Source: a virus | Lineage: Duplodnaviria; Caudoviricetes | Virus record (IMG/VR): IMGVR_UViG_2775507097_000001 | Location: 29,192-93,191 of that record | Direction: 5' to 3' (one strand) | Length of the DNA: 64,000 nucleotides | Shown here: piece after piece, positions 1 to 64,000 of the stretch | How positions within the stretch are numbered: position 1 is the stretch's first letter | Layout: each line of letters opens with the position of its first letter | Translations under genes and position numbers: made by a program | The notes under the pieces: generated by a model | Database searches by the model: none | What the model saw: the letters and a program-made list of their open reading frames with translations, nothing else | What the model was told of the DNA's origin: nothing

Positions 1-364
1 GGCCCGCTTCGGGGTGGTCCATGGCGCCGCCGATGACCTGCCCGCCGAGACGCTCGACGCCGTCGATGTAGGCGGGGCCGCTGGGGGCGGTCTGCGGCGC
101 GACGGCGCTCTCGAGTCCGGGAGCGGGAGCGCGGACGGTGAACGGGGCGGCGTCGACGGGCTGGTACCAGTCGAGGTCGCCGCCCTCCTCGTCGGGACGG
201 AGGACGAAGAACGCGCCGTCCTGCCGCGGGTGTTCCTTGACGAACCGCGGCACGTCCTCGAGACCAGCGAGGGCCCGCACGGTCTCGACGTGGTCCTGGT
301 CGACCTCGCCGCAGTAGGTGACGGTCTGGTCGGGGTGGACGATCGCGGCGTGGAATGTGGTCAT
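1..364 (-). CDS. Probable endolysin (amidase-type), 5' part only; runs off the window edge
   Basis: Not in the ORF track. Read manually from the ATG at 364, which overlaps the upstream TGA: MTTFHAAIVHPDQ...AYIDGVERLGGQVIGGAMDHP. The G-x-ERLG..IGGAMD stretch resembles the start of Streptomyces phage amidases, and the gene follows the tail genes. Confidence 0.55.
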   Translation of the reverse strand, partial: MTTFHAAIVHPDQTVTYCGEVDQDHVETVRALAGLEDVPRFVKEHPRQDGAFFVLRPDEEGGDLDWYQPVDAAPFTVRAPAPGLESAVAPQTAPSGPAYIDGVERLGGQVIGGAMDHPEAG

Positions 365-1311
365 CACAGCCCCTTCGTGATGGTGGGGACGTTGTTGTCG
401 TGCGCCCACTCGTTCACCAGCGCCACGACCTGAACCAGTCGAGGATCCGCAGAAGGAGTGGGCGACGGAGGAGGGGAAGGAACCGGCGTGGGCGCCGGCG
501 GTACCACGGCAGGGAACGGCTTGCCGGTGAGAGCGGTGTAGTCCGCGGCGAGCGCCGCCAGGTCGACGCCGGCCAGGAACGCCGGATGCGTCAGGTGCTC
601 AGGGAAGATGACGACCCAGGCCTCCTCGACCTTGCGCCGCCAGTAGGCGTCGGTGAACGACGTCTCTTCGGCCCATGTGATGAACCGTTCATCCCCGCCG
701 AGTGGACCCGGGCCGGCCGCGCCGTAGCCGCCAGTGATGACGGAGTGGCCGCCGTCGTCCGGGCTGGATCGGTGGTAGTCCCAGGGCTTCCCGCTGTCGA
801 AGTCGGTCATGTTGGCGGCCTGGACGACGATGCCGGTCCACACGAATCCGAAGATCGCGATGGCGGCCTTGACCTCGTCGGGGCTGGACGGGTCGACCTT
901 GGCGAACGCGAGAGCCTTCTTCCCGTCCGGGCCGCCGTGCTTGACGAGGTACTCGAGGAGGGTCTGGATGTCCATGCCGTTGTCGTGCGACGAGCCCGGC
1001 CCGTTGGTCTCGGCGGTGCCGTTCGGGTCGAAGCCCGGGTTTTGCGTCTTGTAGACGGCCCAGACCTCGTCCTGCGTCGGGTAGTACTCGGCGCCGAGGA
1101 TGAAGGTGAGCAGGCGGCGGACGTTGGCCCACGTGACCGCGACACAGTCACCGGCAACGTCGTTGCCGCGCATCTCCCAGGCGGCGAGCCGCGCAAGGTA
1201 GTCGGCTGCGGCCGGGTGCGCAGGGACCTTGCCGGTGAAGAGCCGGGCGAACTTGAGGGCCGGGGCCTGTTTCGGGGCGCGGCGGCCGTACTTGCGGATG
1301 GTGCTGGTCAA
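364..1311 (-). CDS. Papain-like (C1-type) cysteine peptidase in the lysis region
   Basis: GND..GDCV (candidate catalytic Cys), GGHSV..GGY (His), downstream ITW, then a Pro-rich linker and short C-terminal tail. Confidence 0.6.
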   Translation of the reverse strand: MTSTIRKYGRRAPKQAPALKFARLFTGKVPAHPAAADYLARLAAWEMRGNDVAGDCVAVTWANVRRLLTFILGAEYYPTQDEVWAVYKTQNPGFDPNGTAETNGPGSSHDNGMDIQTLLEYLVKHGGPDGKKALAFAKVDPSSPDEVKAAIAIFGFVWTGIVVQAANMTDFDSGKPWDYHRSSPDDGGHSVITGGYGAAGPGPLGGDERFITWAEETSFTDAYWRRKVEEAWVVIFPEHLTHPAFLAGVDLAALAADYTALTGKPFPAVVPPAPTPVPSPPPSPTPSADPRLVQVVALVNEWAHDNNVPTITKGL

Positions 1312-1314
1312 CGA

Positions 1315-1356
1315 GCCCTCCAGGGCATAAAAAAGGCCCGGCCGGAGGGCACGGGC
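1315..1356 (-). terminator. Intrinsic terminator followed by an RBS-containing hairpin
   Basis: Minus strand reads GCCCG...CGGGC-CTTTTTT-ATGCCCTGGAGGGC. Confidence 0.7.
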
Positions 1357-1375
1357 GTCGACGTGGCGCGGCTGG

Positions 1376-1585
1376 TCAGGAGACTTCGGGCTGCGGGTCC
1401 AGCAGCACTGCGGAGACGAGCGTCATGAGCTGCCTGCACAGGCCGCACTCGGCGAAGACTGTGCCGACGTTGGAGTAGCAGGGGTTGACCTCGAACTGCT
1501 TGCCGCTGTTCGGGCACGCCTCGTTGTCGTCGCGGGCGGTGACGTCGTAGTACAGGCCGGGTTCGAAAACGGGGGGCGTGCTCAT
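1376..1585 (-). CDS. Small Cys-containing tail-associated hypothetical protein
   Basis: MSTPPVFEPGLYY...CGLC. ATG at 1585 overlaps the upstream stop; this is the real 3' part of track ORF 1376..2515. Confidence 0.7.
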   Translation of the reverse strand: MSTPPVFEPGLYYDVTARDDNEACPNSGKQFEVNPCYSNVGTVFAECGLCRQLMTLVSAVLLDPQPEVS

Positions 1586-2322
1586 ATCCCCATCACCATC
1601 CAGCTGATTCCGGTCGATGTGTTGTTCGTGCGGGTCAGCCACACCGTGAGGCCGGTCGCGGAGACGTTGGTGACGCCGACTCCGGTGACCTGGGTGCCGG
1701 GCAGCGACGTCTGCGCTGTGGCGAATGCGGTGAAGGTGGAACCCATGAGGTTCAGGCCGGTGACGTTGAAAGACGTCGGCACGCCCGGGGACGGCGTGAT
1801 GTTGATCGTGCCGTAGGCGATGTTTGCCGCGGTCAGCACGCCCAAGACGTCCATGTTGCACTGGTTGCTGTCCTCTGCCTGGACGTACACGTAGGGGTGG
1901 CCGCCCTCGAACGTGGACTCGAGCGTGAGCATGGCCCGGTGTGCGGTCGACGCGACGTTGCCCGATGTCAGGATGAGATCCGTGTACTGGAACGCGTCCG
2001 AGTCGTAGGTGATCCCGGCCGGGACCGCGACCTGGCCGTCCTCGACGGGCCGGAACTGCAGTTGCCCGCTGCTCAGATACCCGCTCATGTTGATCGGGTC
2101 CTGTAGGCCGCGCGTCCATAGACCGCCACCGCCGTTGCCGGCGTCCGGGCCCAGTTCCGCCAGCAGGGTCGTGCCATCGTCCGCGTACACGCGCAGGGTG
2201 CCGACGGACGCGGCCGTCATGCGGCGTGCGGCCCGCATCTCCCTCACCTCGCGCTCGAGGGAGGCAAGGCGTCGGGCCAGTGAGGTGGCGTCCGGCGGGA
2301 GTTGGTCGAGTTGCCGGGGCAT
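1582..2322 (-). CDS. Minor tail protein
   Basis: N-terminal coiled coil (LARRLASLEREVRE) and beta-rich C-terminus; lies in the tail-tip cluster. Confidence 0.75.
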   Translation of the reverse strand: MPRQLDQLPPDATSLARRLASLEREVREMRAARRMTAASVGTLRVYADDGTTLLAELGPDAGNGGGGLWTRGLQDPINMSGYLSSGQLQFRPVEDGQVAVPAGITYDSDAFQYTDLILTSGNVASTAHRAMLTLESTFEGGHPYVYVQAEDSNQCNMDVLGVLTAANIAYGTINITPSPGVPTSFNVTGLNLMGSTFTAFATAQTSLPGTQVTGVGVTNVSATGLTVWLTRTNNTSTGISWMVMGI

Positions 2323-3408
2323 TCAGCTCTCCTCTACCAGGATCGGGCGGATGCGGTCGGCGCCCGGGTCGAGCTCCCACGACCAGCAGCGGGCGACCAC
2401 GTTGGCGCCTTGCGGGTGCCGCGGTGAGCGTTCGACGGCCATGCGGACGGTGTCGCCGAGCGCCCAGTCCCGGTTGAGGCGTGGGGCGCGGGAGGCGACG
2501 GCCTCGATGGACCACACCTGGGCGCCCTGTTGCATGAGCGTCAGCGACTGCGCGGCGTGGGCGTTCAGCTGGTCCGGGTCGGTGACGCCGGTTGCGGGGG
2601 TGTAGCGGTATTCCCAGCGGGGCCAGCCTGCGGCGATGAGCGCGGTCGCCTCGTGCGGGCTGGACGTGAGCCGGGACGACCCCTCGCCCTCACCACGGGC
2701 GAGAACGACGGTGGCGCCTTTGCCCTGTTCGTAGGACTCGGCGAGGGTGTACGAGTCGACGCAGCCCGGAAAGTCGAAGGTCGCTTCCGGCGTAGTTGTT
2801 TGGCTGCCGATGGCCGGGCGGACGCGCAGCGGGAACTGGAACCCCGAGTGGCTGCCGTTCCAGACGACGTCGACGGTCCACTCGGGGCCGCCGTCCAAGG
2901 CCATGAGCTCTTTGAGGCAGGAGAGGATCGACTTGTCGTCGCCGTCCTCGGTCAGGTAGGTCATGGTGACGCCCGTGTTCGGCGCGTCGATGACGATCGG
3001 CGGCCCGTTGGTGAGGGCGGGGGTGACGAGGGCAGAGATGACCGCTGCCTGGTCGGTGCCGATGAGGGTCTGCGTTCCCGGGTAGCGGCCGTCGAGGTAA
3101 GCCTCGAGGGTGATGGCCCCCAGGGACAGGGTCTGCGGGCTGCCACCGCCCCGGGTCAGTACCGCGCCCGCCCAGAGCGGCGTGTCAGTAGCTGTGTCGA
3201 CGGCCACCAGCGCGGACTGGCCCGGCGTGGTCGCTTCGGTCCAGCCGCTCGGAGCGCCAGCCAGGTTGAGCTCGAACTGGAGCGTTGTCGAGTCGCCGAG
3301 TTTCCGTGTGAGCGCCCCAGTCGGCTTGAGGGAGGGGAGGTCCTCGATGATGCCGCCCGAGCCCAGGTCGCAGCCGTACCAGGCAAGTTGGTAGGGCGTC
3401 TCCGTCAT
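2323..3408 (-). CDS. Minor tail / tail-tip (hub-like) protein
   Basis: Starts MTETPYQLAW at the ATG overlapping the upstream stop; LGDTV..V motif; third gene after the tape measure. Confidence 0.8.
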   Translation of the reverse strand: MTETPYQLAWYGCDLGSGGIIEDLPSLKPTGALTRKLGDSTTLQFELNLAGAPSGWTEATTPGQSALVAVDTATDTPLWAGAVLTRGGGSPQTLSLGAITLEAYLDGRYPGTQTLIGTDQAAVISALVTPALTNGPPIVIDAPNTGVTMTYLTEDGDDKSILSCLKELMALDGGPEWTVDVVWNGSHSGFQFPLRVRPAIGSQTTTPEATFDFPGCVDSYTLAESYEQGKGATVVLARGEGEGSSRLTSSPHEATALIAAGWPRWEYRYTPATGVTDPDQLNAHAAQSLTLMQQGAQVWSIEAVASRAPRLNRDWALGDTVRMAVERSPRHPQGANVVARCWSWELDPGADRIRPILVEES

Positions 3409-4439
3409 CAGACGGACTCGTAGGAGCCGGTGATGCGGACCTGGCTGCCGTTGGCCATGGTCTCCGGCACGCCCTGGCTGTGGAAGGCGAGCCGGCAGTC
3501 GGTCTGTGAGGGCGGGAAGAATGTGCTGATGCTCGTCGCGGTCGGCGAGATCACGGTCTGTCCCGCCCACCGGTTCGTGCCGAGCAGCTGGGCGACGCCG
3601 ATCATGGAGGCGCCGAGGTTGGCGGCCGCGAAGGGCGGCATTGTCCAGTTGTAGTTGCCGGACCCGTATGTGGTGGTCGAGCCGCAGGTGAGGTTGATGT
3701 GGAAGATCACCTGGCGGCCGATCTTCTGGTAGCGGCCGGCCAGCGTCCCGTTCCCCACGGCCGGGTTGGTGGTGGAGCCGGTCCACACCGGCGTGTAGGA
3801 CGTCCAGGCGCCCGGCACCTTGTAGTAGGTGTCGTAGGAGGATCCGTTCCAGCGCAGCAGGTCGGTGCCGTTGTCGTAGAACTGGCCGATGTACGGAGTC
3901 GAGGGCGCGGTCGCGGTGGGCAGGATGCCGCCCGGTGCCACGGTGTTGGGGCGGACCGCGGTCGACACGGAGGCGGTGCCGCCGTTCGACACGGACAGCA
4001 CGCTGATCGTGGCCAGCGGCATGTAGATCTGCGTGCCCGCCGGGGTCGGCGCGACCGGGGAGGCGGACGGGGTTCCCGCCAGGTAGACGATGTCGCCCTT
4101 GGCCAGGCCGGACGCGTCGACGGAGTTGTCCCACACCCTCAGATAGACCAAGTCCACCCTGTTCAGGGTGGCGTGGGCTGCCGTGTACGTGCCCGGGGAC
4201 ACCGTGGACGGGAACGCCACCCGGTAGACGCCTTGCCCGCTGAAGGCGACCGCGGCCACGCCCGCGCTGCAGTTGATGGTCGTACCGGCCAGCGTGACCG
4301 TCAGGCCCGGGTCGCCAGGCCGGACGCCGGACCGGGAGCCGAGGGCGGTCCCGTCGGTCATGATCTGCATGGCCTCGACGTTGCGGGCCTCCAGGCCCGA
4401 GAAGGTCAGCGAGTCGATCGCCCATACGTCTACTGGCAT
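3408..4439 (-). CDS. Minor tail protein
   Basis: RVDLVYLRVWD...YLAGTP motif typical of actinophage minor tail proteins; Thr/Gly-rich beta C-terminus. Confidence 0.8.
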   Translation of the reverse strand: MPVDVWAIDSLTFSGLEARNVEAMQIMTDGTALGSRSGVRPGDPGLTVTLAGTTINCSAGVAAVAFSGQGVYRVAFPSTVSPGTYTAAHATLNRVDLVYLRVWDNSVDASGLAKGDIVYLAGTPSASPVAPTPAGTQIYMPLATISVLSVSNGGTASVSTAVRPNTVAPGGILPTATAPSTPYIGQFYDNGTDLLRWNGSSYDTYYKVPGAWTSYTPVWTGSTTNPAVGNGTLAGRYQKIGRQVIFHINLTCGSTTTYGSGNYNWTMPPFAAANLGASMIGVAQLLGTNRWAGQTVISPTATSISTFFPPSQTDCRLAFHSQGVPETMANGSQVRITGSYESV

Positions 4440-4449
4440 GTCTGCCTCC

Positions 4450-5322
4450 TCACATCCAGGCCGAACGCCATGTGGCGGTCAGCATCGCGCTGGCGTTGTA
4501 GGTGCCCGACTGGAACTGGTAATTGACGGCCGAGCCGGCGGGGATCGTGGGCCAGCCGGACGCGACGGTCATGAAACGGCGACGGGAAACGCCGCCGTTG
4601 AGGACCACGGTGTGCGCGTCGGTGTCGATGACGAGGACATCGCCGCTGGCCAGATCCAGCGAGTAGACGAGCTGTCGCACCGTGCCGTCCGGATAGAGAG
4701 CGGACACGGTCGGCGCGACGACGGGCCCGGCGATCGTCAGGACCGGGCGGGTGTCCATGGAGCCGATGTTGATGGCGTTGATCTGCCCGGACACCGTCGT
4801 CGCCGAGAATGCGGCTGGGAACGTCACCGGGAAGGTCAAGCCACCCGTTGTGGTCGGCAGGCCCGTCGTGCCGGACTGCAGGGTCGTGCTGTAGCGCCGC
4901 GGATCCGCGGCCGTCACCAGCACGCTGTAGGTGGCGATCCGGTCCGTGACATAGGCCATCAGAGGCTTGCCGGACCGCCGGACCGTCGCCTGCTTCGGCC
5001 CCGTCAGCTCGTACACCACCAGCGTGGTGTCGCCCAGGGCGGCTGCCGTCCGCAGCCTCTCCAGGGCGTCCTCGAGCGTCGTCCGGTCCGGTGCCGTGAC
5101 CGTGCCGGCCAGCGTCATCGGGCGGGAGCCGAGATAGGTAGGCGACGCCCACGCCCCGTGGTCGGCTTCCCTCTCGGTGTATTCGGACCGGACCTCGGCG
5201 CTGTCCCAGCCGTCGAAGGACTGCAGGGACCAGGCGACCCCGTTCGCGTCCACCCCGCCGAGCGGGATGGCGCCGAGGTCGACCCGTAGTCCGCCGAGAT
5301 CCTGTCCTGCAGTGAACGGCAC
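4450..5322 (-). CDS. Distal tail protein (Dit-like)
   Basis: Immediately after the tape measure; DGW...R.MTLAG, AADPRRY and C-terminal WRSAW motifs. Confidence 0.85.
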   Translation of the reverse strand: MPFTAGQDLGGLRVDLGAIPLGGVDANGVAWSLQSFDGWDSAEVRSEYTEREADHGAWASPTYLGSRPMTLAGTVTAPDRTTLEDALERLRTAAALGDTTLVVYELTGPKQATVRRSGKPLMAYVTDRIATYSVLVTAADPRRYSTTLQSGTTGLPTTTGGLTFPVTFPAAFSATTVSGQINAINIGSMDTRPVLTIAGPVVAPTVSALYPDGTVRQLVYSLDLASGDVLVIDTDAHTVVLNGGVSRRRFMTVASGWPTIPAGSAVNYQFQSGTYNASAMLTATWRSAWM

Positions 5323-5335
5323 CGCGCCCCCTTCC

Positions 5336-8300
5336 TCAGCCGACGAAATTCATGTGCCGGGCAATGTCGGCGGCCTGTTCGGCGCTGGTCTGCTTGGCGC
5401 CATTGAGGGTGATGTTGGTGACGCGGTCGCCGTGCCCTCCGCCCCACGGGGTGCCGTAGTCGTTGCTGGCGTACCGGCTGGCCGGGACCAGGTGGTAGCC
5501 GAGCGCCGCCGCGGAGGCGGCCAGCAGCGCCCTGCTGCGGGCGGTCCGAGTGAGCGGGATGAACGCCTCCGGCCCCGCCTCCCCGGCCAGAACCGGGGTG
5601 GCCCGGCTGAGGATCCCGCCCAGTGCCATGGCCTTCCCGCCCTGGGACACCCACTGCCGGACGAAGACGTCCTTGTTCGGTGCCGGGAGCGCGCCGATCG
5701 CGCCGGTCATCTTCGGGACCAACGCCTTGATGACGTCGGTGCCCAGGCCTGCGGCGATGAGATCGGCGTAGCCGCGCCCGGTGCCGCCGCGCAGCGTGGA
5801 CAGCAGGATCAGGCTGTTGGTGAGGTCGTCACCGGTGAGCGTGCCCTCAGCCTTGCCGACCGCCTGGTTCGCCTTGGCGGCCTGCGTCTTGCTGCCGACC
5901 GCCTGGTGAGCGAGCGTCTGCGCGTTGGAGTCGCCCTGCGCGGCGAGCGCGGACGCCAGATCCCCGAACCCTTGCGAGGCCAGCGTCTGGAGATCCTTGG
6001 CGAACTGCTGGTTCGTGGTCGTCGCCGCGCCGAGCTGCTTGGTGAAGTCCTGCAGCGTGGCCTTGGCCACGTCCCCGGTTTTCTGGAGCTTCTTGACGAT
6101 GTCGTTGAACTGCTTGTTCGAGGCTCCGGCCAGCGAGTTGACGAGGGCGTAGCCGTCCTCGCCCATCCCTTCGAGCATCGACTCAACCTCGGCGCCGCCC
6201 CGCTTGCTGATCTTTGCGAGGTTGCCGCGCCACTTGTCCGTCGCCGCGACGCTCTTGTTGAGCTGCGTCTCGTAGGCCTTGAGGTCGAAGCCGGTGGGGG
6301 CCTTCGCCCCCTTCTTCACGCCAAGGGCCGCGTCTGCTTTGTTCACACCCGCGCGGTCAGCCGAGACCGTCTTGTCGGCAGACTTCTTCGCCGACCTGGC
6401 CTTGTCGACCCGCGACTGGGCGGCCCGCAACTGGGCCGCCGTGTGGTGACCGTGACGTACCCGGGACAGGTTCTTCTCGGCGTTGCTGAGGTCGTCGGCC
6501 TTCTTCTTCGCGTCCTTCAGCGCCGAGTTGAGCTTGTCCCATGCCGCCTTCAGGGCGTCGACGGCCTTGTCGTAGCGCGTCTTCGGATCCGACGGGCCGC
6601 CCAGCACTGCCTGCCCGGTCGGCGTGTAGGTGAAGCCGGCGAGCCCTCCGCCCGCGAACCGCTTGGCGTTGAGGCGGTCGAACATGTGGGTGCCGTACTT
6701 GCGGACGGCGTCTGCCTTGATGACGTACTCGCCGTTGGAGACGAGCGCCGGGATGCTGTCCGAGGTACCCGTGCCGGGGCCTACAACCCGGCCGCCGAAC
6801 GGCATGTACTGGATGGCACCGCCATCCGCGTAGCCCCGCACGAGGCCGCCGCGCGCGTACTTGCCGCCCTCATGGGCGACCGTGCCATGATCCGTGTGCG
6901 TCGTCACGACGTTGACGGAAACGGTCTTGCCATGGACACCGTCGATGTAGCCCTGGATGGTGGCCGCAGCCGAGCTCGGACCGCCCGTCGGCAGGGTGAT
7001 CGTGACCTGCTTGCCGTGCGTCCGCGAGATGTGGAACCCGAGCGACGAGAGCGCCTCCTCGGCCACCTTGGTCAAGGCTCCGACCGTGACGGTCTTCCCC
7101 TTGGTACCGGCGACCTTGCGCCGTACTGCGTCCAGATCCGTGAGCGCCTTGGAAGTTGCAGCACTGACCGGCAGCTTCTTCCCCGGCAACTTCTTCGCGA
7201 GCAGCGCGTCAAGAGCGGCAGCAGCCTTGTCGGTCGGCGCCGTGATCTCCATCTGCCGGCCGCCGGGCAGCGTCTTGACCTTGAAGCCGACCGACTCGAT
7301 GTCCTTCTTGGCCTCGGTGGTCAGCGCCGACACCCGGATCGTGGAGCCCTTCGGCATGTGCCCGGCAAGACCCTGGACGTACAGCAGCTGCTTCTGCGTG
7401 TCCGACAGACCCGGCGTCGACATCGTGATCGCCAGCGACGACGGGATGAACCCCATCTGCATGGCCAGGACCTTCGCCTGGTCGGCGGTGAGCCCGAACT
7501 TCTGCCCGGCCCTGACTGCGGCCTTCCACGACTTCTCCATGGCGCCCTCGGCCTGCTGCAGCGCCGGAACGACATCGGTCTTGTTGGCCCTCGCGTAGTC
7601 GTAGGTGGCCTGGGCCGCGCCGGCCGTCTGCTCGTTGAGGCCCTGCAGCTTGGTCCACAGGGACTGCCCGTTCTCACTCGTCGTGTTCAGGCTGCCGTCG
7701 ACCTGCAGAAGAGCCTTGCCGTAGCCCTTCGCGTGGTCGACGCCGTCCTTGTAGCTGCCGTTGAGATCAAGCAGCGCCTGATTCATGACCGCGACCGCCG
7801 CCTGCACGTCCAGCTCGCCGCCCGACAGCAGATCGAGAGCAGTGTGCAGAGCGCGCGCCTTCGTGTCCGCATCCGATGCGGAGTCCCCGAGCGTCTTGAT
7901 CGCGCCCTGCAGCCGCCCCGTCGGATCGGTGGCATCCAGAGCCGCAGCGCCAGACCCCTTGACCGCGTCGGCCAAGTCCTTCTGCTTCGTGCGAGCCGCG
8001 TCGAACTCCCCGGAGAGAGAACCGAGCGCATCAGCGGCGTTCTTGTAGACCTGCCCCTGCGGCGTGTACACCTTGCCGGCCGTCCGGCCTGCGTTCACAA
8101 ACTTCGTGTTCTCCTCGGCGGCAGCGGATAGCCGCTTGCGCAGCCCATCAACCGATGTGCCCTGCCCGAGGTAGGCGTCCGTGAGCTGGGTGGCGTTGAT
8201 GCCCGCGCGGTGCATGACGTCCAGCAGTTGCGTCTTGCCGTCCTTCAGCTTTGTGTCCGCCAGGGTCTGCACGGCCGCAGCGCGAACGCTGCCGTCTGCC

Positions 8301-10612
8301 ACACCGGCGGACTGCTGCAGTGCCGTAGTGAGAGCGGAGATCCGCTGCTGGTGGGCTGCCGCGGCAGCCGCGGCTTCCTGCTGCTTCTTGGCCAGCAGGT
8401 CCAAGCCGATCATTGCGGCGCCGATTGCGACACCCCACGGCCCGCCGAGGAACCCGTACAAACCCCGGGCGGCACCCATCAGCCCGCGCCCGGCGCCCGT
8501 GCCGATCGCGGCCAGAGCGCCGCCGGCCGCCGACCGGAAACCGACCAGGCGACCGCCAGCCTCCTGGATGCCAGTAGAGGCGGTGCGGAACGAGTTGCCC
8601 ATCGCGGCGATCGTCGGGGAGCGGGCCTCGAGTGCAGCGAGCCCGGCACCCCAGCGGCCGAGCGAAACCCCGGCCCGGCTGGCAAGGATCGTCTGCGTCT
8701 GCATGGCGCCGCGCACGCCGTTGAACGACGCGACCGCCGAACGGCCGTAGCCCGCGACCGCGTTCTGCATGCCCTGGATCTGCCCACGGAACGGGCGCAT
8801 GGCGAGCATTGCCAGCACGGACAGCTGGATCGGGCCTGGCAGCCCTGCGAACGCGTGCGCGATGCCGCCCACGAGCTCGCCGACCGGGCGCAGGATTCCC
8901 GACATCTCCCCGAAGAGCCCCACGCCGACCTGGAGACGGCCTGTGAGCACACCAAGGGCACCCGCCCCCGAGGAGACGGACCCGAACATGTCGTGCAGCC
9001 CGCCGAGCAGTGGCTGGGCGGCAGCCCCGGCGTTGCCGAACGCCTGGCCGAGGGAGTGCACGGAGGTGATGGCCAGCGGCACGGAAGCAACCGCAGCCGA
9101 CGTGATCGCCGCCTTCAGTGGGGCGGCGAGACTCGACGCGGCCCGGCCGATACCGCCAGCCGCCGAGTGCAACTTCGCCTCGACGGACGGCCCGTAAATG
9201 TCCCACAGGTCACCGGCGATACGGATGCCGGACTTGATGTACGGGATGGCCTTCGAGACGCCCTGCGTCATCGACCGCGTGATTCCCTCGAGGCCCGGGG
9301 CGATGCCCAGGTAGATCTGGAGGAACGCGCTGGAGATCTGCTTGCCGAGGCCGCGCATCGCGCCGCCCAAGCCCTTGGACTCGGCGGCAGCCAGAGCCGC
9401 GGCCCCGCCCACACGACCTACCTGCACGCCGAACGTCTGGAAGGCTTCCCCGCCCTGGTGCGCGAGGGCCACCATGCCCGCGAGGGCGGGCTTGCCGAAC
9501 GCCATTGCCGCGGCGGCCGTGAACTGCTGGGTGGTGAGGTGGTGGGAGGCGTCACCGAGCTTGGTGATGACGTACTGCAGGCCCTTGAAGTTGCCCTGGC
9601 CGTCGAACGCCTCGATGCCGAGCTCGTGAAGACCCTTGGTGGCCAGCTTGGTCGGCTTGGCCATGTTGACCAGCGCCGACCGCAGGGCGGTACCGGCGGT
9701 CTCACCGATGATGCCGGACTTGCCGAGCAGGCCAACCGCAGTGGCTGTGTCCTTGATGGAAACGCCCATGGTGTGGGCGATCGGGCCCACGTACTTCATG
9801 GCGTAGTAGATGTCCATCAGCTCGCCAGAGGCACTGTTGGACGTGTTCGCAAGGACGTCCGCGACGTGGGTCGCCTCTGTGGACTTGAGGGCGAACTGGT
9901 CCATGATGTCGCCCTCGATCTTCGCCGCGGTTGCGACGTCAGTTCGAGCAGCAGCAGACAGCTGGATCGTGCCTCGAGCAGCCCTGATCGCGTCCTGCGC
10001 AGACAGGCCCGCCTTCGACAGCTCCACCATCGCGTCCGCGGCCTCAGCCGCATTCGCCGACGGCAGCTTCATGTCCGCGCCGAGGGCCTGCGCCTCACGG
10101 CCGGCCGCCGCCATCTGTCCCCCCGAGGCGCGCGTGACCTCGAGGAATTTGTTCATCGCGTCCGTGTACTCGTTGCCCGAGTGGACGATGTCGTGCAGGC
10201 CGAAGATGATCGCGCCGCCCGCCAGAAGCGCGCCGAGGTGCTTCATCGGGCCTAGGACTGATGTGATGCCGGACTGGACTGAGCCCATTCCGGTGCGCGC
10301 CGCAGCCCCCATCCGCCCGAAAGCGGGCGACGTCAGGGCGGCCTCGTTCCGCATGGCCCGCGCGCCGCGGCCTGCGGCCAGCGCCGCAGCTTCGGCCTCA
10401 CCGACACCCGCCGCGCCGCCGCGCGCACCCGCCCCCATGGCCATGAGGCCGGTGCGGGCTATCGCCCCGTCCGCGCCGAGGGCGCGAATCCCGCGCCCAG
10501 CGACAAGGGAGGCCTCGCCGAGGGCCAGCAGTTCGCCAGTGCCGGTACGCACGATGGTGCCAAAGCCCGGCATCTCGGCGATGACGCGGACGCGCACGGT
10601 ACGGTCGGCCAC
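5336..10612 (-). CDS. Tape measure protein (1758 aa)
   Basis: Very long Ala/Gly-rich helical ORF with a TP901-type TMP core (AAEAADAMVELSKAG, AGTALRS) and GPGTGTSDSIPA..SNGEYV and GEAGPEA motifs. Confidence 0.97.
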   Translation of the reverse strand: MADRTVRVRVIAEMPGFGTIVRTGTGELLALGEASLVAGRGIRALGADGAIARTGLMAMGAGARGGAAGVGEAEAAALAAGRGARAMRNEAALTSPAFGRMGAAARTGMGSVQSGITSVLGPMKHLGALLAGGAIIFGLHDIVHSGNEYTDAMNKFLEVTRASGGQMAAAGREAQALGADMKLPSANAAEAADAMVELSKAGLSAQDAIRAARGTIQLSAAARTDVATAAKIEGDIMDQFALKSTEATHVADVLANTSNSASGELMDIYYAMKYVGPIAHTMGVSIKDTATAVGLLGKSGIIGETAGTALRSALVNMAKPTKLATKGLHELGIEAFDGQGNFKGLQYVITKLGDASHHLTTQQFTAAAAMAFGKPALAGMVALAHQGGEAFQTFGVQVGRVGGAAALAAAESKGLGGAMRGLGKQISSAFLQIYLGIAPGLEGITRSMTQGVSKAIPYIKSGIRIAGDLWDIYGPSVEAKLHSAAGGIGRAASSLAAPLKAAITSAAVASVPLAITSVHSLGQAFGNAGAAAQPLLGGLHDMFGSVSSGAGALGVLTGRLQVGVGLFGEMSGILRPVGELVGGIAHAFAGLPGPIQLSVLAMLAMRPFRGQIQGMQNAVAGYGRSAVASFNGVRGAMQTQTILASRAGVSLGRWGAGLAALEARSPTIAAMGNSFRTASTGIQEAGGRLVGFRSAAGGALAAIGTGAGRGLMGAARGLYGFLGGPWGVAIGAAMIGLDLLAKKQQEAAAAAAAHQQRISALTTALQQSAGVADGSVRAAAVQTLADTKLKDGKTQLLDVMHRAGINATQLTDAYLGQGTSVDGLRKRLSAAAEENTKFVNAGRTAGKVYTPQGQVYKNAADALGSLSGEFDAARTKQKDLADAVKGSGAAALDATDPTGRLQGAIKTLGDSASDADTKARALHTALDLLSGGELDVQAAVAVMNQALLDLNGSYKDGVDHAKGYGKALLQVDGSLNTTSENGQSLWTKLQGLNEQTAGAAQATYDYARANKTDVVPALQQAEGAMEKSWKAAVRAGQKFGLTADQAKVLAMQMGFIPSSLAITMSTPGLSDTQKQLLYVQGLAGHMPKGSTIRVSALTTEAKKDIESVGFKVKTLPGGRQMEITAPTDKAAAALDALLAKKLPGKKLPVSAATSKALTDLDAVRRKVAGTKGKTVTVGALTKVAEEALSSLGFHISRTHGKQVTITLPTGGPSSAAATIQGYIDGVHGKTVSVNVVTTHTDHGTVAHEGGKYARGGLVRGYADGGAIQYMPFGGRVVGPGTGTSDSIPALVSNGEYVIKADAVRKYGTHMFDRLNAKRFAGGGLAGFTYTPTGQAVLGGPSDPKTRYDKAVDALKAAWDKLNSALKDAKKKADDLSNAEKNLSRVRHGHHTAAQLRAAQSRVDKARSAKKSADKTVSADRAGVNKADAALGVKKGAKAPTGFDLKAYETQLNKSVAATDKWRGNLAKISKRGGAEVESMLEGMGEDGYALVNSLAGASNKQFNDIVKKLQKTGDVAKATLQDFTKQLGAATTTNQQFAKDLQTLASQGFGDLASALAAQGDSNAQTLAHQAVGSKTQAAKANQAVGKAEGTLTGDDLTNSLILLSTLRGGTGRGYADLIAAGLGTDVIKALVPKMTGAIGALPAPNKDVFVRQWVSQGGKAMALGGILSRATPVLAGEAGPEAFIPLTRTARSRALLAASAAALGYHLVPASRYASNDYGTPWGGGHGDRVTNITLNGAKQTSAEQAADIARHMNFVG

Positions 10613-10649
10613 GGCAGCCCCCTATTCAGTTGTCGCGCATTGAGGCAGG

Positions 10650-11249
10650 TCAGTCGGTGGCCAGCCCGAAGGAGCGGAGGACGTCGGCGGCAGCCTGCGA
10701 GGGCGGGCCGAGCTCGCCGGTCTGGAACTGGATCTGGATGGCGGCGGACCACAGTTGTGCGAGCTGCCCGTCGGAAAGCTCGCTCCAGAAGGCCGCGAAC
10801 TCCTCGGGTGTCGCTGGCTTCGGCTCGATCAGCTGGGCCTCGACGAGCGCAGGGGCGAAGGCATCCGCGTCGAAGGCCGGTTCCTCGCTCCCGCCGCGGG
10901 CTGCCGCCTTCTCGATCTGGTCCTTGGTCGGCGGATGCTCCACCCGCAGTGCCTGGTAGGCCCGATGGGTGATGGCTTCGAGGGTGAACCGGACCCGGGA
11001 CTCTTCGGCCTGCGCTTCCAGCTCCTGGAGGCGCTTGGCGACGTCCCGGGCGGATTCTGTGCCGTTGGCTTCGTCGTGGCGTTGCGCCCGCTCGAGGAGC
11101 TGCTCGAGGGCGTCGATCTCCGACGCGGCCTCAGCGTTCATGACGAGTTCGACGATGTGCCGTGGCCGCTGGATCTTCGCCCGGATGTCAGCGAACGTCA
11201 GCGCTGGCTTCGCAGCCCGGCGCGCGGGCGGCTTCCTGCTCGTAGTCAT
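10650..11249 (-). CDS. Tail assembly chaperone, second paralog
   Basis: Shares F.(F/L).A..HRAY..L...HP and D...F.PA motifs with 12005..12481. Confidence 0.75.
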   Translation of the reverse strand: MTTSRKPPARRAAKPALTFADIRAKIQRPRHIVELVMNAEAASEIDALEQLLERAQRHDEANGTESARDVAKRLQELEAQAEESRVRFTLEAITHRAYQALRVEHPPTKDQIEKAAARGGSEEPAFDADAFAPALVEAQLIEPKPATPEEFAAFWSELSDGQLAQLWSAAIQIQFQTGELGPPSQAAADVLRSFGLATD

Positions 11250-11274
11250 TGGATTCCCTGTCCTTGACGTGCTG

Positions 11275-11652
11275 TTACATGGCCTGGTGGACGGCGATTT
11301 CGATGCCGGTGACCAGGTCTTCGGCGTTCGCGTCGAGCGCGGGGCCGAGGTGTGGGAGGGGGGCGTTCTTCGAGGTGCCGTACTCGATGATGTTGCCGAG
11401 CGGCCCCTGCGCCATGCCCTTGTCGGGGCCGATCTCGCCCTCGACGCCTTCGGCGGTGACCTTGACGTCGTAGGTGATCGAATACGGGTAGGCGGGCAAG
11501 TACTTGTGGCCCTTGATCCGGTTGCGGGCGTCGTCCCGGACCTTCTGCGAGGTGACCTTCACGGCCTTCCCCGCGTTCACCCGCAGCCGCTCAGCGAAAG
11601 TGCCCAGGTCGTCCACCACCACGGTGAGGCCAATCACGTCGATTCCCGCCAT
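11275..11652 (-). CDS. HK97 gp10-like tail/neck protein
   Basis: MAGIDVIGL start; IIEYGT...P.PHLGPA motif. Confidence 0.8.
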   Translation of the reverse strand: MAGIDVIGLTVVVDDLGTFAERLRVNAGKAVKVTSQKVRDDARNRIKGHKYLPAYPYSITYDVKVTAEGVEGEIGPDKGMAQGPLGNIIEYGTSKNAPLPHLGPALDANAEDLVTGIEIAVHQAM

Positions 11653-12011
11653 CACTGCTCCCTCCGGAACACGCTGACCTTCAGCCCCTCGGTTTTGCCG
11701 CCGTCTTCCTGGTGTGCGGCCACCCGGCGGGCGCCGGCGAGGCAGGCGTGGCATTTCGTGATCGACGCGTCGTAGGCGAACTCGGCCTCGGCCTGCGTGG
11801 TCTCGGACAGCAAATGGCCACAGTCTCCGCACAGCCCCGATTCGGCCTCCATCAGGGCCATTGCCCACCAGCGGTCCTCCGGCAGCCATAGCGGCTCACC
11901 GGGGGCAGGCTGCGGGCGGCCGAGGAGGATGCTGCGCGGAATGCCCCAAGCCCGCGCCGCTTCAACTTCCCGCCGGTACGGGAGGCGGTGATCCCGCAGG
12001 CGGGCTACGAG
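11652..12011 (-). CDS. Frameshift extension (gpT-like) of the tail assembly chaperone
   Basis: Open -1 frame with no proper start, W..EDR..A.A and CxxC...CxxC motifs; entered through the slippery site at 12011-12017. Confidence 0.75.
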   Translation of the reverse strand, partial: LVARLRDHRLPYRREVEAARAWGIPRSILLGRPQPAPGEPLWLPEDRWWAMALMEAESGLCGDCGHLLSETTQAEAEFAYDASITKCHACLAGARRVAAHQEDGGKTEGLKVSVFRREQ

Positions 12012-12481
12012 AAAGGGATCGGCGACGGCTCCTCGTTCACCGCGAGCGCCGTCGCGAAGAGCATCCTGGCGGTGCCGTCGTTGACTACGTCCAGCAGCCT
12101 GTCGACCTGCGCCGGCGTCAGCGACGGCTCGACACAGCAGGCAGCGAGAACCGCGGGCAGGAACGTGCCCGCGTCGTAGGGCTCCTTCGAGTCCTTCGGC
12201 GCCGGATGAGCGGCGAGCAGGTTGCTGTAGGCGCGGTGCCCGAGCGCCCGAAACCGGAACTCGACCGCCGTCTCCCGCACCCGCTCCCGGGCCGCAGCAA
12301 TGCGCTCCTGAAGCTCGAACGCCGGGTTCGTCTCGCCGAGCGACGTCGGCTGCCACTCCCCCAGCTGTCCCAGCTCCGCCTCCAACGCCTCCAACTCGGC
12401 GCCCGCGTCGCCCGCAAGGCACACCGGAACGGTGACCTCGCGAGGCGACGCCCCTGCCAAAAGCTCCGAGATGTCCGGCAT
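12005..12481 (-). CDS. Tail assembly chaperone (gpG-like)
   Basis: Directly after the major tail gene; ends PIPFS-stop across a CCCTTTC heptamer. Confidence 0.85.
   Translation of the reverse strand: MPDISELLAGASPREVTVPVCLAGDAGAELEALEAELGQLGEWQPTSLGETNPAFELQERIAAARERVRETAVEFRFRALGHRAYSNLLAAHPAPKDSKEPYDAGTFLPAVLAACCVEPSLTPAQVDRLLDVVNDGTARMLFATALAVNEEPSPIPFS
12011..12017 (-). promoter_or_regulatory. Programmed -1 ribosomal frameshift site C CCT TTC
   Basis: X XXY YYZ heptamer in the correct phase, one sense codon before the gpG stop; the -1 frame stays open to 11652. Confidence 0.8.
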
Positions 12482-12960
12482 CAGGCGACGACAGCCCGCG
12501 TCGCCGGGTCCGACGTGACCTTCAGCGGCGCCATGAACTTCGAGACCTCGTTGGCCGCCGGGGCGATGTTCTGCGCCTCGCCCGCCGCGACCGGGTACAC
12601 CTCGACCTTGTCGCCGGTGGCGAACGCGGTGGCGTAGGCCACGCCGCGGCGCACGATGACGAAGCCAGTCGCGCCATACGTCAGCGTGGTGTACGGCTGG
12701 TCCTCGGTCGGGGTCGAGCCCCGCTTGAACGTCAGCTCGACCGTGTAGGAGCGGCGGCCGGGCTGGTTGGTGGTGAACGTGCTGGCCAGCGACGACGTGT
12801 CGACGTCCGCCGTCGCCGGGTCGGCCTTGAGGCCGTCCGGGGTCAGCCGGGTCGTCCAGTCGTTCGCGGCGGTCAGCTCCGCGACCGTCGGTGCGCTCAG
12901 GTTCGCGATGCTGGTCGCGAACGCGACCTTCGTGTTGCCATCGCTGATCAGGTCAGACAT
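12481..12960 (-). CDS. Major tail (tube) protein
   Basis: APTVAEL, GDKVEVYPV motifs; 159 aa; strong RBS GAGGAGG. Confidence 0.9.
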   Translation of the reverse strand: MSDLISDGNTKVAFATSIANLSAPTVAELTAANDWTTRLTPDGLKADPATADVDTSSLASTFTTNQPGRRSYTVELTFKRGSTPTEDQPYTTLTYGATGFVIVRRGVAYATAFATGDKVEVYPVAAGEAQNIAPAANEVSKFMAPLKVTSDPATRAVVA

Positions 12961-12963
12961 GAA

Positions 12964-13008
12964 CCCTCCTCGGGGGCATGAAAAAAGCCCCGGTCAGCGG
13001 GGCGGGGC
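12964..13008 (-). terminator. Intrinsic terminator just upstream of the major tail RBS
   Basis: GCCCCG...CGGGGC-TTTTTT-CATGCCCCCGAGGAGGG on the minus strand. Confidence 0.7.
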
Positions 13009-13028
13009 GAGACTGGGGGCGGGCAGGG

Positions 13029-13361
13029 TCAGATGCGCAGCGCGGCGACGGTCACCGACGTGACGGCCGAGTAGCCGACGCTGGCCTGCTGGTTGATGTC
13101 CGCGTGCAAGGACGAGTCGATGGGGCCGATGAACTTGTCGGTCGCGTTCGCGACGGTGACGATCCGATCCGGCAACGTCAGCCCCTTGACCTGGTTGGAC
13201 TGCGTCGTGATGGTCACGGTGACCGGGCTGGCCCCGCCGTTCTTCACGTGCAGGAAGATGTTGGACGCGCCGAGCGGGATCTTGTCGCCGCCGCCCGCGG
13301 CCGTCGAGTAGGTCGCGGCCAGACCAGCCGCGGTGATCGACTGAAGGCTGAGAACTGCCAT
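13029..13361 (-). CDS. Virion structural protein (hypothetical)
   Basis: 110-aa beta-rich protein (FLHVKNG..SPVTVT) in the head-tail cluster, good RBS. Confidence 0.75.
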   Translation of the reverse strand: MAVLSLQSITAAGLAATYSTAAGGGDKIPLGASNIFLHVKNGGASPVTVTITTQSNQVKGLTLPDRIVTVANATDKFIGPIDSSLHADINQQASVGYSAVTSVTVAALRI

Positions 13362-13371
13362 GGTGATCTCC

Positions 13372-13782
13372 TCACTGAGGGATTGAGCGCAGCCGGTACC
13401 GGGCTACGGCGTAGTAGTTGGGGGGTGTTACGTCGTCGTCCCTTTGCACCGGCTGACCGTCGAGGAACTCCGGCCGCCAGGACACGCGCCCAGCGACCGT
13501 GATTCTCGCCGCGAGAGCCGCCATGGCCCGGTCCGAAACAGATGCCGCCTGCTCGGCGGTGAGCCCAACACAGGTGAGCTGGACCTCGCCGACGAAGTCG
13601 ACAAGGTCATCAGCGAGTGATGCCGCCACCGCACGCCCCGGAGTCGGGTAGAGCACCGTGTACGGCTGGGTGGCCGTCGGTACGACGCCCGGGGGCGCCC
13701 CACCGAAGTAGACGGTCAGATCGGCCCCGGTGAGAGCTGCGGTGACCGCATCGACGTGAGGAAGAACAGCGGGAGTCGTCAC
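13372..13782 (-). CDS. Tail terminator / tail completion protein
   Basis: PY.VLYP, QLTCVG...EQA and RDDDV.PP motifs; gene order. Confidence 0.8.
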   Translation of the reverse strand: MTTPAVLPHVDAVTAALTGADLTVYFGGAPPGVVPTATQPYTVLYPTPGRAVAASLADDLVDFVGEVQLTCVGLTAEQAASVSDRAMAALAARITVAGRVSWRPEFLDGQPVQRDDDVTPPNYYAVARYRLRSIPQ

Positions 13783-13795
13783 GGGCGGCCTCCCG

Positions 13796-14203
13796 TCACG
13801 TGGCGCCTTCGACGGTGATCCGCCATGCGGTCGCCGTGCTGCTGAAATCGACGGCCATCACCGCGAACGGCTGGTCGACGAGCCGGGTATCACCGGACGC
13901 CGTGATGACGACCGCGTCCCCGACCCGCAGGTTGTCCGTGGCAAGCGACGCGAACGGCAACGCCAGCTCGTAGCGGGCCACGATCGTCAGCCGCTCCCCC
14001 GCCTCCTCGTTGCGAGGAACCCGCTGGGGCTTCAGGCGGCACGCACCCGAATACAGGACCGTCGGCGTCCCCGGTGTGAGGACGCTCGTAGGGCGGTCCA
14101 GGGTCGACGCCCCGGGCCGGCTGATCGTGCAGGTGTCCACCAGCAGCTGATCGTGTGCGGCGCGGCCCGCCGCCAGCAGCGGCTGAATGTCGATTGCCGT
14201 CAT
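13796..14203 (-). CDS. Head-to-tail stopper (DUF6093-like)
   Basis: GRAAH...DTC.I.R, LYSGACR motifs; ATG overlaps the upstream stop. Confidence 0.8.
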   Translation of the reverse strand: MTAIDIQPLLAAGRAAHDQLLVDTCTISRPGASTLDRPTSVLTPGTPTVLYSGACRLKPQRVPRNEEAGERLTIVARYELALPFASLATDNLRVGDAVVITASGDTRLVDQPFAVMAVDFSSTATAWRITVEGAT

Positions 14204-14832
14204 CACGTCACCGGTGCCACAGAGAACGACCGTCCGCGGTACACGCGCAGGGCCTCTTTGTGGTCCGCGGTCAGCAGGGCCCCGCCGATGGTCTCGGAGG
14301 CAAACGTCCGCTGATAGTCGTCGATCGACTCCGACCGCAGGCCCTGCGGGTTGGTCATGTTCATCTGCGCCAGATCCAGCACCACGTCGACGACGTCGTC
14401 CGGGACCTCGGCGTAGCCGTGGCTGTAGGTGACCCGGACCCGCTGGGCCCAGATCCCCTGAGGCCGCATGAACGGCCAGCCCATCAGCCGGGTCGGCGCC
14501 CACCACGCCTCGCCGCGGGTCAGCTCGGAGCCGATCCGGGTGAAGTCGCGGCCCTCGATGGCCGTGTACTCCTGATCGGCGATCCCGAACAGTTCCACGA
14601 CCGTCAGCGGGTGCGTGTCGTCGACGACGACGGGCCGCTGCGGCAGCCGCAGAATCCGCCCGTTCCCGGGCAGGGTGACCGTCTCGTTCTCCACCAGGGT
14701 GAACTGCTGACGACAGTACTTCCGGACCCGCGCGGAGGCCCGGCGGATCGCCATCGCCGCCTGCGCCGGATCCAACGACCGCTGCAAGGCGGCCTCGAGA
14801 TCCGCCTGCGTCGCGAGAGGGGTCGGGGACAT
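14203..14832 (-). CDS. Head-to-tail adaptor
   Basis: LAT..DL, ASA.VR.Y, VTYSHGY..VPDD and NP.GLRSESIDDY motifs. Confidence 0.85.
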   Translation of the reverse strand: MSPTPLATQADLEAALQRSLDPAQAAMAIRRASARVRKYCRQQFTLVENETVTLPGNGRILRLPQRPVVVDDTHPLTVVELFGIADQEYTAIEGRDFTRIGSELTRGEAWWAPTRLMGWPFMRPQGIWAQRVRVTYSHGYAEVPDDVVDVVLDLAQMNMTNPQGLRSESIDDYQRTFASETIGGALLTADHKEALRVYRGRSFSVAPVT

Positions 14833-14843
14833 GCGGGCCCCCT

Positions 14844-15209
14844 CTACTCCTCGGCGTCGGCCAGGGCCGTCAGCCGCTTCACCACGGTCGACCGCGGCTT
14901 GTCCTTCGCCTGCTCAGCCGCCAGGGCCTGCGCCGCACGCTCGCGGTCGCCGTCCACCCACGACATGAGGTCGTCGATCGTGCCGTCCACCGGCGGACCG
15001 TCGCCCTCTTCCTGCTGCTCGGGCTCGGCCGGGGGCTCCTTCGGCGCCTGAGGCGGCTCGGGGTCCGCCTCCAGGATCTCCACCGATCCCTCGGGAGCGT
15101 TGTCGGCGAAGTGCCGGGCCTGATCGCCCTCCAACTCCGCGTCCTTATGGAACGTGGTGACCGCATAGTTCCAGTACGCGGTGAACTCCTCGAGCACGCG
15201 CACGCGCAT
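14844..15209 (-). CDS. Hypothetical head-associated protein
   Basis: Follows the capsid gene; C-terminal GT..D...WV.GD..RA..AL.AE....PRST motif common in actinophages. Confidence 0.75.
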   Translation of the reverse strand: MRVRVLEEFTAYWNYAVTTFHKDAELEGDQARHFADNAPEGSVEILEADPEPPQAPKEPPAEPEQQEEGDGPPVDGTIDDLMSWVDGDRERAAQALAAEQAKDKPRSTVVKRLTALADAEE

Positions 15210-15230
15210 GACTCATCTCCTTCGTGAAGG

Positions 15231-15272
15231 CCCGCCGGCGCGGACGGACAGGGATGCGTCCGCGCCGACGGG
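15231..15272 (-). terminator. Long GC-rich stem-loop after the capsid gene
   Basis: CCCGCCGGCGCGGACG...CGTCCGCGCCGACGGG, near-perfect 16-bp inverted repeat. Confidence 0.65.
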
Positions 15273-15279
15273 AGCCATA

Positions 15280-16617
15280 TCAGGCGTGCTCGATGACAAC
15301 GCCGCGCTTGTACAGCGCCGCATCGCCCGTGCCCGCATCGGACGGAACACCGAAGTCACCGACCCACGACCAGGTCGAGGAGATGACCTGCTGCAGGCGG
15401 TCCTGCGCCGGACGCACCAGCAGGGTGACGTCCACGGCAGGCGCGGCCTGGATGGTGCGGATCTCGGGCACGTCCTCGACGCCGGTTCCGGCGAGGAGAC
15501 TGTTGGTGCCCTCGAACGGAGCCGCCATCAGCGCGTTCGCACCCAGCACGATCGGCCGGTGCACGAGCAGGGTGCCCGCCGAGCCGCCGTTGGCGATGGT
15601 CGGGGCCTCGAGGTTGCGGACCCAGTCGATGCCGGCGAAACGCCCGATGCTGAGGTCCCGGTAGATCGGGGAGTCGATGCGGCCCTGAAGGGCCTGCTTG
15701 AAGTCGGAGTCCGCGAACAGCTGGGCCTCGGTGTCGGGGTCGATGTGGGCGACGTAGTAGCCGCCGACGGTCGGGACCGCCATCTTCCGCAGGCGCGCCA
15801 CGGCGGCCCTGAAGTTCGCGAACGTCACCGTGTTCGACCCGGTCAGGTCGTAGGCGGAGTTGCCGGTCGCCCGGACCGAGATCGGAGCGTTCGCCGCGAC
15901 CACGTAGTCACCGGCGACGTCGACGCGGGCAGTGCCCAGGGTCAGCGTCTTGGTGCCGAGGTTCACGCCGGTCACCGTGTTGCCGGTGCCCGCGATCGAC
16001 ACGGTGAGCGGGTTGGACGCCGACACGGCGGTCGGGACACCGTTGACCATGACGGTCTCGAAGCCGTCCGTCGAATTGACGATGATCGACGTGTCCGAGG
16101 ACCCGGCCGTGGTGCACCAGGTCCGGCCGCCCGCGTAGGCCTTGAACAGCTTGTTCCGGGCCACCTGGTTGATGGTCTGACCTGCGTTGATGCCGAGGTT
16201 CTCCACGTCGGCGAGGAACTTGCTCGCGAGGGCCATCGAACTGCCCAGCATGTTGGTGTCCATCGAGTTCGCGTACTGGTCCATCGTCACGGACCACTGC
16301 TCGATGCTGTACGTGGCCGCCGACGGGTCCGACCCGGTCACCGGAGTGGTGACGGGGGCGAGCAGGCCCTTGCGGGTGAAAGTCTTGGTGTCACCCAGGC
16401 CGCCCATCCACGGCTCCGCGTCCGCGATCTGTGGGAACAGGAAGTTCGGCACCAGCGCGTCCCGGAACACGCGGTCGAGCATGCCGTTCTGCAGCATCGC
16501 CTGGATGCCAGCAGGCAGGGACGGCCGGACACCAGCGTGCCGGTCGAGTCGGAACCACGGCCGGGCCGGGCCCTTGACGGAAAGCCGCGGACGGGCCGCG
16601 GTCAGGCTGGGGGTCAT
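15280..16617 (-). CDS. Major capsid protein
   Basis: 445 aa downstream of the scaffold; HK97-like features (Y.AHIDP....QL..D, G.F.GIDW); highly biased codon usage. Confidence 0.85.
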   Translation of the reverse strand: MTPSLTAARPRLSVKGPARPWFRLDRHAGVRPSLPAGIQAMLQNGMLDRVFRDALVPNFLFPQIADAEPWMGGLGDTKTFTRKGLLAPVTTPVTGSDPSAATYSIEQWSVTMDQYANSMDTNMLGSSMALASKFLADVENLGINAGQTINQVARNKLFKAYAGGRTWCTTAGSSDTSIIVNSTDGFETVMVNGVPTAVSASNPLTVSIAGTGNTVTGVNLGTKTLTLGTARVDVAGDYVVAANAPISVRATGNSAYDLTGSNTVTFANFRAAVARLRKMAVPTVGGYYVAHIDPDTEAQLFADSDFKQALQGRIDSPIYRDLSIGRFAGIDWVRNLEAPTIANGGSAGTLLVHRPIVLGANALMAAPFEGTNSLLAGTGVEDVPEIRTIQAAPAVDVTLLVRPAQDRLQQVISSTWSWVGDFGVPSDAGTGDAALYKRGVVIEHA

Positions 16618-16618
16618 G

Positions 16619-16807
16619 TCACTCCTCAGTGATCTCTACGGACACCAGGTCCGGGTATTGCTCAGCGACCATCTGGAGGCCGAGCAGTGCGGTTTGGGCG
16701 ATGGCCGAAACGGCGGCGCAGACGCGACCCCCAGCGGCGTGCTCCTCGTGACCGGCCACCGTTATCTCGGTGCGCCCGTCGCCCAGATGGGCACGGACTT
16801 CGATCAC
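16619..16807 (-). CDS. prp: Prp-like (ribosomal-processing, DUF464) cysteine protease; candidate capsid maturation protease
   Basis: I.V.GH....(G)..VCAAVSAI.QT...GL signature with His/Cys dyad; translationally coupled between scaffold and capsid. Confidence 0.8.
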   Translation of the reverse strand: MIEVRAHLGDGRTEITVAGHEEHAAGGRVCAAVSAIAQTALLGLQMVAEQYPDLVSVEITEE

Positions 16808-17538
16808 ACGCGTTGCCTGTAGCCGTACTTGGCGAGCTCCGCGGCGACCTGGTCCTTCGAGGCCTCGAGGTAGTTCACCGGCGCGGGAGCACCGCGCGAG
16901 CCCTGGCCGGGGTCCGGCTTGGGCTGCGGCTTCTTCTCGGGGGCCGGAGCAGCCGGCTCGGGCCTGGCCCAGTGCGGCTTACGCTCCAGCAGGTCCGACA
17001 GGGCCGTCTCGATGGCGTCCGTGTCGATCTCGCCGTCGGCGTCGACGTACTGGCTGGGGTCACGCATCAGCACGTCCACCGCGTCAGTCGGGTCGGCGAA
17101 CTCTCCGGCCGCCGCACGGACCTCGGCAGCCACAGCGCGCGCCGTGGCCTTCGCAGCCTGCTTCTCGGACCGTTCGGCCTTCGCCGCGAGCTTCTCCGAC
17201 TCGGTCCGGTCGCGGTCCTTGAACTCCTCAACCTGGCGGGCGAGGTCGTCGGCGCGCTTCTTCTCCGCGGCCGCGGCCTTCCGGGCTTCCGCCTTCTCGG
17301 CCTTCATACGGTCGAGCGCTTTCTTACCCGCGTTGCCGAGCTTGTCGGCGCCCTCGGGCTCCGGCTCAGGCTCGGGGTCCGCCGGATCGTCTGCAGGATC
17401 CGGGGCGGGCTCGGGGTCTGCGGGGTCGTCCGCCGGGTCCGGAGCAGGCTCGGGGTCGGACGGCTCGGGGTCGTCGTGTCGGGACAGGTTGAACCAGGCG
17501 ATCCCGGTTGCCGGGACCTTCTCAATCTCGGTGGACAT
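16804..17538 (-). CDS. Capsid scaffolding protein
   Basis: Acidic Pro/Asp repeats (DPEPAPDPADDPA twice), LG.AGKKAL..MK, coiled coil, PDPGQG; RBS GAAGGGG before ATG 17538. Confidence 0.88.
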   Translation of the reverse strand: MSTEIEKVPATGIAWFNLSRHDDPEPSDPEPAPDPADDPADPEPAPDPADDPADPEPEPEPEGADKLGNAGKKALDRMKAEKAEARKAAAAEKKRADDLARQVEEFKDRDRTESEKLAAKAERSEKQAAKATARAVAAEVRAAAGEFADPTDAVDVLMRDPSQYVDADGEIDTDAIETALSDLLERKPHWARPEPAAPAPEKKPQPKPDPGQGSRGAPAPVNYLEASKDQVAAELAKYGYRQRV

Positions 17539-17628
17539 TGCGTCCGCCCCTTCAGTTGTGGACATGCGAAAGGGGCCCCATTGCGGGACCCCCTGGTGTT
17601 GGTCGATGGTCATCCCTGCCGGAAGCGG

Positions 17629-18666
17629 CTAGGACAGATAGCCGAAGCGCTTGAGCATCCCGATCAGCTCGTCGCGATCTTCGGAGAGTCGGAGGATCTC
17701 GCTGGGCGTGAGCCGCGGCGTCTTCAGGTGGAAGCGCGGCAGTCCCTGTTCCACGTCGGCGCGGCCGCGAGCGAACCGTTGGCCCGTGCGCTGCTCCGCC
17801 TCGCGGCGCATCTGCTGGAAGAACTCCCCGCGGCGCGTCGTGCCCTCGAGCGTGGCCACGACCTTCTTGCCGTAAGCGTCCAACGTCACCGTCGACCGAC
17901 CCGCGTTGACGACCTTGTAGATGTCGGCGCCGTTCCGGATCGCCTCAGCGCCGCCGATCGTGAACCGGCGATCCTGCTCAGCGCGCGACAGGCCGTTGAA
18001 GAACGACATCGGGTTCACGTGCCGCCCAGGGCGCGCATCGGTGGCGGGAACCCCATAACAAGCGCACCTTTTGTGACGTTGAAAGTCCGCGTTCCACCGG
18101 TACCAGCGACCCGCCAGGATCGCGCACCTCGCGCAAGCTCCCGCCCGGACTTGCCGGACGTAGCCCGTCACCGAACGGTTCGCGACCATCGCCACACCAG
18201 CCGCGCCGCGGCCCGCATCCGCGACCTCCGACGCGGCAATCCGCAGCAACTGGGCCTGCCCGGCGAGCATCGCCTCCTGCAGCGTCAGGCCGCCGCCGAT
18301 CAGCGTCTTCGTGCGGATCACCGGCAGGTACAGTAGCGAGTCCAGCGTCCGGCCGTCCGCGGCGACACCCGAAAACGAGCGGGCATCCACACGCGCCGCC
18401 TGCTCCAGGTAGTCGTTGCTGAGGCCGTCCATGCGGACCATCGCCTCGATGTACGGCTGGCCCGTGGACGCCGCCACCAGCTGGCCGGCGGACACGGCCC
18501 GGACCATCGCCGCACCCAAGCCCTGCAACCAGGACCCGGACAGGTCTGCAGCGGCAAGCCGCTTCCACAGCCGTTCCATCGTGACCGTCGTCTGAATGAC
18601 GGCCCGCTGCTGAGACCGGCCGTAGGCGTCGACGATGGCCGCGTGGGCCTGCGTTGCAACGGCCAC
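17629..18666 (-). CDS. MuF-like minor capsid / head morphogenesis protein
   Basis: Follows the portal; C.RC.ILAG....F.RH..C.C motif. Confidence 0.8.
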   Translation of the reverse strand: MAVATQAHAAIVDAYGRSQQRAVIQTTVTMERLWKRLAAADLSGSWLQGLGAAMVRAVSAGQLVAASTGQPYIEAMVRMDGLSNDYLEQAARVDARSFSGVAADGRTLDSLLYLPVIRTKTLIGGGLTLQEAMLAGQAQLLRIAASEVADAGRGAAGVAMVANRSVTGYVRQVRAGACARCAILAGRWYRWNADFQRHKRCACYGVPATDARPGRHVNPMSFFNGLSRAEQDRRFTIGGAEAIRNGADIYKVVNAGRSTVTLDAYGKKVVATLEGTTRRGEFFQQMRREAEQRTGQRFARGRADVEQGLPRFHLKTPRLTPSEILRLSEDRDELIGMLKRFGYLS

Positions 18667-18667
18667 G

Positions 18668-20050
18668 TCAGCCTCCCGCAGGGGCCTCGAGCGGCTGCGG
18701 CTCCGGCTGGGCGGTGGACAGCTGGTGCAGATCCATCGCCGTCATCCGGGTCAGGGCCTCGTCCTGCATGCCCCGCATTCGGTCCCGCTGCACTGCGCTG
18801 TAGCCGAGGTCTTCCCATGCCTGCTCGGTCGGCAGGATGCCGCTGGCGTGGAGTTTCACGACGGCGTCGGCTTTCTGTGCGTAGGTCGGAGTCGCCGGGT
18901 CCCGCCACACGGTCTCGAGCTTGCCGGTCCGCGGGTCGAGTTTGCCGTCCCGGACCAGCAGGACGAGCCGCATGACGCGTTCCCACGCCTCGCCGAACGC
19001 CCGCTGACGCCGCTCCGCGCGCTTCACCAGACGAGCCTCCGACGCGCGGATCGCGTCCGCGGACGGCGGCTGATCGGTGGCCAGGCCGAGGAATGCGGGC
19101 GGCAGGCCCGTCAGGGCAGCCACCAGACGCGCAAGAACGTTGATCGTCTCGTGGAAGTTCGACAGCTGCGCCTCGGGGAACTGGCCGAACTTGACGTTGT
19201 CGCCCTCGTTCACCCACAGGCGGCCCGCCAGCGACGACATCGCACCGAGCGGCTGCCCGTTCTCGTCGGCGAAGTCGTCCCGGGACATGCCCGTCGCCCA
19301 CCGGCGCGGCATCGCGTGATACTCCGCGCTGACCATCATGTCCGAGGCGATCTTGCAGGCCGCATCCGAGATCGGAATGACGGAGCGCAGTTCAGACGTG
19401 CCGTCCAGGTGGCGCAGCCGCGGCCGGTTCGCCAGCGGGACGACAAGCACCTGGCCGAGCTTGTGCTCGTCCTGCTCAACCGCGGTCCAAGCGCCCTTCT
19501 GCTGCTCGAACGTGATCCGCTTGTTCGGCAGATACAGCGTCGCCCACTTCACCGGGGCAGCCCCCGCGGAGGGTTCATCCCACCGCTTGATCGCCGCCAT
19601 CACCTGCCGGGTACGAGGATCCCGCTCCGCGAACACCTCGAGGGCGGACTCTGCGGTGATGATCGGCGTGGCCTCGTCGTCCTCGTTCGCGCCGATGATC
19701 GCGTAAGACCGTTTCAGGGCCAGCGCATCGACGTGGGCCTGCTGGCTGCCCTCGTCCATGTCGGAGGCCTGCCACACCGACCACAGATCCTCCGCCGTGG
19801 TCTCACTGTCCGCGTACCGGAAGCCCTCGACGTCCAGCCGCTCATCCAGCGCGTCCACCACCAGTTGCGGCCAGTTGATGACCAGCTGCCGCATCCGGTC
19901 CGACAGCTCCGACTGGATCTCCGGCGCTAGATACGACAGAGGCTGCGTGCCCTCGTAGTAGCTGTCCATCAACCGCAGATTCGGCAGATCGTTGTCGTGC
20001 GCCGCAATCAGCCGCTTCAGCCAGGCATCCGGCTCGAGGTCGAGGGCCAC
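18668..20050 (-). CDS. Portal protein (SPP1 gp6-like)
   Basis: YYEG.Q, NW..LVVD...ERL, PSADAIRA.E..L motifs; follows terL. Confidence 0.95.
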   Translation of the reverse strand: MALDLEPDAWLKRLIAAHDNDLPNLRLMDSYYEGTQPLSYLAPEIQSELSDRMRQLVINWPQLVVDALDERLDVEGFRYADSETTAEDLWSVWQASDMDEGSQQAHVDALALKRSYAIIGANEDDEATPIITAESALEVFAERDPRTRQVMAAIKRWDEPSAGAAPVKWATLYLPNKRITFEQQKGAWTAVEQDEHKLGQVLVVPLANRPRLRHLDGTSELRSVIPISDAACKIASDMMVSAEYHAMPRRWATGMSRDDFADENGQPLGAMSSLAGRLWVNEGDNVKFGQFPEAQLSNFHETINVLARLVAALTGLPPAFLGLATDQPPSADAIRASEARLVKRAERRQRAFGEAWERVMRLVLLVRDGKLDPRTGKLETVWRDPATPTYAQKADAVVKLHASGILPTEQAWEDLGYSAVQRDRMRGMQDEALTRMTAMDLHQLSTAQPEPQPLEAPAGG

Positions 20051-20068
20051 AGGTCACCCCCGTCATCG

Positions 20069-21688
20069 TCATCGCATCACAGTCGTCTTCCGGGAGCGCG
20101 GCGGCTCGTTGCCGCCCGCCTTGATTGCGTCCCGTCGGGCTTCCCAGGACAGGCAGCCCGCCATGGAAAGGTCGATCTTCCGAGGGGAGTCGTGGCGGTC
20201 CTTCTGGATCACCCACATCGGCTTGCCCTCGTCGTCCTTCACTCCGGCGTTCCGCTTCACCGCATGGGCGATGTGCCGGGCGAAGGCGTCGCTGCCGTCG
20301 TGCGACAGCTCGCCGCCCGTCATTGCCGTCTTGTACGCGCGCAGGGCGAACGCCATCTGGCGGCGCCGGTGCGTCCACCACTCGGTGACGACCTTCGGGC
20401 CGTACTTGCCGGCCCAGCCCGCGATCGTCTCCTCCCAGTAGGCCGGGTCCGCGTAGACGCGCACGACCCGCCACGTTTGCATGGCCTCGTCCAGTACGGC
20501 GTTCACCTCGGCCTCGGGGACTTCCCACGATTCGGCCTCCTGCTTGTTCGCAGGCGACTCCCACACCCCGAGCACCCACTGGTGGCCCGTCTCGATGTGG
20601 GTCGCGATGAAGCCTGTCGAGTCGCTCCACTTCGACCCGTCGAAGCCGATCGCGATCGCTTCCTTCGCCGGGACGATGAAGTGCGAGTCCGCCAACTCCC
20701 GCCAGCGCCCCGGGTCGAACGCCTTCGCTGAGGCGGTTCCGGGCTGGTTCAGGAAGTACCTGCGGGCGTCCGCCGGATCGGTGTCCGGCTCCCGCATATC
20801 GCTGGCAATCCGCTCGAGATCCATCCACTTCGCTGCGTCGCCGTACACGAACTCCAGAGCGGGCAGCAGCTGGTCGTCGTCGTGCAGGTCCTCGACATGC
20901 GGGGCTTCGCGGTGGTCAAAGAGCAGACCGCCGTCACGTACCCGGCCCGAGGCGACCGCCTTGTGGTACTCGTGCGTCGCCTCCGCCACCGAACTCTCGC
21001 CGACCGCATACATCGTCGACGTCTCCAGTGACCACGGCTCGGCAGCACGGCGCTTCACCAGGTTGCGGCGCACCGTCTTGTGCATGGCCTTCAGCTCGGG
21101 CAGGACGTACAGGTGCGTCTCGTCGAAGACGCTGAACGTCTCCTTGCCGCCATCCTTCGCGGCGCCGGACGACGTCGACGGGACGATCTCGCCGCCGCCC
21201 TCGATGAAGATGCGGCTCGACGTCTGCGCCGAACGCCCCAGGTCGATTCCCGGGAACTCGTCGCCGGCGTATTCGACGAGGTGCTCGAGCATCGCCGTGA
21301 CGTTGTCGTAGGTGTTGCCGGACTGGTTCTCCTCCGTCGCCAGGCAGCGAATGAAGGGGTACACCTGCGCGCGGCCCACCGGATCACCGGCAGCGTCCCA
21401 GCCGTCGAACCTGCACGGCCCCAGCGCCTCGAAGCACACCAGCGCGCCGGCGAGCTCGCTCTTCGCCCTGCCCTTCGGCCGGGACAGGAACGCGCGGTTG
21501 ACCTTCCGGCGGCCCGTCACCGGGTCGAGCTGGTAGGCCTTGACGATGAACGCGGCCATCTCGTCGTCGATGAGCAGAGGCTCGCCCTGCACGTCGCCGG
21601 GACCGTGGCACAGGTAGTGCTCGATCCAGTCGATGGCCTCGAAGCCGAGGGAGACGAAGCGGTCCGGGTCAGCTATCCGCCTGGCCAT
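20069..21688 (-). CDS. terL: Terminase large subunit
   Basis: RPKGRAKS Walker A, VFDETH Walker B, GFDGS...DST nuclease motif, KID. Confidence 0.97.
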   Translation of the reverse strand: MARRIADPDRFVSLGFEAIDWIEHYLCHGPGDVQGEPLLIDDEMAAFIVKAYQLDPVTGRRKVNRAFLSRPKGRAKSELAGALVCFEALGPCRFDGWDAAGDPVGRAQVYPFIRCLATEENQSGNTYDNVTAMLEHLVEYAGDEFPGIDLGRSAQTSSRIFIEGGGEIVPSTSSGAAKDGGKETFSVFDETHLYVLPELKAMHKTVRRNLVKRRAAEPWSLETSTMYAVGESSVAEATHEYHKAVASGRVRDGGLLFDHREAPHVEDLHDDDQLLPALEFVYGDAAKWMDLERIASDMREPDTDPADARRYFLNQPGTASAKAFDPGRWRELADSHFIVPAKEAIAIGFDGSKWSDSTGFIATHIETGHQWVLGVWESPANKQEAESWEVPEAEVNAVLDEAMQTWRVVRVYADPAYWEETIAGWAGKYGPKVVTEWWTHRRRQMAFALRAYKTAMTGGELSHDGSDAFARHIAHAVKRNAGVKDDEGKPMWVIQKDRHDSPRKIDLSMAGCLSWEARRDAIKAGGNEPPRSRKTTVMR

Positions 21689-22124
21689 CGACGACCTTCA
21701 GGACGCGGTCCCTGCGTGAGGTTCCACCGCGGGGGCTTGCCGAGCGCCGGGCCACAGGCTCGATGTCCGGCTCGGCTACGGTCCAGCGCAGCCGCACCCG
21801 GTCCGCTGCCGTGCCGCCGAGGGACGCCTCGTTCAGCCGGATCTCCGCCAGCAGATCTTTCCTCGGCTCGCCCCAGTACTCCTGCACGAGTTCGGCGAGC
21901 ATGTGCAGCCGCTGCCAGTCCGTCGGCAGGAACGTCGCAGCTTGCGGGCTGCTGCGCCACGTCTCGTACCAGGCCAGCGTGCGGCTGTCGTAGTCGTGTC
22001 CGCCGGGCAGTTCCGGCGTGGGTCCATCCGGTCCGTTCGCCGGGAGGACTGTCGTCGTGACCGCGTCGGCGTTGCGCCGGCGCCGCTGAGACGCATCCTT
22101 CGGCAGGGGTCCGTTTCCAGGCAT
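21669..22124 (-). CDS. terS: Terminase small subunit
   Basis: G.GP.PK....RRRRN, W..W..SPQA, EIR..EA..G.T..DR.RLR; overlaps the terL start. Confidence 0.88.
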   Translation of the reverse strand: MPGNGPLPKDASQRRRRNADAVTTTVLPANGPDGPTPELPGGHDYDSRTLAWYETWRSSPQAATFLPTDWQRLHMLAELVQEYWGEPRKDLLAEIRLNEASLGGTAADRVRLRWTVAEPDIEPVARRSASPRGGTSRRDRVLKVVDGQADS

Positions 22125-22324
22125 TGTGATCACCTCTGTTGGTGCCGTTGCGGCATCAGACCGACGGCCATTGCGGCGCGCCGGTAGCTACACAGGGTTA
22201 CGCGATGAAGATCGATTTCCGGGGCCCAAAATCCTGTGACCCGTATGGGACCCGATAGCCCTCCCCGTAGGTCCAGATTCCATGATCCAATGACCCTTTG
22301 GCCCCTGGGTCTTGCCCGCCGAGG

Positions 22325-22882
22325 TTACGCAGCGTGATCCTGCTTGGCGCTGTTGCAACCCAGGCAGCAGGTGCGGACGTTGGCCAGGGTGTGGTCGCCG
22401 CCCTTCGATAGCGGCGCCACGTGGTCGACGGTCGGGCTCATCACGTCGAACGGTGAGGCGTCCGGGTCGGTCGGCCGCTCGCACCGGTAGCAGACCCAGC
22501 CGTCACGCTCGAAGACCTGGAGCCGGTCGAACCGATGGATGACCGTCGCGCCGGCAAGCTGTGCTCGCTTCACCGCGTCGGTGCTCCAGTCGTAGCTGCC
22601 TGTGTGTGCGGCTGCTGGTCCGAACTGCACGATGCGGCGGCAGGCTATGGAGCAGGTGGGCCTGCGGTCTGCCTTGTGTGGGCGTCGTATCGGGGTACCG
22701 CAGGCGGTGCACGAGGTGGGGATAGCGGCGTGCCTGTTGGGCTGGTGCTTGCGGTTGTAGTGGGTGGAGCACAGGCCGAGAGCGCGGTACTTGTTCGGGC
22801 ATCCAGGTTCGGTACAGGTCTTGGTGCGTGAGGGGGTGAGCGTTGGCATGTCGGTCTCCGGGTATGGCGAAGCCCCCGACAC
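22325..22882 (-). CDS. HNH endonuclease (free-standing type with Zn fingers)
   Basis: ERDGWVCY.C, TVDHV.PLSKGG.H...N....C..CN..K. Confidence 0.92.
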   Translation of the reverse strand: MSGASPYPETDMPTLTPSRTKTCTEPGCPNKYRALGLCSTHYNRKHQPNRHAAIPTSCTACGTPIRRPHKADRRPTCSIACRRIVQFGPAAAHTGSYDWSTDAVKRAQLAGATVIHRFDRLQVFERDGWVCYRCERPTDPDASPFDVMSPTVDHVAPLSKGGDHTLANVRTCCLGCNSAKQDHAA

Positions 22883-22939
22883 CCGGATGGGTCGGGGGCT
22901 TCTGCTCGCCGGGATCAGTGGCGAGTGCTGGTGGGTTGG

Positions 22940-23335
22940 TCAGTGCAGGCCGAAGGTTCCGGGCTGCTCTCGTGCGGTGCTGCTGGCGTGGCAGAGGCCG
23001 CAGAGTCCGCGCCCGCGCTTGGGATCGTTGTGGTCGAGCCCTCGTTCGATGAGGTCGCGCTTACTCAGTGGCCAGTGGTCTGCGTGTTCACTGGGTCTGG
23101 CGCATGCGGAGTCTGGGTCGCTGCACTGGGGGCAGCCGGGGCAGACGCAGATGGGATCGCGGGCCAGGACTGCCGGCCGGAAGCGGGTCTCGTGTTCTCG
23201 TCCGTATCCGCGCTGTCTCGCTGTGCCGCGCCGTTGTTCCGCCTCACGGCGGTGGTCGTCGCACTTCCCACCGCGATCGCTGAACTCGGGGCAGCCGGGT
23301 ACGGAGCAGACGCGCCAGCCGGTTCGTCGTGGCAT
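22940..23335 (-). CDS. Packaging-associated HNH endonuclease
   Basis: QRGYG..H, VL.RDP.C, ADHWP, GRGLC..CH motifs; position upstream of terS. Confidence 0.82.
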   Translation of the reverse strand: MPRRTGWRVCSVPGCPEFSDRGGKCDDHRREAEQRRGTARQRGYGREHETRFRPAVLARDPICVCPGCPQCSDPDSACARPSEHADHWPLSKRDLIERGLDHNDPKRGRGLCGLCHASSTAREQPGTFGLH

Positions 23336-23348
23336 GGCGGCCTCCCGT

Positions 23349-23534
23349 TCAGCTTCGGGGGGCCAGACGGCGGACAGCGGCCTTGGCGAGTTCCCACGTG
23401 AAGGGGATGTCGAGTGTTCGCGCCTTGCTGAGCTTCAAGACCGGATGCAGCGAGAGCTTGCCGTCCGTGCTCTGCACCCAGCAGTAGGACTTGCCGAAGA
23501 GGACGGTCTCACCCGTGCGCCAAGGGGATTCCAT
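23349..23534 (-). CDS. Hypothetical protein
   Basis: MESPWRTG...; RBS GGAGG. Confidence 0.55.
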   Translation of the reverse strand: MESPWRTGETVLFGKSYCWVQSTDGKLSLHPVLKLSKARTLDIPFTWELAKAAVRRLAPRS

Positions 23535-23548
23535 GCGGCGCCTCCGCT

Positions 23549-23848
23549 TCAGGTGATGCCGAGGTAGCCGGACAGCCGGACGATGTTCTCGGATCCGGGC
23601 GGGTCGAAGGACACGTAGACGCGGTAGTCGCCTGCGGCCAGCGTGAGCGCCCCGCCGTCGGGTCCGATGAGGAGTCGGGCCTCGGTGCCGTTGGCCCACG
23701 TCCCGGTCTGCCAGTCGCTGGTCACCGGGTTGTCCCGGTTGGAGACGGGGAGGAAGGCGAGCTTGGGTGGGGTGCCGGTGATGTCGACTCCGGCTGGTGC
23801 GGTGACGGGGACGTGGACGTACTCGGTCGAGGTGGCGGGGATCAGCAC
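23549..23848 (-). CDS. Putative virion protein (BppU-N-like beta domain)
   Basis: GTG start VLIPATSTEY..., ARLLIGP.GG..L..GDY.VYV; coupled to the upstream gene. Confidence 0.7.
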   Translation of the reverse strand: MLIPATSTEYVHVPVTAPAGVDITGTPPKLAFLPVSNRDNPVTSDWQTGTWANGTEARLLIGPDGGALTLAAGDYRVYVSFDPPGSENIVRLSGYLGIT

Positions 23849-25104
23849 GGTGCGCCTACCTCCAAGTCGTCGGCTTGGGGTGCCTGCACGGTCCAGGTGG
23901 GCACGTATGGCTGGCCTGCTGCCCACGGGCTGTAGGGGGCGCCGACAGTGACGTTGATGTCGTCGTGGGTGCCGAGTGTTGTCCCGCTGGCTGTGAGCGT
24001 CGCCGTGGCGGCGAGCGCGGCTTGGCCGGCTGCCGCCGTGCTTCCTGCTGCGGTGAGAGTTGCCGCGGCGTTCAGGGCGGCGCCTGCGATCGTTGCTCGG
24101 GTGCCCGCCGCTGTGAGGGTGCCTGTGGCGCTCAGTGTGGCGTCTCCGAGTGTGGGCGCCGTGCCGGTGATTCCGCTGGCCGTCAGTGTGGCCGTGGCCG
24201 TGAGGGCGGCGGCGGCGTTGTATGCGGCCTGTCCTTGGGCGGTCAGTGCGGCGGTTGCAGCGAGTGCGGTGAGTCCTGGGTGGTCCACTAGTCCGGCGGC
24301 TGTCAGGTTCGTGGTCGCCGTGAGGGCTGCGTTGCTGCTGGTGGCTAGCGTTCCGCTGGCGGTCAGGGTCGCCGTTGTGGCGAAGGTCGCCGTTCCGGCT
24401 GTGGCGCGGATGCCGTCTGCTGTCAGGCCGGCTGTGGTTGTCAGCGCCGTATCGCCCGTAGTGGCGCGGAGGCCGGATGTGGACAGGGTTGCTGTTGCGG
24501 CGAGGGCGGAGGATCCTGCTGTTGCCCGTAGGCCGGTGGCGGACAGTGTGGCTGTACCCGGGAAGGCCGCGTCGCCTGTGGTGCCGGTGGTGACGTCTGC
24601 CGCGGTGAAGTCGTCGAAGCGGAGCAGGTTGGTGGATTCGGCTCGGAGGCCGACGCTGGTGCCGGTGGTGACGGCGGTGTCGGTGACGGAGACGCGCTGG
24701 ACGCCGTTGACGAATCCTTTGATCGTCGAGCCGACGGCCTGCACTTTCGCGATGTCGCCTGCGACGGCTGCCCCGGCAAAGGAGCCGATCGACGTGAACG
24801 AGCCGCCTACGACGGAGAAAAGGTTCCAGCTCGTGCCGTCGTTGCGCCACAGGTAGCCCTGGCTGATGTTGCTGTTGCCGCGGCACCACACGCCGTGGCT
24901 GACGGCTGCGGTGGCGGCGATGGTGACCTGGGCTGAGTGGTCGTTGGTGGCCATCGTTCCGGCAGCACGGAGGATGATCGTGCCGCCCGCTGAGCCGGAG
25001 CTGAGCTGGTTGGAGATGATCGACCAGTCGCCGCTTACCTCGACCCAGTTGGCGCCGAGGTTCGTGCTGTCAGCGCGGTTGAAGTCGTCGGTGATGGTCG
25101 TCAT
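23842..25104 (-). CDS. Putative fibre / surface virion protein with lectin-like N-terminus and Ala/Thr repeats
   Basis: DDFNRAD...LG..W N-terminal domain ending FDDF, followed by about 9-10 repeats of A.L.ATATL.A.G. Confidence 0.7.
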   Translation of the reverse strand: MTTITDDFNRADSTNLGANWVEVSGDWSIISNQLSSGSAGGTIILRAAGTMATNDHSAQVTIAATAAVSHGVWCRGNSNISQGYLWRNDGTSWNLFSVVGGSFTSIGSFAGAAVAGDIAKVQAVGSTIKGFVNGVQRVSVTDTAVTTGTSVGLRAESTNLLRFDDFTAADVTTGTTGDAAFPGTATLSATGLRATAGSSALAATATLSTSGLRATTGDTALTTTAGLTADGIRATAGTATFATTATLTASGTLATSSNAALTATTNLTAAGLVDHPGLTALAATAALTAQGQAAYNAAAALTATATLTASGITGTAPTLGDATLSATGTLTAAGTRATIAGAALNAAATLTAAGSTAAAGQAALAATATLTASGTTLGTHDDINVTVGAPYSPWAAGQPYVPTWTVQAPQADDLEVGAPC

Positions 25105-25142
25105 GGCGACGTCTCCGATCAGCCGCTACGCCGCCTCAAGGG

Positions 25143-25541
25143 TCAGGAGGCTTGCGCCCCGAGGCTTACACCCAAAGATTGCAATGTGAATGTGTCGCCC
25201 GACGCCCACGCCTTGCTGGCCGTCAGTGCCACCGAGAACAGGAACGTGCCGCCGCTGCTCGCGGTCCATACGGAGATGTCGGTGATGGTCTCCGAGGTGC
25301 CGCCGTTGGTCCAGGCCGGGTTCGTGCCGGTGAGGGCGAGTGCGGAGCCGGCGGACGATGCGGCATGCGTGAAGATCACGCGCGTGTTCGATCCGGCGCT
25401 GATCGCGGTGGTTCCGGCGGCGCCGGGGTTGGCGGTGTGGAGCTGCGCGTACTGGGCGGCGACGGGCCCGAAGGCGGCGCCCGCCGCCCTGAGCGTGTTG
25501 AGCCAGTTGGAGACCAGCGTGGTGGACAGTCCTTCAGCCAT
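25143..25541 (-). CDS. Putative tail-fibre-associated virion protein
   Basis: QLHTA.PG.AGT, W.A.SGGTFL, GDTF motifs. Confidence 0.7.
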   Translation of the reverse strand: MAEGLSTTLVSNWLNTLRAAGAAFGPVAAQYAQLHTANPGAAGTTAISAGSNTRVIFTHAASSAGSALALTGTNPAWTNGGTSETITDISVWTASSGGTFLFSVALTASKAWASGDTFTLQSLGVSLGAQAS

Positions 25542-25665
25542 CGGTGGGCTCCTCTTCGTCGTTGAGAGGCGCGGCCTCGTCGGTGTCTGCTGGTGTCGGG
25601 TGGGGGGCGGGGGTGACTTCGCCGGAGGCTTCGATGGTCAGGGCGAACGTGTGCTCGTCGGCCAC
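25534..25665 (-). CDS. Small acidic hypothetical protein
   Basis: GTG start with RBS GAAGGAG; stop overlaps the next gene. Confidence 0.55.
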   Translation of the reverse strand: MADEHTFALTIEASGEVTPAPHPTPADTDEAAPLNDEEEPTDG

Positions 25666-25744
25666 GGCGTCTCCTTCGATGGGGCGGGTCACGATCTGGT
25701 TCTTGCCGTGTACGCCGTGTGTGCGGGCTGTCATCATTCGCGGC

Positions 25745-26281
25745 ATGTCTGAGCTGACTGATGCGTCTGCCGTGCCGCCGATGCCCGAGAATCCGCCTGC
25801 TGCAGGGAGGCGTTGGCCGCGTCCACTGGTGACCGGGCTTGCCGGTCTCGCCGTCGGGGTGGTTGCGGTGGGCCTGGCGTGGGGCCTATCCAGCGGCGGC
25901 GGCGCAGGGACATCGCCGGGCGCGAAACCGGTGAAGACCTTCACCATGAAGGGCGACATGAAGCTGGTGCTCAGCCTGCACGAGGCGCTGCAGCAGCTGT
26001 CTCAGGGCGGCCAGTGCATGCCACGCCATAGCGGCCCGTACATGGACATCCAGGAAGGCGCCACTGTGACGGTGTACAGCGCCAGCGGAAAGGTCGTTGC
26101 GACGGGCGCGCTTCAGCAGGGCGTGCCGAGCGCCACGGATTGCACGTTCCCTTTCACGGCCAGCGGCGTGCCCGAGGGTGAAAAGTTCTACCAGGTAGAG
26201 GTCGAGCACTCGGGAAGGAAGCCGGTGTCGGCGCAGAAGGCCCGCCAGGGCGAGGTCCTCATCGAGCTCAAGTCGGGCTGA
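25745..26281 (+). CDS. Membrane-anchored extracellular protein (moron)
   Basis: Single TM helix, then C.....Y.DI..GA.VTVY...GKVVATG.L...C.F.F....VP....FY.VEV; opposite strand to its neighbours. Confidence 0.8.
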   Translation: MSELTDASAVPPMPENPPAAGRRWPRPLVTGLAGLAVGVVAVGLAWGLSSGGGAGTSPGAKPVKTFTMKGDMKLVLSLHEALQQLSQGGQCMPRHSGPYMDIQEGATVTVYSASGKVVATGALQQGVPSATDCTFPFTASGVPEGEKFYQVEVEHSGRKPVSAQKARQGEVLIELKSG

Positions 26282-26296
26282 GGCTGGGCGGTCTGT

Positions 26297-26563
26297 TCAG
26301 TCGTCGGCGCGCCAGTGCCAGGTGCCGCCATCTTCGGCGGACCCCTCGTAGGCGACCTGCTCGTTGAAGAACATCCCTGTGGGGTTGAGCACAGCCAGGC
26401 TCACCACGGCTGGCGCTGTAGTGACGCCATGCTCGTCTTTGCCCCGGTCGGTGCCCGCCACAACCGCGGTGATGACCGCTGCGCGGCACTCCTTGCCGTA
26501 CTCGCCGCCAGGGGTGCCGTAGCTGACGTAGTGGACGATGTCGCCGACGCTGGGCTCAGGCAT
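26297..26563 (-). CDS. Hypothetical phage protein
   Basis: PSVG.IVHYVSYGTPGGEY..CRAA...GTWHW. Confidence 0.75.
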   Translation of the reverse strand: MPEPSVGDIVHYVSYGTPGGEYGKECRAAVITAVVAGTDRGKDEHGVTTAPAVVSLAVLNPTGMFFNEQVAYEGSAEDGGTWHWRADD

Positions 26564-26609
26564 CGAGTGTCCTTCGGGAGCGGAGGCGGATGAAGGCCGA
26601 TCAGCGAGG

Positions 26610-26966
26610 CTAGCTGAATTCGCGGTCGTTGAAGTCGTGGCCGCAGGACTTGAAGTCGTTGGCGCTGGTCCTGCCGTACTGCCGTTCGGGGGGCCGGTTG
26701 AGGTGGTCGATGCCGTCGGCCTTGGCGTGGGCCAGGTCGAGCAGCTCGGCGAGGCTGCATTCTCGGCCGTACTCATCGACGATGGGCCCGGACAGTGCGC
26801 GTCGCACCCAGTGGGCGAAGACTTCGTCGCGCGGCCATTCGGGGTCGGCGCGGAACAGGAATCGCCAGCCTGCGGACGACTTGCCGAGGTGGATGCGCTC
26901 GGATTCCGCGCAGTGCTCGCAGGCGTTGGGGCAGGACGGGGTGTTGACGTAGTAGTTGGTGCCCAT
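26610..26966 (-). CDS. Hypothetical phage protein
   Basis: MGTNYY...HLGKSS.GW.F.F...I.DEYG. Confidence 0.75.
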   Translation of the reverse strand: MGTNYYVNTPSCPNACEHCAESERIHLGKSSAGWRFLFRADPEWPRDEVFAHWVRRALSGPIVDEYGRECSLAELLDLAHAKADGIDHLNRPPERQYGRTSANDFKSCGHDFNDREFS

Positions 26967-26968
26967 GG

Positions 26969-27793
26969 TCAGCTCCAGGTCCAGCCGCGCACGTACTCGA
27001 TGTCCATCTGGGCGCTGGTGTTCGGCTTCGGCGCGGCGCCTTCGAGGGCGGTCTCGTTCTGGATGTCCCAGCTCATCGGCGTGTTGGGGACCGCGGTGGT
27101 GCTGTGGCCGGCCGTGCGCCCGTCGATGGTCAGGGTGACGCTGCCGGGCTGCCAGGTGATCACGGTGGTGTGCCAGTCGGTCCACTTCGCGCGGGCGTCG
27201 TAGGCGTCCTGGTCGCCGCCGATGCTGTTGAGGTGGTGGGCGTAGCCGTTGACGCTGCCCGTCCAATTCCCCTCGGGGAAGTCGATCTCACAGTTCGGGC
27301 AGGCGCTGTCCGTCACGGGCCAGAGCAGGTGCGCGCTCTTGTAGCCGGTCGCGGCCTTGGAGACTCGCCACCGTTCTTCGTACCGCCCGTACCGCTGGCC
27401 CATCAGGGCCTTGGGTACGACGGTCGCGGAGTGGACGGGGCCGCTGGCGCCGCGCCACATGCGGATGTGGAGCTGGCCGCCGGAGATCCACAGGGTGGTG
27501 GCGGGGTCGTAGTAGCCGCCGACCGGGTAGTTGCGCTGGGTGGCGGTGTCGGGCCAGCCCGCGGGGTACGTCCACCAGGCGGCGCGGACGCTGCCGGTGA
27601 GGCCGCCGCAGTACGCCTTCGGGGTGTCCGCGGCGTGGTTGCAGTCCGTGAAGTGGCCCTTGGCGACGGGGGTGTTGAATCCGTCGGCGTAGCGGAGGTG
27701 CCAGGTTGGGGTGCTGCCGGCCGCGGTGGGTGCGGTGAGGCTGGCGAGCAGGAGGCCGGCGGCGAGTGCGGCGGTGGTGAGGATGCGGCGCAT
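26969..27793 (-). CDS. Secreted glycoside hydrolase family 16-like protein
   Basis: Signal peptide; YGRYE.R, catalytic EIDFPE (ExDxxE), WHT....W.PG. Confidence 0.8.
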   Translation of the reverse strand: MRRILTTAALAAGLLLASLTAPTAAGSTPTWHLRYADGFNTPVAKGHFTDCNHAADTPKAYCGGLTGSVRAAWWTYPAGWPDTATQRNYPVGGYYDPATTLWISGGQLHIRMWRGASGPVHSATVVPKALMGQRYGRYEERWRVSKAATGYKSAHLLWPVTDSACPNCEIDFPEGNWTGSVNGYAHHLNSIGGDQDAYDARAKWTDWHTTVITWQPGSVTLTIDGRTAGHSTTAVPNTPMSWDIQNETALEGAAPKPNTSAQMDIEYVRGWTWS

Positions 27794-27806
27794 GGCACCC
27801 CCAGGT

Positions 27807-28046
27807 CTATGGCGTGGTGTTGCTGGGTGTGGGGTCCGACGCTCTCGGTGTAGTGGTCGGCGTGGGTGTGGGCGAGGGCGACACGGGCGGGGTCGGCTGG
27901 AGTGTCGTGGATGGCGCCGTGCTCGGCGACTTGCTCGGTGTTGCCGTTGTGGTGCTGGGTGCCGGGCTGGGGTTGTCGTGGGTGCAGGCGACGGGTCCGA
28001 CGAGGAATCCGGCGACGAACAGGGCGGTGATGAGGGGGCGGCGCAC
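27807..28046 (-). CDS. Small Pro/Thr-rich lipoprotein
   Basis: MRR, hydrophobic stretch and VAC lipobox. Confidence 0.65.
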   Translation of the reverse strand: MRRPLITALFVAGFLVGPVACTHDNPSPAPSTTTATPSKSPSTAPSTTLQPTPPVSPSPTPTPTTTPRASDPTPSNTTP

Positions 28047-28220
28047 GGTTCTCCTCGTATGGGGTGTTGGCGAGTCCCGCCGCCCTCGGCGGGGGTCCGA
28101 TCGGGCGGCGGGACGCTCAGGGTTTGTGTCCGCCCGGTCCCCTTCCCAAGGGCCGGGCGGACGTGGGCCGAGCGCGTGGCGCTTCGAGGCCCGTCCCTGC
28201 GGCGCCCACCGCAGGGAGAT

Positions 28221-28460
28221 CTAGGCGGCGTCGACGATCCGGGTCCGTCCCTTGATTTCGGGCGGCGGCGTCGGGGTGATGACCTCTCGGGTTTCCTTGT
28301 CACGCTCGGCTGGGTCGATCTCCATGAGGTCGTAGCGGGCGTTCTTGCCCTTGCCGTAAACCTTGATGCGGCCTTCGGATGCCCAGCGCCAAATGGTGCC
28401 GACGGGTCGTCCTGTCCAGAAGGCGACGTCGGCGGCTGTGGCGAGCGCTACGGAGGGCAT
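28221..28460 (-). CDS. Small HTH DNA-binding protein
   Basis: TGRPVGTIWRWASEGRI...ARYD. Confidence 0.75.
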   Translation of the reverse strand: MPSVALATAADVAFWTGRPVGTIWRWASEGRIKVYGKGKNARYDLMEIDPAERDKETREVITPTPPPEIKGRTRIVDAA

Positions 28461-28586
28461 GGTCACCTCCAGATACGACGAAGGCCACCCGTGTGGAGGG
28501 TGGCCTTAGCGCGAAAGTCGTGCGATCTAAGCAGAGCCTGACTTCGCGATCACTGATTGTCAAGCCCATACGGCTTTTTGCGCCCC

Positions 28587-29360
28587 TCACGCCACTTTAC
28601 GGCGCCCTTCAGCGAGCGACCTGAGATCGGATAGCAAGTAGAGGCTCACGCCGTCGTCGTCTACCACGAAGGGTTTCAGCTTGCCTCGGTGTTGCCATAC
28701 GGCCGCCGTGTTGTGGCGGATGCCCAGGAGACTGGTTGCTTCCCTGAGGGTGGACAGGTCCGGCTGGAGGGGAGGCCCGGGTGTTACGGCAGCAGTGGCG
28801 GGTCTGCGTTCCAGCCCCGCCAGCGTGGGCCATTCCGGGTCCGGGGGACCGAACTGATCCGCCACAGCTGCAATGTGCGCATCTAGCGCTTCATCGCGAC
28901 GGAAGTACTCTCCCCTGCTGGTCACCCGGATGTTGCGGAATTGCTGGTGACGCAGCGACTCCCCTTCGCGGCCGCCGGGTTCCCAGGCAAGCACCTCGTC
29001 GGGGAGCAGTGCTTCGAACCTCTTGTACGGGCTGGTTGTCGTCCCGATTTTCACGAGGCGCCCGCGGAGGGCGTAGTACACGATCGATGCGGGGATGCGC
29101 CCCGGCTGGCGTGCGGCTGCCAGCCGCTGTTGCTCCGCAAACTTCTCCCGACCCGCCTCTACGGCTGCGCCAACCTCTTGCATCGTCAGCGTTCCCCGCT
29201 CTGTGCGCTTTTGCTGGAGCTGGACTGCGATGAAGGTGAATGCCGGGTCGTCTGTGTCGATCAAGTCCATGAGGGTCTGGATACTGCGCCGAACACCATC
29301 TCCGACACGGATCCTCTCCTGCCAGTCTCGGGACAGGCGAGGTCGCCTAAGCTGTGGCAT
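28587..29360 (-). CDS. GIY-YIG/T5orf172-like domain protein with C-terminal HTH
   Basis: VYY.....VKIGTT....R...E...H.QF......GEYF; C-terminal LREA..LLGI..NT...W..RGKL. Confidence 0.75.
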   Translation of the reverse strand: MPQLRRPRLSRDWQERIRVGDGVRRSIQTLMDLIDTDDPAFTFIAVQLQQKRTERGTLTMQEVGAAVEAGREKFAEQQRLAAARQPGRIPASIVYYALRGRLVKIGTTTSPYKRFEALLPDEVLAWEPGGREGESLRHQQFRNIRVTSRGEYFRRDEALDAHIAAVADQFGPPDPEWPTLAGLERRPATAAVTPGPPLQPDLSTLREATSLLGIRHNTAAVWQHRGKLKPFVVDDDGVSLYLLSDLRSLAEGRRKVA

Positions 29361-29472
29361 GTCGATCTCCTCTGAAGGTCGGCCACGCCCCGGGATCGGT
29401 CGCACGGTCGCCGGGGTCTCAACTGTCCCAATTCTACCGGCTTTTGGATCTATTCGCCGGGATTCTTGCAGG

Positions 29473-29913
29473 TCATTCGGGGTGGCAGCAGTTCATGGCG
29501 TCGCATTCGTCCGGCAGATGCCAGTCGCCTCGACACCCGCACGGGCAGCCGCCCATCTTCCCGGAGGCGATGAGCTTGCGGGCTTTGGCGAGGAGCAGGT
29601 TCTCGGGGATCGGGCCGAGCTGGGCTTCGAGGACGGCGTGGACGTTCCACCGCATGCGCCAGTTCATGGACGAGGTGCCGGGGGTGCGCCGGACGGCGTC
29701 GAGGAACGCCTCGTCGGGGATGTCCTTGCACTGCATCGGGCGGCCGTGGACGAGACGGATTCCGTCGGGACGTACGGTGCCCTCGCGCAGGTCGGGGTGG
29801 AAGGCGAACATGAAGGACGCTTGTGCCTTCTGTAGGGCGTCGACTGCGCGGCTTGCGTCGATGGTGATCTCGATCGTTACAGGCTCGGGCTCGTCTTCAG
29901 GCTGCTCGTTCAC
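29473..29913 (-). CDS. Hypothetical protein
   Basis: MQCKDIPD...GCPCGCRGD; GTG coupled to the upstream stop. Confidence 0.7.
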   Translation of the reverse strand: MNEQPEDEPEPVTIEITIDASRAVDALQKAQASFMFAFHPDLREGTVRPDGIRLVHGRPMQCKDIPDEAFLDAVRRTPGTSSMNWRMRWNVHAVLEAQLGPIPENLLLAKARKLIASGKMGGCPCGCRGDWHLPDECDAMNCCHPE

Positions 29914-30257
29914 GGCGTCCACTCCTCGCCTTTGTGGTCGGGGTGCCCGGCAAACGGCTGGGCCAGGAGGCACAGTGTCTTCTCGGCCGCGTCCAGTGCC
30001 CCGTAGTGGTCGACTTCCGTGTCGCCCTCCGCGGCCGTGAGCATCCCGACCATGTGGTCGATGAGGGCGAGCTTGGCTTCGACGTCGGCAAGGACGCGGG
30101 CAGGTAGACCACAGTTGCAGGCGCCTGTCTCGTTGTTTGGGTGCAGGACGTCAGGCAAGGACTCGCAGTCTCTGTGATGCGACTCTTCCCATACGTCCTG
30201 CTGACGGGCAGCATCCTCGGCGAGCCGTGCCCGCAGGAAGTCGGCGATCTCGTTCAC
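29910..30257 (-). CDS. DUF6221-like protein
   Basis: FLRARL.ED, RVLADV.AK, LA.PF..HPD....W. Confidence 0.8.
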   Translation of the reverse strand: MNEIADFLRARLAEDAARQQDVWEESHHRDCESLPDVLHPNNETGACNCGLPARVLADVEAKLALIDHMVGMLTAAEGDTEVDHYGALDAAEKTLCLLAQPFAGHPDHKGEEWTP

Positions 30258-30457
30258 GGCTGTCTCCTGACTGTGGGCCGTCCGCCGATCCCGGTTTTGA
30301 TGCTGCCGCCGGGGTGGAGGTGGCCGTCGGCTTGGGCGAGCATGTCGAGGCCGCGTCCGAGGACGGCGACGGGGTCTTCGCCGCGGTAGCAGCGGCGGAG
30401 GATCTGCCACATGCGGATTGTGGGCTGTACGAGGGGCAGGGAGCGCAACCCGGTCAC
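30254..30457 (-). CDS. Small hypothetical protein
   Basis: Bounded by GTGA overlaps at both ends. Confidence 0.45.
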   Translation of the reverse strand: MTGLRSLPLVQPTIRMWQILRRCYRGEDPVAVLGRGLDMLAQADGHLHPGGSIKTGIGGRPTVRRQP

Positions 30458-31161
30458 GCTGCGACTCCTGCCGTCTCGGCAAGCACTTGTTCTTGTGCGG
30501 CGCGGAGTTGGCGCCACTCTCCCAGGGTTTCCCAGCGGGTTCCGCAGGTGGCGCATCGGACGCGGTGGGAGGTGGCTGTGGCGGTCAGTGGCTGTCCGCA
30601 GAGGGTGTTGTCGGTGCGGGTGGGGCATAGGCCGATGGCGACGCGGCCGGGCCGGCGTTCGTTGTTGACGATGGCGGTGCATTCGCCGTGGAGTTTGCGG
30701 AGGTCGTCGATGTCCTGGCCGACGGATTCGTAGCTGGAGCAGGCCCAGAGCAGGTTGTTGGCGAGGAACGTGGCGTGGGCGGGTACGGCCTGGGCGGGGC
30801 TGCCGCGCCAGGGGGCGACTGTCCAGCCGAGCGCGTTGCGCCACGCGTCCTCGATGTCACGGAGCCGGGCTGCGACGCCGCCGGGGCCGACGAGGGCGAG
30901 AACTTCGAGCCGGGGCGGGATGGGCGGGGTCTTCGAGCCGGAGCTGCCGCCGCCTATCCGGCGGGCGCCGCGCATGAGGGCGGCTGCGGTGTTGAGCTGC
31001 CGGAACAGGGTGGGGAGTTCGGTGATGCGGCGGCTGGTGGCGTCTTCGCAGGGCCGGCAGGCCTGGCGTCCGGTTTCGGTGATCCAGAGTTGCCGGTTGC
31101 AGCGGGGGGTGCTGCAGGTCGGCCACAAATAGTCGTCGAGCGCGGTGGGCTGGTCGTGCAC
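30454..31161 (-). CDS. Zn-finger protein; possible late-gene regulator
   Basis: Four Cys pairs (C....C, C..C, CP......C, C..CGT.W); sits at the early/late boundary. Confidence 0.65.
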   Translation of the reverse strand: MHDQPTALDDYLWPTCSTPRCNRQLWITETGRQACRPCEDATSRRITELPTLFRQLNTAAALMRGARRIGGGSSGSKTPPIPPRLEVLALVGPGGVAARLRDIEDAWRNALGWTVAPWRGSPAQAVPAHATFLANNLLWACSSYESVGQDIDDLRKLHGECTAIVNNERRPGRVAIGLCPTRTDNTLCGQPLTATATSHRVRCATCGTRWETLGEWRQLRAAQEQVLAETAGVAA

Positions 31162-31497
31162 GGTCGGCTCCCTCGTCTGCGGGCCGGCCCCGCTGCCCGG
31201 GGGAAGTTGGGCGAGCCGGAGCACTTCGGCTTGGTGTTGATGCTGTCGCAGGTTGGGGGGTTTGTCTGAGACGCCTTCCCCCGGGCGGGACCGTGAGCGC
31301 GCATGAGGCGGCCCCGCCGGTCTGGGGATGACTGGCGGGGCCGGTGTGCTCGGGGCCTGGGGAGGGCTGGTCCGAGCTGGGTGTTGCGCGGCTTGCGGTG
31401 CTTGGGGCGGGGGGACGCTTCCGGAGCTCCGGGCCGTGCACGTCTGATGGTGGCGTACGGGCGGGGCTTTGTCTGAGCCGCTTCCCCCGGGGCTGGC

Positions 31498-32166
31498 TCA
31501 CCGCCAGGGCGGGAGCCCGCCGTTGGCCCACTGCACGAGCGCGTCGCCGTTGATGAGGCGGATCGGCTGGGGCAGCATCGCGTTGGTGTCGACGGCGGCG
31601 CGGGTGAAACCGGCGGTGGTGACGATGGCGGCAGCGTGGCAGTGGTGGATGTCGCGGTAGACGCCGTTGGTGGTCTGGACGACCGGGGAGCCGACGTTGT
31701 TGCCGTCCTGGTGGTGCTTGCACTGGATGAGGATGCGGCGTCCGTCGTTGAGGTGGACGAGGACGTCGGCGCCGCGGTCGTTGGCCTGGCCTACGGCGGT
31801 GGCTCGGGTGACGGAGGGGTCCTTCTGGGCGAGTTCGGCGATGGCGCGTTCGAAGCGGGCCGGGGTCATGCGGTGGAAGGCGTCCAGGGTGCGGCGGCCG
31901 CGGGCGGGCAGCGCGGGTCGGTAGAAGCTGAGGCCGTTGATCCTCTCGATGAGCGGGGCGAGGCGGCGGGGCCGGACGGCGCGCAGGACGAGCAGGGCAC
32001 CTATCAGGGCAAGTGTGGTGGCGGTGAGGACGGGCCAGGTCTTGGCGATGCCCATGAGGGTGATGGCGATGCCCGCCCACCACCAGCCGAGGCGGGGTAA
32101 GCGGCGCCGGTAGCGGGTTCGGGTGGGGCGCTTGGTGCGGCGGGTCGTGTTGTGGGTGGCGGTCAT
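31498..32166 (-). CDS. Membrane-anchored Mrr-like restriction endonuclease domain protein
   Basis: Two TM helices, then FE..IA.L, VG..NDRGADV, IQCK, VTTA.FT..A, LING..L..W. Confidence 0.88.
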   Translation of the reverse strand: MTATHNTTRRTKRPTRTRYRRRLPRLGWWWAGIAITLMGIAKTWPVLTATTLALIGALLVLRAVRPRRLAPLIERINGLSFYRPALPARGRRTLDAFHRMTPARFERAIAELAQKDPSVTRATAVGQANDRGADVLVHLNDGRRILIQCKHHQDGNNVGSPVVQTTNGVYRDIHHCHAAAIVTTAGFTRAAVDTNAMLPQPIRLINGDALVQWANGGLPPWR

Positions 32167-32198
32167 GAGGGTCTCCAGGTGAGGGGCGGGGGCGATGG

Positions 32199-34478
32199 CT
32201 ACGCGTCGGTGTCGTCCGGGGCCGGGCCGAGGCCGTAGTAGCCGCGGACTTCCTTGCCGTTCTCGGTCTGGCGGTGGATCTTGTCGGCCTTGACGAGGCG
32301 GGAAAGCGCGTTGTCGAAGGTGGATCCCTGGACTCCTGCGAGCTTGGCGATCTCGTTCTTGTCCTTGTAGATGACGTCGATGCCGAGTGGGTCGGAGACG
32401 TCCTCGAGTGCCCGCAGGATCTTGTCGTCGGCGCTGGCGGGCTTCTTCGGGGTGAGGTCGATGCCGCTGAACAGGACGGAGCTGCCGCCGTCTTGGTCGT
32501 CGCTGTCCTCGTCGCTGGGCAGGACGGAGCGGGCGGCGAGTTCATGCCGGTCGTCCCAGAACGGCCAGTCGGCGGGGTGGGTGATGTTGTTGGTGTCGAT
32601 GTAGGGGGCGGCGTCCTCGAGGATCCACATCCGCATCATCTCGGCGTGTCCGCCGGGGCTGGCGGCGAAGGCGAGGCCGAAGGTCCGCTCGGGGTCGTCC
32701 GGCGGGGTGTTGGGGTCGTACACCATTTCGCGGTCGCCGGACCAGGCCGGGGGGATGTCGGCGGGGTTGCAGCCGGCGAAGTTCTCCGGCAGGTCGATGA
32801 GGGTCTTCTGCTGGGAGTCAGAGCGCAGCAGGATGAGGGATCCGCCGTAGAAGATGTTGTCGCGGATGGCTGCTTCGCCTCCGAGCTGGTCGAGTTGCAT
32901 GATCTGGTTGGCGAGGATGATCGGCATGCCCATGGAGCGGCCCAGGCTGGCGCCGGCCTTGATGATGAACTTGGCTTCCTTGCGGTGTTCGGCGCTCTCT
33001 CCGAGGAGCTGGCTGGCCTCGTCGAAGATGAGGGGCGCCCAGGGGCGTTCGGGGCTGGGCTGGAAGTTCTTCATCTGGTCGCGTGCGGACTGTTCCACGC
33101 GGTGCATGAGGCCGTGGTACCAGATGCGCAGGGAGCCCATGGCGTCGTCGATTCCGAGGCCGGGGTGGGCGGCCATTTTGGTGATGGCTGGGTTGGAGGA
33201 TCCCTTTGGGTCGGCGTAGATGATCGCGGATCCGTTGACGTGGTGGGCGAGGGCGATGAGCTGGAGGGTGCCGCCCTTTCCGGATCCGGTGACGCCGGCG
33301 ACAAGGACGTGCTGGGAGCCCAGGGCGGGGTCGTGGAGCTGGATGCGGGCGGGGAAGCCGGAGACGCCGGGGCCGATCTGGATGTAGCCGTTCTTGTTGG
33401 GCTTCAGGACGTGCAGGCCGGGGAACGCGGCGCCTTTCTGGAGGGGGTTGTGGGTCATCTTGCGGATGACGGCTTCGCGGGGGTTTTGGCGGGGCTCGTA
33501 GGAGATGAGGATCGGGGTGGTGCGGAGGGCTCCGGCGAGGGCGTTGCGGTCGGGGTGCGGAAGTCGGTCGAGGTCTTCACCTGCGACGACGAGGGCGACC
33601 TGGCCGCCGGTGTTCGGGTCGTCCTGGACGTTCTCCAGCTTGGTGCCGGCCATGAGGCCGCCGGGCTTTGACACCCACTTGCGCCATGCGCCAGTGAGGG
33701 TGGTGGGGTCGAGTTCGGCGGGTGCGACGAGGTTGACGGTGATGTGGCGTTCGCCGGCGTGGGCGCCGTGCTTGAGCTTGATCCAGCTGGGGTCCCGCTT
33801 GAAGAGGCTGGAGATGGTTTCGGCTGTGACGGTGACGGAGGATCCGGCGGGGGCGGTGATGGTGCCGGTCCAGCGGGCGGGGCTGGTGGTGCGGACGGTG
33901 AGGTCCTGGCGTTTGTGGCTGCCGGTTTCGGTGTTGGAGATGTGGTCGTACCAGCGGCGTGCGATGCGGTCGGCGTCGGTGAGGGGCAGCGTGGCCGCGG
34001 CTGCGGCGGTCTGACCGACGGCGGCGGTGGTGGCGGTCTTGGGCGGGCGGCCGAAGAAGTTGCGGAGCTTCCACGGGACGATGCCGACCGCGGCCCACCA
34101 GCCGAGGGAGACGATCCCGGGGATGGAGGGCAGGCCGAGGATGCCGGCCATGAGGGCGTCGGCGCCATCGGATCCGAGGAGGGTGCCCATTCCGAGGGCC
34201 ATGCCAGTGGTGAGGGTGCTGATGAACATGGGGCTCTTGTGGGCCTGGACGATGTCCCCGGCGGGGAGGTTGCCGATCAGGCCTGCCGGTAGCCGGTTCA
34301 TGTAGTTGGCGGTCATGAATCCGGCGGCGCCGCCGTAGGCGATGGCCGCGGTGAAGGCCGCGCCGCCGTCGAGGAACGGCGCGATGATGCCGGTGGCAAG
34401 GGGTGCGGCGCTGGTGATGACGGCGATGGTGCGCTCTGCGGAGGCGGCGCGGGGCTGGGCGGCGGCGGGCGTGGTCAC
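32199..34478 (-). CDS. FtsK/TraB-like conjugative DNA translocase
   Basis: N-terminal TM helices; Walker A GVTGSGKG; DPKG; Walker B LIFDEA; GRS.G; C-terminal wHTH-like segment. Confidence 0.85.
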   Translation of the reverse strand: MTTPAAAQPRAASAERTIAVITSAAPLATGIIAPFLDGGAAFTAAIAYGGAAGFMTANYMNRLPAGLIGNLPAGDIVQAHKSPMFISTLTTGMALGMGTLLGSDGADALMAGILGLPSIPGIVSLGWWAAVGIVPWKLRNFFGRPPKTATTAAVGQTAAAAATLPLTDADRIARRWYDHISNTETGSHKRQDLTVRTTSPARWTGTITAPAGSSVTVTAETISSLFKRDPSWIKLKHGAHAGERHITVNLVAPAELDPTTLTGAWRKWVSKPGGLMAGTKLENVQDDPNTGGQVALVVAGEDLDRLPHPDRNALAGALRTTPILISYEPRQNPREAVIRKMTHNPLQKGAAFPGLHVLKPNKNGYIQIGPGVSGFPARIQLHDPALGSQHVLVAGVTGSGKGGTLQLIALAHHVNGSAIIYADPKGSSNPAITKMAAHPGLGIDDAMGSLRIWYHGLMHRVEQSARDQMKNFQPSPERPWAPLIFDEASQLLGESAEHRKEAKFIIKAGASLGRSMGMPIILANQIMQLDQLGGEAAIRDNIFYGGSLILLRSDSQQKTLIDLPENFAGCNPADIPPAWSGDREMVYDPNTPPDDPERTFGLAFAASPGGHAEMMRMWILEDAAPYIDTNNITHPADWPFWDDRHELAARSVLPSDEDSDDQDGGSSVLFSGIDLTPKKPASADDKILRALEDVSDPLGIDVIYKDKNEIAKLAGVQGSTFDNALSRLVKADKIHRQTENGKEVRGYYGLGPAPDDTDA

Positions 34479-34528
34479 GGCGTTCTCTCCTGGACTAGGG
34501 GTCGGTGCGGGCAGGGGGCGGGTGGGGG

Positions 34529-34912
34529 CTATTCCTGGGCGAACCAGGCGCGGTTGACGTCGTAGATGTGGCTGCCGACGGATGAGCGGCTGACGGCCTC
34601 TCCGATGCCGTGGTGGCTGTCCTTGTTCTGGTCGCGGGCTGCCTGTGCGGACCGGGCGGTGGTGTTGCTGGCGGCCGCGTAGCTGGTGGCTGCGGCCTCC
34701 AGACCGGCCATGATCTTGGCGAGGTCGCGGGTTTCGCCGACCGTGGCGGAGTCGACGCCCAGGGAGCCGATGCCGTCAGCGACCTGTCCGGTGTCCCGGG
34801 CCTCTTCGATCATGTTCGTGGCGTAGCCGCGGATTTCTTCACTGCTGCGGGCAACGTCCTTGGCGAGCGCTGCGGTGGCCTTGTCCAGCTGGGCGTAGGT
34901 CAGTTCAGGCAT
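34529..34912 (-). CDS. Transfer-module hypothetical protein (helical)
   Basis: Coupled directly upstream of the translocase; Ala-rich coiled coil. Confidence 0.7.
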   Translation of the reverse strand: MPELTYAQLDKATAALAKDVARSSEEIRGYATNMIEEARDTGQVADGIGSLGVDSATVGETRDLAKIMAGLEAAATSYAAASNTTARSAQAARDQNKDSHHGIGEAVSRSSVGSHIYDVNRAWFAQE

Positions 34913-36920
34913 GGGTCATCTCCCGGTAGTAGGCGAGCTCGGCGGGGGTGGTGAGGGGAGAGTTCACGACGGCCTGGTAGATCGGCTCGTAGCGTTCGCT
35001 GGCGTTGGCGTGCAGCGCCCGGCAAGCCTCGACGGCGCGCAGCGCACGCTTGTGGAGCTCGGCGGCCTTGCTGGCCTGGACCATGGCGTCGTCCGAGAGT
35101 TTGGCGAGCTTCCCGGCGAGCTTGTCTCCGCCCTTGACGGCCTTGGCCTGCTCGAGGAGCTTGATGACGGCCTTCGCCTGCTCCTGGGCGTGCTGCTCGA
35201 GGACGCGGGTGGCGTCGACGACGCGGGTCATGACGTCGGTCTTCTGCTCGAGTCGCTGCTGGAACCGGCGCAGGGTGCGGACTTCGCCGCGTGACATGGA
35301 GTCGCGGTAGTAGTCGTTGGTGCTGTACAGGTTGACCGTGTCTTCGGTGATGTGGTTGGCCCAGACGGGCTTCACTTCGTTGTCGGGGTCGGCGGCGGGC
35401 GCGGGCGTGGTCGGCGGGGGTTCGGTGGGCTTCGGCGGGTGGTAGTCGGCGCTGCTGGCCTGTCCGGTCACGGGGACGTCCTTCTCTCGCTGCTGCTGGA
35501 GCTCCTGCTTGCGCTGCTGGTGGGCCTTGTCGAGGCGGGCCTTCTCGCGTTCGGCAGCTTCAGTGGTGTCGCGGTGGCCGTCTTTGAAGCCGTCGCGGTA
35601 GGCCTGAACGTGAGCGACGGCTTTGGCGGTGCGGGAGCCGTCGCGGTAGCCGGTCTCACGGGAGTCCTGGGTGTTGACCTGTGTGCCCTGCCCGGTACCG
35701 GGAGTGGCGCCGGGCTTCTGGGGGGTTTTGCCGTCCGGTGCGGCCGCGCCCTTGCTGTCCTTGCTGCCCTTGGCGTCCTTCGGGTCCGTCTTGGGGTCCT
35801 TCTGGTCTGCGGCCTTGGGGTTGAGGTCCTTCGGGGTGTCGGTCTTCTTGGTCTGGCTGGTCTTGTCGGCCGCCAGGGACTTCTTCGGGTCGGGGCTGGC
35901 GTCGGGCTTCGGGCCCGTCTTGGGGTCGCTGTTCTTGGGGGTGTTGTTCTTGCCGCCGTCCGGGGCGGGCGCGGGGGCCGGCGCCGGAGGGTTCTTGCTG
36001 GCAGGTCCGGCGGGTCCCTGGGGGCCGGCCTTCCCCGTACCAGCGGGACCGTTGCCCGCGGGCCCGTGCTTGCCGTCCTTGCCGGTGCTGCTCTTGCTGT
36101 CGGGGCTGTTCTTCGGGGTGGGGGTCTTCGGGTCCTTGGCCTTGGACGGCTTGTCGGTGCCGCCGGTGTTCCCGCCGCCGCCCTTGGCGGAGCCGTTGCT
36201 GTTGCCCTTCGCGCCGTCGTTCTTGGGGCCGCGCGGGCTGGCGCCGGACTGGCCGCCGGATCCTCCGGACGGTCCGCGGCCTCCTCCCCCACCGGTCCCC
36301 GAGCCGCCGCCACTGCCACCGGACTTGCCGGTGGATCCGTTCCCGGACGATCCCGGCTTGTTCTTCGGCCCCTTCGGGCTGTGTCCGCCGCCGCCTTTGC
36401 TGCCCAGGCCCTTGCCGTTCCCGGGCTTTCCGCCGCCGGACGCGCCAGAGCCTCCGCCGGAACGGCTGGAAGTGCCGCCGAACAGTCCCCCGCCTGCCCT
36501 GTTAACCGAAACGGTGCGGGTTTCCTTTACCTGGAATGCATTCGCTTTCGCCTTGGAAATGTCGAGGCGCTTGTTGCGTGCGTCGGCGCCTTTCTTCCAG
36601 CGTTCCGCTCCGGCGAGGAGCCAGGCGCGGATGACACCGCGTTCCTGCCGCGTATTGGCGGCCGTTTTCGAGTCGTTCCGGGGGGTGTTTTCGTCGTTGT
36701 GGTAGGCGGCGCTGGAGGCTCCCGAGGAGGTCTCCTCGTTGGCGCCGTGGCCGGCCGTTTCGGTGGTGGGGTTGAGGTCGAAGGCGGGGGTCGCCGGCCG
36801 GGCGGGGTCGACCGCGGCGAACAGGGAGGTGAGCGCACCCGGCTGGGGGCTGCGGTTGGTGCTGGCCGCGGTCGGGTCGTTGGGGTCTGGTACGGCTGCA
36901 GAGACCGTGTCGGCCGCCAT
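34905..36920 (-). CDS. Transfer-module protein with Gly/Lys/Pro-rich low-complexity centre and coiled-coil C-terminus
   Basis: About 670-aa ORF, RETGYRDG motif, coupled to 34529..34912. Confidence 0.7.
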   Translation of the reverse strand: MAADTVSAAVPDPNDPTAASTNRSPQPGALTSLFAAVDPARPATPAFDLNPTTETAGHGANEETSSGASSAAYHNDENTPRNDSKTAANTRQERGVIRAWLLAGAERWKKGADARNKRLDISKAKANAFQVKETRTVSVNRAGGGLFGGTSSRSGGGSGASGGGKPGNGKGLGSKGGGGHSPKGPKNKPGSSGNGSTGKSGGSGGGSGTGGGGGRGPSGGSGGQSGASPRGPKNDGAKGNSNGSAKGGGGNTGGTDKPSKAKDPKTPTPKNSPDSKSSTGKDGKHGPAGNGPAGTGKAGPQGPAGPASKNPPAPAPAPAPDGGKNNTPKNSDPKTGPKPDASPDPKKSLAADKTSQTKKTDTPKDLNPKAADQKDPKTDPKDAKGSKDSKGAAAPDGKTPQKPGATPGTGQGTQVNTQDSRETGYRDGSRTAKAVAHVQAYRDGFKDGHRDTTEAAEREKARLDKAHQQRKQELQQQREKDVPVTGQASSADYHPPKPTEPPPTTPAPAADPDNEVKPVWANHITEDTVNLYSTNDYYRDSMSRGEVRTLRRFQQRLEQKTDVMTRVVDATRVLEQHAQEQAKAVIKLLEQAKAVKGGDKLAGKLAKLSDDAMVQASKAAELHKRALRAVEACRALHANASERYEPIYQAVVNSPLTTPAELAYYREMTHA

Positions 36921-36947
36921 CAACGTCCTCACTTTCTGTGACGGTTG

Positions 36948-37052
36948 GAGTTACTTCCTACTGGCCTCCCACCCCGGAAAGACCTGCCCGGGGCGGATCA
37001 TGGGGCGGGAAGATCGGCGTTCTTGGGCTGGGAGGGAGGTAGGAAGTAACTC
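36948..37052. repeat. Perfect 14-bp inverted repeat flanking an intergenic spacer
   Basis: GAGTTACTTCCTAC (36948-36961) and GTAGGAAGTAACTC (37039-37052). Confidence 0.85.
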
Positions 37053-37059
37053 AAGTTGG

Positions 37060-37656
37060 TTACGCAGGGTTGTTGCGGGTGCCCTTGCGGACGGCGATCG
37101 CGACGCCGGCGACGAGGACGCCTCCGGCGATCAGGAAGCCGGTGCTCGTGCCCGTCTTGCTGGTGTCGGTGGCGGACGCCGCGGTCTGCATGTCGTCGCC
37201 GCTGGTGCTGGTGTTGTACTGGGCCTGGCAGGCGTCGACGATGTCCCGGTAGGAGGAACTGAGGGACTTCCCGACGAGGTCCTTGCTGTTCGCGACGCAG
37301 GCGTCGACCTGCTTCTGCCGGACACTGTCCGTGCTCGTCTGGGACTTGTTGACCTGGCTCTGGACCTTCAGCTTTTCCAGCTCGAGGAGGTCTTTCTTGT
37401 AGGCGATTTCCTGCGCCTTGGCCTCGCTCTGCGCCTGGTCGGCCGAGTACATCTGGTAGCCGACGAGACCTCCCGTCGCGATGGCGGCCGCGCTGATGGC
37501 GAGGGCGACCTTTCCGCGCGGTGTGAGACCGGTCTTCACGGGATGGGCGGAAATTCCGTAGGGGGTGGGGTCGGCGTATTCGGGCTGAGGATTGGGGGAA
37601 TTCACGGTGTATCCCTCGCTGATGACGCGGTCGAATTCGGGGTCGTGGGCAGGCAT
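37060..37656 (-). CDS. Membrane protein with two hydrophobic segments (transfer module)
   Basis: GLTPRGKVAL plus TM, coiled coil, Cys pair, C-terminal TM with basic tail. Confidence 0.75.
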   Translation of the reverse strand: MPAHDPEFDRVISEGYTVNSPNPQPEYADPTPYGISAHPVKTGLTPRGKVALAISAAAIATGGLVGYQMYSADQAQSEAKAQEIAYKKDLLELEKLKVQSQVNKSQTSTDSVRQKQVDACVANSKDLVGKSLSSSYRDIVDACQAQYNTSTSGDDMQTAASATDTSKTGTSTGFLIAGGVLVAGVAIAVRKGTRNNPA

Positions 37657-37657
37657 T

Positions 37658-38176
37658 TCACTCTCCGTTCTGTCGTGCGAGGCGGGCGGCGTGGGTGAGG
37701 AGGGTCTCTACGGCGGGAAACTGCTGGTCAGGGAGGTCGTTCCAGGTGAAGAACTGCATGCCGATCCCGGCCTGGGCGAGGGCGGCCTGCATGTACTCGA
37801 CGGCCCTTTCGCGGGCGGCGGGGGTGACGTGTCCGGTCTTCTGGAGGAGGTTCTGGGCGCCGCGGACGCACATGCGGCCGGTGGGGGTGACGTCGACGGA
37901 CTGGCACCAGCCGTACCGGCGGAGGAGGGCGAGGGTCTGTTCGAGGTGGGTGGAGGGGCGTTGGGGGGTCGGGTTCTGCCACCAGCCGAGGTCGGCGAGG
38001 AGTCCGCGGACGGTGGCGGGGAGGAAGCGGTGGGACCAGGACGGCGTCTCCGGCACGGGCGCCGGCACCGGCCGGGGGGCTGCTACCGGGGTCCGGGTGG
38101 GGGCCGGGCGCGCGGGCGCCGCGGACGGGGTGGCCGTCCGCGACGCCTGCGGGGGGATCGTGGGGGCGGTGCGCAT
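37658..38176 (-). CDS. DUF6197-like protein
   Basis: GWCQ......G.MC..GA, WND motifs. Confidence 0.75.
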   Translation of the reverse strand: MRTAPTIPPQASRTATPSAAPARPAPTRTPVAAPRPVPAPVPETPSWSHRFLPATVRGLLADLGWWQNPTPQRPSTHLEQTLALLRRYGWCQSVDVTPTGRMCVRGAQNLLQKTGHVTPAARERAVEYMQAALAQAGIGMQFFTWNDLPDQQFPAVETLLTHAARLARQNGE

Positions 38177-38208
38177 CGGGGGTCCGGTCTCCTTCTTCGT
38201 GGTGCGGG

Positions 38209-39222
38209 TTAGAGGTATCCGCCGTCGGTGGTGGTGCGCTGCTGCTTGGTGCGGGACAGGACGGTGCGGACGTACGCATCACTCGCATCGATTCCGTGAT
38301 GCGCGAGGCGCGCCACGATCTGAGGCGCTGATGCGGTGGGGAGCGCATCGCGTACCACTCGGACTGCGGCAGCCTTGGAGAGGCCGTCGAGGTGCAGCGC
38401 CGCATCACCGTTGTGGGGCGCCACGGTTCGGGGCGCGCCACTGGGCATCTGGGGCGCATCATGGCCGCGAGCTGCGACTTCACTGACCGCATTAGTACGC
38501 GGGACGATGCTGCGAACCGGACTGTGGGGCGCCGGTGATACGCCGAGGACGACGGCCGCATCAGCAGAGTGGTGCGCATCGTCGGCCTGGTGCGCATCGT
38601 CGTGATGCTGCGTGATGCGCTCCGTATCACCGGTGGTGAGTTCGAGGGGGCGGCGGCGCATCAGGTCGCGCTGCCGGTCCTGCCGCGTCAGCTCGATGTC
38701 GAAGTCGGTGGAGACCTCCGTCATGAGGAGTTCCGCGCCCATCTGGCGGCGGCGCATCTCGATGCGGTGCTGCTGTTCTTCGAAGACCATGCCGCGTTCC
38801 ATCTCGGCGAGGGTGTGGAGTTCGTCGTGGGTGAGGGCGGCCGGGTCGCGGAGGTCTGCGAGGGCGAAGACCCATACGACCTTCGCGCCGAGGGGGAGGA
38901 AGGGGCCGACGACGGCCAGGGCGAGGCTGTTCTTCTCGATGCCGTGGAGGGAGAGGAAGGAGGCGACGAGGAGGAGGGTGATCCAGCCGACGGTGGGGAC
39001 GGGCCATGCCCGGCGGGCGATGCGGAGTCCGCGGGCTTCGGCGATGATGACGGAGCCCCAGACGATGTCGGCGCCGGAGGCGGCGGTGAGGGCGATGGGG
39101 CCGGTTCCGATGAGGTCGACGAGGCTCCATGTCGTCCAGGCCAGGGAGGCCAGCGACAGGAAGACCGCCGGGTACAGAAGCGGGCTGCTGCGCCGCTTCG
39201 TGGGGGCCTGGACGGTAGTCAC
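38209..39222 (-). CDS. Spd-like plasmid spread membrane protein
   Basis: Four N-terminal TM helices, coiled coil, low-complexity linker and HTH-like C-terminus (SKA.AVR...YVRTV.SR). Confidence 0.65.
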   Translation of the reverse strand: MTTVQAPTKRRSSPLLYPAVFLSLASLAWTTWSLVDLIGTGPIALTAASGADIVWGSVIIAEARGLRIARRAWPVPTVGWITLLLVASFLSLHGIEKNSLALAVVGPFLPLGAKVVWVFALADLRDPAALTHDELHTLAEMERGMVFEEQQHRIEMRRRQMGAELLMTEVSTDFDIELTRQDRQRDLMRRRPLELTTGDTERITQHHDDAHQADDAHHSADAAVVLGVSPAPHSPVRSIVPRTNAVSEVAARGHDAPQMPSGAPRTVAPHNGDAALHLDGLSKAAAVRVVRDALPTASAPQIVARLAHHGIDASDAYVRTVLSRTKQQRTTTDGGYL

Positions 39223-39244
39223 GGGGATCGGTGTCCTTTCGAGT

Positions 39245-39859
39245 TCAGGCGGTGCAGTAGGGGGTGTTGGGGAGTCCGGTGAGGGCGGCGATGGCGTCGC
39301 CGGTCAGGTGGTGGTGCTGGTGGAGCGCACTGGCGACGGCGGTGACGGCTGCCCAGTGGGTGTTCAGGGCTTGGTCGGCGAGGTCGTGAATGTGCTGGTA
39401 GTGAACGTCTTTGTCGCCGAACCCGACGTGGGGGTTGATGGCGAGGAAGGACGCCCGGTCGCTGTGGGCGGCTACCTCATTCGCGACGGCCCGTGTGGGG
39501 CTCCACAGTCCGGCTTCGTGCAGCCACCGGTCTGCGGCGCGTTCGCCGGCTGCGGAGTAGATGGCGTAGGCGTGGCCGTCGGCGAGGTGGCAGGCGTAGG
39601 TGATACCGCCTACTTCGGTGGTGGCCTCGCCGTGGACGATTTCGGCGGAGTGGAGGTGGGCTCGCGCGGTGAGGACGGTGATCGCGTGTCCGGATTCGTG
39701 GATGGCCCGGAGGTAGTCGAGCTGCGTTTCGGTTAGGCCCAGGGCGGTGTCGCTGTCGTCGCCAATGTCGGCTGCGTAGTTCCGGGTGGGGTAGGGCTGG
39801 CCGATAACACAGATGCCGTCGTGCCACGTGCTGGCGGGCGCTGCCGGGGTGCTGGTCAT
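39245..39859 (-). CDS. Zn metallopeptidase-like protein (M41/M50-like HExxH)
   Basis: AIHESGHA, AAGE.A, SD, W.AV.AVA.AL. Confidence 0.7.
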   Translation of the reverse strand: MTSTPAAPASTWHDGICVIGQPYPTRNYAADIGDDSDTALGLTETQLDYLRAIHESGHAITVLTARAHLHSAEIVHGEATTEVGGITYACHLADGHAYAIYSAAGERAADRWLHEAGLWSPTRAVANEVAAHSDRASFLAINPHVGFGDKDVHYQHIHDLADQALNTHWAAVTAVASALHQHHHLTGDAIAALTGLPNTPYCTA

Positions 39860-39904
39860 CGGGATCGGTGTCCTTCCGGGAAGTTCGGGCGGGCGGTCTG
39901 GGGG

Positions 39905-40126
39905 TCAGTGGCTGTGGTGGATGGGGGCCTGGAGGACCGTGTCGGGGGCGGTGTTGGCGGCGAGGGCCTCGAGCGCGTCGGCGATCCGGTCCAGGGCGAC
40001 GGCCTTGGCGAGGCTGGCGTGGACGTCGGCCTCGTGGAGCTGGCCGGCGCTGAGCCGGTTGAAGCCGTCACGGGGGATGAGGGCCTGGCGGGCGAGCTTG
40101 CGGTATTCGGCGGCGGTGTCGGCCAT
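39905..40126 (-). CDS. Hypothetical protein
   Basis: RBS GGAAGGA; co-directional with neighbours. Confidence 0.65.
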   Translation of the reverse strand: MADTAAEYRKLARQALIPRDGFNRLSAGQLHEADVHASLAKAVALDRIADALEALAANTAPDTVLQAPIHHSH

Positions 40127-40149
40127 GGGGTTCGGTGTCCTTCCGGTGG

Positions 40150-40464
40150 TCAGGCGGCGGGCGCCCAGCGGGCGGCGGTCTTGCGGAGGGCTTCGTGCCA
40201 GTCGCCGGTGAACGCGGCGGGGGCTTCGGGGTAGATGTCGGATCCGATGATCTGGAAGACCCGCATGCGGGCCTGCGCGTCCAAGATCTGAGGCACGCGG
40301 GCCTCGACGTACGCCTCGTACGCCTTGTGGCTCTCACTGGCCTCCGCGGTCCCTTCGCCGCGCCAGGGGCTCCAGTCGGGGTTCTGGGCTACGTACTCGG
40401 CGCTGGCCTGCACGTGCGCGGCGTGGCGTGCGTTGTCGTCGGCGTCGGTCATGGTGTCGATCAC
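40150..40464 (-). CDS. Hypothetical protein
   Basis: RBS GAAAGGA before GTG. Confidence 0.6.
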   Translation of the reverse strand: MIDTMTDADDNARHAAHVQASAEYVAQNPDWSPWRGEGTAEASESHKAYEAYVEARVPQILDAQARMRVFQIIGSDIYPEAPAAFTGDWHEALRKTAARWAPAA

Positions 40465-40511
40465 GGCGTTGGTCCTTTCTCGTGTGGTGCGGACGGGTGG
40501 TCGGGGGCGGG

Positions 40512-40649
40512 TCAGCCGCGGCCGATGGCCTTGCAGGCGTCGCAGACTCCGCCGTTCCAGTTGTCGAAGACGCCACCGCAGCCGTTGCACTGGCCGGAGT
40601 TCGCGACCACGTGCCACAGGCGGATGGCCTTCTTCTTCAGGTCCTTCAT
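40512..40649 (-). CDS. Small Zn-finger protein
   Basis: MKDLKKK...CNGC...CDAC; RBS GAAGGAG. Confidence 0.65.
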   Translation of the reverse strand: MKDLKKKAIRLWHVVANSGQCNGCGGVFDNWNGGVCDACKAIGRG

Positions 40650-40743
40650 GGGGTGGTGCTCCTTCCGGTGGTGCGCGGTGGGGTGGTTGCTGGTCGTGCT
40701 CGGCACCGGGCCACCGTGGTGGCTGACCCGGCACCGGGCGCGG

Positions 40744-41160
40744 TCAGAGCGGGTTGAGGTCGTAGACGGTCTTGGCGATGTCGGTGCGGGGGGTGATGTA
40801 GGCGTCGTGGTCGGCGAAGTCGGCGCCCGCGGTGCGGGCCTGGTCCTGGGTGTCGGTGGGGAGGGTGCGGAGTGCCGGGTTCTCGTCGGCGTTCAGCAGC
40901 CGGGCGACGAGGGCGGCGATGAGGGCGGCCACGTCGATCTGCTGGCCGGCCGGGTCGGTGGATCCGGCGAGCATGGTGACGACGGTCTGCGTCTGCTGGA
41001 TCGTCAGCCGGTCCACGGCCAGGGCGCGGACGCCGTCGGCGATGAGGTCCAGGCCGTGGTGGAAGCCGGCCAGGTCGTCGAGGAGGCCGGCGAGGTCGTC
41101 GTTCAGGGGCGGGACCGCGTTGTCCGCGGTGTGCACGTGCGTGCCCGGGTGCGCGGCCAT
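40744..41160 (-). CDS. Hypothetical protein
   Basis: Coupled ORF with GC-biased codon usage. Confidence 0.7.
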   Translation of the reverse strand: MAAHPGTHVHTADNAVPPLNDDLAGLLDDLAGFHHGLDLIADGVRALAVDRLTIQQTQTVVTMLAGSTDPAGQQIDVAALIAALVARLLNADENPALRTLPTDTQDQARTAGADFADHDAYITPRTDIAKTVYDLNPL

Positions 41161-41795
41161 CAGTCGTCGTCCTCATCCGCGTACGGGTCGACGATCTCGC
41201 CGAACCAGTCGTCCAGAGCCGCGATCGCGCGGGGCATGTCGACCTGCCGGTGGTCCAGCACGGTCTTCGTGATCTCACGCGGATCCAGCTCGAGGAACGT
41301 GTCGACGATCTCGGCTGCCAGCTCCGGGTCAGTGGAGATGAAGGCGTCCGCGGTCCACTCCCCCGAGTCGATGACCTCGCCGGTCTGGCCTTCCATCCGC
41401 GCCATCAGCTCGGCACAACGGCGGGCAACGCTGGCGTCGTCGACCTCGATGAGCGCTTCAATGGCGGGCTGGGCCTGCTGGAACGCGGCACGCAGCTTGT
41501 CGTCGTGGGCGCTCATCGAGTCGATGACGTCGGCGAGGGTTTCGGCCTGCTTTGCGGACAGGTCGATGCTGTGGCAGCGGTCGACGTCGTCACCGGTAAC
41601 CCCGATCGGGGCGAGGTTCAAGCGGATCGTCGGCTTGTCACCGGGCTTCCGCAGTCCCTCCAGCAGATGCAGGGCCTCGGACAGGTGCTCGATGGCCCGG
41701 TTCCGAACCGCCTTCTCGGCCTCGCAGAGGGGGCAGCCGGTGACGAAGCGGAGGGTCTTGAGGTGGTTGTGGCCGGCGTCCGGGTTGCGTTCCAT
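41160..41795 (-). CDS. Hypothetical acidic protein
   Basis: Coupled ORF with CPLC motif. Confidence 0.7.
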   Translation of the reverse strand: MERNPDAGHNHLKTLRFVTGCPLCEAEKAVRNRAIEHLSEALHLLEGLRKPGDKPTIRLNLAPIGVTGDDVDRCHSIDLSAKQAETLADVIDSMSAHDDKLRAAFQQAQPAIEALIEVDDASVARRCAELMARMEGQTGEVIDSGEWTADAFISTDPELAAEIVDTFLELDPREITKTVLDHRQVDMPRAIAALDDWFGEIVDPYADEDDD

Positions 41796-42004
41796 CAGAC
41801 CGTCACCTTCTTCACGATGACGAGGAAGGAGTCGGCGGCGAGGTCCATGACGACCTCGGCGGGCTGGCCCTCAAGGCGGAGGGCCTCGGCGAACTCCTCA
41901 GCCGGCCAACTGCCGCGCGGGGCGCCGGCGGGGAACGACTCGAGGACGGTGGTCTTGGGAGTGGTGCTAGCACTGCTTGTCGATGCGCAAGTAACATCAC
42001 GCAT
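41795..42004 (-). CDS. Small hypothetical protein, first gene of the leftward operon
   Basis: FPAG.PRGSWPAE.FA..., RBS AGGAGG. Confidence 0.7.
   Translation of the reverse strand: MRDVTCASTSSASTTPKTTVLESFPAGAPRGSWPAEEFAEALRLEGQPAEVVMDLAADSFLVIVKKVTV
41974..41993. promoter_or_regulatory. Operator-like site, copy 2
   Basis: Reverse complement TACTTGCGCATCGACAAGCA matches 42131-42150 at 18 of 20 positions. Confidence 0.6.
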
Positions 42005-42128
42005 TAGGTCGACCTCCTGGTGAAGCAGGGGTTCGGCTGTCCGTTCCGGTGTTGAAGCACCGTTCGGGACTGGGAGCCCCGGTCGGCCACAACCCGACCG
42101 GGGTTTCTTGCTGTACCGACACTACGAC

Positions 42129-42152
42129 AGTACTTGCGCATTGACAAGTACT
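42129..42152. promoter_or_regulatory. Palindromic operator-like site, copy 1
   Basis: AGTACTTG-N8-CAAGTACT in an AT-rich divergent intergenic region. Confidence 0.7.
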
Positions 42153-42168
42153 ATGGAGAGGTGAGTTC

Positions 42169-42462
42169 ATGGCAGCAGCAGACGAAAGGAGGGAGATCCC
42201 CGAGATGGTGACGTTCACGGAGATCGCAAAGCGTGTGACGGACCGGCAGCTGGTCCCCAGACCGATCACACGCCAGGGCGTCCGGCACATCGCGGAGACC
42301 GACCCGGCATGGCCGGTACCGGCCGAGAAGTGGATGAAGATCGGAAACGCCTGGGCGATGCCGTGGGAGCCCGTCGAGGAGTTCTTCAAGAACCGTGAGG
42401 TCCGCGGGCGAGGCCCAGCCAAGGCCCAGCAACGACAGCCAGAGGTAGGCGACGAGGGCTGA
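42169..42462 (+). CDS. Small DNA-binding protein (repressor/Xis-like)
   Basis: TF.EIA......ITRQGVR.IA.TDP.WP; divergent from the leftward operon; paralog of 44058..44315. Confidence 0.7.
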   Translation: MAAADERREIPEMVTFTEIAKRVTDRQLVPRPITRQGVRHIAETDPAWPVPAEKWMKIGNAWAMPWEPVEEFFKNREVRGRGPAKAQQRQPEVGDEG

Positions 42463-42648
42463 CAGTGCGCCCGCATGCGGTCCTCCAGAGTCGTCGATCA
42501 GTACTGACTCCATGCCAGCACCGGTCGCAGGCCTCGGAGTTGAGGCGGCTGTTGGCAATCAGGCCGACGATGATTTGCCAACAGACAAAGACCGCGAACA
42601 GGGCGCCAAGCCCTCCCGGCGAGATGAGAGAGGAGGAAGACTCGGCGC

Positions 42649-43854
42649 ATGACGACCTTCCCGGAACTGCTCCGTGAGTGGCGCCTGGCTGCCCACATGT
42701 CCCTCGCGGACCTGGCCCAGCGCGTCCGCTACGACCGCACGTCGCTGCACAACTTCGAGACCGGCCGCCGGCCGACCCCGTTGTCTGTGGCGGAGGCCGC
42801 GGACGAAGCGACCGGCGCGAACGGCGCGCTGGTGGAGGCGTGGAACCGGGAGGACCTTCAGCGGCGGGAGGCTGCGGCAACGCACCGGGTGAGGGCTGCG
42901 GCCCTGGCCATGACGCGGGATCTGACCGCGCTGGCGGACCTGGACATCGCAGAGCTGCAGGACGGTGTCGCCATTACGGCGGTCGACTATCTGGCTTCTC
43001 CCCCGGGTCCGATGATGGACCGGGCGCACGTGCTGCGCGGTGAAGCGTTCGAGCGGATCCGGTCCGGGCATCACCGTCCGGCTGACCGGTCCGATCTGTA
43101 CGTGGCCGCGGGCCGCCTGTCCGGGGTGCTGTCGTACGCGCTGCTGGATATGGGCGATGCGGACGAGGCGCTCGAGCACGCCACCGCGGCGGGCCGGTGC
43201 GCCGAGTTCGCCGGGGACGCCGAGCTGGCCGCGTGGGTGGCGGGTACGAAGTCGCTGATCGCGCGCTTCCAGGGCGACTACGGGCGCGCGCTGGAGTACA
43301 TCCGGGACGGCTACCAGTGGGTTGGGGCCGGGCACGGCACCGGTGAGGCGCGTCTGCGCTGCGGTGAGGCCCAGTGCCTCGCGAACCTCGGTGACAGCCG
43401 GGCCGCGAACCAGGCCCTGGACGGCGCCGAAGCCGCACGGGAACGGATCCGCCGCCCGGACTCTCTCGAGGGTCTGTTCGGGTTCTCGAGGGCGAAGCAG
43501 TCCTACTACGCCGGGTCCAGCTTGATCTGGCTGCAGGGCGGCCACGACGCGGAGCGCGCGGCGCGGGAAGCCCTCGAGGCGATCGCGCTGTGGCAGTCCG
43601 GTCCGGTGGAAGAGCGGTCGCTGGATGACGAGCGGCTCGCCCACATCTACCTCGCCACGGCCCGGGTGCAGCTCGATGACGTGGAAGGCGCGGCCGATGC
43701 CCTGGTGCCGGTCCTGTCGTTGCCAGTGGAAGAACAGATTTCGTGGATCGTGAAGCGAATGGACCGGGTGGCGGGAATGCTCGGTGCTCCCCGGTACGCC
43801 GGTAACCAGACGGCTACCGAGACTGTCGAGCAGATCAACGCCCTTGCGGCGTGA
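42649..43854 (+). CDS. XRE-family HTH regulator with TPR-like C-terminal domain
   Basis: LRE.R....MSL..LA..V.Y....L..FETGRR, followed by Ala-rich helical repeats. Confidence 0.88.
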   Translation: MTTFPELLREWRLAAHMSLADLAQRVRYDRTSLHNFETGRRPTPLSVAEAADEATGANGALVEAWNREDLQRREAAATHRVRAAALAMTRDLTALADLDIAELQDGVAITAVDYLASPPGPMMDRAHVLRGEAFERIRSGHHRPADRSDLYVAAGRLSGVLSYALLDMGDADEALEHATAAGRCAEFAGDAELAAWVAGTKSLIARFQGDYGRALEYIRDGYQWVGAGHGTGEARLRCGEAQCLANLGDSRAANQALDGAEAARERIRRPDSLEGLFGFSRAKQSYYAGSSLIWLQGGHDAERAAREALEAIALWQSGPVEERSLDDERLAHIYLATARVQLDDVEGAADALVPVLSLPVEEQISWIVKRMDRVAGMLGAPRYAGNQTATETVEQINALAA

Positions 43855-44057
43855 AGGAAGGAGCGTGTCAGGTGCGTAGCCCGCCCTGAACAGCAGAGAC
43901 GGCCGATCCGGGTTTCCCCGGTCGACCGCCTCCACGCCGGCGTACTGCGAATACGACCCGGCAGCACAGAGACCCACTCCTGAAAGAAGGACCTGTACGT
44001 GTCGAGCCTAGCGACAACTTCGAGAACATCGAAGTTCAAGGGTGCCGGTGATCCCCA

Positions 44058-44315
44058 GTGACCCGCAAAACACCCACCTTCGTCACCTTCACCACCGGCG
44101 CCCAGCTCCTCATCAACGAGGGCCTGGTGGAGAGCATCACGCCCGACGGCCTCCGGTACATCGCCCGAAAAGCCAAGGACTGGCCATTCGGGGACAAGCC
44201 CGGAAGGCACCCCTACGTCATGGTCGGCAACGCGCGAACCATGGAAACCGGTGTCTTCCTGGCGTACTTCAAGGCAGGACCGCCTCGAGGCGGCCGCGGG
44301 CCGAACAAGTCTTAG
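44058..44315 (+). CDS. Small DNA-binding protein
   Basis: TF..GA..L...G....IT.DGLRYIAR...DWPF..GNA. Confidence 0.7.
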   Translation: MTRKTPTFVTFTTGAQLLINEGLVESITPDGLRYIARKAKDWPFGDKPGRHPYVMVGNARTMETGVFLAYFKAGPPRGGRGPNKS

Positions 44316-44559
44316 GTCGCGTCTCCGACCAGCTCAGATCGCAGCCTGAGCCCGGAAACGCCGAACGGCCGGCTAGAGGTCGCAGCGCCCCATACCGGCC
44401 GTCCAAAGCACAACCAGCGGATTGGCGTCCGCTGGCTCGAGAAGTCCCACATGCGATTGAGCGAGGCTTCATGCTCAGAGTAGCGGGTGTTGGCGTATCG
44501 CCAAGTAGTCACCCTCATCAGACGCGCCACATGATCCACGTCGTGACGGAGGTGTCACG

Positions 44560-45828
44560 GTGAGGAAGCGCAGCGGTCGGCCGCCGCGGTTCGCGGCAAT
44601 CCCCAACGAGACGATCGATGACTCGGCGAGCCTGGACTTCATGGCTCTTGCCCTGCTCAGCGTGCTTCTCCGGCATCGAGACGGGTGGAACATTACGCTT
44701 GCGGTGATCGGCGCGAAGTACGGATATGGCCGTGATGCACTGGCGAAGGCGATGGGGTTTCTCCAGGTCGCCCGGTACGTGGTGAAGATCCGAATCATGT
44801 CGGCCGAAACCAACCAGTGGTCGACGGAGATGTGCGTCTACGACACGCCCGCCACGGACGCGGAGGTTGCCGCCCTGCTGGAGGCGGTTCGTCGGGAACC
44901 GGATGTGCGCGCAGTGCAGGTCATCGAGCCGACGGAGGCCGCTGTCGAACACGCGGCGAAGAGGCGGGCCAAGTTGCAGCCCGCGGACCGCCGGACCTCC
45001 CCCAGCGTCGCAATCCCCCGAGTGCCGGAAAACCCGCACTCGGGCGCGGCCAGCGAGAACGGCGAGTTTCCCCAGGTGAGCCCCGAGTGCCGGGATTCCC
45101 GACAGTCGGGGAACCCTGCAGTCTTTAAGAAGACGGTGAGTAAGAAGACTGGAGAAGATGAAGAGCCCTGGGGTGACGGCCGGAGGCCTTCTACAGGTAG
45201 GGGGTCATCGAGCGCTGGCGGCTCCGCCGCGTCCGGCAAGACGAAGCCCCCATTCTCCCGAGACGAACGCGCCCAGTACGACGCGTTCGTGAAAGCCCTC
45301 CCCTCCCCCCTCGCTGCTCTGGTGCCCCGAGGGCTGCCGGATGCTTTGGTGCGGGCCGTACTGGCCGCGGTGGACATCAGCAGCCCAGAAGGCCGCACCG
45401 TGGAGCAGCTGGTGCGGTACCGGCTGATGCCGAAGTGGGATCGGTACTACAGCTCCCGAGACCAGGCCGGCCCGATCGAGAAGCCGGTGGGTGTGCTGGT
45501 GGCGATGCTGCGCCGGGATGCCGAGTGCGGGGACGCCCGGTGCGACGAGCGGACGAACGTAGACACGGGGCAGGCATGCAGCGCGTGCGAGATGCGGGCT
45601 GTGGACCGGCGTGCCGACCGCGAGAAGGACCGGCAGACCTCGGATGCTGCCGTGGTTCCGGCTGCCGTTCCCGGACCGCGCACAACGGCTCCCAGGGCGT
45701 CGGCGGCTTCGGCAGTGAAGGTTGCGCCCGTGGTGGTGGACCCTGCGTCTGTTCCTCTTGGGAACTACCGGAGTGGTGCGCAGATGGCCCGGGCGGGGAT
45801 GGTCGACAAGGCGTACCGGCCGAGGTGA
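44560..45828 (+). CDS. Phage replication initiator (wHTH, lambda-O-like organisation)
   Basis: F..IPN...D...L.F.AL.LL..LL....GW N-terminal HTH; central repeat linker; C-terminal C.D..C.E. Confidence 0.8.
   Translation: MRKRSGRPPRFAAIPNETIDDSASLDFMALALLSVLLRHRDGWNITLAVIGAKYGYGRDALAKAMGFLQVARYVVKIRIMSAETNQWSTEMCVYDTPATDAEVAALLEAVRREPDVRAVQVIEPTEAAVEHAAKRRAKLQPADRRTSPSVAIPRVPENPHSGAASENGEFPQVSPECRDSRQSGNPAVFKKTVSKKTGEDEEPWGDGRRPSTGRGSSSAGGSAASGKTKPPFSRDERAQYDAFVKALPSPLAALVPRGLPDALVRAVLAAVDISSPEGRTVEQLVRYRLMPKWDRYYSSRDQAGPIEKPVGVLVAMLRRDAECGDARCDERTNVDTGQACSACEMRAVDRRADREKDRQTSDAAVVPAAVPGPRTTAPRASAASAVKVAPVVVDPASVPLGNYRSGAQMARAGMVDKAYRPR
45016..45120. repeat. Iteron-like repeats; probable replication origin inside the initiator gene
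   Basis: CCCCGAGTGCCGG at 45016 and 45081; palindrome CCCGAGTGC-N10-GCACTCGGG; A-rich tract follows. Confidence 0.65.
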
Positions 45829-45844
45829 CCCCCAACACACTCCA

Positions 45845-45871
45845 TCTTGTATTGCGTACGTAATAGAAGAT
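45845..45871 (+). promoter_or_regulatory. Repeated palindromic promoter/operator, copy 1
   Basis: TCTTGTATTGCGTACGTAATAGAAGAT, identical at 49277; TTGCGT-18-TAGTGT. Confidence 0.75.
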
Positions 45872-46016
45872 GAGTTAGTGTCTTACACGTACCCGGGACC
45901 GGCTGAACACAGCTACCAGGCCAGGATCAGCCGGCCCCGGACCCTCCCAAAACTCCAGGACGGGCGTGCCACAGCATCCCCGACAAGCCCCCACCACGCC
46001 CTCCTGGAGACCCGAA

Positions 46017-46178
46017 GTGACCGACGACAGCCCCCACAACGACCAGAACCCGACCCCCTACCTCAGCATCATCGCCCTCGCCGCCCTCTACTTGCTGATC
46101 CGCACGATCGGAGGCCAACCCGAAGACGCCACCGCCGCAATCACGGTGGCCAGCCCCCTACTCGACGTCCGCCTCTAG
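46017..46178 (+). CDS. Small membrane peptide
   Basis: RBS GGAGA, GTG start, hydrophobic YLSIIALAALYLLI. Confidence 0.5.
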   Translation: MTDDSPHNDQNPTPYLSIIALAALYLLIRTIGGQPEDATAAITVASPLLDVRL

Positions 46179-46293
46179 CCAGGGCCCGCCCGAATCCCCC
46201 CGGGTGGGCCCTCCCTCATAAGCGGGGGGAACACGCGACAGATTCCACGGCACCGTGAAGGTGCGCCCACCCACCAACCTGCGGGAGCCCCGG

Positions 46294-47301
46294 ATGCCCG
46301 ACCCGTACTACAACGATGACCAGGTGACACTCCTCCTCGGCGACGCATTGGAGCAGTTGCGCACCCTGCCCGATGGCTCGGTCGACTGCGTCGTCACCTC
46401 GCCCCCGTACTACGGGCTCCGTGACTACGGCACCGAAGGGCAGTACGGGCTGGAGTCGACGCCCGCGGCCTACGTCGAAACGATGCGTGCCCTATTCGCC
46501 GAAGGGCGACGCGTCCTTGCCAACGACGGAACGCTGTGGCTCAACCTCGGCGACAGCTACGCCGGCTCCTGGGGTAACCAGGGTCGTGGCGAGCCGCGGC
46601 CGATGAAGCAGGAAGTTCACGACGGCAGATACCCCGACAAGGGGGCCCGGACTGGTGCTGTATCGCCGGGAGCGCCGCCCGCGAAGAACCTTTTGGGCAT
46701 TCCGTGGCGGGTGGCATTCGCGCTCCAGGACGACGGCTGGATCCTCCGCAACGAGATCATCTGGTCGAAGCCCAACGCGATGCCGGAATCCGTGCGCGAC
46801 AGGCTCAGTAGCAGGCACGAGCATCTGTTCCTCTTCGCCAAGTCGCCACGGTACGCCTTTGACCTCGACGCGATCCGAGTGCCGCACACTTCGCCGCGCG
46901 CGAGGCTTCTCGCTGGCACCTCAACCGGCGGGCAGTCCCGCACAGGTAAAGCGACCGGCATCGGCGTGGGTGACCGCGACGGAGGCACCGCGGGCGGCGA
47001 CCTGTCAGCCACCTCCCACGCGCTTGGACGGAATCCGGGCGACGTCTGGTCGATCAGCACGGCCAAGTACCCTGCCGCGCACTTCGCGGTGTTCCCGATC
47101 GACCTGCCGCTGCGCTGCATCAAGGCCGGATGCCGTCCGGGCGGGACTGTCCTCGACCCGTTCTCCGGGAGCGGCACGACTGGCGCAGCCGCCAGACAGC
47201 TCGGCCGTAAGTACATCGGCATAGACCTGAACCCGGCCTACCACGAGTTGGCCCGCGAGCGCTTCGCGCAGGGCGTCCTCGACCTCGACCTGCCTGCGTG
47301 A
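46294..47301 (+). CDS. DNA methyltransferase (N4-C/N6-A, beta class)
   Basis: DCVVTSPPY (motif IV) precedes VLDPFSGSGTT (motif I); HFAVFP. Confidence 0.95.
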   Translation: MPDPYYNDDQVTLLLGDALEQLRTLPDGSVDCVVTSPPYYGLRDYGTEGQYGLESTPAAYVETMRALFAEGRRVLANDGTLWLNLGDSYAGSWGNQGRGEPRPMKQEVHDGRYPDKGARTGAVSPGAPPAKNLLGIPWRVAFALQDDGWILRNEIIWSKPNAMPESVRDRLSSRHEHLFLFAKSPRYAFDLDAIRVPHTSPRARLLAGTSTGGQSRTGKATGIGVGDRDGGTAGGDLSATSHALGRNPGDVWSISTAKYPAAHFAVFPIDLPLRCIKAGCRPGGTVLDPFSGSGTTGAAARQLGRKYIGIDLNPAYHELARERFAQGVLDLDLPA

Positions 47302-47429
47302 TCGCTAGGCCCACCCGTCACCCCCCGGGTGGGCCCTCTTCATGCGCCTAGGCGTTCGACTCACTCGAGGACTTCGAGGTCCCGCGGGCCCCACAATCTG
47401 AGCAGCACCCGCCCACGAAACGGAGACCG

Positions 47430-47828
47430 ATGATCCCCGCCAACGGATCGCACTACGTCCACTTCGAGAAGAACGGCAGCGGCTACGTTCCCAGGCTGCC
47501 CGTTGTCGCCTGGGACGACGACGGCTTCCCCCTCGTCGTAAAGAGGGGCATGCTGCGCCGCGCCTCCGACCTCGGCAGCGTCACCGGCATCCATCAGAAT
47601 CATGCTGAGGTTGTCGGCGCTGTACCGGGTGGTGGCTGGCTGATCGACTGCACCGACAGCGAAGGCAACTCCTGGACGACGCCGATCCTCGCTTGGACGA
47701 TCCACGCGGACACCACGGCGATCCCTCTCACGTCGGACAGCGACGGGGTGACCAGCGATGCGACGGAAGGCCTCGAGTCGTACCGCATCTACCACCCGGA
47801 CATGACGGACGTTCAGAGCGGCGAGTAG
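47430..47828 (+). CDS. Hypothetical protein
   Basis: RBS GGAGA; P.VAW...G motif repeated. Confidence 0.7.
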   Translation: MIPANGSHYVHFEKNGSGYVPRLPVVAWDDDGFPLVVKRGMLRRASDLGSVTGIHQNHAEVVGAVPGGGWLIDCTDSEGNSWTTPILAWTIHADTTAIPLTSDSDGVTSDATEGLESYRIYHPDMTDVQSGE

Positions 47829-47978
47829 CCAGTCCCGGCCCGGCCACCGTCCTGTGCGGTGTCCGGGCCGCTGTACGCCCCGTGGGGCGTCTCGAGTCGG
47901 CTCCCGCCCCGTACTCCCCCACCGTCCCGGCCGGATCGCGCTCTACCCCCGTCCAGCCTGCTCGTTGACCCTCGAACC

Positions 47979-48227
47979 ATGGGCGCTGGGGAGCAGCTCG
48001 GAGCATGCGACGAATGCGGCAGCAGTCGGGGGCGGGTACGGGACTTGGGGCTGCGGGATCCGCTCGCCCTGTGCGGGGACTGCCTGAACGGCGCAGTCAC
48101 GGCGTGGCGGGGGATCGACCCGACGCCATTGACGACGTCCGAGGTGGAGCGGGCGGCCGCGGCAGGGATGGACCCGAGGATGCTGCGCCGGCGCCTCGAC
48201 ACCGCACGCGAGGGTGATACCGCCTGA
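47979..48227 (+). CDS. Small Zn-finger protein
   Basis: CDEC...CGDC; start uncertain. Confidence 0.45.
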   Translation: MGAGEQLGACDECGSSRGRVRDLGLRDPLALCGDCLNGAVTAWRGIDPTPLTTSEVERAAAAGMDPRMLRRRLDTAREGDTA

Positions 48228-48241
48228 AACCGGGCCACGCC

Positions 48242-48439
48242 TTACGCGGCGTGGTCGTCGTCCGCGGTCGGGAGCTCGGTGTGGCCCTCGTGCCAGGGGT
48301 TCGTCCACCCACAGGCGCCGCAGGCGTACCGGCCGTTCACCCCGGCGATCTGCGTTCCGCAGCGGCGGCAGTCCGTGGTGGTGATCTCCTGCGACTCAAG
48401 GAACGCCACGGCCGGCGTCGGGGCGTGTTCAGCGGTCAT
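48242..48439 (-). CDS. Small Zn-ribbon protein
   Basis: CRRC...G..GRYAC..CGW. Confidence 0.7.
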   Translation of the reverse strand: MTAEHAPTPAVAFLESQEITTTDCRRCGTQIAGVNGRYACGACGWTNPWHEGHTELPTADDDHAA

Positions 48440-48663
48440 GGGCGGCACCCTACCTGCGGGGCGGGTGCGGTACCGGAGATGGGCCCACACAAAGGGCACA
48501 GCCACGATCCGTCAGGGCCTTGCTGTCCGGAGCCTCCGCACTTCGTGCACTGCACGGCGTCCACCGTCCCTCGGTTCGGATTGTCGGGTCTCTTGAGGAT
48601 CCCGCGGGAGGCGTGCGGGCGGTAGATGACGGGGCGGCCGGGGTCTTCCCTGCGGGTCCCGGG

Positions 48664-49221
48664 TCAGCCGCCCGGTGTGGGCGAGGGCCGCAGTGCTCCC
48701 TTCGCTGCCGCCACCAGTTTCATTCGGCACCGCTGTCCCGCCGTCTCCAGGACCGGCCAGCGCGCCCACTGCCGGTCGAACGGGTAGGACGCGTCGGCCT
48801 GCTGGTCCAGGTACTCGCGGAGTTCCTCGACATGGTTCGCCATGTCCTCCACGGCGTTCTCCACGGCCTCCGGGCCCAGCAGGTGCGCGCGTTCCAGGGG
48901 CTTGCGGAGGGGCGTCTCTATGGCGTCCACGGCCATTGCGATGGCTTGGTGGAAGTTCTCCGTCTCCCCGTGGTCGTCCATCCACCGCTCGCGCTCGTCC
49001 CAGGTCTCCACGATGCCTTTCGCGTCGCGCACGGCGGCGTCCCAGGCGTCCAGGAGCAGCAGGTAGGCCTCCTGGCGTTGTCCTCGGAGCCACTGCCCGT
49101 GTTCCACGACGGCCTGGTCGGTGACCCCGCGGCGGCCGACGTAGATGCCGGCGAAGGTGCCGCCGATACCGAACACGCCTGCTGCGATGGCGGCGACGAT
49201 GGCCGCCCATGCGTCTGTCAT
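48664..49221 (-). CDS. Membrane-anchored helical protein (moron)
   Basis: N-terminal TM, then W.R..R.EAY..LL motif. Confidence 0.7.
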   Translation of the reverse strand: MTDAWAAIVAAIAAGVFGIGGTFAGIYVGRRGVTDQAVVEHGQWLRGQRQEAYLLLLDAWDAAVRDAKGIVETWDERERWMDDHGETENFHQAIAMAVDAIETPLRKPLERAHLLGPEAVENAVEDMANHVEELREYLDQQADASYPFDRQWARWPVLETAGQRCRMKLVAAAKGALRPSPTPGG

Positions 49222-49276
49222 GCCGTCATCCTGCCGCTCGGGGGCGGGGTTGGGGAGGGCTCTCACACACCACACC

Positions 49277-49303
49277 TCTTGTATTGCGTACGTAATAGAA
49301 GAT
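49277..49303 (+). promoter_or_regulatory. Repeated palindromic promoter/operator, copy 2
   Basis: Identical 27-mer; TTGCGT-17-TAGGGT. Confidence 0.75.
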
Positions 49304-49344
49304 AGGTAGGGTGGACCCCACACCAACACCCCAGGGGGAACCCA

Positions 49345-49605
49345 ATGGCCACCGTCACCCTCACCAAAGACGCCGTCACCCTCTACGACATCGAGCAGAA
49401 CCGCGTCTGGGACACCATGAGCGCCCGCGACGGCGAGCGCGACGTGCGACTCTGCCGCGAACTGGGCGACACCGTCCAGGAGTACGAGACCACCGACCGC
49501 GACGGCAACCCGTACCGCATCGTCTTCCAGATCAACGCCCCCATGGCACACCGCGGCCAGGACCAGGGCGGCGTGTACGTCTTCCCGCTTCCCGCTGCGA
49601 ACTGA
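49345..49605 (+). CDS. Small acidic hypothetical protein
   Basis: Directly behind promoter copy 2 and followed by the hairpin TGCCCCGGCC...GGCCGGGGCA (49615-49639). Confidence 0.75.
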   Translation: MATVTLTKDAVTLYDIEQNRVWDTMSARDGERDVRLCRELGDTVQEYETTDRDGNPYRIVFQINAPMAHRGQDQGGVYVFPLPAAN

Positions 49606-49701
49606 CCGACCACCTGCCCCGGCCACTCAGGCCGGGGCAATGCCGTGCCCGATCCGCGAAACCATGACCGTGGACACGCCTCCCCGCCCCTGGAGCAGCC
49701 C

Positions 49702-50445
49702 ATGCCCAACACCAGCCCACAGCCCGAGCGCACCCCGTACTGCCACAAGATCCGCTACGGCATCACCGGCGCCCCGATCCTCGACGAGAGCGAGATGGAC
49801 GGCAGCCACGCCCCCGGTGTCGGTGTTAAGCCAGCGCTGATCGAACTCATCTACAGCGCGGCCCAGGACAGCCAGCCCGCGGTGCCTGCCCGCGTCAGCG
49901 CCTCCGTGACCGGCTGGTGGATGCGGTTCGGCGAGCGCGTGCAGCCCGAGAGGCAGGTGACGACGCACTTCACGAACGGCCCGAACGGCTGGCCCGCGTG
50001 GCTGGCCAAGGAGGCGCGGCTCCACGACCCGGCCGCCGCTGTGTCGTCTGCGTCCGACGGGCTGCCCCGCATGGCTGAGGAGGCGCAGCGTGGCTGGCAG
50101 CAGTGCCCGGCCTCCGAGTTCGACGGCTACGGCCTCCAGTGCCAAAAGGAAGCTGGGCACAACCTGTGCACCTTCGAGGAGCCAGGGCAAGCCGACGAGG
50201 CGCAGCAGCCCGAGACGCAGGCCGCTGTGGCGTACCGCTCGCCCGGCACGCGAACGCTGTACTGCCTCACCTGCGCACGGCAGGAGACCGCCTGGCGCCC
50301 CGTCACCAAGGCCGACGTGCGCGACGACACCGAGTGCGACTTCTGCGGAGGCCGGGTCCTCGCTGTCGCCTCCCGGACGCTCGGCGAGGTCGTTGCCCGC
50401 TACCTGCCCGCCGCCGTATCCCAGCCCGGCAAGGAGGAGGTCTGA
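49702..50445 (+). CDS. Hypothetical mosaic protein with Cys motifs
   Basis: RBS GGAG; several CxxC motifs. Confidence 0.65.
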   Translation: MPNTSPQPERTPYCHKIRYGITGAPILDESEMDGSHAPGVGVKPALIELIYSAAQDSQPAVPARVSASVTGWWMRFGERVQPERQVTTHFTNGPNGWPAWLAKEARLHDPAAAVSSASDGLPRMAEEAQRGWQQCPASEFDGYGLQCQKEAGHNLCTFEEPGQADEAQQPETQAAVAYRSPGTRTLYCLTCARQETAWRPVTKADVRDDTECDFCGGRVLAVASRTLGEVVARYLPAAVSQPGKEEV

Positions 50446-50447
50446 CC

Positions 50448-50768
50448 ATGGCCGGCGCCGATCGGAAAAAGCTGCTCCGCCAACTCGAAGGCCGCATCAG
50501 GCGGGGCATCGCCCTCACCGACACACGCTGGCAACTCAGGGACACCGGCATGACAGCAGACGAACTGTGGGCGTTCGAACTGCCGATCCGACGCCGCATC
50601 CGCGAAGAACGAGCCGGAAGGCACCGCAAGGGTGAGCGACGTCGCCTGACCGGGCCCACGTCTCGCCGATCCCGCCGGCCCGCTCCCGTACCCCACGCCC
50701 CCGGCGCGCTGCCCGGCCAAACCCAACTGGACCTGTTCTTCCATCAGCCCACCTTGGACAGCATCTGA
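50448..50768 (+). CDS. Hypothetical basic protein
   Basis: RBS GGAGG; PGQ..LDLF tail. Confidence 0.6.
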   Translation: MAGADRKKLLRQLEGRIRRGIALTDTRWQLRDTGMTADELWAFELPIRRRIREERAGRHRKGERRRLTGPTSRRSRRPAPVPHAPGALPGQTQLDLFFHQPTLDSI

Positions 50769-51100
50769 TGACCATCACCGTGACGCACGAGGGCAACGAC
50801 CCCATGGGAGCCCCCAGCACCCACCGCGGGCTCCTCGAGAACTGCAGCGCCCCCGACTGCCAAGACCGCGTCCTCGAGCAGCAGAACGCCTGGGGCGTGT
50901 ACTGCCCGCACGGCAAGCAGATCGTGGAGAAGGACCCCGACCGCACCGACCCCGAGGGCTACCCCGTCGGCCGGCTCGTCGACCCGTGGCCCTGCACCGT
51001 CGACGGCTGCACCCTCGAGGCGTTCGAGCAGCGCGAGCAGGAACGCGAAGACGAGTACTGGGACGCGATGAACGAGATCGCATCGGACGTGTACCGGTGA
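50768..51100 (+). CDS. Hypothetical protein
   Basis: TGATG coupling. Confidence 0.7.
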   Translation: MTITVTHEGNDPMGAPSTHRGLLENCSAPDCQDRVLEQQNAWGVYCPHGKQIVEKDPDRTDPEGYPVGRLVDPWPCTVDGCTLEAFEQREQEREDEYWDAMNEIASDVYR

Positions 51101-51216
51101 TAGCCGACCTGCTGTCCGCCGTGGCCATCGTCGCCCTGGTCTGCGCGTGGACGTTCCTTGCCACCGTCCGCTGGGCGCGATTCGACCGCACCCCACCCGA
51201 GAGGACCCGCCCGTGA
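51097..51216 (+). CDS. Small membrane peptide
   Basis: GTGA coupling at both ends; hydrophobic. Confidence 0.55.
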   Translation: MIADLLSAVAIVALVCAWTFLATVRWARFDRTPPERTRP

Positions 51217-51431
51217 CCGACAGCATGGCCGCCCGGGTACGCATAGCACTCGCCGCCGCAGGCCCCACCGTGGTGCCCGCCCGGTTCAGGGACGCCTACC
51301 AGCGCGGCGGAACCCCCACCCACACGCACCTGGTCGCCATCGCGGCCGCCGCCGGCACCACCCCGATCTGGCTGATGACCGGCTGGCCCGCAGCCCACGC
51401 CATCAACGCCCTCGAGAGGACCCGGCCGTGA
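51213..51431 (+). CDS. Small HTH-like protein
   Basis: IA.A.GTT..WL.TG, an XRE-type C-terminus. Confidence 0.55.
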   Translation: MTDSMAARVRIALAAAGPTVVPARFRDAYQRGGTPTHTHLVAIAAAAGTTPIWLMTGWPAAHAINALERTRP

Positions 51432-51832
51432 CCGACTACAGGGAATCCCAGGTCGACGCGCAGCTCGACGAGTACTTCGCGAAGCGGCAAGCCGCCCGTG
51501 CCGCCAGAGTCCGCGCCTTCCTCGACAGCCTCACCGCCCGCGAACGCGCACTCTTCCGAGACGCCGCCGTCATGGGCTACGTCCGCGGCACCATGCATCC
51601 CCGAGACGCGGAAGTCCCCCTCAACCAGGCCATCGTCGACGACGTCGTCCACGCCTGCTTCGTCTACCCCGACCTGTACCCGGCCGTCGCCACCATCGAG
51701 CGATGCCCCGGCTTCCCAGAGAAGTGCCCGAACCTGCGCGTCGTGCCCGCAGACCCGCCCACGCACGACGGCGGAGTCCGCTGCGGATGCGCCGACGACC
51801 CCGAGGACGAATCTGAAGGAGGACGCGCGTGA
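51428..51832 (+). CDS. Hypothetical protein with C-terminal CxGFPxxCP...CGC motif
   Basis: GTGA coupling; EAAVMGYV.G-like motif. Confidence 0.7.
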   Translation: MTDYRESQVDAQLDEYFAKRQAARAARVRAFLDSLTARERALFRDAAVMGYVRGTMHPRDAEVPLNQAIVDDVVHACFVYPDLYPAVATIERCPGFPEKCPNLRVVPADPPTHDGGVRCGCADDPEDESEGGRA

Positions 51833-52425
51833 CCAAGCACATCGAGCAGGTTGAGGCCATCAACGCCGAACGCGCCGCCATGCCCAAAGAGCAGCGGGTA
51901 GCGCTCGAAGCTGCCGATGCCCCGCTGCTGCGCATCCAACTCGCGTACGCCATGCAGCGCGCCGAGGACGCCGAAGCGAAGACGGGGCCCACCGACGCGC
52001 TCGAGCAGCGCCTGGCAGCGATGGAGAAGCTGGCCGCGGCCTGGCAGAAGGAAGCCGAGCGTGCCCGCAAGGATCTCGCGGACCAGGCATACCCGGACGA
52101 CGCCATCGAGTTCGTCGCCTGGTCCGCGCTGGCCGGACCGCTCCCCGAGGTGGACATCATTTCCATCCTCCGAACGATCCGTCAGTGCCGGTACGTGGCC
52201 GCGAACTCCATCCACGTGTTCCTCGACGACTGGAAGGCCGCCAAGAAGCGCGTCACGGACCTCCATAGCCCCGTTCAGCACATGGGGCAGACCTGGTGCG
52301 GCGAGTGCTCCGTACGGCGCTCCACGGGCCCGAAGGCGGAGGAATGGGTGGCGTACATCCCCCACCCGTGCCCGACCCTCGACGCGCTCGAGGGCAAGGG
52401 CTGGCCCAAAGAGGAGGACAGGTGA
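51829..52425 (+). CDS. Hypothetical protein
   Basis: LH.P.......C.EC...PCPT C-terminal motif. Confidence 0.7.
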   Translation: MTKHIEQVEAINAERAAMPKEQRVALEAADAPLLRIQLAYAMQRAEDAEAKTGPTDALEQRLAAMEKLAAAWQKEAERARKDLADQAYPDDAIEFVAWSALAGPLPEVDIISILRTIRQCRYVAANSIHVFLDDWKAAKKRVTDLHSPVQHMGQTWCGECSVRRSTGPKAEEWVAYIPHPCPTLDALEGKGWPKEEDR

Positions 52426-52820
52426 CTGAGCAGCCCCCGGCCGCACCACAGCCCTGCGCCGGCTTCCCCGACCAGTGTCCCTACCTGCTCACCGTCGACC
52501 CGAATCCACCGCACCACGGTGGCGGTGTCTGCTGCGGATGCAACGCCCGCCGAGACCTCGAGGACATGGCCTTCGAACTCGCCACCGGCGCTGGCGTCGT
52601 CGACCCTCGCGCGTACAAGGCCACCCTGGACCGGTACGCCGCGCAGGTCCTCACCCGGCACGCTGAGTTCCTTGAGAACCTCCCACCCGGTGGTGAAGCC
52701 CTCAAGGGACCGTACTGGTACCGCAACGGCATCACCGACGCGGCCTACTTGGCCCGCGACAAGGCCGACTGGTACGACCACGAAGCCGAGAAGAAGACCG
52801 ATCAGCCCAAGGAGGACTGA
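52422..52820 (+). CDS. Hypothetical protein with N-terminal CxGFPxxCP...CGC motif
   Basis: RBS GAGGAGG; GTGA coupling. Confidence 0.7.
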   Translation: MTEQPPAAPQPCAGFPDQCPYLLTVDPNPPHHGGGVCCGCNARRDLEDMAFELATGAGVVDPRAYKATLDRYAAQVLTRHAEFLENLPPGGEALKGPYWYRNGITDAAYLARDKADWYDHEAEKKTDQPKED

Positions 52821-52821
52821 C

Positions 52822-53640
52822 GTGGGAGCCCTGAACCTCGTACCCGACCAGTCCCTCACGCCGGATCCGAGCACGAAGACCGGCGGCCGCGGCGGAGGAG
52901 GAGGATTTGCCGACCTGGCCCAGCAGATCTACCAAGACGACCGCGCCGACGCGAAGTCCCGCCAGCTCCTCCTGGCGTTCGCCTACGTCGTCACCATGCA
53001 GCGCACCGACGACCCGAAGGAACAGTGGCGCAACCTCCGTAAGGCTCTGGGCCGCAGCGAAAGGCACCGCTATACCGACTTCCTGCGCGAACTCATCGAG
53101 CACGACCGGCCCCGCTACGTCCCCCCGGACGAGCGGCCCGGCGGCTACGACCCGTCCAAGCGGCTGTGCGTCGGCCCGCGCCTCCGACCGTTCAAGGAGC
53201 GCCCCTACAAGGCGGAGCAGATGTCCCTGCCCGCCCGCGTAGCGCAGACCAAACGGGACGCCGAGGACTTCCGCAACACCGACAACGTCTGCGGCGCCCC
53301 CGGCAAGGACCGCGTCCTCGAGAAGCTGCCCGCCACCGGCTGGTACCGGTGGCACTGGTTCTGCCAACGGCACCGCGACCACGCCCTGCGCGTGAAGGAG
53401 CAGGTGAAGGCTCAGAACGCGGCCGCACCCGAACCCATCCCGAACGCCGGCGGCCTGATGCCGTGCTACTTCGAAGCCGACTGGGTCCGCCTGTACCGGC
53501 ACTACACGTGGGACACCTGGGAGCCGCCCGTGTACGGCGTGCGCGCCGACGACTGGCCCATCCCCGGCAAGCAGCCCGTCCCGCAGCGCGCCCGGCTCAG
53601 CCTGGTCATCGGCGGAGGGCTGGAGGATCCGGATGAGTGA
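52822..53640 (+). CDS. Hypothetical protein
   Basis: RBS AAGGAGG; D.PRY, FC.RH, P.PN.GG motifs. Confidence 0.7.
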   Translation: MGALNLVPDQSLTPDPSTKTGGRGGGGGFADLAQQIYQDDRADAKSRQLLLAFAYVVTMQRTDDPKEQWRNLRKALGRSERHRYTDFLRELIEHDRPRYVPPDERPGGYDPSKRLCVGPRLRPFKERPYKAEQMSLPARVAQTKRDAEDFRNTDNVCGAPGKDRVLEKLPATGWYRWHWFCQRHRDHALRVKEQVKAQNAAAPEPIPNAGGLMPCYFEADWVRLYRHYTWDTWEPPVYGVRADDWPIPGKQPVPQRARLSLVIGGGLEDPDE

Positions 53641-54121
53641 TGAGCAGCGCCTGGCCAGGTTGGCGGAGGAGCTGTGCCACGTCTACCACTACGGGGTCGG
53701 CCTGGATGAGCTCGAGGAGGAGGACCCCGACCGGGCCCGCGCGCATCGGCGGGCCGCGCGCCGTTTCCTCCGCTGGCTCGAGAACGCTCCCAAGGAGGAG
53801 TTGAGGGAGGAGAGGCGGGCTGCGTTCCGGCGGGGCTACGACCGCGGCGCCGAGAACGCGAAGAAGTCGACCGCCGAACAGATCGAGCGCCTCGAGGCGG
53901 ATGTCGCCGAACTCCGCAAGGACCGGGACCCGGAGGGCCTGCGGGCCCGTATCGCCGATCTGCAGTACGTGAACCGCGGGTACTCCCGCATCGTCATGGG
54001 CGGTTCAGACCTGCGCGCCGAGCTGGCCGATGCGCTGAGCCGGCTCGAGGCCGTACAGCGGGAGCTGGCCGTGCTGAAGGGTGTGCAGCCGTCCAACGCG
54101 ACCGGTGAGCGGCCGTCCTGA
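53633..54121 (+). CDS. Coiled-coil hypothetical protein
   Basis: Overlapping start; charged helical sequence. Confidence 0.7.
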   Translation: MSDEQRLARLAEELCHVYHYGVGLDELEEEDPDRARAHRRAARRFLRWLENAPKEELREERRAAFRRGYDRGAENAKKSTAEQIERLEADVAELRKDRDPEGLRARIADLQYVNRGYSRIVMGGSDLRAELADALSRLEAVQRELAVLKGVQPSNATGERPS

Positions 54122-54125
54122 GTCG

Positions 54126-55214
54126 TCAGGCCGCCGACTGATCGGTCTTGGATATGTCGCCTAACGGGGCACTGTCGTCGAAGTGGTAGTCGGGCGACAG
54201 GGCGAACTTGCAGCCCAGCTGTGCGGGCGACACGGCACTGAACTTGTCCTTCAGCACCTCAATGTGCTTCGTCAAAGTGCGCGGGCTGATGCCCAGCCGG
54301 GCCGCCGTCGTGCGCTGCTGAATCCCGTCGACCATGTCCCGCAGGATCGCCCGCTCGAGCGGTGTCGTCCGTACGCCCGCGGACGGGCCCGACACCGTGT
54401 CCACAGACCAGGGCCGGGCGCCCGCCATCGCCTCCCGGACGTCCGATCCGGTCCGCGGCTCCCCCTTCCACGGCTGGGCGAGCTGCCAGGCGTTCATGAA
54501 CGCTCCCACGATGAACCCGATCGCCGCACGGTCCGTCACATGCCATGCCGCGTGCGCGGGTGAGCCCTCCACCACATAGTCCGATACGAAGGCGTGCTGG
54601 CGGTCGATGACGATGGCCCGCTCGTACGGGGCGACCAGCGTGCGGTACTCGGCTCCGTGACCGCTCATCATCCCGATGTGGGAGGCCATGGCGGAGGACT
54701 GGCGGACGCTGTCCCGGTACAGGGTGTACATGGTCACCCCGCGGTCGAGGGCGGCCCGGTCACGCTCTACTGACCGCTCGAGCTGTTCCTTGGTGCGGGC
54801 GCCGCCGGGCTGGGCGGCGAGGATCTCCGTGCTGGCCGAGTTGAGCAGGTCGTCGAGGCGGGTGTTGACCACTGTCGCGTCGTCGATGTACTCGCTGCCG
54901 CCGCCGGCCAGTGACTGGGCGCGTTCGAACTGCGCCGACAGCTGTTCCGACATCTTGCGCAGACCTCGCATTTTCGCGACGCGGTCTGCTGCTTCGGTCA
55001 GCATTGCCTCGAGGCTTCTCTGTGCAATGTCCTCGGGATTCAGGGCGACTGGTCTGCCCCCACCACCTGAATCGATCTTCACAAATCCCCAGGTGGCCAA
55101 CTCGGCGACGGAATCCGCACACCCCTCCGGGACCGGTTCACCCGCCGCGATCAGCCCAAACGCGTGCACAGCGTCCGCGGACAGCAACTCCCGATCACCC
55201 ATTCCTGAATTCAT
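54126..55214 (-). CDS. LuxR-family regulator with TrmB/PLD-like sensor domain
   Basis: N-terminal wHTH-like region; EILAAQPGG.R, DR.AL.RGV...TLY, R.IVIDR..AF; C-terminal LuxR HTH (A.RLGIS.RT...H). Confidence 0.88.
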   Translation of the reverse strand: MNSGMGDRELLSADAVHAFGLIAAGEPVPEGCADSVAELATWGFVKIDSGGGGRPVALNPEDIAQRSLEAMLTEAADRVAKMRGLRKMSEQLSAQFERAQSLAGGGSEYIDDATVVNTRLDDLLNSASTEILAAQPGGARTKEQLERSVERDRAALDRGVTMYTLYRDSVRQSSAMASHIGMMSGHGAEYRTLVAPYERAIVIDRQHAFVSDYVVEGSPAHAAWHVTDRAAIGFIVGAFMNAWQLAQPWKGEPRTGSDVREAMAGARPWSVDTVSGPSAGVRTTPLERAILRDMVDGIQQRTTAARLGISPRTLTKHIEVLKDKFSAVSPAQLGCKFALSPDYHFDDSAPLGDISKTDQSAA

Positions 55215-55253
55215 GGCCAAAGCTTCTGTTCCCCCGTCAAAACAAGGCCAGGC

Positions 55254-55286
55254 GCTGCGTATACGCGCAATGCGTAGATACGCAGC
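55254..55286. promoter_or_regulatory. Inverted repeat in the divergent LuxR/peptide intergenic region
   Basis: GCTGCGTAT-N15-ATACGCAGC. Confidence 0.65.
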
Positions 55287-55495
55287 ACACAAAGGTTGAG
55301 GATGAAAAGACTGTACGGCAGTTTAGTTGCGGGGCGTCCCCCGGCGCTCGTACTCCACGTCCTCCCCACGCACCGCACGCGTCTACTGCCAGCACGCGCG
55401 CCACAAGCCACGGGATTCGCAGCGGACCAGAGCACGAGAAAACCGGGACGGCGCCCCACTATCGTTCCCCGGACAACCGAAGAAGGGACACCGCC

Positions 55496-55711
55496 GTGAA
55501 CAAGCGCATCCGCTGCATCGTCGCCGGCCTCACCCTCGCCACCGCCGCAGCGACCGGCGCCGTCATCACCCACACCGTCACCGCCCCCCGCACAGACACC
55601 ACCTGGGGCGCCCCGGCCGACACCACGTGGGGCAGCGAGCCGGTCGACCTTCCCGTCACCCTTCCCGTCGACCTGCCGACCATCACCCCCCTCGACACCA
55701 CCTGGGGCTGA
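55496..55711 (+). CDS. Small secreted peptide precursor with three DTTWG repeats
   Basis: RBS AGAAGGGA, GTG start; basic N-region plus hydrophobic signal; DTTWG at 55595, 55619 and 55694 (the last is C-terminal). Confidence 0.8.
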   Translation: MNKRIRCIVAGLTLATAAATGAVITHTVTAPRTDTTWGAPADTTWGSEPVDLPVTLPVDLPTITPLDTTWG

Positions 55712-55811
55712 CCCGGCCCGGCCTGGCACGGCATGCCCGACGGGGACACCCCGTGCCAGGCCCGCCCCGACCCGGGGCAACAACCGCCGCGATCCGCGGG
55801 ACCGTGGATGC

Positions 55812-56072
55812 ATGGCCCTTCCCCGACCCGCCGAAGAGGAACGCGTCGCCCTCTGCGAATGGCTGACCGCGAACGGCATCGACCCCAACACTGTTCCCCT
55901 GCACTCCGAACTGTCCATCGTCGACGGGGTCATCCGCTTCGAGCAGTACATCCTCACCGACGACGGCCACAAGCAGGTCGACCCCGAGCACCGTGATACC
56001 GCGTGGACCCGAAACGCCACCGCACCGTGCACGGTTGCCCCGCCGGCCGAGCTGAACATCGCAACAACCTGA
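55812..56072 (+). CDS. Hypothetical protein
   Basis: CEWL.ANGIDP..VP motif. Confidence 0.7.
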   Translation: MALPRPAEEERVALCEWLTANGIDPNTVPLHSELSIVDGVIRFEQYILTDDGHKQVDPEHRDTAWTRNATAPCTVAPPAELNIATT

Positions 56073-56139
56073 ACGCCCCCGTGCAGGCCTTGGACGGTAG
56101 GCTGGCATCAGCCCTCCCACCGAAACCGGACCCCTCCTG

Positions 56140-56331
56140 ATGTCGTCTGCCGCGTACGCCACGTTCGCCACCGTCTTTGCTCTGATCGCGTTCGGGCACG
56201 CACTGCTGGCCTGGACGAGGCGCAGCAGGACAGGATCCACTCCGCGAGGCGGCCGTTCCGCCTTCAACTACCTCGTCTCGGGCGCCGTGTTTTTCGCCGG
56301 AACTGCCGTCTACTGCGCTGTTCTCGCCTGA
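56140..56331 (+). CDS. Small two-TM membrane protein
   Basis: Two hydrophobic helices. Confidence 0.55.
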   Translation: MSSAAYATFATVFALIAFGHALLAWTRRSRTGSTPRGGRSAFNYLVSGAVFFAGTAVYCAVLA

Positions 56332-56581
56332 ACCACCCCTTCCGCACCCAGGTGGATGCGAGACTTCCCGTGGCGCTGGTGGCGTGTACGTCCCCCGTGG
56401 CGGCACCAGCCGACACCTCCCGGCCGCAATCCGCATTGCCGCCCGGGGAACCCTGTGGCCCGCGTCTCTGGGGAGACCGGGCCACAGGCATGCCCGGGCC
56501 CGTTGTCAGTGGGCCGTGCCAGTGTGGAGACCGCACCAAGCCCGTCCCTCGTCGGCGGGGGACGGGCTTACGCGCATTCGC

Positions 56582-57007
56582 TCACGCCTGTGCAGTTTGG
56601 GGCGGCCGAGCCCAATACCCGGCCTTGGCCTTGGCCTGACGACACTCCGGGCAGCGGCACCCCTGGTTCCGGTACGTAGCGGCAGATCCGTGCTTCAGCT
56701 TCGGGTCGCGTCCCTTCAGTAGGGCATCGTCCAGTTCACGCCTGAACAGCGGATTCTTACGGGCGAAGCTGTGGATCTGCGGTCCGGGAACTCCGAGGAT
56801 CCCCTCTATCTCCCGGAAGGTTCGCCCCTTGCTGACCATGGCGAGCACCCGCTTGCGCAGGTCGATAGGGAACACGGCGCGGGCAATCTGTCGCGTGCGC
56901 TTGCGGTCCTGCGGCTTGCGTTTCTTCCGGCACGCGTCACAGCGGCTGTAGCTGGTGTGCGTGAAGTCGCAGCAGTCATGGCACTTCTTAAGGGGCGGTT
57001 CGCTCAC
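56582..57007 (-). CDS. Basic Zn-finger/HTH protein
   Basis: Cys-rich N-terminus, HTH (GRTFREIEGILGV), HG..TY...GCRC..CR. Confidence 0.65.
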   Translation of the reverse strand: MSEPPLKKCHDCCDFTHTSYSRCDACRKKRKPQDRKRTRQIARAVFPIDLRKRVLAMVSKGRTFREIEGILGVPGPQIHSFARKNPLFRRELDDALLKGRDPKLKHGSAATYRNQGCRCPECRQAKAKAGYWARPPQTAQA

Positions 57008-57452
57008 GCCTCGTTCCTCCGGGCAGTTCGCTTGGATCGGTAAGCGCCACGTTGTCGGCATACGCGATGCTCAGGGCTGGCACCTCCTGCGCGATGCGCG
57101 CAACGACGGCCCGGTGCCAGGAGGCTGGGAAGTCGGCTTCGGGATGCGCGGCGTGGTACTCCGCGTCGCTCCGGTAGGTGATGAGGCCAGGGTCGGGAAT
57201 GTCCATCAGCTTGTCCACGGCGCCCCCGATGAACTCTCCAGTGCGACGCTCCAGGTCCTCGATGGCGAGCCGGACGCCGTCGGGGATCGGGTACTTGCCC
57301 TGCTCCCAATGTCGAACGGTGCGTGAGGAGACGCCGAGGTGGGCGGCAAGCCAGTCGCCGGTGAGGCCGAGGAACTCGCGAACGACCTTGAACTCTGCGT
57401 CCGTCATGCGCTCGTCCTCGGGCATGCCGGCCGGGTCGGTGTACTCGGGCAT
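56988..57452 (-). CDS. Aca2/YdiL-like (DUF1870) HTH regulator
   Basis: MT..E....R..L.L....A...GVS.RT...WE.G...IP..V HTH plus the L..Y....EY....P....W...V.A C-terminal domain, matching the Aca2 layout as recalled. Confidence 0.78.
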   Translation of the reverse strand: MPEYTDPAGMPEDERMTDAEFKVVREFLGLTGDWLAAHLGVSSRTVRHWEQGKYPIPDGVRLAIEDLERRTGEFIGGAVDKLMDIPDPGLITYRSDAEYHAAHPEADFPASWHRAVVARIAQEVPALSIAYADNVALTDPSELPGGTRRERTAP

Positions 57453-57472
57453 CGGAGACTCCAATGAGGGAG

Positions 57473-57496
57473 GCCCCGGCTGGGGGGTGCCGGGGC
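57473..57496 (-). terminator. Stem-loop between the acidic gene and the aca2-like gene
   Basis: GCCCCGGC-N8-GCCGGGGC. Confidence 0.6.
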
Positions 57497-57511
57497 CAGA
57501 GTGGGGCGCTG

Positions 57512-57823
57512 CTAGGCCTTCTCGACGGTGACGATGTAGGCGTTGTCCGTGACGTCCCAGTCGCCGACGGTCTTCCAGCCACTCGCGGCCAGGAGGGCTT
57601 CCGTCTCGGTCTGAGCGTCGTCGATGTCGCCGTCGCGGGCGTCGACCGTGGTCACGGCGTAGAACTTCTGGTCGCCCTGGGAGGCCCAGACGGGGGTCTC
57701 GTTGCCCTCTTCATCCTGCTTGTAGCTGATGGCCTGGTCTTCGATGACGGTGACGTCCATGCAGGGCTGGTCAAGAGCGGAGGTGTCGTTGACGAGCCAG
57801 GCGGTGAAGTGGGTGAGGGCCAT
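57512..57823 (-). CDS. Small acidic protein; candidate anti-CRISPR / anti-defence protein
   Basis: 103 aa with 21 D/E against 5 K/R; first gene behind a strong promoter and upstream of the aca2-like gene. Confidence 0.6.
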   Translation of the reverse strand: MALTHFTAWLVNDTSALDQPCMDVTVIEDQAISYKQDEEGNETPVWASQGDQKFYAVTTVDARDGDIDDAQTETEALLAASGWKTVGDWDVTDNAYIVTVEKA

Positions 57824-57876
57824 GTCCGGGTCCTTCCGGCGGGGTCTGGGGCTGATCCCCTGACCTCATGACCAGA

Positions 57877-57905
57877 ACTCTAGCTTCCTACTTTAGGAAG
57901 CGCAA
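57877..57905 (-). promoter_or_regulatory. Housekeeping-sigma promoter with overlapping palindromic operator
   Basis: -35 TTGCGC, 17 bp, -10 TAGAGT; GCTTCCTA-CTT-TAGGAAGC (57883-57901) fills the spacer. Confidence 0.8.
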
Positions 57906-57921
57906 GGGTTATGGCGTCACA

Positions 57922-58269
57922 TCACCCCTCGAGGTAGCCGAGCTCCGCATCTGGCCGGCAGTGGATGCAAGCCTCCACCCCACCCGCAATCGCCCGCCGA
58001 ACCGTGTCGCTGTCCACGCCCTTCACCCGGCTCGACTTCGCCGCGATATGGCAGTCCCCGAGGTGCACAGCCACCGGCATCGCGTCCCGGTTCAGGCCGT
58101 ACTCGATCAGCCAGTCCGGCGCCGGCGGCCGCGCCCGCTCACCCCGCTGCCTCTCCTCCTCCCGGAGCAGCACCGCTTTCTTCTTCGCCCGCACCCGTTC
58201 CAGGGACAGCACCAGATACGTCTCGATCGCTTCGAGTCGCGGCAGGTCAGGCGGCAGATCATCGTGCAT
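57922..58269 (-). CDS. DUF6233-like protein
   Basis: LPPDLPRL, VH.GDC, AC.HCRPD..LG. Confidence 0.82.
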   Translation of the reverse strand: MHDDLPPDLPRLEAIETYLVLSLERVRAKKKAVLLREEERQRGERARPPAPDWLIEYGLNRDAMPVAVHLGDCHIAAKSSRVKGVDSDTVRRAIAGGVEACIHCRPDAELGYLEG

Positions 58270-58277
58270 ACGTTCGA
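58262..58277 (-). promoter_or_regulatory. LexA/SOS-box-like site over the start codon
   Basis: TCGAAC-GTAT-GCACGA compared with actinobacterial TCGAAC-N4-GTTCGA; adjacent -10 TACACT. Confidence 0.6.
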
Positions 58278-58287
58278 GTGTAGGCAC

Positions 58288-58328
58288 AAAAAAAGAAGGG
58301 CCCGCCGCTCCGCAGAGCAGCAGGCCCC
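58288..58328 (-). terminator. Intrinsic terminator ending the right-arm leftward operon
   Basis: GGGCCTGCTGCTC...GAGCGGCGGGCCC-TTCTTTTTTT. Confidence 0.8.
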
Positions 58329-58362
58329 TCTCCACCTCCCAAGTGTCCCCACACCGTACGCC

Positions 58363-59013
58363 TCACTCCTGGTACGGGTGAAGTACCGCGTCCACCCTCG
58401 CGGCGACCGCGGCCGCACGCTGGGGATCCCGGGCCTTCGGAGCGGCCGCCAGCGTCGGCACCAGCCACGTCGGGTCAAGGACGTACACCGGGTCCGCCAT
58501 CCCGGGCACCCGGACGTCCAGGTGCCCGCCGGACACCGGGGAACCGTGCACCACCAGCAGCGGCAACACCTTCACCCCCGGCAGTCCGAGTGCCCGGGAT
58601 ATCCGTACCGCGTACCCGGCGACCTTCTCCACCTGGCCGTGACGGTCCTCGTCCCCGCAGTACACGCGACCGCGGACAAGCCTGGTGGTCCAGTTCCGGC
58701 GCCACGCCTTCGTATCCAGCACCACCACCGCCGTCCCGCACGGGGAGACGAGGACCGTGTCCACGTTCCACCGGGCCCCGGATAATCGGAGGTCGTGCCG
58801 GATCGTCCAGCCCGCCCGTACGAGGGGCGCAAGGAGGGCTTCGGTGACAGCCTCCCCGGCCGCTCCGTGCGCCCACAGGGCCGCCTGGGAGTCCGCGCGG
58901 GCGGCCGCCGGATTCAGCCCCGCCCACGCCGTGACACGCCGCCACACACCCCGCCGGGCGTGCGCACGCAGCGCTGCAGCCTTCGCCGCCGCCGAGTTCC
59001 GCGGGGCGCTCAC
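58363..59013 (-). CDS. NERD nuclease-related domain protein
   Basis: GA.GE, HDLR.....NVD.VLV.P.G..V..LDTK.W. Confidence 0.85.
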   Translation of the reverse strand: MSAPRNSAAAKAAALRAHARRGVWRRVTAWAGLNPAAARADSQAALWAHGAAGEAVTEALLAPLVRAGWTIRHDLRLSGARWNVDTVLVSPCGTAVVVLDTKAWRRNWTTRLVRGRVYCGDEDRHGQVEKVAGYAVRISRALGLPGVKVLPLLVVHGSPVSGGHLDVRVPGMADPVYVLDPTWLVPTLAAAPKARDPQRAAAVAARVDAVLHPYQE

Positions 59014-59438
59014 CGGTCCCCCTCCAGCAGCCTCTTCAGGAACGCTTCCCGCGCCGCGGACCCCTCGAAGCACTGAATGGCCCACGCCAGGGAGGTCCGG
59101 ATGCCCGCAGCGATGCCACCCTGCGTGGCCCGGCCCTCTTCCGCGCCCGGCTTCGGGGGCTGCGCGGCACAGGCGGTCATCCTCTGGAGATCGGCCTCGA
59201 GTTGGGCCTTCAGCCGTACGTACTCGGTCGGGACAGGCCCGCGGAGCGTTCCCGGCTGCTCCGGAGCAGCGCGGTCTTTCCAGTCATAGCGGACCAGGAG
59301 CAGCATCCACCCGCGGCTCGACAGCACCCGCCGTACCGGCTCATACGGCGTCGACCTCGCCAATGTGACCCGCACAGCCTCAGGGTTCTGCTTCTCCCAC
59401 ACAGACAGCCGGCAATCCCGACCCAGACGGATCCTCAT
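59010..59438 (-). CDS. Hypothetical protein
   Basis: Coupled ORF. Confidence 0.6.
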   Translation of the reverse strand: MRIRLGRDCRLSVWEKQNPEAVRVTLARSTPYEPVRRVLSSRGWMLLLVRYDWKDRAAPEQPGTLRGPVPTEYVRLKAQLEADLQRMTACAAQPPKPGAEEGRATQGGIAAGIRTSLAWAIQCFEGSAAREAFLKRLLEGDR

Positions 59439-59554
59439 CGTCCTTCCACCTCCCCAAGCAGGCCTTCAACGTGAGCGGAGGCCCGGCGAACGAGGACCCC
59501 GAACCGAACCGCCACTACGGCTGCCGCCAGGGCGAGGAGCGTCCACCACCACAT
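59435..59554 (-). CDS. Small membrane peptide (MWWWTLLALAAAVV...)
   Basis: Read manually; coupled at both ends. Confidence 0.5.
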   Translation of the reverse strand: MWWWTLLALAAAVVAVRFGVLVRRASAHVEGLLGEVEGR

Positions 59555-59633
59555 CAGCTCTGCCCCCTTCCACCGGCCGTGCGGCGGCAGACGTCCTGTT
59601 CTTCGCGGTCGGACTGGATGTTCGGCTTCTCGG

Positions 59634-59843
59634 TCATGCTGCTCCTTCGAGGGATGAGGGGTTCCAGGTGTCGGGACCGGGGATCGTGCGGACGGGCCGG
59701 CCGTTGTGGCGGGTGGACCAGACCCGTGTCAGTCGGCGCCGGGACTGCGGGCATTCGGGTCGGCCGTGCGTCCACAGGCGACGTTTAGAGGTCAGGGCCA
59801 CACGGCGTCCACAGGACGGGCAGGTGACGCGCTGCTCGGCCAT
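59634..59843 (-). CDS. Small Zn-binding protein
   Basis: CPSC...H....CP.S. Confidence 0.6.
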   Translation of the reverse strand: MAEQRVTCPSCGRRVALTSKRRLWTHGRPECPQSRRRLTRVWSTRHNGRPVRTIPGPDTWNPSSLEGAA

Positions 59844-60070
59844 CACAGGACCGTCTTCCGATGCTGGGCAGGCACCGGCCGAGGACGCCGGGAGCGGGCT
59901 ATGGCCTCCAGCACGGTGGCCAGGCCCATCACCCCGGCCGCGGCGACCGGGTTCACCCACATCGGCGGCCGGTACGTACCGGTGACGGCTATCCACACGC
60001 CGGCGAACGCGCTGGCGAGGGCGGCGATGAGACCGATCTGATCGAAGAGGGTGCGGAGGCGTGGAGGCAT
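59843..60070 (-). CDS. Small two-TM membrane protein
   Basis: Two hydrophobic segments; RBS GGAGGG. Confidence 0.6.
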   Translation of the reverse strand: MPPRLRTLFDQIGLIAALASAFAGVWIAVTGTYRPPMWVNPVAAAGVMGLATVLEAIARSRRPRPVPAQHRKTVL

Positions 60071-60133
60071 GAGCCCTCCCAAGGGTGATGTGACGGTGGG
60101 TAGTTGTCCGCCCGTGAGCGGAGAAGAGTTTGG

Positions 60134-60640
60134 CTACGCCGCGTCAACCAGGCCGTGTTGTACGGCGATCCGCAACGCGGCAGCGCGACGCTCATCCTTG
60201 GGGACATCCGACAGCCCCAACTGCGTGTAGATCTTCGACAGCCTGGCCGCCAAACCCTCACGAGGAATGCCCAACTCAGATGCTGCTTCCGACAGCGTCC
60301 TTCCGCCCGTGACGGCGCCCAGCAACTCCGCCTGGCGCGCCGTCAACGGAACCCGGCGTGCGGGCATCCGCCACTCCCGCGACAGCATGTAGGCCATATC
60401 GACCTCCAGCGCGAAGCACGCCTGGGCGAAAACTCTCAGGGTTCCCCCGCCGGCCTCCAGCCGCTGAATGGCGGTTCTGCCCAGACCAGCCCGGGTGGCA
60501 AGGCGAGGCTCCGACCAGCTACGAGCCTGCCGTTCGGCACGTATCCGGTCGCCGAGGTCGGCGAGGACGTCCTCCCAGTCCGGGGACGGGACGGGCCCGT
60601 CACCCGAAGGCGACGGGCCCACCTGCACCGGGGCGGTCAT
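60134..60640 (-). CDS. Dual-HTH regulator (XRE plus LuxR)
   Basis: LG.RIRAER..R.WS...LA.RAG; LTARQAELL...G.T..E.A.ELGI. Confidence 0.85.
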   Translation of the reverse strand: MTAPVQVGPSPSGDGPVPSPDWEDVLADLGDRIRAERQARSWSEPRLATRAGLGRTAIQRLEAGGGTLRVFAQACFALEVDMAYMLSREWRMPARRVPLTARQAELLGAVTGGRTLSEAASELGIPREGLAARLSKIYTQLGLSDVPKDERRAAALRIAVQHGLVDAA

Positions 60641-61203
60641 GCTGCGGCCCCATACGGCTCGAGGACCGCCACGCCCGGCAGGTACAGCGGATGCCGCGGC
60701 TGCCCCGTCGACGTCTGTCCCAGGCACTGCAGCTGCACACCGCGAGCCCGCAGGGTCTCCGCAATCCGGGCGCCACGCCCGTTGTGCTCGACACCAGCAG
60801 CACCCCACGCCACGACCACCGTGCTGGCGCTCGCGGTGGCCCGCCGTATGAACGCGTCGTTCACCGGACCGACCGGGTCCGGATGGTGGCGCAGAGCCCG
60901 CGGGTCGGTGGAGCACAAGGCGAACAGGTTCACCACCACCAGCCCACCGGCGCCCTCACGACGCGCGAAGGACGTGCACCGGCGGATGGTCGGATCGTCG
61001 TCCATCGCGTCCGCCGTGCTGGGGTTGAGCATGACGAACACGGCCGGCGCGATGGTTGAGTCCCAGATCCGGGTCAGCAGGTACCGGTAGGTGCGGGCCC
61101 GGCTGTCGAACACCGCGGCCGCGATACCGCCCGCGAGGTCCTGCTTCTGCTCCACGTGCACAGACAGCTCAGTCTCGGCCGGCATGAGGGTCAGAACGCT
61201 CAC
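60637..61203 (-). CDS. DUF1643 family protein
   Basis: YRY.L.R.W, FVMLNPSTAD...DDPT..RC, NLFA..STDP, AWG, PRHPLY. Confidence 0.92.
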   Translation of the reverse strand: MSVLTLMPAETELSVHVEQKQDLAGGIAAAVFDSRARTYRYLLTRIWDSTIAPAVFVMLNPSTADAMDDDPTIRRCTSFARREGAGGLVVVNLFALCSTDPRALRHHPDPVGPVNDAFIRRATASASTVVVAWGAAGVEHNGRGARIAETLRARGVQLQCLGQTSTGQPRHPLYLPGVAVLEPYGAAA

Positions 61204-61910
61204 GCGCCACCGCCACGGGCCGGCCTACGCTCGCACAGCGAGGCACGGGACTCGGATCCGCACACCGGGCACCAGAACTCGTCGACCTCGTCACCATGCT
61301 GGGTGCCGCGCCCGTTCTCCCAGAACGCCCACCGCATGCACTGCGGGCACTGGTACTCGTAGGCGTCCTTCGTCGCCTTCACCCACGCCTCGAACGTGGC
61401 TCCCTCGTACTCAGCGACCTGATGCGCTGTCTTCAACGCCTCGTCCAGCGTGTACGGGTGCGCCTTCTCCAGGCCGACGGAGCCGATCGACAGCCACTGG
61501 CCGTCGATCCACACCTTCGGGTCCGTCATCGACCCGTCGGTGACCTGCCAGCGGTCCTCCGCGAGGGTCCAGCGTCGGACCACGACCTCTCCGTACCCGC
61601 CCATCGTGTTCGTGAGGGGGACGCGGAACTCCTGGGCGAGGGAACGGAGGAGGAGGGACTCCTGCCGGAGGTGGTGGAGCTCGCTTCCTTGCTCGTCCTT
61701 GGACCAGCCGATGGGCTGCTCATCGGCCGGCTTCCGGTCCACAGCCTCCGCCAGCGCCCGCGCGGCGAGGGCGAGCTGCTCGATGGAGTACTCGTAGGCA
61801 GCGTCCTCGTGCGGGTCGTCGGCCCGGCTGTAGTGCGTGGCAGCCACGACATGCAGGGCGGTGGAGACGACGGTCTCGTGCTCGTCGACAGGCGGGTGGT
61901 ACATGCCCAT
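61200..61910 (-). CDS. Hypothetical protein with C-terminal Zn ribbon
   Basis: CPQC...CPVC. Confidence 0.7.
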   Translation of the reverse strand: MGMYHPPVDEHETVVSTALHVVAATHYSRADDPHEDAAYEYSIEQLALAARALAEAVDRKPADEQPIGWSKDEQGSELHHLRQESLLLRSLAQEFRVPLTNTMGGYGEVVVRRWTLAEDRWQVTDGSMTDPKVWIDGQWLSIGSVGLEKAHPYTLDEALKTAHQVAEYEGATFEAWVKATKDAYEYQCPQCMRWAFWENGRGTQHGDEVDEFWCPVCGSESRASLCERRPARGGGA

Positions 61911-61912
61911 GG

Positions 61913-62323
61913 TCAGGACTCCTTCAGTTCAGGGAAGAGGGACTGCGCGCGGCCGTGAGGGCAGGCCGGGCTGGTGGCCGTCCATCCGTGGGCCTGGCAG
62001 TAGCCGTGGTGGTCGAACCAGCACGGGTCGGGGTCGGCCATGCCCTGCACCAGCGCCTCCAGTTCGGCGACGCGGTCCAGGAGGAACGGGACGTCCTCTC
62101 GTGCGCGGGCGGCGAAGCTGGCGTTGCGGTACGTCTGGCCGTCGCCGTGCTCGCCCTGGAGCGTGGCCACGACGCCGTCGGAGACCATCCCGGCCCCCCG
62201 CTCCGTGCGCAGGCGGGCGTGGACGTAGTAGGTGCCCTTGCCGTCGTAGTCGGTGCCCCAGTGGCCGGGCGTGGCCGCGTCGGCGCGGGCGCGGATCTCT
62301 TCGATGCGGGGTGTGGCGGTCAT
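61913..62323 (-). CDS. Ead/Ea22-like protein
   Basis: IRAR..AATPG.W, NA.F.A.AR.DVP.LL; C.FDHHGYCQ.H. Confidence 0.75.
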   Translation of the reverse strand: MTATPRIEEIRARADAATPGHWGTDYDGKGTYYVHARLRTERGAGMVSDGVVATLQGEHGDGQTYRNASFAARAREDVPFLLDRVAELEALVQGMADPDPCWFDHHGYCQAHGWTATSPACPHGRAQSLFPELKES

Positions 62324-62337
62324 GCGGTGATACCTCC

Positions 62338-62895
62338 TCATAGGGCGGGCAGGTAGTGGACTTGCAGAGCCTGGCCGTCGCCTTCGTCGGCCCAGTTCAT
62401 GAGCCACGCGCACTCGGCGCCTTCCGGCTCCCACTCGAAGACCACCGCCTTCGGCTTCAGCTCGGCCAGTTCGTCGCGGATGGTGCTCTCGTCGTCGATG
62501 CCGCACTGCTCACGCAGGTAGGTGGCGACAGCGGCCTCGGCCTTGTCCCGGTCGGCGGTGATCGCCACCATGTCGTCCTCTTCGAACTGGACGACCAGGA
62601 CGCCGTCGTACGCGAAGTCCATGCCGGGGTGCTGAGTGCCGGGCTGGAAGCGGCCCATGGGCAGAGCTGGTACGGGTACGACCTGCTCGAGGTAGCGCAG
62701 GCCTTCGTAGTCGGGGCACAGGGCAAGGTTGGAGCGCTGCCCGTCCAGGCGGACCCGCAGGCTGGCCACGTCGTCAGTGACGGCGGTGATGATGCCCGGC
62801 AGGTACAGGGTTTCGGAGTCGTTGTGCAGGCTGCGGTAGTAGGCGAACTCGACACGGCGGCCGACGACGGCCAGGTCCTCGAGGGTGCTCGTCAT
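62338..62895 (-). CDS. Hypothetical protein
   Basis: Coupled ORF. Confidence 0.7.
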   Translation of the reverse strand: MTSTLEDLAVVGRRVEFAYYRSLHNDSETLYLPGIITAVTDDVASLRVRLDGQRSNLALCPDYEGLRYLEQVVPVPALPMGRFQPGTQHPGMDFAYDGVLVVQFEEDDMVAITADRDKAEAAVATYLREQCGIDDESTIRDELAELKPKAVVFEWEPEGAECAWLMNWADEGDGQALQVHYLPAL

Positions 62896-63338
62896 GCTGC
62901 GGGGGTCTCCTTCGGGGTCTTGGAGCGGCGGGTGAACGGGAGCCGGCCGGAGGGCCGTGCGAACGTCTTGCGGAGGGACGGCTTGGACGGGGCCAGGGCA
63001 GGCTCAGGAGCAGGCGTCACAGCCTCGGGGTGCCACAGCTCCACCCACACGCCGTTCGACCGCCACACGCACGTCACACGGCCCGGGACGCTGTAGTCGA
63101 ACCCCGGCCGCTGATCGCCCACGCCACCCAGAACGAGCGGGTACTGGGACGCGAACAGGCGCAGAGCGTGCGCGGCACCCGGGCCGACCACTTCCGCAAC
63201 CAGCCGCGGCGAGCCATCCGGAGCCTTCGTCTCACGCCAGTCGGGCACGCGGGCCCTGAAGTTGCGGTGGTTGGTGAACAGGTACCAGGCCTTCACGGCG
63301 TGGTCCTTCTCGGTGGCGACGGTCTCGGGATCGGTCAT
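62892..63338 (-). CDS. Hypothetical protein
   Basis: WR..GVWVELWHP; PSGRLPF. Confidence 0.7.
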   Translation of the reverse strand: MTDPETVATEKDHAVKAWYLFTNHRNFRARVPDWRETKAPDGSPRLVAEVVGPGAAHALRLFASQYPLVLGGVGDQRPGFDYSVPGRVTCVWRSNGVWVELWHPEAVTPAPEPALAPSKPSLRKTFARPSGRLPFTRRSKTPKETPAA

Positions 63339-63429
63339 GGGGCCTTCCGTTGGGTGAGAGCGTTGTAGAGGTGGTGGATGGTGCGGGGTGTGAGCTGCCA
63401 GACCGCCAGCGGCCACAGAAGGAACGCGG

Positions 63430-63822
63430 TCACGGCGGGTCCAACGGCAACTTCTTCCAACCCATGAGCGTCCACTGGAGGCCCTTGACACGGCGCTGGT
63501 CGCAGATCGGGTGGTTGCATTCCTCGACGCTTCCGTCGCCGAGCCTCTGGTAGCCCTTGCACTGGATCAGCCACTGGTAGACGCGGCCATGTAGGGCGCT
63601 CTCTTCTTCGTTGAGCTGCTCGTCCCGGGCGATGGCGGAAGCAAGATCTGCTGCACCCCACTGGTTGCGGCAGGGGCCTTCCCCGCGCGGCTTGTCGTGC
63701 GGGTAGAGGAGTCCGTCGCGGGTGACGGCGGCGAAGGTCCGGCAGGCGTGGCAGGTGGCTTGGCTGCCCCAGTTGGTTTCAACGATGACGCCCGGTCCTG
63801 GCCGCTCCATCAGCGTGTGCAT
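63430..63822 (-). CDS. Hypothetical Cys/His-rich protein
   Basis: C.AC...H....C; RBS GGAGA. Confidence 0.6.
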   Translation of the reverse strand: MHTLMERPGPGVIVETNWGSQATCHACRTFAAVTRDGLLYPHDKPRGEGPCRNQWGAADLASAIARDEQLNEEESALHGRVYQWLIQCKGYQRLGDGSVEECNHPICDQRRVKGLQWTLMGWKKLPLDPP

Positions 63823-64000
63823 GCGGTTCTCCGAGGTCTCGCAGGAGGTGGGCCGCCCACCGCGGGCTGCGATGTCTGGGTGGGCGGCCCGTTCGTGGTG
63901 GGGGGTGGGGTCCTGCCCCGAGGTTGGGGGGCGGGGCAGGACCCCGGGGGTGGCCTCCGGGGGGGGCGGAGGCCGGGGAGGGCCTCCGGAGGGGGGAGGG

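Follow-up and report, generated by a model that had tools for sequence, protein, structure and literature searches.

A Half-Length Prp-Family Protease Encoded between the Tagged Scaffold and Capsid Genes of an Actinomycete Prophage

Introduction

Prp is an essential ribosome-maturation protease of the Firmicutes, and it has been borrowed by some staphylococcal phages. What is the function of a Prp-like protein of 62 residues whose gene is wedged between the scaffold and capsid genes of a prophage residing in an actinomycete? We addressed this question computationally on a stretch of 64,000 nucleotides of viral DNA (hereafter, the window), in which a head gene cassette occupies the minus strand of a prophage; the host has a large, 11.7-Mb actinomycete genome. 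The 62-residue protein will be termed mini-Prp, and the major capsid protein MCP.

Organization of the Head Gene Cassette

The features of the locus are collected in Table 1. Upon re-reading, the open reading frames and motifs named in a first-pass annotation of this DNA proved to be located exactly as given there. Its remark that scaffold and capsid are otherwise unrelated was also borne out by profile searches, which assigned the two proteins to different families (PHROG 4708 and Phage_scaffold as against PHROG 1357 and the N4-gp56-like proteins).

Table 1. Features of the head gene cassette and its surroundings (positions refer to the window)
Feature	Position	Strand	Evidence or remarks
Mini-Prp, 62-aa Prp-family cysteine protease	16619..16807	(-)	PF04327, PHROG 4478, 144 homologues, AF2 model
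Major capsid protein (MCP), 445 aa, N4-gp56-like HK97-fold family	15280..16617	(-)	PHROG 1357 2e-24; TIGR04387 52.7 bits
Capsid leader, residues 1-27, with the tag WFRLDRH at its end (16537-16557)	16537..16617	(-)	Predicted cut after H27
Scaffolding protein, longest ORF 269 aa	16804..17613	(-)	PHROG 4708 4e-23; Pfam Phage_scaffold
Scaffold tag WFNLSRH	17476..17496	(-)	Predicted cut after H46, leaving the N-terminus DDPEPSDPEP
GAGGAG, last two mini-Prp codons (Glu-Glu), candidate capsid-gene Shine-Dalgarno sequence	16622..16627	(-)	Sequence read; ribosome-binding role inferred
MuF/VG15-like minor head protein, 345 aa (context)	17629..18666	(-)	PHROG 1522; Pfam VG15 below cut-off

The scaffold, mini-Prp and MCP genes are tightly coupled. 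The stop codon of the first overlaps the start codon of the second in a GTGA, and the MCP ATG (at 16617) comes just after the GAGGAG of the mini-Prp 3′ end, which might serve as the ribosome-binding site of the capsid gene. The true start of the scaffold is probably M26 (ATG at 17538), which is provided with an AAGGGG Shine-Dalgarno sequence. Between the portal and MCP genes, there are solely the MuF-like gene, the scaffold gene and mini-Prp.

A search of the 11.7-Mb host genome retrieved no other Prp, the mini-Prp gene being the only match, and the host ribosomal protein L27 starts with MAHKKG, that is, with no N-terminal extension. For this genome at least, this bears out the remark of the first-pass annotation that Actinobacteria are not known to use the L27-extension/Prp system. 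The same annotation had noted no HK97-type prohead protease in the window, and indeed PF04586 (the S78/HK97-type protease) has no match in the whole genome, while all the matches to PF00574 (ClpP) fall on contigs C6, C16 and C18 and none in the window.

A Shared N-Terminal Tag and a Predicted Cleavage Site

Near its N-terminus the capsid protein carries the sequence W21-F-R-L-D-R-H27, followed by AGVRP; the corresponding stretch of the scaffold, W40-F-N-L-S-R-H46, is followed by DDPEP. When the window was scanned in its six reading frames, which amount to about 128,000 codons, for the strict pattern WFxLxRH, the only two matches were these capsid and scaffold N-termini, and the core in its relaxed form, F.[LIVA].R[HF], occurred four times. 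A chance origin of the shared tag is excluded.

The tag recurs in 124 related MCPs, where neither F nor R varies, and in 120 related scaffolds; F and R are also invariant when counted over 93 and 75 distinct sequences. The leaders of the related proteins comprise 13-29 residues and, as far as the tag, differ from one another in both length and sequence; indels lie immediately behind the tag His. Two MCPs (from loci L028 and L159) present a tandem double tag.

With a cut after the tag, the predicted mature capsid would span A28-A445 (418 aa, starting with AGVRP) and the predicted mature scaffold D47-V269 (starting with DDPEP). We infer both the cleavage itself and the exact scissile bond from sequence comparisons. 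The predicted cut after R-H coincides, in the alignment, with the F↓A cut position of canonical L27-type tags (the arrow marking the bond) and also with the natural N-termini of leaderless homologues. Since these homologues begin exactly at the predicted cut, the leader does not seem to be part of the mature shell. A point against Prp-like cleavage is that the P1′ residue is mostly Asp in the tags of the mini-Prp family; at this position SaPrp, the Prp of Staphylococcus aureus, accepts small residues only (PMC9405229). As for the change to R-H, we considered a co-variation with Q38 of mini-Prp, which occupies the position of SaPrp F42 (the residue that stacks on the P1/P2 Phe), but rejected it because short and long Prps associated with F-ending canonical tags also have Gln there.

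Relationship to Prp Proteases

The 62-residue ORF had originally been singled out for a Prp-type His/Cys signature, an assignment that family searches substantiate. Mini-Prp scored 29.9 bits against Pfam PF04327 (Peptidase_Prp; gathering threshold, 27 bits) over positions 1-57 of the 90 in the profile, and it also matched PHROG 4478, 'peptidase'. Its predicted catalytic residues are G19-H20 and C30, with S34 in a supporting role (C30-A-A-V-S34). In a set of 30 diverse homologues G19, H20, G27 and C30 were invariant (30/30), while S34 was kept in at least 90%. An HMM alignment to the structure 4peo equates G19/H20/G27/C30/S34 with G21/H22/G29/C34/S38 of SaPrp, whose activity is abolished by mutation of G21, H22, C34 or S38 (PMC9405229). 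What mini-Prp does not have is an equivalent of the loop-stabilising Asp of SaPrp, D31 (GGRVC, with G27-R28-V29-C30, in place of DIVC), and its His-Cys loop consists of 9 residues rather than the usual 11. The D31A mutant of SaPrp is inactive (PMC9405229).

A homologue in Streptomyces phage Kromp, gp6, already bears the annotation 'protease', and the NCBI product name of the prophage copies is 'ribosomal-processing cysteine protease Prp'. For these copies 'ribosomal-processing' is a misnomer, given the low NCBIfam score (at best 20.7 bits for mini-Prp, far under the equivalog cut-off of 225), the head-module context and the unextended host L27. In the literature on Prp in actinobacteriophages, on phage DUF464 and on phage-linked ribosomal-processing cysteine proteases, we found no description of the short class.

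A Half-Size Fold

A full Prp comprises about 100-110 residues arranged in two repeats (β1-β2-α1-β3-β4-α2-β5). Mini-Prp is about 45 residues short of this fold and looks like a Prp minus one of the two ββα repeats. In agreement with its size, the AF2 model (pLDDT 88.7) consists of one ββα unit, with strands at residues 2-8 and 13-19 and a helix at 28-50. The mini-Prp profile was matched twice by 99 of 108 long Prp representatives, at the N-terminus and then at residues ~78-103, and in one stretch by 41 of 42 short representatives.

Structural searches with the model gave faint signals. Foldseek against the PDB returned nothing at E ≤ 0.001; VIA-align placed the Prp structures 2idl, 1s12, 4peo and 2g0i among the top 25 of 48,161 chains, albeit with Z-scores (3.4-4.2) in the noise range, and these weak matches fall on the C-terminal repeat of the solved Prps. 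Short Prps make up a broad class among phages. They cluster more than expected by chance in a tree of the catalytic module (about 45 columns), with 12 state changes versus 29-38 in the shuffles listed, a tree that is compatible with one deletion or several.

Presumably, the half-size subunits associate into a functional homo-oligomer in which the two-repeat Prp fold is restored. A bolder reading, which we advance tentatively and would rate at somewhat less than an even chance, is that mini-Prp may be an autonomous 62-residue protease with a single ββαβ unit, active by homo-oligomerising, whose private WFxLxRH specificity (with cleavage before D or A) is orthogonal to that of cellular Prp.

The loss of half of the Prp fold and of the D31 equivalent could also mean that mini-Prp has little or no catalytic activity and acts as a small chaperone that binds the tag and coordinates the folding or co-assembly of scaffold and capsid, with cleavage absent or incidental. 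A chaperone role has in fact been proposed for cellular Prp (PMC9405229). Furthermore, the leaders of the capsid (gp47) and scaffold (gp46) of phage 80α are cut by the host Prp, and this cleavage is dispensable for the phage, the intact scaffold leader being what matters (PMC5744158), so that the tag here could serve assembly as much as cleavage. However, the Gly-His pair, the Cys and, nearly so, the Ser remain invariant down to about 50% identity, a pattern that fits catalysis better than binding alone; the GH...C motif is kept in 40 of the 42 short representatives; and the leaderless homologues start exactly at the predicted cut. A chaperone without significant protease activity thus seems unlikely to us.

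Co-occurrence of Tag and Protease

One check proposed in the first-pass annotation, namely whether motif and protease co-occur in related phages, revealed no exception. The core tag F-x-L-x-R-H was present in both scaffold and MCP at 116 of 128 mini-Prp loci, the rest being either loci cut by contig ends or L095, the sole apparent exception, where the tag is present in a shifted frame. In other words, wherever both neighbours could be read, scaffold and MCP were tagged (116/116). In a second set of loci (n = 80), gathered with the mature MCP as the sole query, the tag was found in 80/80 and mini-Prp in all 79 with enough upstream DNA.

Conversely, none of 78 distant, Hyacinthe-like MCP homologues from phages without Prp had the tag, and these proteins begin at the position of residue 29 of the window MCP. 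The Hyacinthe scaffold starts with MADPDPNPNP, which matches the window scaffold just past R-H, and the scaffolds of the Prp-less phages start straight at the acidic/Pro-rich stretch.

Other short-Prp loci connect the tag to the canonical one. In L254, a 75-aa short Prp is found beside a scaffold reading ...LDLQLF↓ADPDPD; the MCP there, which belongs to the same family as that of the window, reads ...VFDLQLF↓PGDVSQFPAQI, and its tag region can be aligned position by position with WFRLDRH↓AGVRPSLPAGI, so that, judging from the alignment, the RH tag would be the counterpart of the canonical L27-type tag FDLQLF↓ of a short-Prp phage within one capsid family. The tags of L255 are FDLQRF↓ and LDLQFF↓, and the short Prps of both loci keep D-I-V-C. 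L256 encodes a more divergent, 58-aa short Prp, with WFRLDRH on both proteins. The gene tables of two further short-Prp contigs list a scaffold-sized gene, followed by a short Prp and then by an MCP-sized gene, which is again the same order; a third contig is cut at both ends.

An enzyme-substrate relation is not provable from co-occurrence alone. The tag might be a shared assembly or targeting signal, directed at the portal, at the scaffold-capsid contact or at some other protease; any processing would then be due to the host or to the MuF-like protein, and mini-Prp would act elsewhere. Indeed, the 345-aa gene upstream is of a type often labelled 'capsid maturation protease' in databases. Yet the MuF-like protein gave no match to any protease family, and phmmer against the PDB sequences found nothing. 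Moreover, homologues of its gene occur in 94 phage records, among which Kromp is the only one with mini-Prp and tag, and in six phages with the MuF-like gene but without mini-Prp the tag was seen in none; on these comparisons the gene does not track with the tag. Together with the alignment of the tag to the canonical Prp/L27 tag of short-Prp phages, these data make a mere signal quite improbable.

Database searches yielded 144 homologues of mini-Prp, nearly all 61-65 aa long, in line with the early impression of a Prp much shorter than usual, and because the length is steady at ~62 aa mini-Prp is not a truncation artefact. The family includes upwards of 140 clusters, spread over many genera of actinomycetes, with a mean column identity of 71% and no disrupted copies noted. 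Mini-Prp is shaped like a deletion derivative, but given this fixed length and conservation, the invariant F and R of the tag and the preserved translational coupling, we deem it highly improbable that it is a decaying internal-deletion pseudogene of a full-length phage Prp, kept by linkage and with the tags as relics.

Proposed Processing Scheme

With mini-Prp encoded between scaffold and capsid, and both of these bearing the same tag, it is most likely that the head proteins are trimmed by the phage itself, with an unusually small enzyme. We favor, as a likely reading, a self-contained system of head-protein processing, made up of a half-length, phage-encoded Prp-type protease and two tagged substrates. 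According to this scheme, scaffold and MCP would both be synthesised as precursors whose short N-terminal leader, of about 21-27 residues, terminates in W-F-x-L-x-R-H, and mini-Prp would be translated between them from one shared message. The enzyme would bind the tag as cellular Prp binds the L27 leader, with the peptide anchored through its hydrophobic residues at P6 and P4, and Cys30, supported by Gly19-His20 and Ser34, would cut after the tag His. The expected products would be a mature capsid beginning with A28-GVRP and a mature scaffold beginning with D47-DPEP.

Scaffold, protease and capsid could be regarded as a portable three-gene cassette for head maturation. If the enzyme is active, it would represent a third capsid-processing route in actinobacteriophages, besides the S78-type and ClpP-type ones, and would correct two widespread annotations, namely 'ribosomal-processing cysteine protease' for the prophage genes and 'capsid maturation protease' for the MuF-like gene. 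An active protease of 62 residues that recognises a tag of seven would also make a useful tool, and a model of the extent to which a protease fold can be pared down. Should the more tentative reading of an autonomous, oligomerising enzyme hold, mini-Prp would rank with the smallest proteases known and would exemplify a natural reversion of a duplicated fold to a half-size form that self-associates; its private specificity would make it a ready-made orthogonal enzyme for tag removal.

Comparison with Known Systems

A close relative is found in Streptomyces phage Kromp (MH744420), which, unlike the present prophage, has been isolated as a phage, and whose gp5-gp6-gp7 constitute the same three-gene cassette. 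Kromp gp6 has 62 residues and is 76% identical to mini-Prp, gp7 is 57.6% identical to the window MCP, and the tags are WFQLTRH↓DD on the scaffold and WFRLDRH↓DI on the MCP; the record of the phage notes no substrate or tag.

In the L254 and L255 phages, too, the Prp gene adjoins those for scaffold and MCP, and each of the two substrates bears a tag. Their tags remain canonical (DLQLF↓ and DLQFF↓) and their Prp loop reads DIVC, whereas the actinophage branch has R-H at P2/P1 and a shortened loop.

Streptococcus phage Cp-1 offers a further parallel, since its head protease, orf13, assigned to MEROPS clan CR (PMC9405229), is a cysteine protease related to Prp and encoded by the phage itself, which trims an N-terminal extension off the major head protein. 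Unlike mini-Prp, orf13 is of full length (104 aa), its gene lies away from the capsid gene, and the extension removed is about 40 aa. The statement in the first-pass annotation that Cp-1 encodes its own Prp is only loosely true: the protease is related to Prp, but its Pfam score of 18.5 bits, obtained over the whole Prp profile, falls below the cut-off.

Cellular Prp (YsxB; PF04327; MEROPS C108), which removes the N-terminal extension of L27 in S. aureus and other Firmicutes, belongs to the same Pfam family as mini-Prp. The two share the Gly-His ... Cys-x-x-x-Ser catalytic module, situated where helix 1 begins, and a substrate design based on a short N-terminal leader, hydrophobic residues at P6 and P4, and a cut at the last residue of the tag (here predicted). 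They differ in size (62 versus ~105 aa, because one ββα repeat is missing), in the His-Cys loop, which in mini-Prp is two residues shorter and without the D31 equivalent, in the end of the tag (R-H↓D/A here, F-F↓A for the cellular enzyme) and in gene context, the cellular gene being located between rplU and rpmA and that of mini-Prp in a phage head module.

With 80α, finally, our phage has in common an unrelated scaffold and MCP that share one N-terminal tag, in the absence of a classical prohead protease. While 80α relies on a host enzyme and a copied host L27 tag, the present phage supplies a reduced enzyme of its own together with a private tag, and its host has neither. The situation would hence be the reverse of the staphylococcal borrowing, with phages of Prp-less hosts carrying a stripped-down Prp together with cleavage tags of their own.

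Organization of the scaffold-protease-capsid cassette

The window, which lies on contig C29 of an actinomycete genome (11.7 Mb, 98 contigs, 69% G+C), contains a prophage with its structural genes on the minus strand (see the table). The first-pass annotation had placed a 62-aa ORF, here mini-Prp, between the genes for the scaffold and the major capsid protein (MCP), with a WFxLxRH-type tag near both N-termini, and this layout was borne out in full detail, including both tag positions. Our reading, based on sequence comparisons, is that a phage-borne, reduced Prp-type cysteine protease likely trims both scaffold and MCP, cutting off their leaders after the R-H of the tag.

Head-module and neighboring features of the prophage, with positions in the window
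Feature	Position	Strand	Remark
Small terminase	21669-22133	-	
Large terminase	20069-21688	-	
Portal	18668-20050	-	SPP1-type
MuF/VG15-like protein	17629-18666	-	345 aa
Scaffold	16804-17613	-	
Scaffold tag	17476-17496	-	WFNLSRH; residues 40-46 of longest scaffold ORF
Mini-Prp	16619-16807	-	62-aa ORF; Pfam Peptidase_Prp
MCP	15280-16617	-	
MCP tag	16537-16557	-	WFRLDRH; MCP residues 21-27
121-aa ORF	14844-15209	-	Directly 3' of MCP, before head-tail adaptor
Head-tail adaptor		-	Next gene after 121-aa ORF
1758-aa ORF	5336-10612	-	Downstream of head and tail genes

The three genes are translationally coupled: the scaffold stop overlaps the mini-Prp start in GTGA, and the final two mini-Prp codons, GAGGAG, probably double as the ribosome-binding site of the MCP gene. 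Met26 (ATG 17538, with AAGGGG just 5' of it) is the probable start of the scaffold, which would give it a leader of 21 residues, similar to the 27 of the MCP. In a six-frame scan of the entire window, no strict tag was found beyond these two N-termini.

The 121-aa ORF, whose center is acidic and Pro-rich, gave no match in Pfam or PHROG; the same position in Streptomyces phage Kromp (MH744420) is held by the hypothetical protein gp8, and the ORF may encode a decoration or head-completion protein. The 1758-aa ORF likely encodes the tape measure protein, which fits a siphovirus-type prophage. No tRNA genes were found in the full 64-kb window.

Mini-Prp as a reduced Prp

Mini-Prp matched Pfam Peptidase_Prp with 29.9 bits (gathering threshold 27), covering only positions 1-57 of the 90 in the profile. 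Its size, initially noted as much shorter than usual, is no artifact: 144 homologues, nearly all of 61-65 aa, were retrieved by a word-seeded search among 5.8 billion proteins, and they come from Streptomyces, Kitasatospora, Nonomuraea, Micromonosporaceae, and metagenomes. When 30 of these were aligned, G19, H20, G27, and C30 were invariant and S34 nearly so. HMMER pairs them with G21, H22, G29, C34, and S38 of Staphylococcus aureus Prp (SaPrp), a set that includes the catalytic pair as well as the loop hinges and the helix serine. Mutating G21, H22, C34, or S38 abolishes SaPrp activity (PMC9405229). Mini-Prp departs from the cellular enzyme in its His-to-Cys loop, which has 9 residues as against the usual 11, and in lacking an Asp at the position of SaPrp D31 (GGRVC vs DIVC).

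The mini-Prp profile matched solved Prps as two separate segments (2-38 to SaPrp 2-42, and 36-53 to SaPrp 82-99). An exhaustive profile search of 1.84 billion representatives returned 766 matches; among the best 150, the match was a single stretch in 41 of the 42 proteins of ≤85 aa and two stretches in 99 of the 108 proteins of ≥90 aa, profile positions 1-48 falling on the N-terminus and 34-58 on residues ~78-103. In long Prps, the helix segment of mini-Prp is matched twice, by helix 1 and by helix 2. This double match, together with an AF2 model (pLDDT 88.7; strands 2-8 and 13-19, helix 28-50, extended C-terminus), indicates that Prp consists of two beta-beta-alpha repeats; mini-Prp looks like the catalytic start of repeat 1 fused to the end of repeat 2, with ~45 residues deleted between the homologous helices of the two repeats. 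Structural matches of the model are weak (four solved Prps, Z 3.4-4.2, within the noise range) but all fall on the second repeat, which would fit such a deletion. We infer that the half-size subunit would self-associate, rebuilding the full fold.

The missing half of the fold and the missing Asp also favor the main alternative, namely that mini-Prp acts mainly by binding the tag, as a chaperone for assembly, as does the precedent of phage 80alpha, where the scaffold leader is essential but cleavage is dispensable (PMC5744158). We regard this alternative as rather unlikely and prefer proteolytic removal of the leaders.

Short Prps extend beyond the mini-Prp clade: some of the 42 short representatives are low-G+C sequences, and some retain DIVC; in the ESM Atlas, Prps of 62, 64, and 55 aa form clusters, of which one is mostly viral. 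On a 28.7-kb metagenomic phage contig, a 66-aa short Prp (L251:3001-3201) is surrounded by small genes, with a Gp80-family protein nearby and no obvious scaffold or MCP adjoining. The short Prps of some phages may act on other substrates.

Co-occurrence of tag and protease

We collected 128 mini-Prp loci (46 actinobacterial prophage loci, 80 viral contigs, the window, and Kromp). The core F-x-[LIVA]-x-R-[HF] was present on the scaffold upstream as well as on the MCP downstream in 116, the co-occurrence check suggested in the first-pass annotation; the loci without both tags readable are cut by contig ends. In the single apparent exception, an IMG/VR contig (L095:1079-2175), the scaffold tag GASWFRLDRHDDPDPADP lies in another frame than the rest of the scaffold ORF, probably owing to an assembly frameshift. 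Conversely, when the mature MCP alone (residues 28-445) was the query, all 80 loci retrieved (69-98% identity) carried the tag, and mini-Prp was found in 79/79 with enough upstream DNA.

Scaffold tags (93 distinct sequences) and MCP tags (75) give a consensus with Trp at P7, invariant Phe at P6, Leu at P4, invariant Arg at P2, His at P1 (Phe in six scaffolds), and Asp, Ala, or Asn at P1'. MCP leaders are 13 to 29 residues long and have little sequence in common ahead of the tag, and indels occur directly after its His (RH-DVRS, RH-AGVRP, RH-AVGVRS, RH-MPIRA). Two related MCPs of prophage or viral origin (L028:3693-3839 and L159:3692-3838) carry a tandem double tag, MTLTARRSWFRLDRH-DGLRTLIPSPAAKARATARPWFDLGRH-DVRSTLP, which suggests a modular leader signal that can be duplicated.

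Relatives lacking Prp offer a further comparison. Distant MCP homologues (~35% identity) occur in Ralstonia and Komagataeibacter phages; Ralstonia phage Hyacinthe has no Prp, and its MCP N-terminus MPISNFPAALQPIIQQNFL aligns to the window MCP from residue 29 (AGVRPSLPAGIQAMLQNGML), while its scaffold N-terminus, MADPDPNPNP, resembles the window scaffold just past R-H (DDPEPSDPEP). Among 78 viral contigs of the Hyacinthe MCP clade, none had a tag or a Prp ORF within 3 kb, and their MCPs start at the same position as that of Hyacinthe. Leaderless relatives thus naturally begin where the mature window proteins are predicted to begin.

Other candidate proteases

The absence of an HK97-type prohead protease from the window, already remarked on, was upheld: the genome has no S78 protease, and its ClpP matches are all on contigs other than C29. 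The sole Prp match in the host genome is the mini-Prp gene, and host L27 starts MAHKKGASS, without extension. The NCBIfam ribosomal-Prp equivalog models score ≤20.7 bits on mini-Prp (cut-offs 122-225), and therefore the NCBI product name given to many such prophage genes is functionally misleading.

Although it often bears the annotation 'capsid maturation protease', the MuF-like gene does not go with the tag: homologues occur in 94 phage records, and Kromp is the only one of these with mini-Prp. In six sampled records (Arthrobacter Hestia and Peas, Brevibacterium AGM4, Streptomyces AbbeyMikolon, Gordonia Phishy, Rhodococcus Sleepyhead), no tag was found anywhere in the head module, and four of five annotated scaffolds start straight with a stretch that is acidic and rich in Pro and Gly. 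GenBank labels of the homologues vary ('capsid maturation protease', 'MuF-like minor capsid protein', 'portal', 'LamD-like decoration protein') and the protein matches no protease family, so that the protease label seems to lack support. It carries a Cys-rich motif, GACARCA ... HKRCAC.

Processing of the leaders by another protease fits poorly with these controls and with the strong conservation, and we consider it improbable; that mini-Prp is a decaying remnant meets the same difficulties and is very improbable indeed.

Relation to known Prp systems

A metagenomic phage (L254) connects the R-H tag to the canonical L27-type one. Its 75-aa short Prp adjoins a tagged scaffold (...QILDLQLF|ADPDPD) and a tagged MCP of the same family as that of the window (...LFVFDLQLF|PGDVSQFPAQI); the tag is of the L27 type (MFKFDLQLF|AHKKG on L27 in the Firmicute loci compared), and that of the MCP lines up column by column with WFRLDRH|AGVRPSLPAGI. 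Phe at P6 and Leu at P4 are retained, whereas P2 Leu becomes Arg and P1 Phe becomes His. In a second locus (L255), an 81-aa short Prp accompanies FDLQRF| on an unnamed 321-aa protein in the scaffold position and LDLQFF| on an SU10-type MCP; the P2 Arg of the former looks like an intermediate between the two tags. The tagged genes are at L255:2948-3913 and L255:3929-5101, and the portal of this phage is also SU10-type. A third locus (L256) has a more divergent 58-aa form and WFRLDRH on both proteins. From these tag comparisons, the RH tag is a diverged Prp tag, most likely cut after its His.

In the searchable library, outside which the two original Prp papers lie, we came across no paper dealing with short Prps or with Prps of actinophages. 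It is already known that the head proteins of 80alpha are cut by host Prp and that Cp-1 has a Prp-related protease. Kromp gp6 is annotated 'protease', and Cp-1 orf13 is full length (104 aa), with a weak Pfam Prp match of 18.5 bits.

Follow-up and report, generated by a model that had tools for sequence, protein, structure and literature searches.

A TrmB-LuxR regulator gene and an adjoining gene for an exported DTTWG-repeat precursor on a Streptomyces phage-plasmid: a candidate peptide signalling pair

The carrier element and its two genes

The window (the whole 64,000-nucleotide stretch that was analysed) is phage DNA encoding terminase, portal, protease, capsid and tail proteins, and the carrier from which it derives is a stand-alone contig of 93,191 bp that includes a complete virion module together with an FtsK/TraB-like gene. 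Homologues of the regulator described below are found on circular Streptomyces plasmids of 88-94 kb, including the 89,658-bp plasmid of S. ambofaciens ATCC 23877. By its virion module, its replicon-sized contig and its circular plasmid relatives, the carrier is predicted to be a temperate phage or phage-plasmid of approximately 93 kb. In all of these features and in the FtsK/TraB-like gene it resembles the pZL12/pSAM1-type Streptomyces phage-plasmids, the group to which its size and content suggest that it belongs. Neither the regulator nor the precursor, nor most of their neighbours, could be assigned to a PHROGs family.

The regulator gene (positions 54,126 to 55,214, minus strand) encodes 362 amino acids. 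Its start is the ATG at 55,214 rather than the TTG at 55,292, as judged by alignment with 90 relatives and a conserved GGCCATG context; a ribosome-binding site read from the sequence (GGGGGA, 55,230-55,235, minus strand) is conserved in related loci. Pfam and a structure model delimit an N-terminal TrmB-like winged helix (residues 13-57), a long coiled-coil helix (60-102), a PLD-like alpha/beta domain (107-250), a disordered linker (265-278) and a LuxR/GerE helix-turn-helix (HTH; 285-344). The individual Pfam matches lie just beneath their thresholds for GerE (E 6e-5, 23.0 bits versus a cut-off of 23.5) and below the gathering cut-off for Regulator_TrmB (E 0.0018, 18.0 bits versus 22.2), and NCBIfam gives weak HTH matches only. 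Many relatives contain PF00196, the family profile matches the HTH domains of RhlR, NarL and FixJ (E 1e-5 to 4e-5), and the C-terminal domain has the four helices of GerE, placing the protein among those with a LuxR/GerE-type HTH. The AlphaFold model (pLDDT 85.6) was matched by Foldseek to TrmBL2 (E 1.6e-12), TrmB (3qph; E 1.9e-8) and PLD-fold proteins (approximately 1e-6), and its secondary structure agrees with a winged helix of the TrmB type followed by a coiled coil and a PLD-like lobe. No TPR family was found by Pfam, and these best fold matches are the proteins just named; nor was there a Pfam match to an AHL autoinducer-binding domain, the RhlR and SdiA matches spanning the HTH only. 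The model thus suggests a ligand-domain architecture like that of TrmB and TrmBL2 of Thermococcales, with which the regulator shares the winged helix, the dimerising coiled coil and a PLD-like first lobe of the effector-binding domain (E 1.6e-12 to 1.9e-8). Unlike sugar-binding TrmB, it has no second beta-sheet lobe, and a LuxR-type HTH is present instead. The original prediction of a TrmB/PLD-like plus LuxR-HTH regulator, head-to-head with a small exported protein and not of the RRNPP type, is therefore borne out by Pfam, by the AlphaFold and Foldseek results and by the coordinates.

The precursor gene (55,496-55,711, plus strand) begins with GTG, 7 nucleotides 3' of an AAGGGA ribosome-binding site read from the sequence (55,483-55,488, plus strand). 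Its 71 codons specify a signal-peptide-like N-terminus (approximately residues 1-21), a spacer and three exact DTTWG units on the plus strand at 55,595-55,609, 55,619-55,633 and 55,694-55,708, of which the third has a conserved TPL before it and the stop codon (55,709-55,711) immediately after it. Coordinates and translation agree with what had been claimed for this reading frame, including the basic and hydrophobic stretch at the N-terminus and the codon difference between repeats (ACG in the second unit, ACC in the other two). The product is predicted to be a Sec-type exported protein. Alignment of 28 precursors shows the first and last DTTWG unchanged and the spacers diverged, with the middle unit decayed or missing in several relatives. 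Of 40 precursors with more than one copy, 31 have copies that are all identical, where shuffling expects 3.6. In the precursors of phage Chymera and Kitasatospora the first unit abuts an AxA signal-peptidase site. These comparisons point to the short unit as the part of the precursor under selection, and copies of one such unit (DTTWG here, D-x-x-W across the family) are the only conserved parts of the predicted mature protein.

Whether the precursor is a gene at all was weighed against the possibility that the repeats are due to chance or to a DNA-level feature, the real gene being, for example, the antisense open reading frame (ORF) at 55,459-55,749. That frame is open and has a GC3 of 0.91. 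However, antisense frames are open in 41 of 42 loci of such GC-rich DNA, so an open frame carries no information, and it is the sense frame that keeps a signal peptide, identical units and a stop right after the motif in approximately 50 diverged loci, with synonymous changes. Among 139,320 ORFs (stop-to-stop, at least 40 amino acids) of the whole 11.7-Mb genome, only 8 have their C-terminal pentamer three times within the last 75 amino acids, and the other 7 are junk frames of tandem repeats; the DTTWG repeats are therefore not attributable to chance, and the alternative is vanishingly improbable.

Just 3' of the precursor stop codon lies a GC-rich stem-loop (55,720-55,762, plus strand; -40.5 kcal/mol, z -3.75, with 1 of 200 shuffles as good), which was not called in a scan for T-run terminators and is probably a terminator without a U-tract. 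If it acts as such, the precursor gene would be monocistronic.

Conservation and mobility of the pair

The regulator and an adjoining exported D-x-x-W precursor are kept together in approximately 50 loci, carried by 88-93-kb Streptomyces phage-plasmids, by phage Chymera (with DPGWG) and by chromosomes of Kitasatospora (with DTIWN and others). An adjacent small secreted protein with D-x-x-W-G repeats had been proposed as something to look for beside regulator homologues, and one with D-x-x-W repeats is almost always present: among 56 loci of Streptomyces, Kitasatospora and Leifsonia, nearly all have it next to the regulator, and the pair occurs also in chromosomal paralog clusters. The regulator of Chymera is 27.8% identical to that of the window and its precursor has two DPGWG units; a distant family member (L065) has a precursor with four copies of D-I/L-Q-W. 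The linkage thus holds for regulators of 28-100% identity, in three genera, on phages, plasmids and chromosomes, and with divergent or convergent gene order. Homologues in IMG/VR were found by an alignment-based scan with regulator relatives, a single-protein query giving none, and a pattern scan of IMG/VR from the peptide side found the regulator 0.5-0.7 kb away from 8 of 8 true secreted precursors. Near some family members, including the window genome's own chromosomal paralogs, no precursor was found within the stretches examined.

The core of the unit across the family is D-x-x-W, and peptide types follow regulator clades. Where the regulators are only 39-78% identical, the genes flanking the cassette are 89-96% identical, which suggests that regulator and precursor move as one mosaic unit. 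The flanks are unrelated between contexts, being phage genes here, an aldo-keto reductase and Asp23 elsewhere, and in Kitasatospora the dnaK operon (grpE-dnaJ-hspR); since the family is also chromosomal there, the pair is not phage-specific. The genes downstream of the precursor differ between loci, and a small membrane protein such as that of Chymera is not conserved in this position across loci. No permease or protease gene is linked to the pair, and no output gene was found for the regulator: an aimX-like gene is absent next to the precursor, and the sole operator lies between the two genes.

The small protein could be some other exported product that is simply regulated by its neighbour, for example a peptide of RiPP-like or antimicrobial type, a factor acting at the surface or in exclusion, or a decoy for proteases. 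Multi-core precursors are typical of some RiPPs as well, short tryptophan-containing motifs are common in bioactive peptides, and that no output gene was found is compatible with such a product. Against it, no tailoring enzyme, transporter or immunity gene is conserved in the neighbourhood, the regulator being the only constant across contexts, and the HxK(x)4D motif is absent from the PLD-like domain in the alignment of regulator relatives. A non-signalling product is accordingly regarded as distinctly unlikely.

Operator, promoters and transcriptional wiring

The inverted repeat that had been noted between the two genes (55,254-55,286) is present, with arms of 16 nucleotides that are 81% complementary, but it is better described as two 14-bp units of the type TGCG-N6-CGCA than as a 9-bp repeat. 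These units, TGCGTATACGCGCA (55,256-55,269) and TGCGTAGATACGCA (55,271-55,284), are separated by 1 nucleotide and form a candidate 29-bp dyad operator (55,256-55,284). It is the sole such site in the 11.7-Mb genome at no more than one mismatch, and no second operator was found elsewhere on the element or in that genome. Its layout is kept in all Streptomyces loci compared, with clade-specific half-sites, and Kitasatospora, whose two genes are convergent, has the same architecture upstream of the precursor. The original prediction suggested that the pair might steer lysis/lysogeny or conjugative transfer; nothing was found that links it to either, and the genome's one operator belongs to the cassette itself.

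A precursor promoter (55,296-55,324, plus strand) is predicted from conservation, with a -35 element TTGAGG at 55,296-55,301, a spacer of 17 nucleotides and a -10 element CAGTTT at 55,319-55,324. The layout TTGAnn-17/18-cAnnnT is kept in Streptomyces loci, and a comparable GTGACA-17/18-CAnnAT follows the operator in Kitasatospora; a generic scan for promoters made no call between the two genes. Transcription would start at approximately 55,331, placing the operator centre (55,270) at about -61. An element GGGGCGTCCCC (55,331-55,341, plus strand), where the precursor mRNA is predicted to begin, is kept in nearly all Streptomyces loci, and its region folds no more stably than shuffled sequence (z -0.4). 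On the minus strand, the conserved CTGCCGTAnnnT contains a possible -10 element (TACAGT, 55,310-55,315; TAnnnT conserved) of a putative promoter directed towards the regulator, in which case the operator would sit in the regulator's 5' untranslated region. This putative promoter overlaps that of the precursor back-to-back.

Because the operator lies upstream of the precursor even in the convergent genes of Kitasatospora, and a weak conserved promoter follows it, the regulator most likely activates the precursor gene. Taken by themselves, the gene pair and its regulator-to-precursor wiring are considered highly probable.

A candidate peptide signalling cassette

With a small exported propeptide gene, ending in a short unit, next to a regulator, the locus has the genetic layout, in layout only, of RRNPP systems, and the pair is a strong candidate for peptide signalling. 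We envisage the two genes as a self-contained cassette on a Streptomyces phage-plasmid of approximately 93 kb. From its conserved anatomy, the cytoplasmic regulator would bind the 29-bp dyad operator, centred approximately 61 bp before a weak precursor promoter of the activator type, and switch the precursor gene on; it would probably also damp its own gene, because the operator also lies in its own leader. By analogy with known systems, the exported precursor would be cut by host proteases to DTTWG, one cut sufficing to free the C-terminal copy and two being needed for each internal copy. The peptide would accumulate with the density of carrier cells, re-enter through an oligopeptide permease and feed back on the regulator, binding it as a ligand, presumably near the conserved residues R151, R158, Y166, R171, R199, W224 and W249, and altering its binding to DNA. 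Such an autoinduction loop would report the number of neighbours that carry the same element; lysogeny, copy number, transfer or host genes might be its output. The entire chain, including binding of the peptide to the regulator as its receptor, is plausible, at a level slightly short of probable.

In a regression on domain identity that controlled for overall divergence, sharing a peptide brought no extra similarity between regulators in the PLD-like domain (+0.013) and a small excess of similarity in the variable N-terminal winged helix (+0.094). This excess can be explained equally well by covariation with the operator. Regulator positions at which the residue follows peptide type, 148 among them, require only one or two evolutionary events, and mutual information between regulator columns and peptide type is dominated by phylogeny and by high-entropy N-terminal columns. 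The proposed covariation of regulator and peptide is seen in the agreement of peptide types with clades but not in the PLD-like domain, and the original idea of a communication module with a non-RRNPP receptor draws support from the linkage, the layout of the exported precursor and the fold, and none from covariation in that domain.

An XRE-HTH plus TPR protein encoded at 42,649-43,854 was considered as an RRNPP-like receptor and set aside, close homologues being found on few pair-carrying plasmids. One plasmid has a homologue that is 86% identical together with a TrmB-LuxR regulator that is 51.5% identical; since its peptide is the same DTTWG, the comparison does not discriminate between receptors.

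The missing covariation signal in the PLD-like domain fits an alternative in which the regulator does no more than control transcription of the peptide gene and senses another cue, and the peptide has its target elsewhere, for example in a membrane sensor of the host, a chromosomal TrmB-LuxR paralog or rival elements. The anatomy of operator and promoter indicates control of peptide by regulator, not the reverse, and possible targets exist in the chromosomal TrmB-LuxR paralogs of 10 of 10 sampled Streptomyces genomes. DTxWG units are also encoded by temperate Streptomyces phages without a receptor of their own, in mini-genes of 7-14 codons (MSDTAWG, MSDTWWG and others; MSD(D)TxWG) that adjoin the integrase gene and have no export signal. 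Nevertheless, the pair is kept down to 28% regulator identity, in both orientations and in unrelated contexts, and appears to move as a mosaic unit, a linkage that co-regulation alone seldom maintains. To our knowledge, moreover, wherever an exported propeptide that stays unmodified is encoded next to a one-component regulator of the cytoplasm and the system has been characterised, as in the RRNPP systems, that regulator is the receptor (PMC10075063). A separate target is therefore judged rather unlikely, and the regulator is retained as the preferred receptor.

The mini-ORFs use A, G and W variants that are also present in secreted precursors, and, having no export signal, they would support a cytoplasmic target for the peptide. 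They are not tRNA or tmRNA, belong to no Rfam family and have no match in cultured phages. Against the receptor reading, the chromosomal systems of the two host genomes that carry the mini-ORF encode different peptides (DSQWG, DSVWP) rather than matching ones. In a broader and improbable joint reading, D-x-x-W peptides would serve Streptomycetaceae as a gene-encoded pheromone "language" whose cytoplasmic readers are TrmB-LuxR proteins, with pherotypes (DTTWG, DTAWG, DTGWG, DTWWG and others) swapped as cassettes among phage-plasmids, phages and chromosomes, and with rival receptor-less temperate phages making the same peptide intracellularly from mini-genes, which could jam or hijack the signalling of resident elements.

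A close parallel to the proposed loop is arbitrium (AimR-AimP-AimX) of Bacillus SPbeta-like phages, which is likewise borne by temperate phages and has a small Sec-exported propeptide with its active unit at the extreme C-terminus, adjoining a cytoplasmic DNA-binding regulator, with a single operator on the element and peptide variants that track receptor clades. In contrast, AimR is a TPR protein with no homology to the TrmB-like plus LuxR regulator; the arbitrium genes are tandem and these divergent, with the operator upstream of the peptide gene itself; and the present system has yielded no aimX-like output, has two to four copies of the unit and belongs to hosts of the phylum Actinomycetota. 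The Rap-Phr systems of Bacillus phages phi3T and phi105, whose propeptides contain duplicated pheromones released by extracellular proteases (PMC11343458), are also phage-borne with several copies of the unit per propeptide, but Rap is a TPR protein without DNA binding, whereas here the copies are usually identical and the candidate receptor is a transcription factor of another fold. In PlcR-PapR, Rgg-SHP and ComR-ComS, a one-component regulator activates the adjoining propeptide gene through a dyad box that precedes a weak promoter, which creates an autoinduction loop of the kind proposed here, and ComS-type pheromones contain tryptophan, as does the D-x-x-W unit; these regulators, however, combine an XRE HTH with TPRs, are confined to Bacillota (PMC10075063) and have no relation in sequence or fold to the present one.

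Gene-encoded peptide quorum sensing with cytoplasmic receptors has been held to be specific to Bacillota, Actinobacteria being thought to use butyrolactones and other small molecules (PMC10075063), and no description of a D-x-x-W motif or of peptide communication in Streptomyces phages was found in the literature. The proposal is directly testable, the predicted peptide DTTWG having five unmodified residues and a calculated [M+H]+ of 579.24 and the predicted operator and promoter being mapped to the base. Carriers are available in culture: phage Chymera, with S. venezuelae as its host, and the 89.7-kb S. ambofaciens ATCC 23877 plasmid, whose unit is DTAWG. If it is true, such pairs would offer orthogonal peptide-inducible switches for Streptomyces engineering, D-x-x-W signalling would have a pherotype-like diversity, and phages might encode mimics of the signal. 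If DTTWG is read by the regulator, peptide communication would have arisen independently, with a receptor of another fold, in the phages, plasmids and chromosomes of Streptomyces.

The exported precursor and its linkage to the regulator

The precursor gene (55496-55711, + strand) has a GTG start codon preceded, at a distance of 7 nt, by the ribosome-binding site AAGGGA; its 71-residue product has a basic and hydrophobic N-terminus. As the original prediction had stated for this frame, three exact DTTWG units are present (residues 34-38, 42-46 and 67-71), the last Gly being followed immediately by the stop codon; the codon difference it had described was also seen, the second Thr being encoded by ACG in the middle unit and by ACC in the other two. 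Among 139,320 stop-to-stop ORFs of at least 40 aa in the whole 11.7-Mb Streptomyces genome that contains the window, only 8, the precursor among them, carry their C-terminal pentamer three times within the last 75 residues; the remaining 7 are junk frames made of tandem repeats. The opposite strand of the precursor gene is open as well (55459-55749), which was given no weight because the antisense frame is also open in 41 of 42 homologous loci in this GC-rich DNA.

In 28 homologous precursors the first and last DTTWG are invariant, while the middle copy has frequently degenerated and the spacers vary both in sequence and in length. All copies are identical in 31 of 40 distinct multi-copy precursors (mean 3.6 and maximum 11 when units were shuffled among precursors), and the mixed-unit precursors show one-residue differences. 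Selection appears to act on the short unit of the precursor. A strong hairpin (-40.5 kcal/mol, z -3.75) lies 3' of the stop codon.

The large regulator family (310 clusters at 50% identity, E up to 1e-30) was found in all 10 sampled Streptomyces genomes and, outside Streptomyces, in only one of 248 sampled actinobacterial genera. Among 56 loci fetched from genomes and IMG/VR, a divergent precursor is present in nearly every one from Streptomyces, with the units DTTWG, DTAWG, DTGWG, DTWWG, DSTWG, DSVW(G) and DTCWC. The only phage homologue of the regulator is gp29 of the S. venezuelae phage Chymera (27.8% identical), which is divergent from gp30, a protein of 59 aa with a signal peptide ending in AQA, DPGWG directly after it and a second DPGWG at the stop; this pair adjoins an integrase and an immunity repressor. 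Kitasatospora chromosomes encode a convergent precursor with DTIWN, DLIWT, DWEWQ, E/DHQWT, DISWT, DLHWG or EYNWS, and in a distant family member, matched to the profile at E 1.5e-38, there are four D-I/L-Q-W units, of which the final one stops at W. From this range of units, the core is D/E-x-x-W, with the residue after W variable or absent. When IMG/VR was scanned with the pattern xxWG...DTxWG-stop, 39 places were found, including 8 exported multi-copy precursors, every one of which has a regulator 0.5-0.7 kb away.

In Kitasatospora (L027:1-5843 and other loci, L022-L038) the pair occupies a syntenic chromosomal position immediately downstream of grpE-dnaJ-hspR, the precursor converging on the regulator and having its own dyad operator and promoter. 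In the phylum sample the only non-Streptomyces match (L069, at G339:C6) comes from another actinobacterial genus, with a genome of 3.8 Mb. Its small exported ORF contains DSSWG once, not at the C-terminus; a single Ile separates this unit from an AQA signal-peptidase site. Two to three paralogous TrmB-LuxR regulators are clustered on the chromosome in each sampled Streptomyces genome (L070-L088). Precursors in some of these clusters carry DSGWT five times (L072), EPSWE four times (L078) or DSTWG twice (L073), and several clusters have no precursor within the stretch fetched. The latter include the cluster of the window's own genome (G000:C10:291690-294563; L059-L061, L080, L091), one paralog of which has an in-frame TGA.

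The regulator and the shared control region

Alignment with relatives and a conserved GGGGGA...GGCCATG context place the regulator start at the ATG at 55214 (- strand), giving a protein of 362 aa with marginal Pfam matches to GerE and Regulator_TrmB. An AlphaFold model built from a 90-sequence alignment (mean pLDDT 85.6) comprises a winged helix (residues 13-57) and a single long helix (60-102), followed by an alpha/beta domain (107-250) and, after a disordered linker, a four-helix HTH (285-344). In Foldseek searches the first 260 residues resemble TrmBL2 and TrmB (E 1.6e-12 to 1.9e-8) and the alpha/beta domain resembles PLD-fold proteins including Nuc and Zucchini (about 1e-6), and the matches of the family profile to the PDB are limited to LuxR-type HTH domains. 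These agree with the TrmB/PLD-like plus LuxR-HTH architecture originally proposed, and the regulator is thus a TrmB-like sensor module with a LuxR HTH in place of the second sugar-binding lobe. No TPR or AHL-binding domain was found in it, and the earlier description of a non-RRNPP regulator type is borne out by this TrmB-like plus LuxR fold.

The 9-bp inverted repeat originally reported at 55254-55286 is real and is better resolved as two 14-bp units, TGCG-N6-CGCA, 1 nt apart at 55256-55284. The layout and place of this candidate operator are the same in all Streptomyces loci, its half-sites are clade-specific, and with up to 1 mismatch allowed the tandem site has a single occurrence in the whole genome. 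In Kitasatospora, where the genes are convergent, it is the precursor, not the regulator, that has an equivalent 29-bp dyad (GTCATCTCTCTGCC-n-GGCAGAGAGATGAC) upstream, about 130 bp before its start codon; this ties the operator to the precursor gene.

All promoter assignments at the pair are inferences from conservation. Between the operator and the precursor, the Streptomyces loci conserve, in order, TTGAnn (55296-55301 in the window), a spacer of 17-18 nt, cAnnnT (55319-55324), 6-8 nt, and GGGGCGTCCCC (55331-55341). These positions give a predicted precursor transcript start near 55331, with the operator centre near -61, a usual position for an activator. The poor -10 fits dependence on an activator, and a generic promoter scan did not call the proposed precursor promoter. 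On the opposite strand a conserved TAnnnT (55310-55315) may be the regulator's own -10, in which case the operator would fall in the regulator leader.

The carrier element and apparent exchange of the cassette

The contig containing the window (93,191 bp; 68.7% GC versus 70.0% for the genome) encodes terminase, portal, head protease, major capsid, tail and FtsK/SpoIIIE-like proteins. Many complete circular plasmids of Streptomyces (88-94 kb) carry regulator homologues, as do IMG/VR viral contigs of that size. The carrier is thus a phage-plasmid-like element, which may belong to the pZL12/pSAM1 group. The genes next to the 3' end of the regulator (52519-54121) were compared with two other loci. 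Against the window, the two genes beyond the regulator are 92% and 89% identical in L054, where the regulator reaches only 39% and the peptide is DTGWG/DTAWG; the corresponding values for L002 are 96% and 92% for the flanks and 78% for the regulator. The cassette is mosaic with respect to its flanks, a pattern suggesting exchange of the signalling unit through recombination.

Downstream of the precursor, at variable distance, many phage-plasmids encode a protein with the conserved motif C-x-W-L-T-A-N-G-I-D-P (86 aa in the window, at 55812-56072, +); it has no family match and belongs to the backbone, outside the cassette. At 42649-43854 (+), 11 kb from the pair, is a 401-aa XRE-HTH plus TPR regulator of RRNPP-like architecture. 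As a partner of the DTTWG cassette it was rejected as unlinked, its close homologues being found on few pair-carrying plasmids.

Mini-ORFs lacking a signal peptide and the proposed receptor step

Eight chance-looking matches of the pattern scan fall in complete records of temperate phages (55-85 kb) and share one conserved unit. It comprises a -10-like box (TACCGT), a leader of about 70 nt that folds into three hairpins with a closing stem of 12 bp, a GGAGG site, a 7-14-codon mini-ORF and a terminator hairpin. Such units are found in Streptomyces phage records at L099:1958-2150(+), L101:5487-5679(-), L102:2640-2832(-), L106:4687-4900(+), L124:225-417(-), L125:475-667(+), L130:4701-4893(+) and L136:1440-1700(-), and also in L138, L142 and L145. 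The products have no signal peptide (MSDTAWG, MSDDTAWG, MSDTAWGLSDTAWG, MSDDTGWG, MSSDTGWG, MSDDTDWG), the indels are of whole codons, and the variable residue is at the same position as in the secreted precursors, three of its four states (A, G, W) being common to both. The unit adjoins an integrase or resolvase, and no TrmB-LuxR gene was found in the five complete unit-carrying viral records tested. No tRNA, tmRNA or Rfam family matches it, and a host gene copied into attP was rejected because only 2 of 300 Streptomyces genomes have the unit.

A search with the leader only, the peptide being left out of the query, added three mini-ORF-bearing units, each encoding MSDTWWG, as does a copy in a Streptomyces chromosome. 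It also found five viral contigs (L139, L140, L141, L143, L144) with the three-hairpin element (GGCGGCCTGCC...GGCAGGCCGC) and no mini-ORF, so the leader may function, as RNA or as DNA, independently of a mini-ORF. The mini-ORF product may mimic the DTxWG peptide in the cytoplasm, or may be a leader peptide. That a peptide with this core is made in the cytoplasm suggests a target reachable from inside the cell; alternatively, the peptide might be released at lysis. No matched mini-ORF and chromosomal system was seen in the two unit-carrying host genomes, whose chromosomal systems have other peptides, DSQWG and DSVWP.

In layout the pair resembles RRNPP systems and arbitrium: a cytoplasmic regulator lies next to an exported propeptide whose short unit is C-terminal, a dyad box is present, and the peptide varies in a pherotype-like way. 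The TPR receptor that defines those families is absent, which places the pair outside them. Phage Rap-Phr propeptides are known to contain duplicated pheromones (PMC11343458). Peptide systems of this kind belong to Bacillota, and Actinomycetota use small molecules (PMC10075063). A literature search found no description of the pair or of the motif.

Peptide types follow regulator clades, a pattern that shows co-inheritance, not co-evolution. The original prediction called for a test of whether a small secreted ORF with D-x-x-W-G repeats co-occurs and co-varies with regulator homologues. Co-occurrence was found in nearly all Streptomyces loci, in Kitasatospora and in Chymera. Covariation was not detected at domain resolution in the PLD-like domain, the most conserved part of the regulator: over all regulator pairs, once divergence elsewhere in the protein is accounted for, a shared peptide adds +0.013 identity there and +0.094 in the N-terminal winged helix. 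Low-entropy positions 147, 148 and 237 track Thr versus other residues at peptide position 3, which could be explained by one or two events.

Binding of DTTWG to the adjacent regulator is argued for by analogy, persistent linkage and the mini-ORF lead, and its odds are lowered by the neutral domain-identity test; as a ligand of that regulator the peptide is plausible, if still tentative. That the DTTWG peptide is an extracellular signal is likely, and the gene pair, its selected D-x-x-W unit and the wiring from regulator to precursor are well supported.

Follow-up and report, generated by a model that had tools for sequence, protein, structure and literature searches.

The 64-kb window, the whole stretch of DNA that was analysed, carries a small minus-strand operon in which a very acidic protein of 103 residues is encoded ahead of a regulator of the Aca2 family. 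On balance, we favour the view that it is an accessory operon of the acr-aca2 type, autoregulated by Aca2 and carried by a Streptomyces phage or phage-plasmid of ~93 kb, and that its acidic cargo most likely binds and neutralises a host protein, either of defence or of nucleic-acid handling. The regulation is of a known kind and the cargo family alone is new, because the acr-aca2 architecture and the leader RNA named 'actino-motif' have both been published, the latter in PMC13551039, which cites Birkholz et al. 2024 for it. The novelty claimed by a first-pass annotation of this DNA was overrated for the same reason, Aca2 operons with an actinobacterial leader motif being described there already. 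The regulatory logic itself makes a well-resolved example and otherwise offers nothing new.

The window is the final part of the 93,191-bp contig C29, from a 98-contig actinomycete genome (11.7 Mb, 69-70% GC). Genes for a portal and a tape-measure protein in the window identify the element as a phage or prophage. This operon is also found on other contigs, most of them 82-98 kb in length and one a complete Kitasatospora plasmid. For comparison, we gathered two sets of loci: 13 (12 distinct) that contain the acidic gene, and 47 from viral contigs that encode an Aca2 homologue. All the sequence features listed in the first-pass annotation were found, on the minus strand and at the positions it had given. 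In the order of transcription, the locus comprises the following elements.

57900-57905, minus strand: -35 hexamer TTGCGC, read from the sequence, with a 17-nt spacer to the -10 hexamer.
57883-57901, minus strand: predicted operator GCTTCCTA-AAG-TAGGAAGC, 19 bp with perfect 8+8 arms, from sequence and comparative data.
57877-57882, minus strand: -10 hexamer TAGAGT, read from the sequence.
57843-57865, minus strand: leader hairpin 1, GGUC-A-GGGG / loop AUCAG / CCCC-A-GACC, from the RNAfold centroid and pair counts in 29 loci.
57826-57839, minus strand: leader hairpin 2, CCGG / loop AAGGAC / CCGG, 2 nt before the ATG and with the ribosome-binding site (RBS) in its loop.
57512-57823, minus strand: cargo gene, an open reading frame for the 103-aa acidic protein of family A, pI 4.05.
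57472-57497, minus strand: intergenic GC-rich hairpin GGCCCCGGC/GCCGGGGCC, read from the sequence, with a 9-bp stem, an 8-nt loop and no U-tail.
56988-57452, minus strand: aca2-like gene; its 154-aa product is a predicted HTH repressor whose C-terminal dimerisation domain is of the Aca2 type, from profile, sequence and fold.
56582-57007, minus strand: possible third gene, an open reading frame of 141 aa from GTG 57007, with GGAGGA 7 nt before the GTG.

Profile, sequence and predicted fold agree on the HTH protein and confirm it as a true member of the Aca2/YdiL family with both domains in its model, as the two-domain layout had first suggested. The profile search, proposed earlier for this gene, returned Pfam PF08965 (Aca2_YdiL, former DUF1870) at 33.7 bits against a cut-off of 23.8, over profile positions 1-107 of 118. 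The best sequence matches in the PDB are four Aca2 entries, with 8W35, 7VJO and 7B5J at E about 3e-7. The AF2 model (pLDDT 90.9) has 7VJP, 7VJQ, 7VJO and 7B5J, all ZF40 Aca2, as its top Foldseek matches (E 2.5e-6 to 1e-5). It superposes on them with a target TM of 0.79-0.83 and an rmsd of 2.3-2.6 Å over 116-117 columns, C-terminal dimerisation domain included; YdiL (1S4K) ranks next. By tblastn against phages, the regulator matched ZF40 gp30 (E 3e-7), which is taken as Aca2 because the top solved-structure matches are ZF40 Aca2; gp30 lies directly downstream of gp31, presumably the AcrIF8 of the acrIF8-aca2 operon. Only 3% of Aca2-like proteins stand beside known acr genes (PMC9410906). Regulators of the Aca2/YdiL type are also found in other roles.

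The promoter TTGCGC-17-TAGAGT was first described as near-consensus. Its hexamers and spacer are indeed present, but by E. coli rules the description is overstated: with 7 of 12 matches, the promoter is left uncalled by a sigma-70 scan. As this simple scan misses it, 'near-consensus' holds by Streptomyces standards only. The -10 pattern in Streptomyces is TAG(A/G)(A/G)T, which TAGAGT fits. Among about 35 related loci, TTG(C/A/T)N(C/G) is kept at the -35 position, and TANNNT at the -10 position in all those aligned.

The perfect 8-bp inverted repeat is likewise there, although not wholly inside the spacer as had been stated. The GCTTCCTA-N3-TAGGAAGC repeat takes in the last two bases of the -35 hexamer and covers the entire -35/-10 spacer. 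Allowing at most 3 mismatches, 0.11 such palindromes are expected per window by chance. The pattern GCTTCC-N5-7-GGAAGC occurs seven times in the 11.7-Mb genome, about the chance number, and among the seven copies only that of the window has an AT-rich centre and a promoter context. A search of window and genome for a second copy of the operator or of the leader found none.

In the comparative data the palindrome behaves as an Aca2 operator would, in keeping with the role first proposed for it. Where the Aca2 is at least 50% identical, nearly all loci carry a single CTTCC-N-GGAAG palindrome, flanked by a -35 of the TTG type and a TANNNT -10, and in about 35 loci operator and leader accompany aca2 regardless of the first gene. 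The operator is also found in phage Gilgamesh, where the first gene is unrelated to that of the window, and in Thermobifida phage P1312. Conversely, the palindrome is absent from L007, L010, L014 and L015, which have the acidic family A gene and no Aca2; L013 has the acidic gene but a different palindrome. Wherever the operator sequence switches, the recognition helix is altered: L030 and L035 combine the operator CACCCTAATTTAGGGCG with RTVRSWEQGRY instead of RTVRHWEQGKY, and L042 combines GGTCGTAAATTACGACC with RSVQRWE. The predicted inverted-repeat operator overlaps the operon's own promoter, which is a mark of Aca2-regulated operons.

A second such mark is a conserved two-hairpin RNA motif next to the RBS, and the leader is predicted to form one. 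The hairpin GGGG-ATCAG-CCCC noticed at the outset lies at 57848-57860 and can be extended to 57843-57865. Related loci share a near-invariant leader, GGTCAGGGGAACAGCCCCAGACCCC-N-CCGGAAGGA(A/C)CCGG-NN-ATG, ~25 nt after the promoter. When both hairpins are imposed on 29 aligned leaders, 97.9% of the cells pair (100% for hairpin 2), and slid pairing registers of the same alignment collapse. Four leader pairs, within a set of closely related sequences with low variation and few independent events, show compensatory double changes, a number reached by 0 of 500 shuffles. Such changes are seen in hairpin 1 as GGGA/UCCC in L030, and in hairpin 2 as CUGG/CCAG in phage Gilgamesh and UCGG/CCGA in L022. 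The folding energy of the leader is no better than that of shuffles (z = -0.67), and Rfam holds no family matching it. Overall, support for a conserved two-hairpin leader is moderate. The pairing in 29 loci, in the layout given in PMC13551039, bears out a conservation like that of published Aca2 operons. The leader is likely the published actino-motif. Hairpin 2 (CCGG-AAGGAC-CCGG) had been missed by the first-pass annotation.

The whole arrangement can be set against three known ones. Like acrIF8-aca2 of ZF40 (PDB 7B5J, 7VJO-7VJQ, 8W35), it has a small gene followed by an Aca2-fold HTH gene. The two also share an inverted repeat overlapping the promoter (PMC6765145, PMC13551039) and a two-hairpin structured 5' leader beside the ribosome site (PMC13551039). 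ZF40 Aca2 is 32% identical to the window's regulator by tblastn and 29% in the Foldseek alignment, with a TM of 0.80. The operator sequences differ, however, and at 154 aa the window's protein exceeds ZF40 Aca2 in length, being extended at its N-terminus by PPGMPEDER. Its cargo shows no relation to AcrIF8 (pI 4.05 against 5.4), a strong intergenic hairpin precedes the window's aca2, and the host is an actinomycete without detectable CRISPR-Cas. Binding of leader RNA with a block of translation is reported for ZF40 Aca2 only (PMC13551039, citing Birkholz 2024).

The published actino-motif operons are, like this one, actinobacterial Aca2 operons with a promoter DNA motif (PMC13551039, citing Birkholz et al. 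2024). There, the RNA motif begins just after the transcription start, and many downstream genes of unknown function are put forward as anti-defence candidates. The accessible text of that paper (Feussner et al. 2026) does not mention family A by name.

Among phages, gp86-gp87 of Streptomyces phage Gilgamesh resembles the window in operator type, leader and Aca2-like gene (68% identity), while gp86 is an acidic protein unrelated to family A. The unit gp045-gp044 of Thermobifida phage P1312 is alike in the same three respects (38% identity for the Aca2-like gene). It differs by three leader hairpins, by an intergenic hairpin with a T-run, terminator-like, and by a longer regulator of 286 aa.

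The cargo gene (GC3 0.92) ends with a stop codon 59 nt before the aca2 start codon. Its product, with 21 D/E and 5 K/R, is as acidic as had been noted. Like Acrs, it is small and is encoded on a mobile element, immediately ahead of an aca gene. At 90% identity family A falls into 84 clusters, and at 50% it has 120 representatives. Members with a name are from Streptomyces and most of the others from metagenome or sequencing-run assemblies; none is annotated. An indel-rich middle separates two conserved motifs, the N-terminal HFTAWL and a GW..G.W close to the C-terminus. The AF2 model (pLDDT 89.4) has the order β-β-β-α-β-β.

Neither Pfam, PHROG, PADLOC nor NCBIfam gave an accepted match to family A, and none was returned when 50,697 phage records were searched with the protein by tblastn. 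There is no credible fold match in the PDB (Foldseek best E 0.05; best Z 4.7 in a wide VIA-align search), and in the ESM Atlas only hypothetical actinobacterial clusters are found. In BFVD, the matches are uncharacterised actinophage proteins only, among them the 387-aa A0A3Q9R5A0 and a 137-aa protein that is probably P1312 gp045. The latter gene product is a distant family A homologue (hhalign 89%, E 2e-6). Genes of family A are not always paired with Aca2: some lie at the ends of prophages, and some follow a different HTH gene. Its one weak profile match, to TY-Chap3 (E 0.036), was below the cut-off and unsupported by the fold search.

Ocr, ArdA, AcrIF2 and AcrIIA4 are small, strongly acidic phage or plasmid proteins that are expressed early. 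Smallness and strong acidity are what family A has in common with Ocr, ArdA and the acidic Acrs. Its model, a β-sheet with one helix, has no confident match in the PDB. The Pfam, PHROG and PDB-fold searches brought up no resemblance of family A, in sequence or fold, to known Acrs or to proteins of the Ocr and ArdA type.

A survey of the slot upstream of the regulator's homologues, suggested in the first-pass annotation, revealed several unrelated small acidic proteins. For 35 loci, each cargo was taken to start at the ATG that follows leader hairpin 2, and the proteins were grouped with BLASTP. Family A takes 22 of the 35 loci, including family C, joined to the cluster only via the fusions in L022 and L028. 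Family B (TTSYGTW...GDEFIG) is found in 8, and a basic, HTH_17-like protein X of 168-176 aa is the first gene in 6. Six cargoes are singletons, Gilgamesh gp86 being one of them. Every protein directly upstream of aca2 in these loci has a pI of 4.1-4.6, the window's own standing at 4.05. By hhalign profile comparison, family A, family B and gp86 are mutually unrelated, and none of the three has a Pfam or PHROG family. The cargo changes faster than the regulator: where neighbouring Aca2 proteins share 66-84% identity, those of family A share 53-58%. In P0085, P0095 and L040, cargo and Aca2 are fused into a single ORF. This is how acr-aca loci look: the switch is conserved, while the small acidic cargo is exchanged and evolves fast. 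The authors of PMC13551039 name anti-defence candidates by the same combination of conserved switch and interchangeable cargo. Unrelated proteins beside a regulator are the guilt-by-association pattern that has been used in finding Acrs.

Taken together, the operon may work as follows. On entry or induction, the promoter would fire and yield the acidic protein with less Aca2, the latter being encoded beyond an attenuating hairpin. A dimer of Aca2 would bind the operator that fills the -35/-10 spacer and turn transcription off. As in the case of ZF40 Aca2, it may also bind the two leader hairpins, so that the RBS in the loop of hairpin 2 is hidden. Early in infection, the 103-aa cargo would most likely neutralise a host defence or another nucleic-acid-handling protein. 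We infer the DNA and RNA binding, the attenuation and any anti-defence activity from a regulator assigned by family and fold, from the observed conservation and co-occurrence of operator, leader and aca2, and from the variability of the cargo.

The family A protein is a reasonable candidate for an anti-defence factor, with CRISPR-Cas as one possible target among others. A wider reading, which we put forward tentatively and would rate a little short of an even chance, is that the Aca2 slot is a hotspot of counter-defence exchange in ~85-98-kb phage-plasmids of Streptomyces and Kitasatospora. Family A would then be a new inhibitor of a non-CRISPR defence (restriction, BREX/Pgl or a nuclease), and families B and C, the gp86 type and the singletons would be further undescribed inhibitors.

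It is also conceivable, though we find it doubtful, that the same cassette delivers an early or accessory factor of host takeover or maintenance and not an immune inhibitor. Its target might, for example, be RNA polymerase, a nucleoid protein or a nuclease such as RecBCD/AdnAB, or it might serve the resident element in superinfection exclusion. The cargo families are orphans for which no anti-defence relative came up, the host has no CRISPR-Cas, and the Gilgamesh unit is placed between terS and lysin A, all of which would suit a role in takeover, as would the family A genes that lack Aca2 at prophage ends or follow another HTH gene. What speaks against it is the slot itself: unrelated small acidic proteins swapped behind a conserved Aca2 switch are a pattern of counter-defence and not of core functions, to judge from PMC13551039.

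A narrower form of the explanation that we favour, an anti-defence cargo under Aca2 control, would make the acidic protein a specific anti-CRISPR against type I-E Cascade/Cas3. This was the target named in the first-pass annotation, and we regard it as unlikely. The membership of the regulator in the Aca2 family and the small, acidic cargo are compatible with it, as are type I-E-like arrays and cas3 in some of the genomes that carry family A. Yet Cas1, Cas7e, Cse1 and Cas3-HD were sought in the host genome (99.98% complete) and none was found. Of the 9 genomes with family A, 4 have Cas3-HD, with no obvious enrichment; this is roughly the usual frequency in Streptomyces. From arrays beside cas3 in three of the carrier genomes we took 199 spacers and searched C29 and every collected locus for matches to them. 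No spacer matched the element or the related loci in full, the carriers' own elements being represented by 8-kb pieces only, and the matches seen were short ones of the kind due to chance. Self-targeting by a host CRISPR-Cas was not found in this host, and the structure searches tied family A to none of the known Acr folds. As the host has no detectable cas genes, the carriers show no obvious enrichment in Cas3 and the spacers are unmatched, the anti-CRISPR version has no specific support. Of the earlier interpretation, the Aca2 regulator, the operator, the leader and the slot for acidic proteins are supported, and the type I-E target is not.

We reject as very improbable a toxin-antitoxin-like or partner-switch module, with the cargo as a toxin or as a modulator (anti-repressor or co-repressor) of the Aca2-like protein: Aca2 does resemble the antitoxins MqsA and HigA2 (PMC9410906) and acidic domain-Aca2 fusions occur naturally, but the cargo is interchangeable, with unrelated families beside almost identical Aca2 proteins and operators, family A also occurs alone, and a pI of about 4 with no enzyme signature is unlike type II toxins.

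As far as the literature found shows, the anti-defence proteins of actinophages are almost unexplored. Streptomyces have many defence systems, which hamper phage work and genetic manipulation alike. The conserved promoter, operator and leader with aca2 give a precise handle for collecting candidates, and about 35 loci already lead to at least eight unrelated families of acidic cargo. Should restriction, BREX/Pgl or CRISPR prove to be blocked by family A or its neighbours, these proteins would be useful tools for transforming recalcitrant actinomycetes, and high-GC Gram-positives would be added, by experiment, to the Aca2 paradigm.

Two further elements of the locus deserve mention. The stem-loop first noticed between the acidic ORF and the HTH gene has counterparts elsewhere: in 29 out of 29 related loci, aca2 and the last cargo gene before it are separated by a strong GC hairpin of unrelated sequence. 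It may act as a partial terminator or as a stabiliser of the 3' end, holding Aca2 below the level of the cargo. The possible third gene, overlooked in the first-pass annotation, overlaps the end of aca2 by 20 nt. Its membership in the operon is uncertain, because no counterpart follows aca2 in loci L001-L017. The encoded protein has a Cys-rich N-terminus, an HTH-like centre and a C-terminal GCRCPECR motif, and it is to this last motif only that its weak PHROG matches extend.

Contigs that bear the Aca2-type cassette (palindromic operator, hairpin leader, acidic cargo gene and aca2) group at 82-98 kb. C29, the source of the window, measures 93,191 bp; other carriers are 92,719 (L015), 96,179 (L011), 96,937 (L012), 89,706 (L005) and 97,860 bp (L018) long. 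The last is the complete Kitasatospora plasmid pCMC57_01, and Streptomyces plasmids of 88-92 kb encode portal homologues with 40% identity. This common size, the complete plasmid and the plasmid-borne portal homologues suggest that the carriers constitute a family of phage-plasmids. A comparison of the two ends of C29 found neither an overlap nor a terminal inverted repeat.

At one related locus, L040, and in proteins P0085 and P0095, a single ORF of 315-329 aa begins at the leader ATG and encodes an acidic N-terminal domain followed by an Aca2_YdiL domain. These are natural cargo-Aca2 fusions, recalling Acr-HTH fusions; the N-terminal domain of P0085 belongs to family A, that of the window's own acidic protein. 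Coordinates of these and other features at related loci:

L040:1898-2887, cargo-Aca2 fusion ORF
L030:2075-2134 and L035:2166-2226, variant operator region
L003:2041-2140, within the P1312-type cassette
L019:1311-1817, L024:1293-1799 and L026:1547-2077, gene X, first in operon
L010:3438-3980 and L015:3288-3977, gene X ahead of family A, Aca2 absent

The operator of L030 and L035 reads CCCTAATTTAGGG, versus TTCCTAA..TTAGGAA in other loci. Alongside this switch, the recognition helix of their Aca2 carries His-to-Ser and Lys-to-Arg substitutions; the paired change looks like a natural specificity variant. Hairpin 1 of the L030 leader is GGGA/TCCC in place of GGGG/CCCC.

The P1312-type cassette, found in Thermobifida phage P1312 (L003), L045, L046 and L049, has a three-hairpin leader (two GGGG-loop-CCCC hairpins and the RBS hairpin), an intergenic hairpin with a T-tail, and an Aca2-like protein extended by ~150 aa at its C-terminus.

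Protein X is basic, 168-176 aa long, with an N-terminal HTH_17/MerR-like motif. Its gene opens the Aca2-controlled operon in six loci (L019, L024, L026, L027, L031 and L032). In L010 and L015, two loci without Aca2, it lies ahead of the family A gene. X could act as a second regulator, or it could partner the acidic proteins.

Features near the cassette in the window:

56582-57007, minus strand, 141-aa ORF sharing 20 nt with the stop end of aca2, with its own GGAGGA
58282-58333, minus strand, strong canonical intrinsic terminator (19-pair stem and T-run)
58363-59085, NERD-domain gene, with the terminator just after it

The 141-aa product is rich in Cys at its N-terminus and HTH-like in its central segment, and the GCRCPECR motif at its C-terminus weakly matches HNH-type PHROGs; no counterpart was found after aca2 in loci L001-L017. 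Because the terminator occupies 58282-58333, the start of the DUF6233 gene must lie downstream, near 58269, rather than at 58335, where the longest ORF begins.
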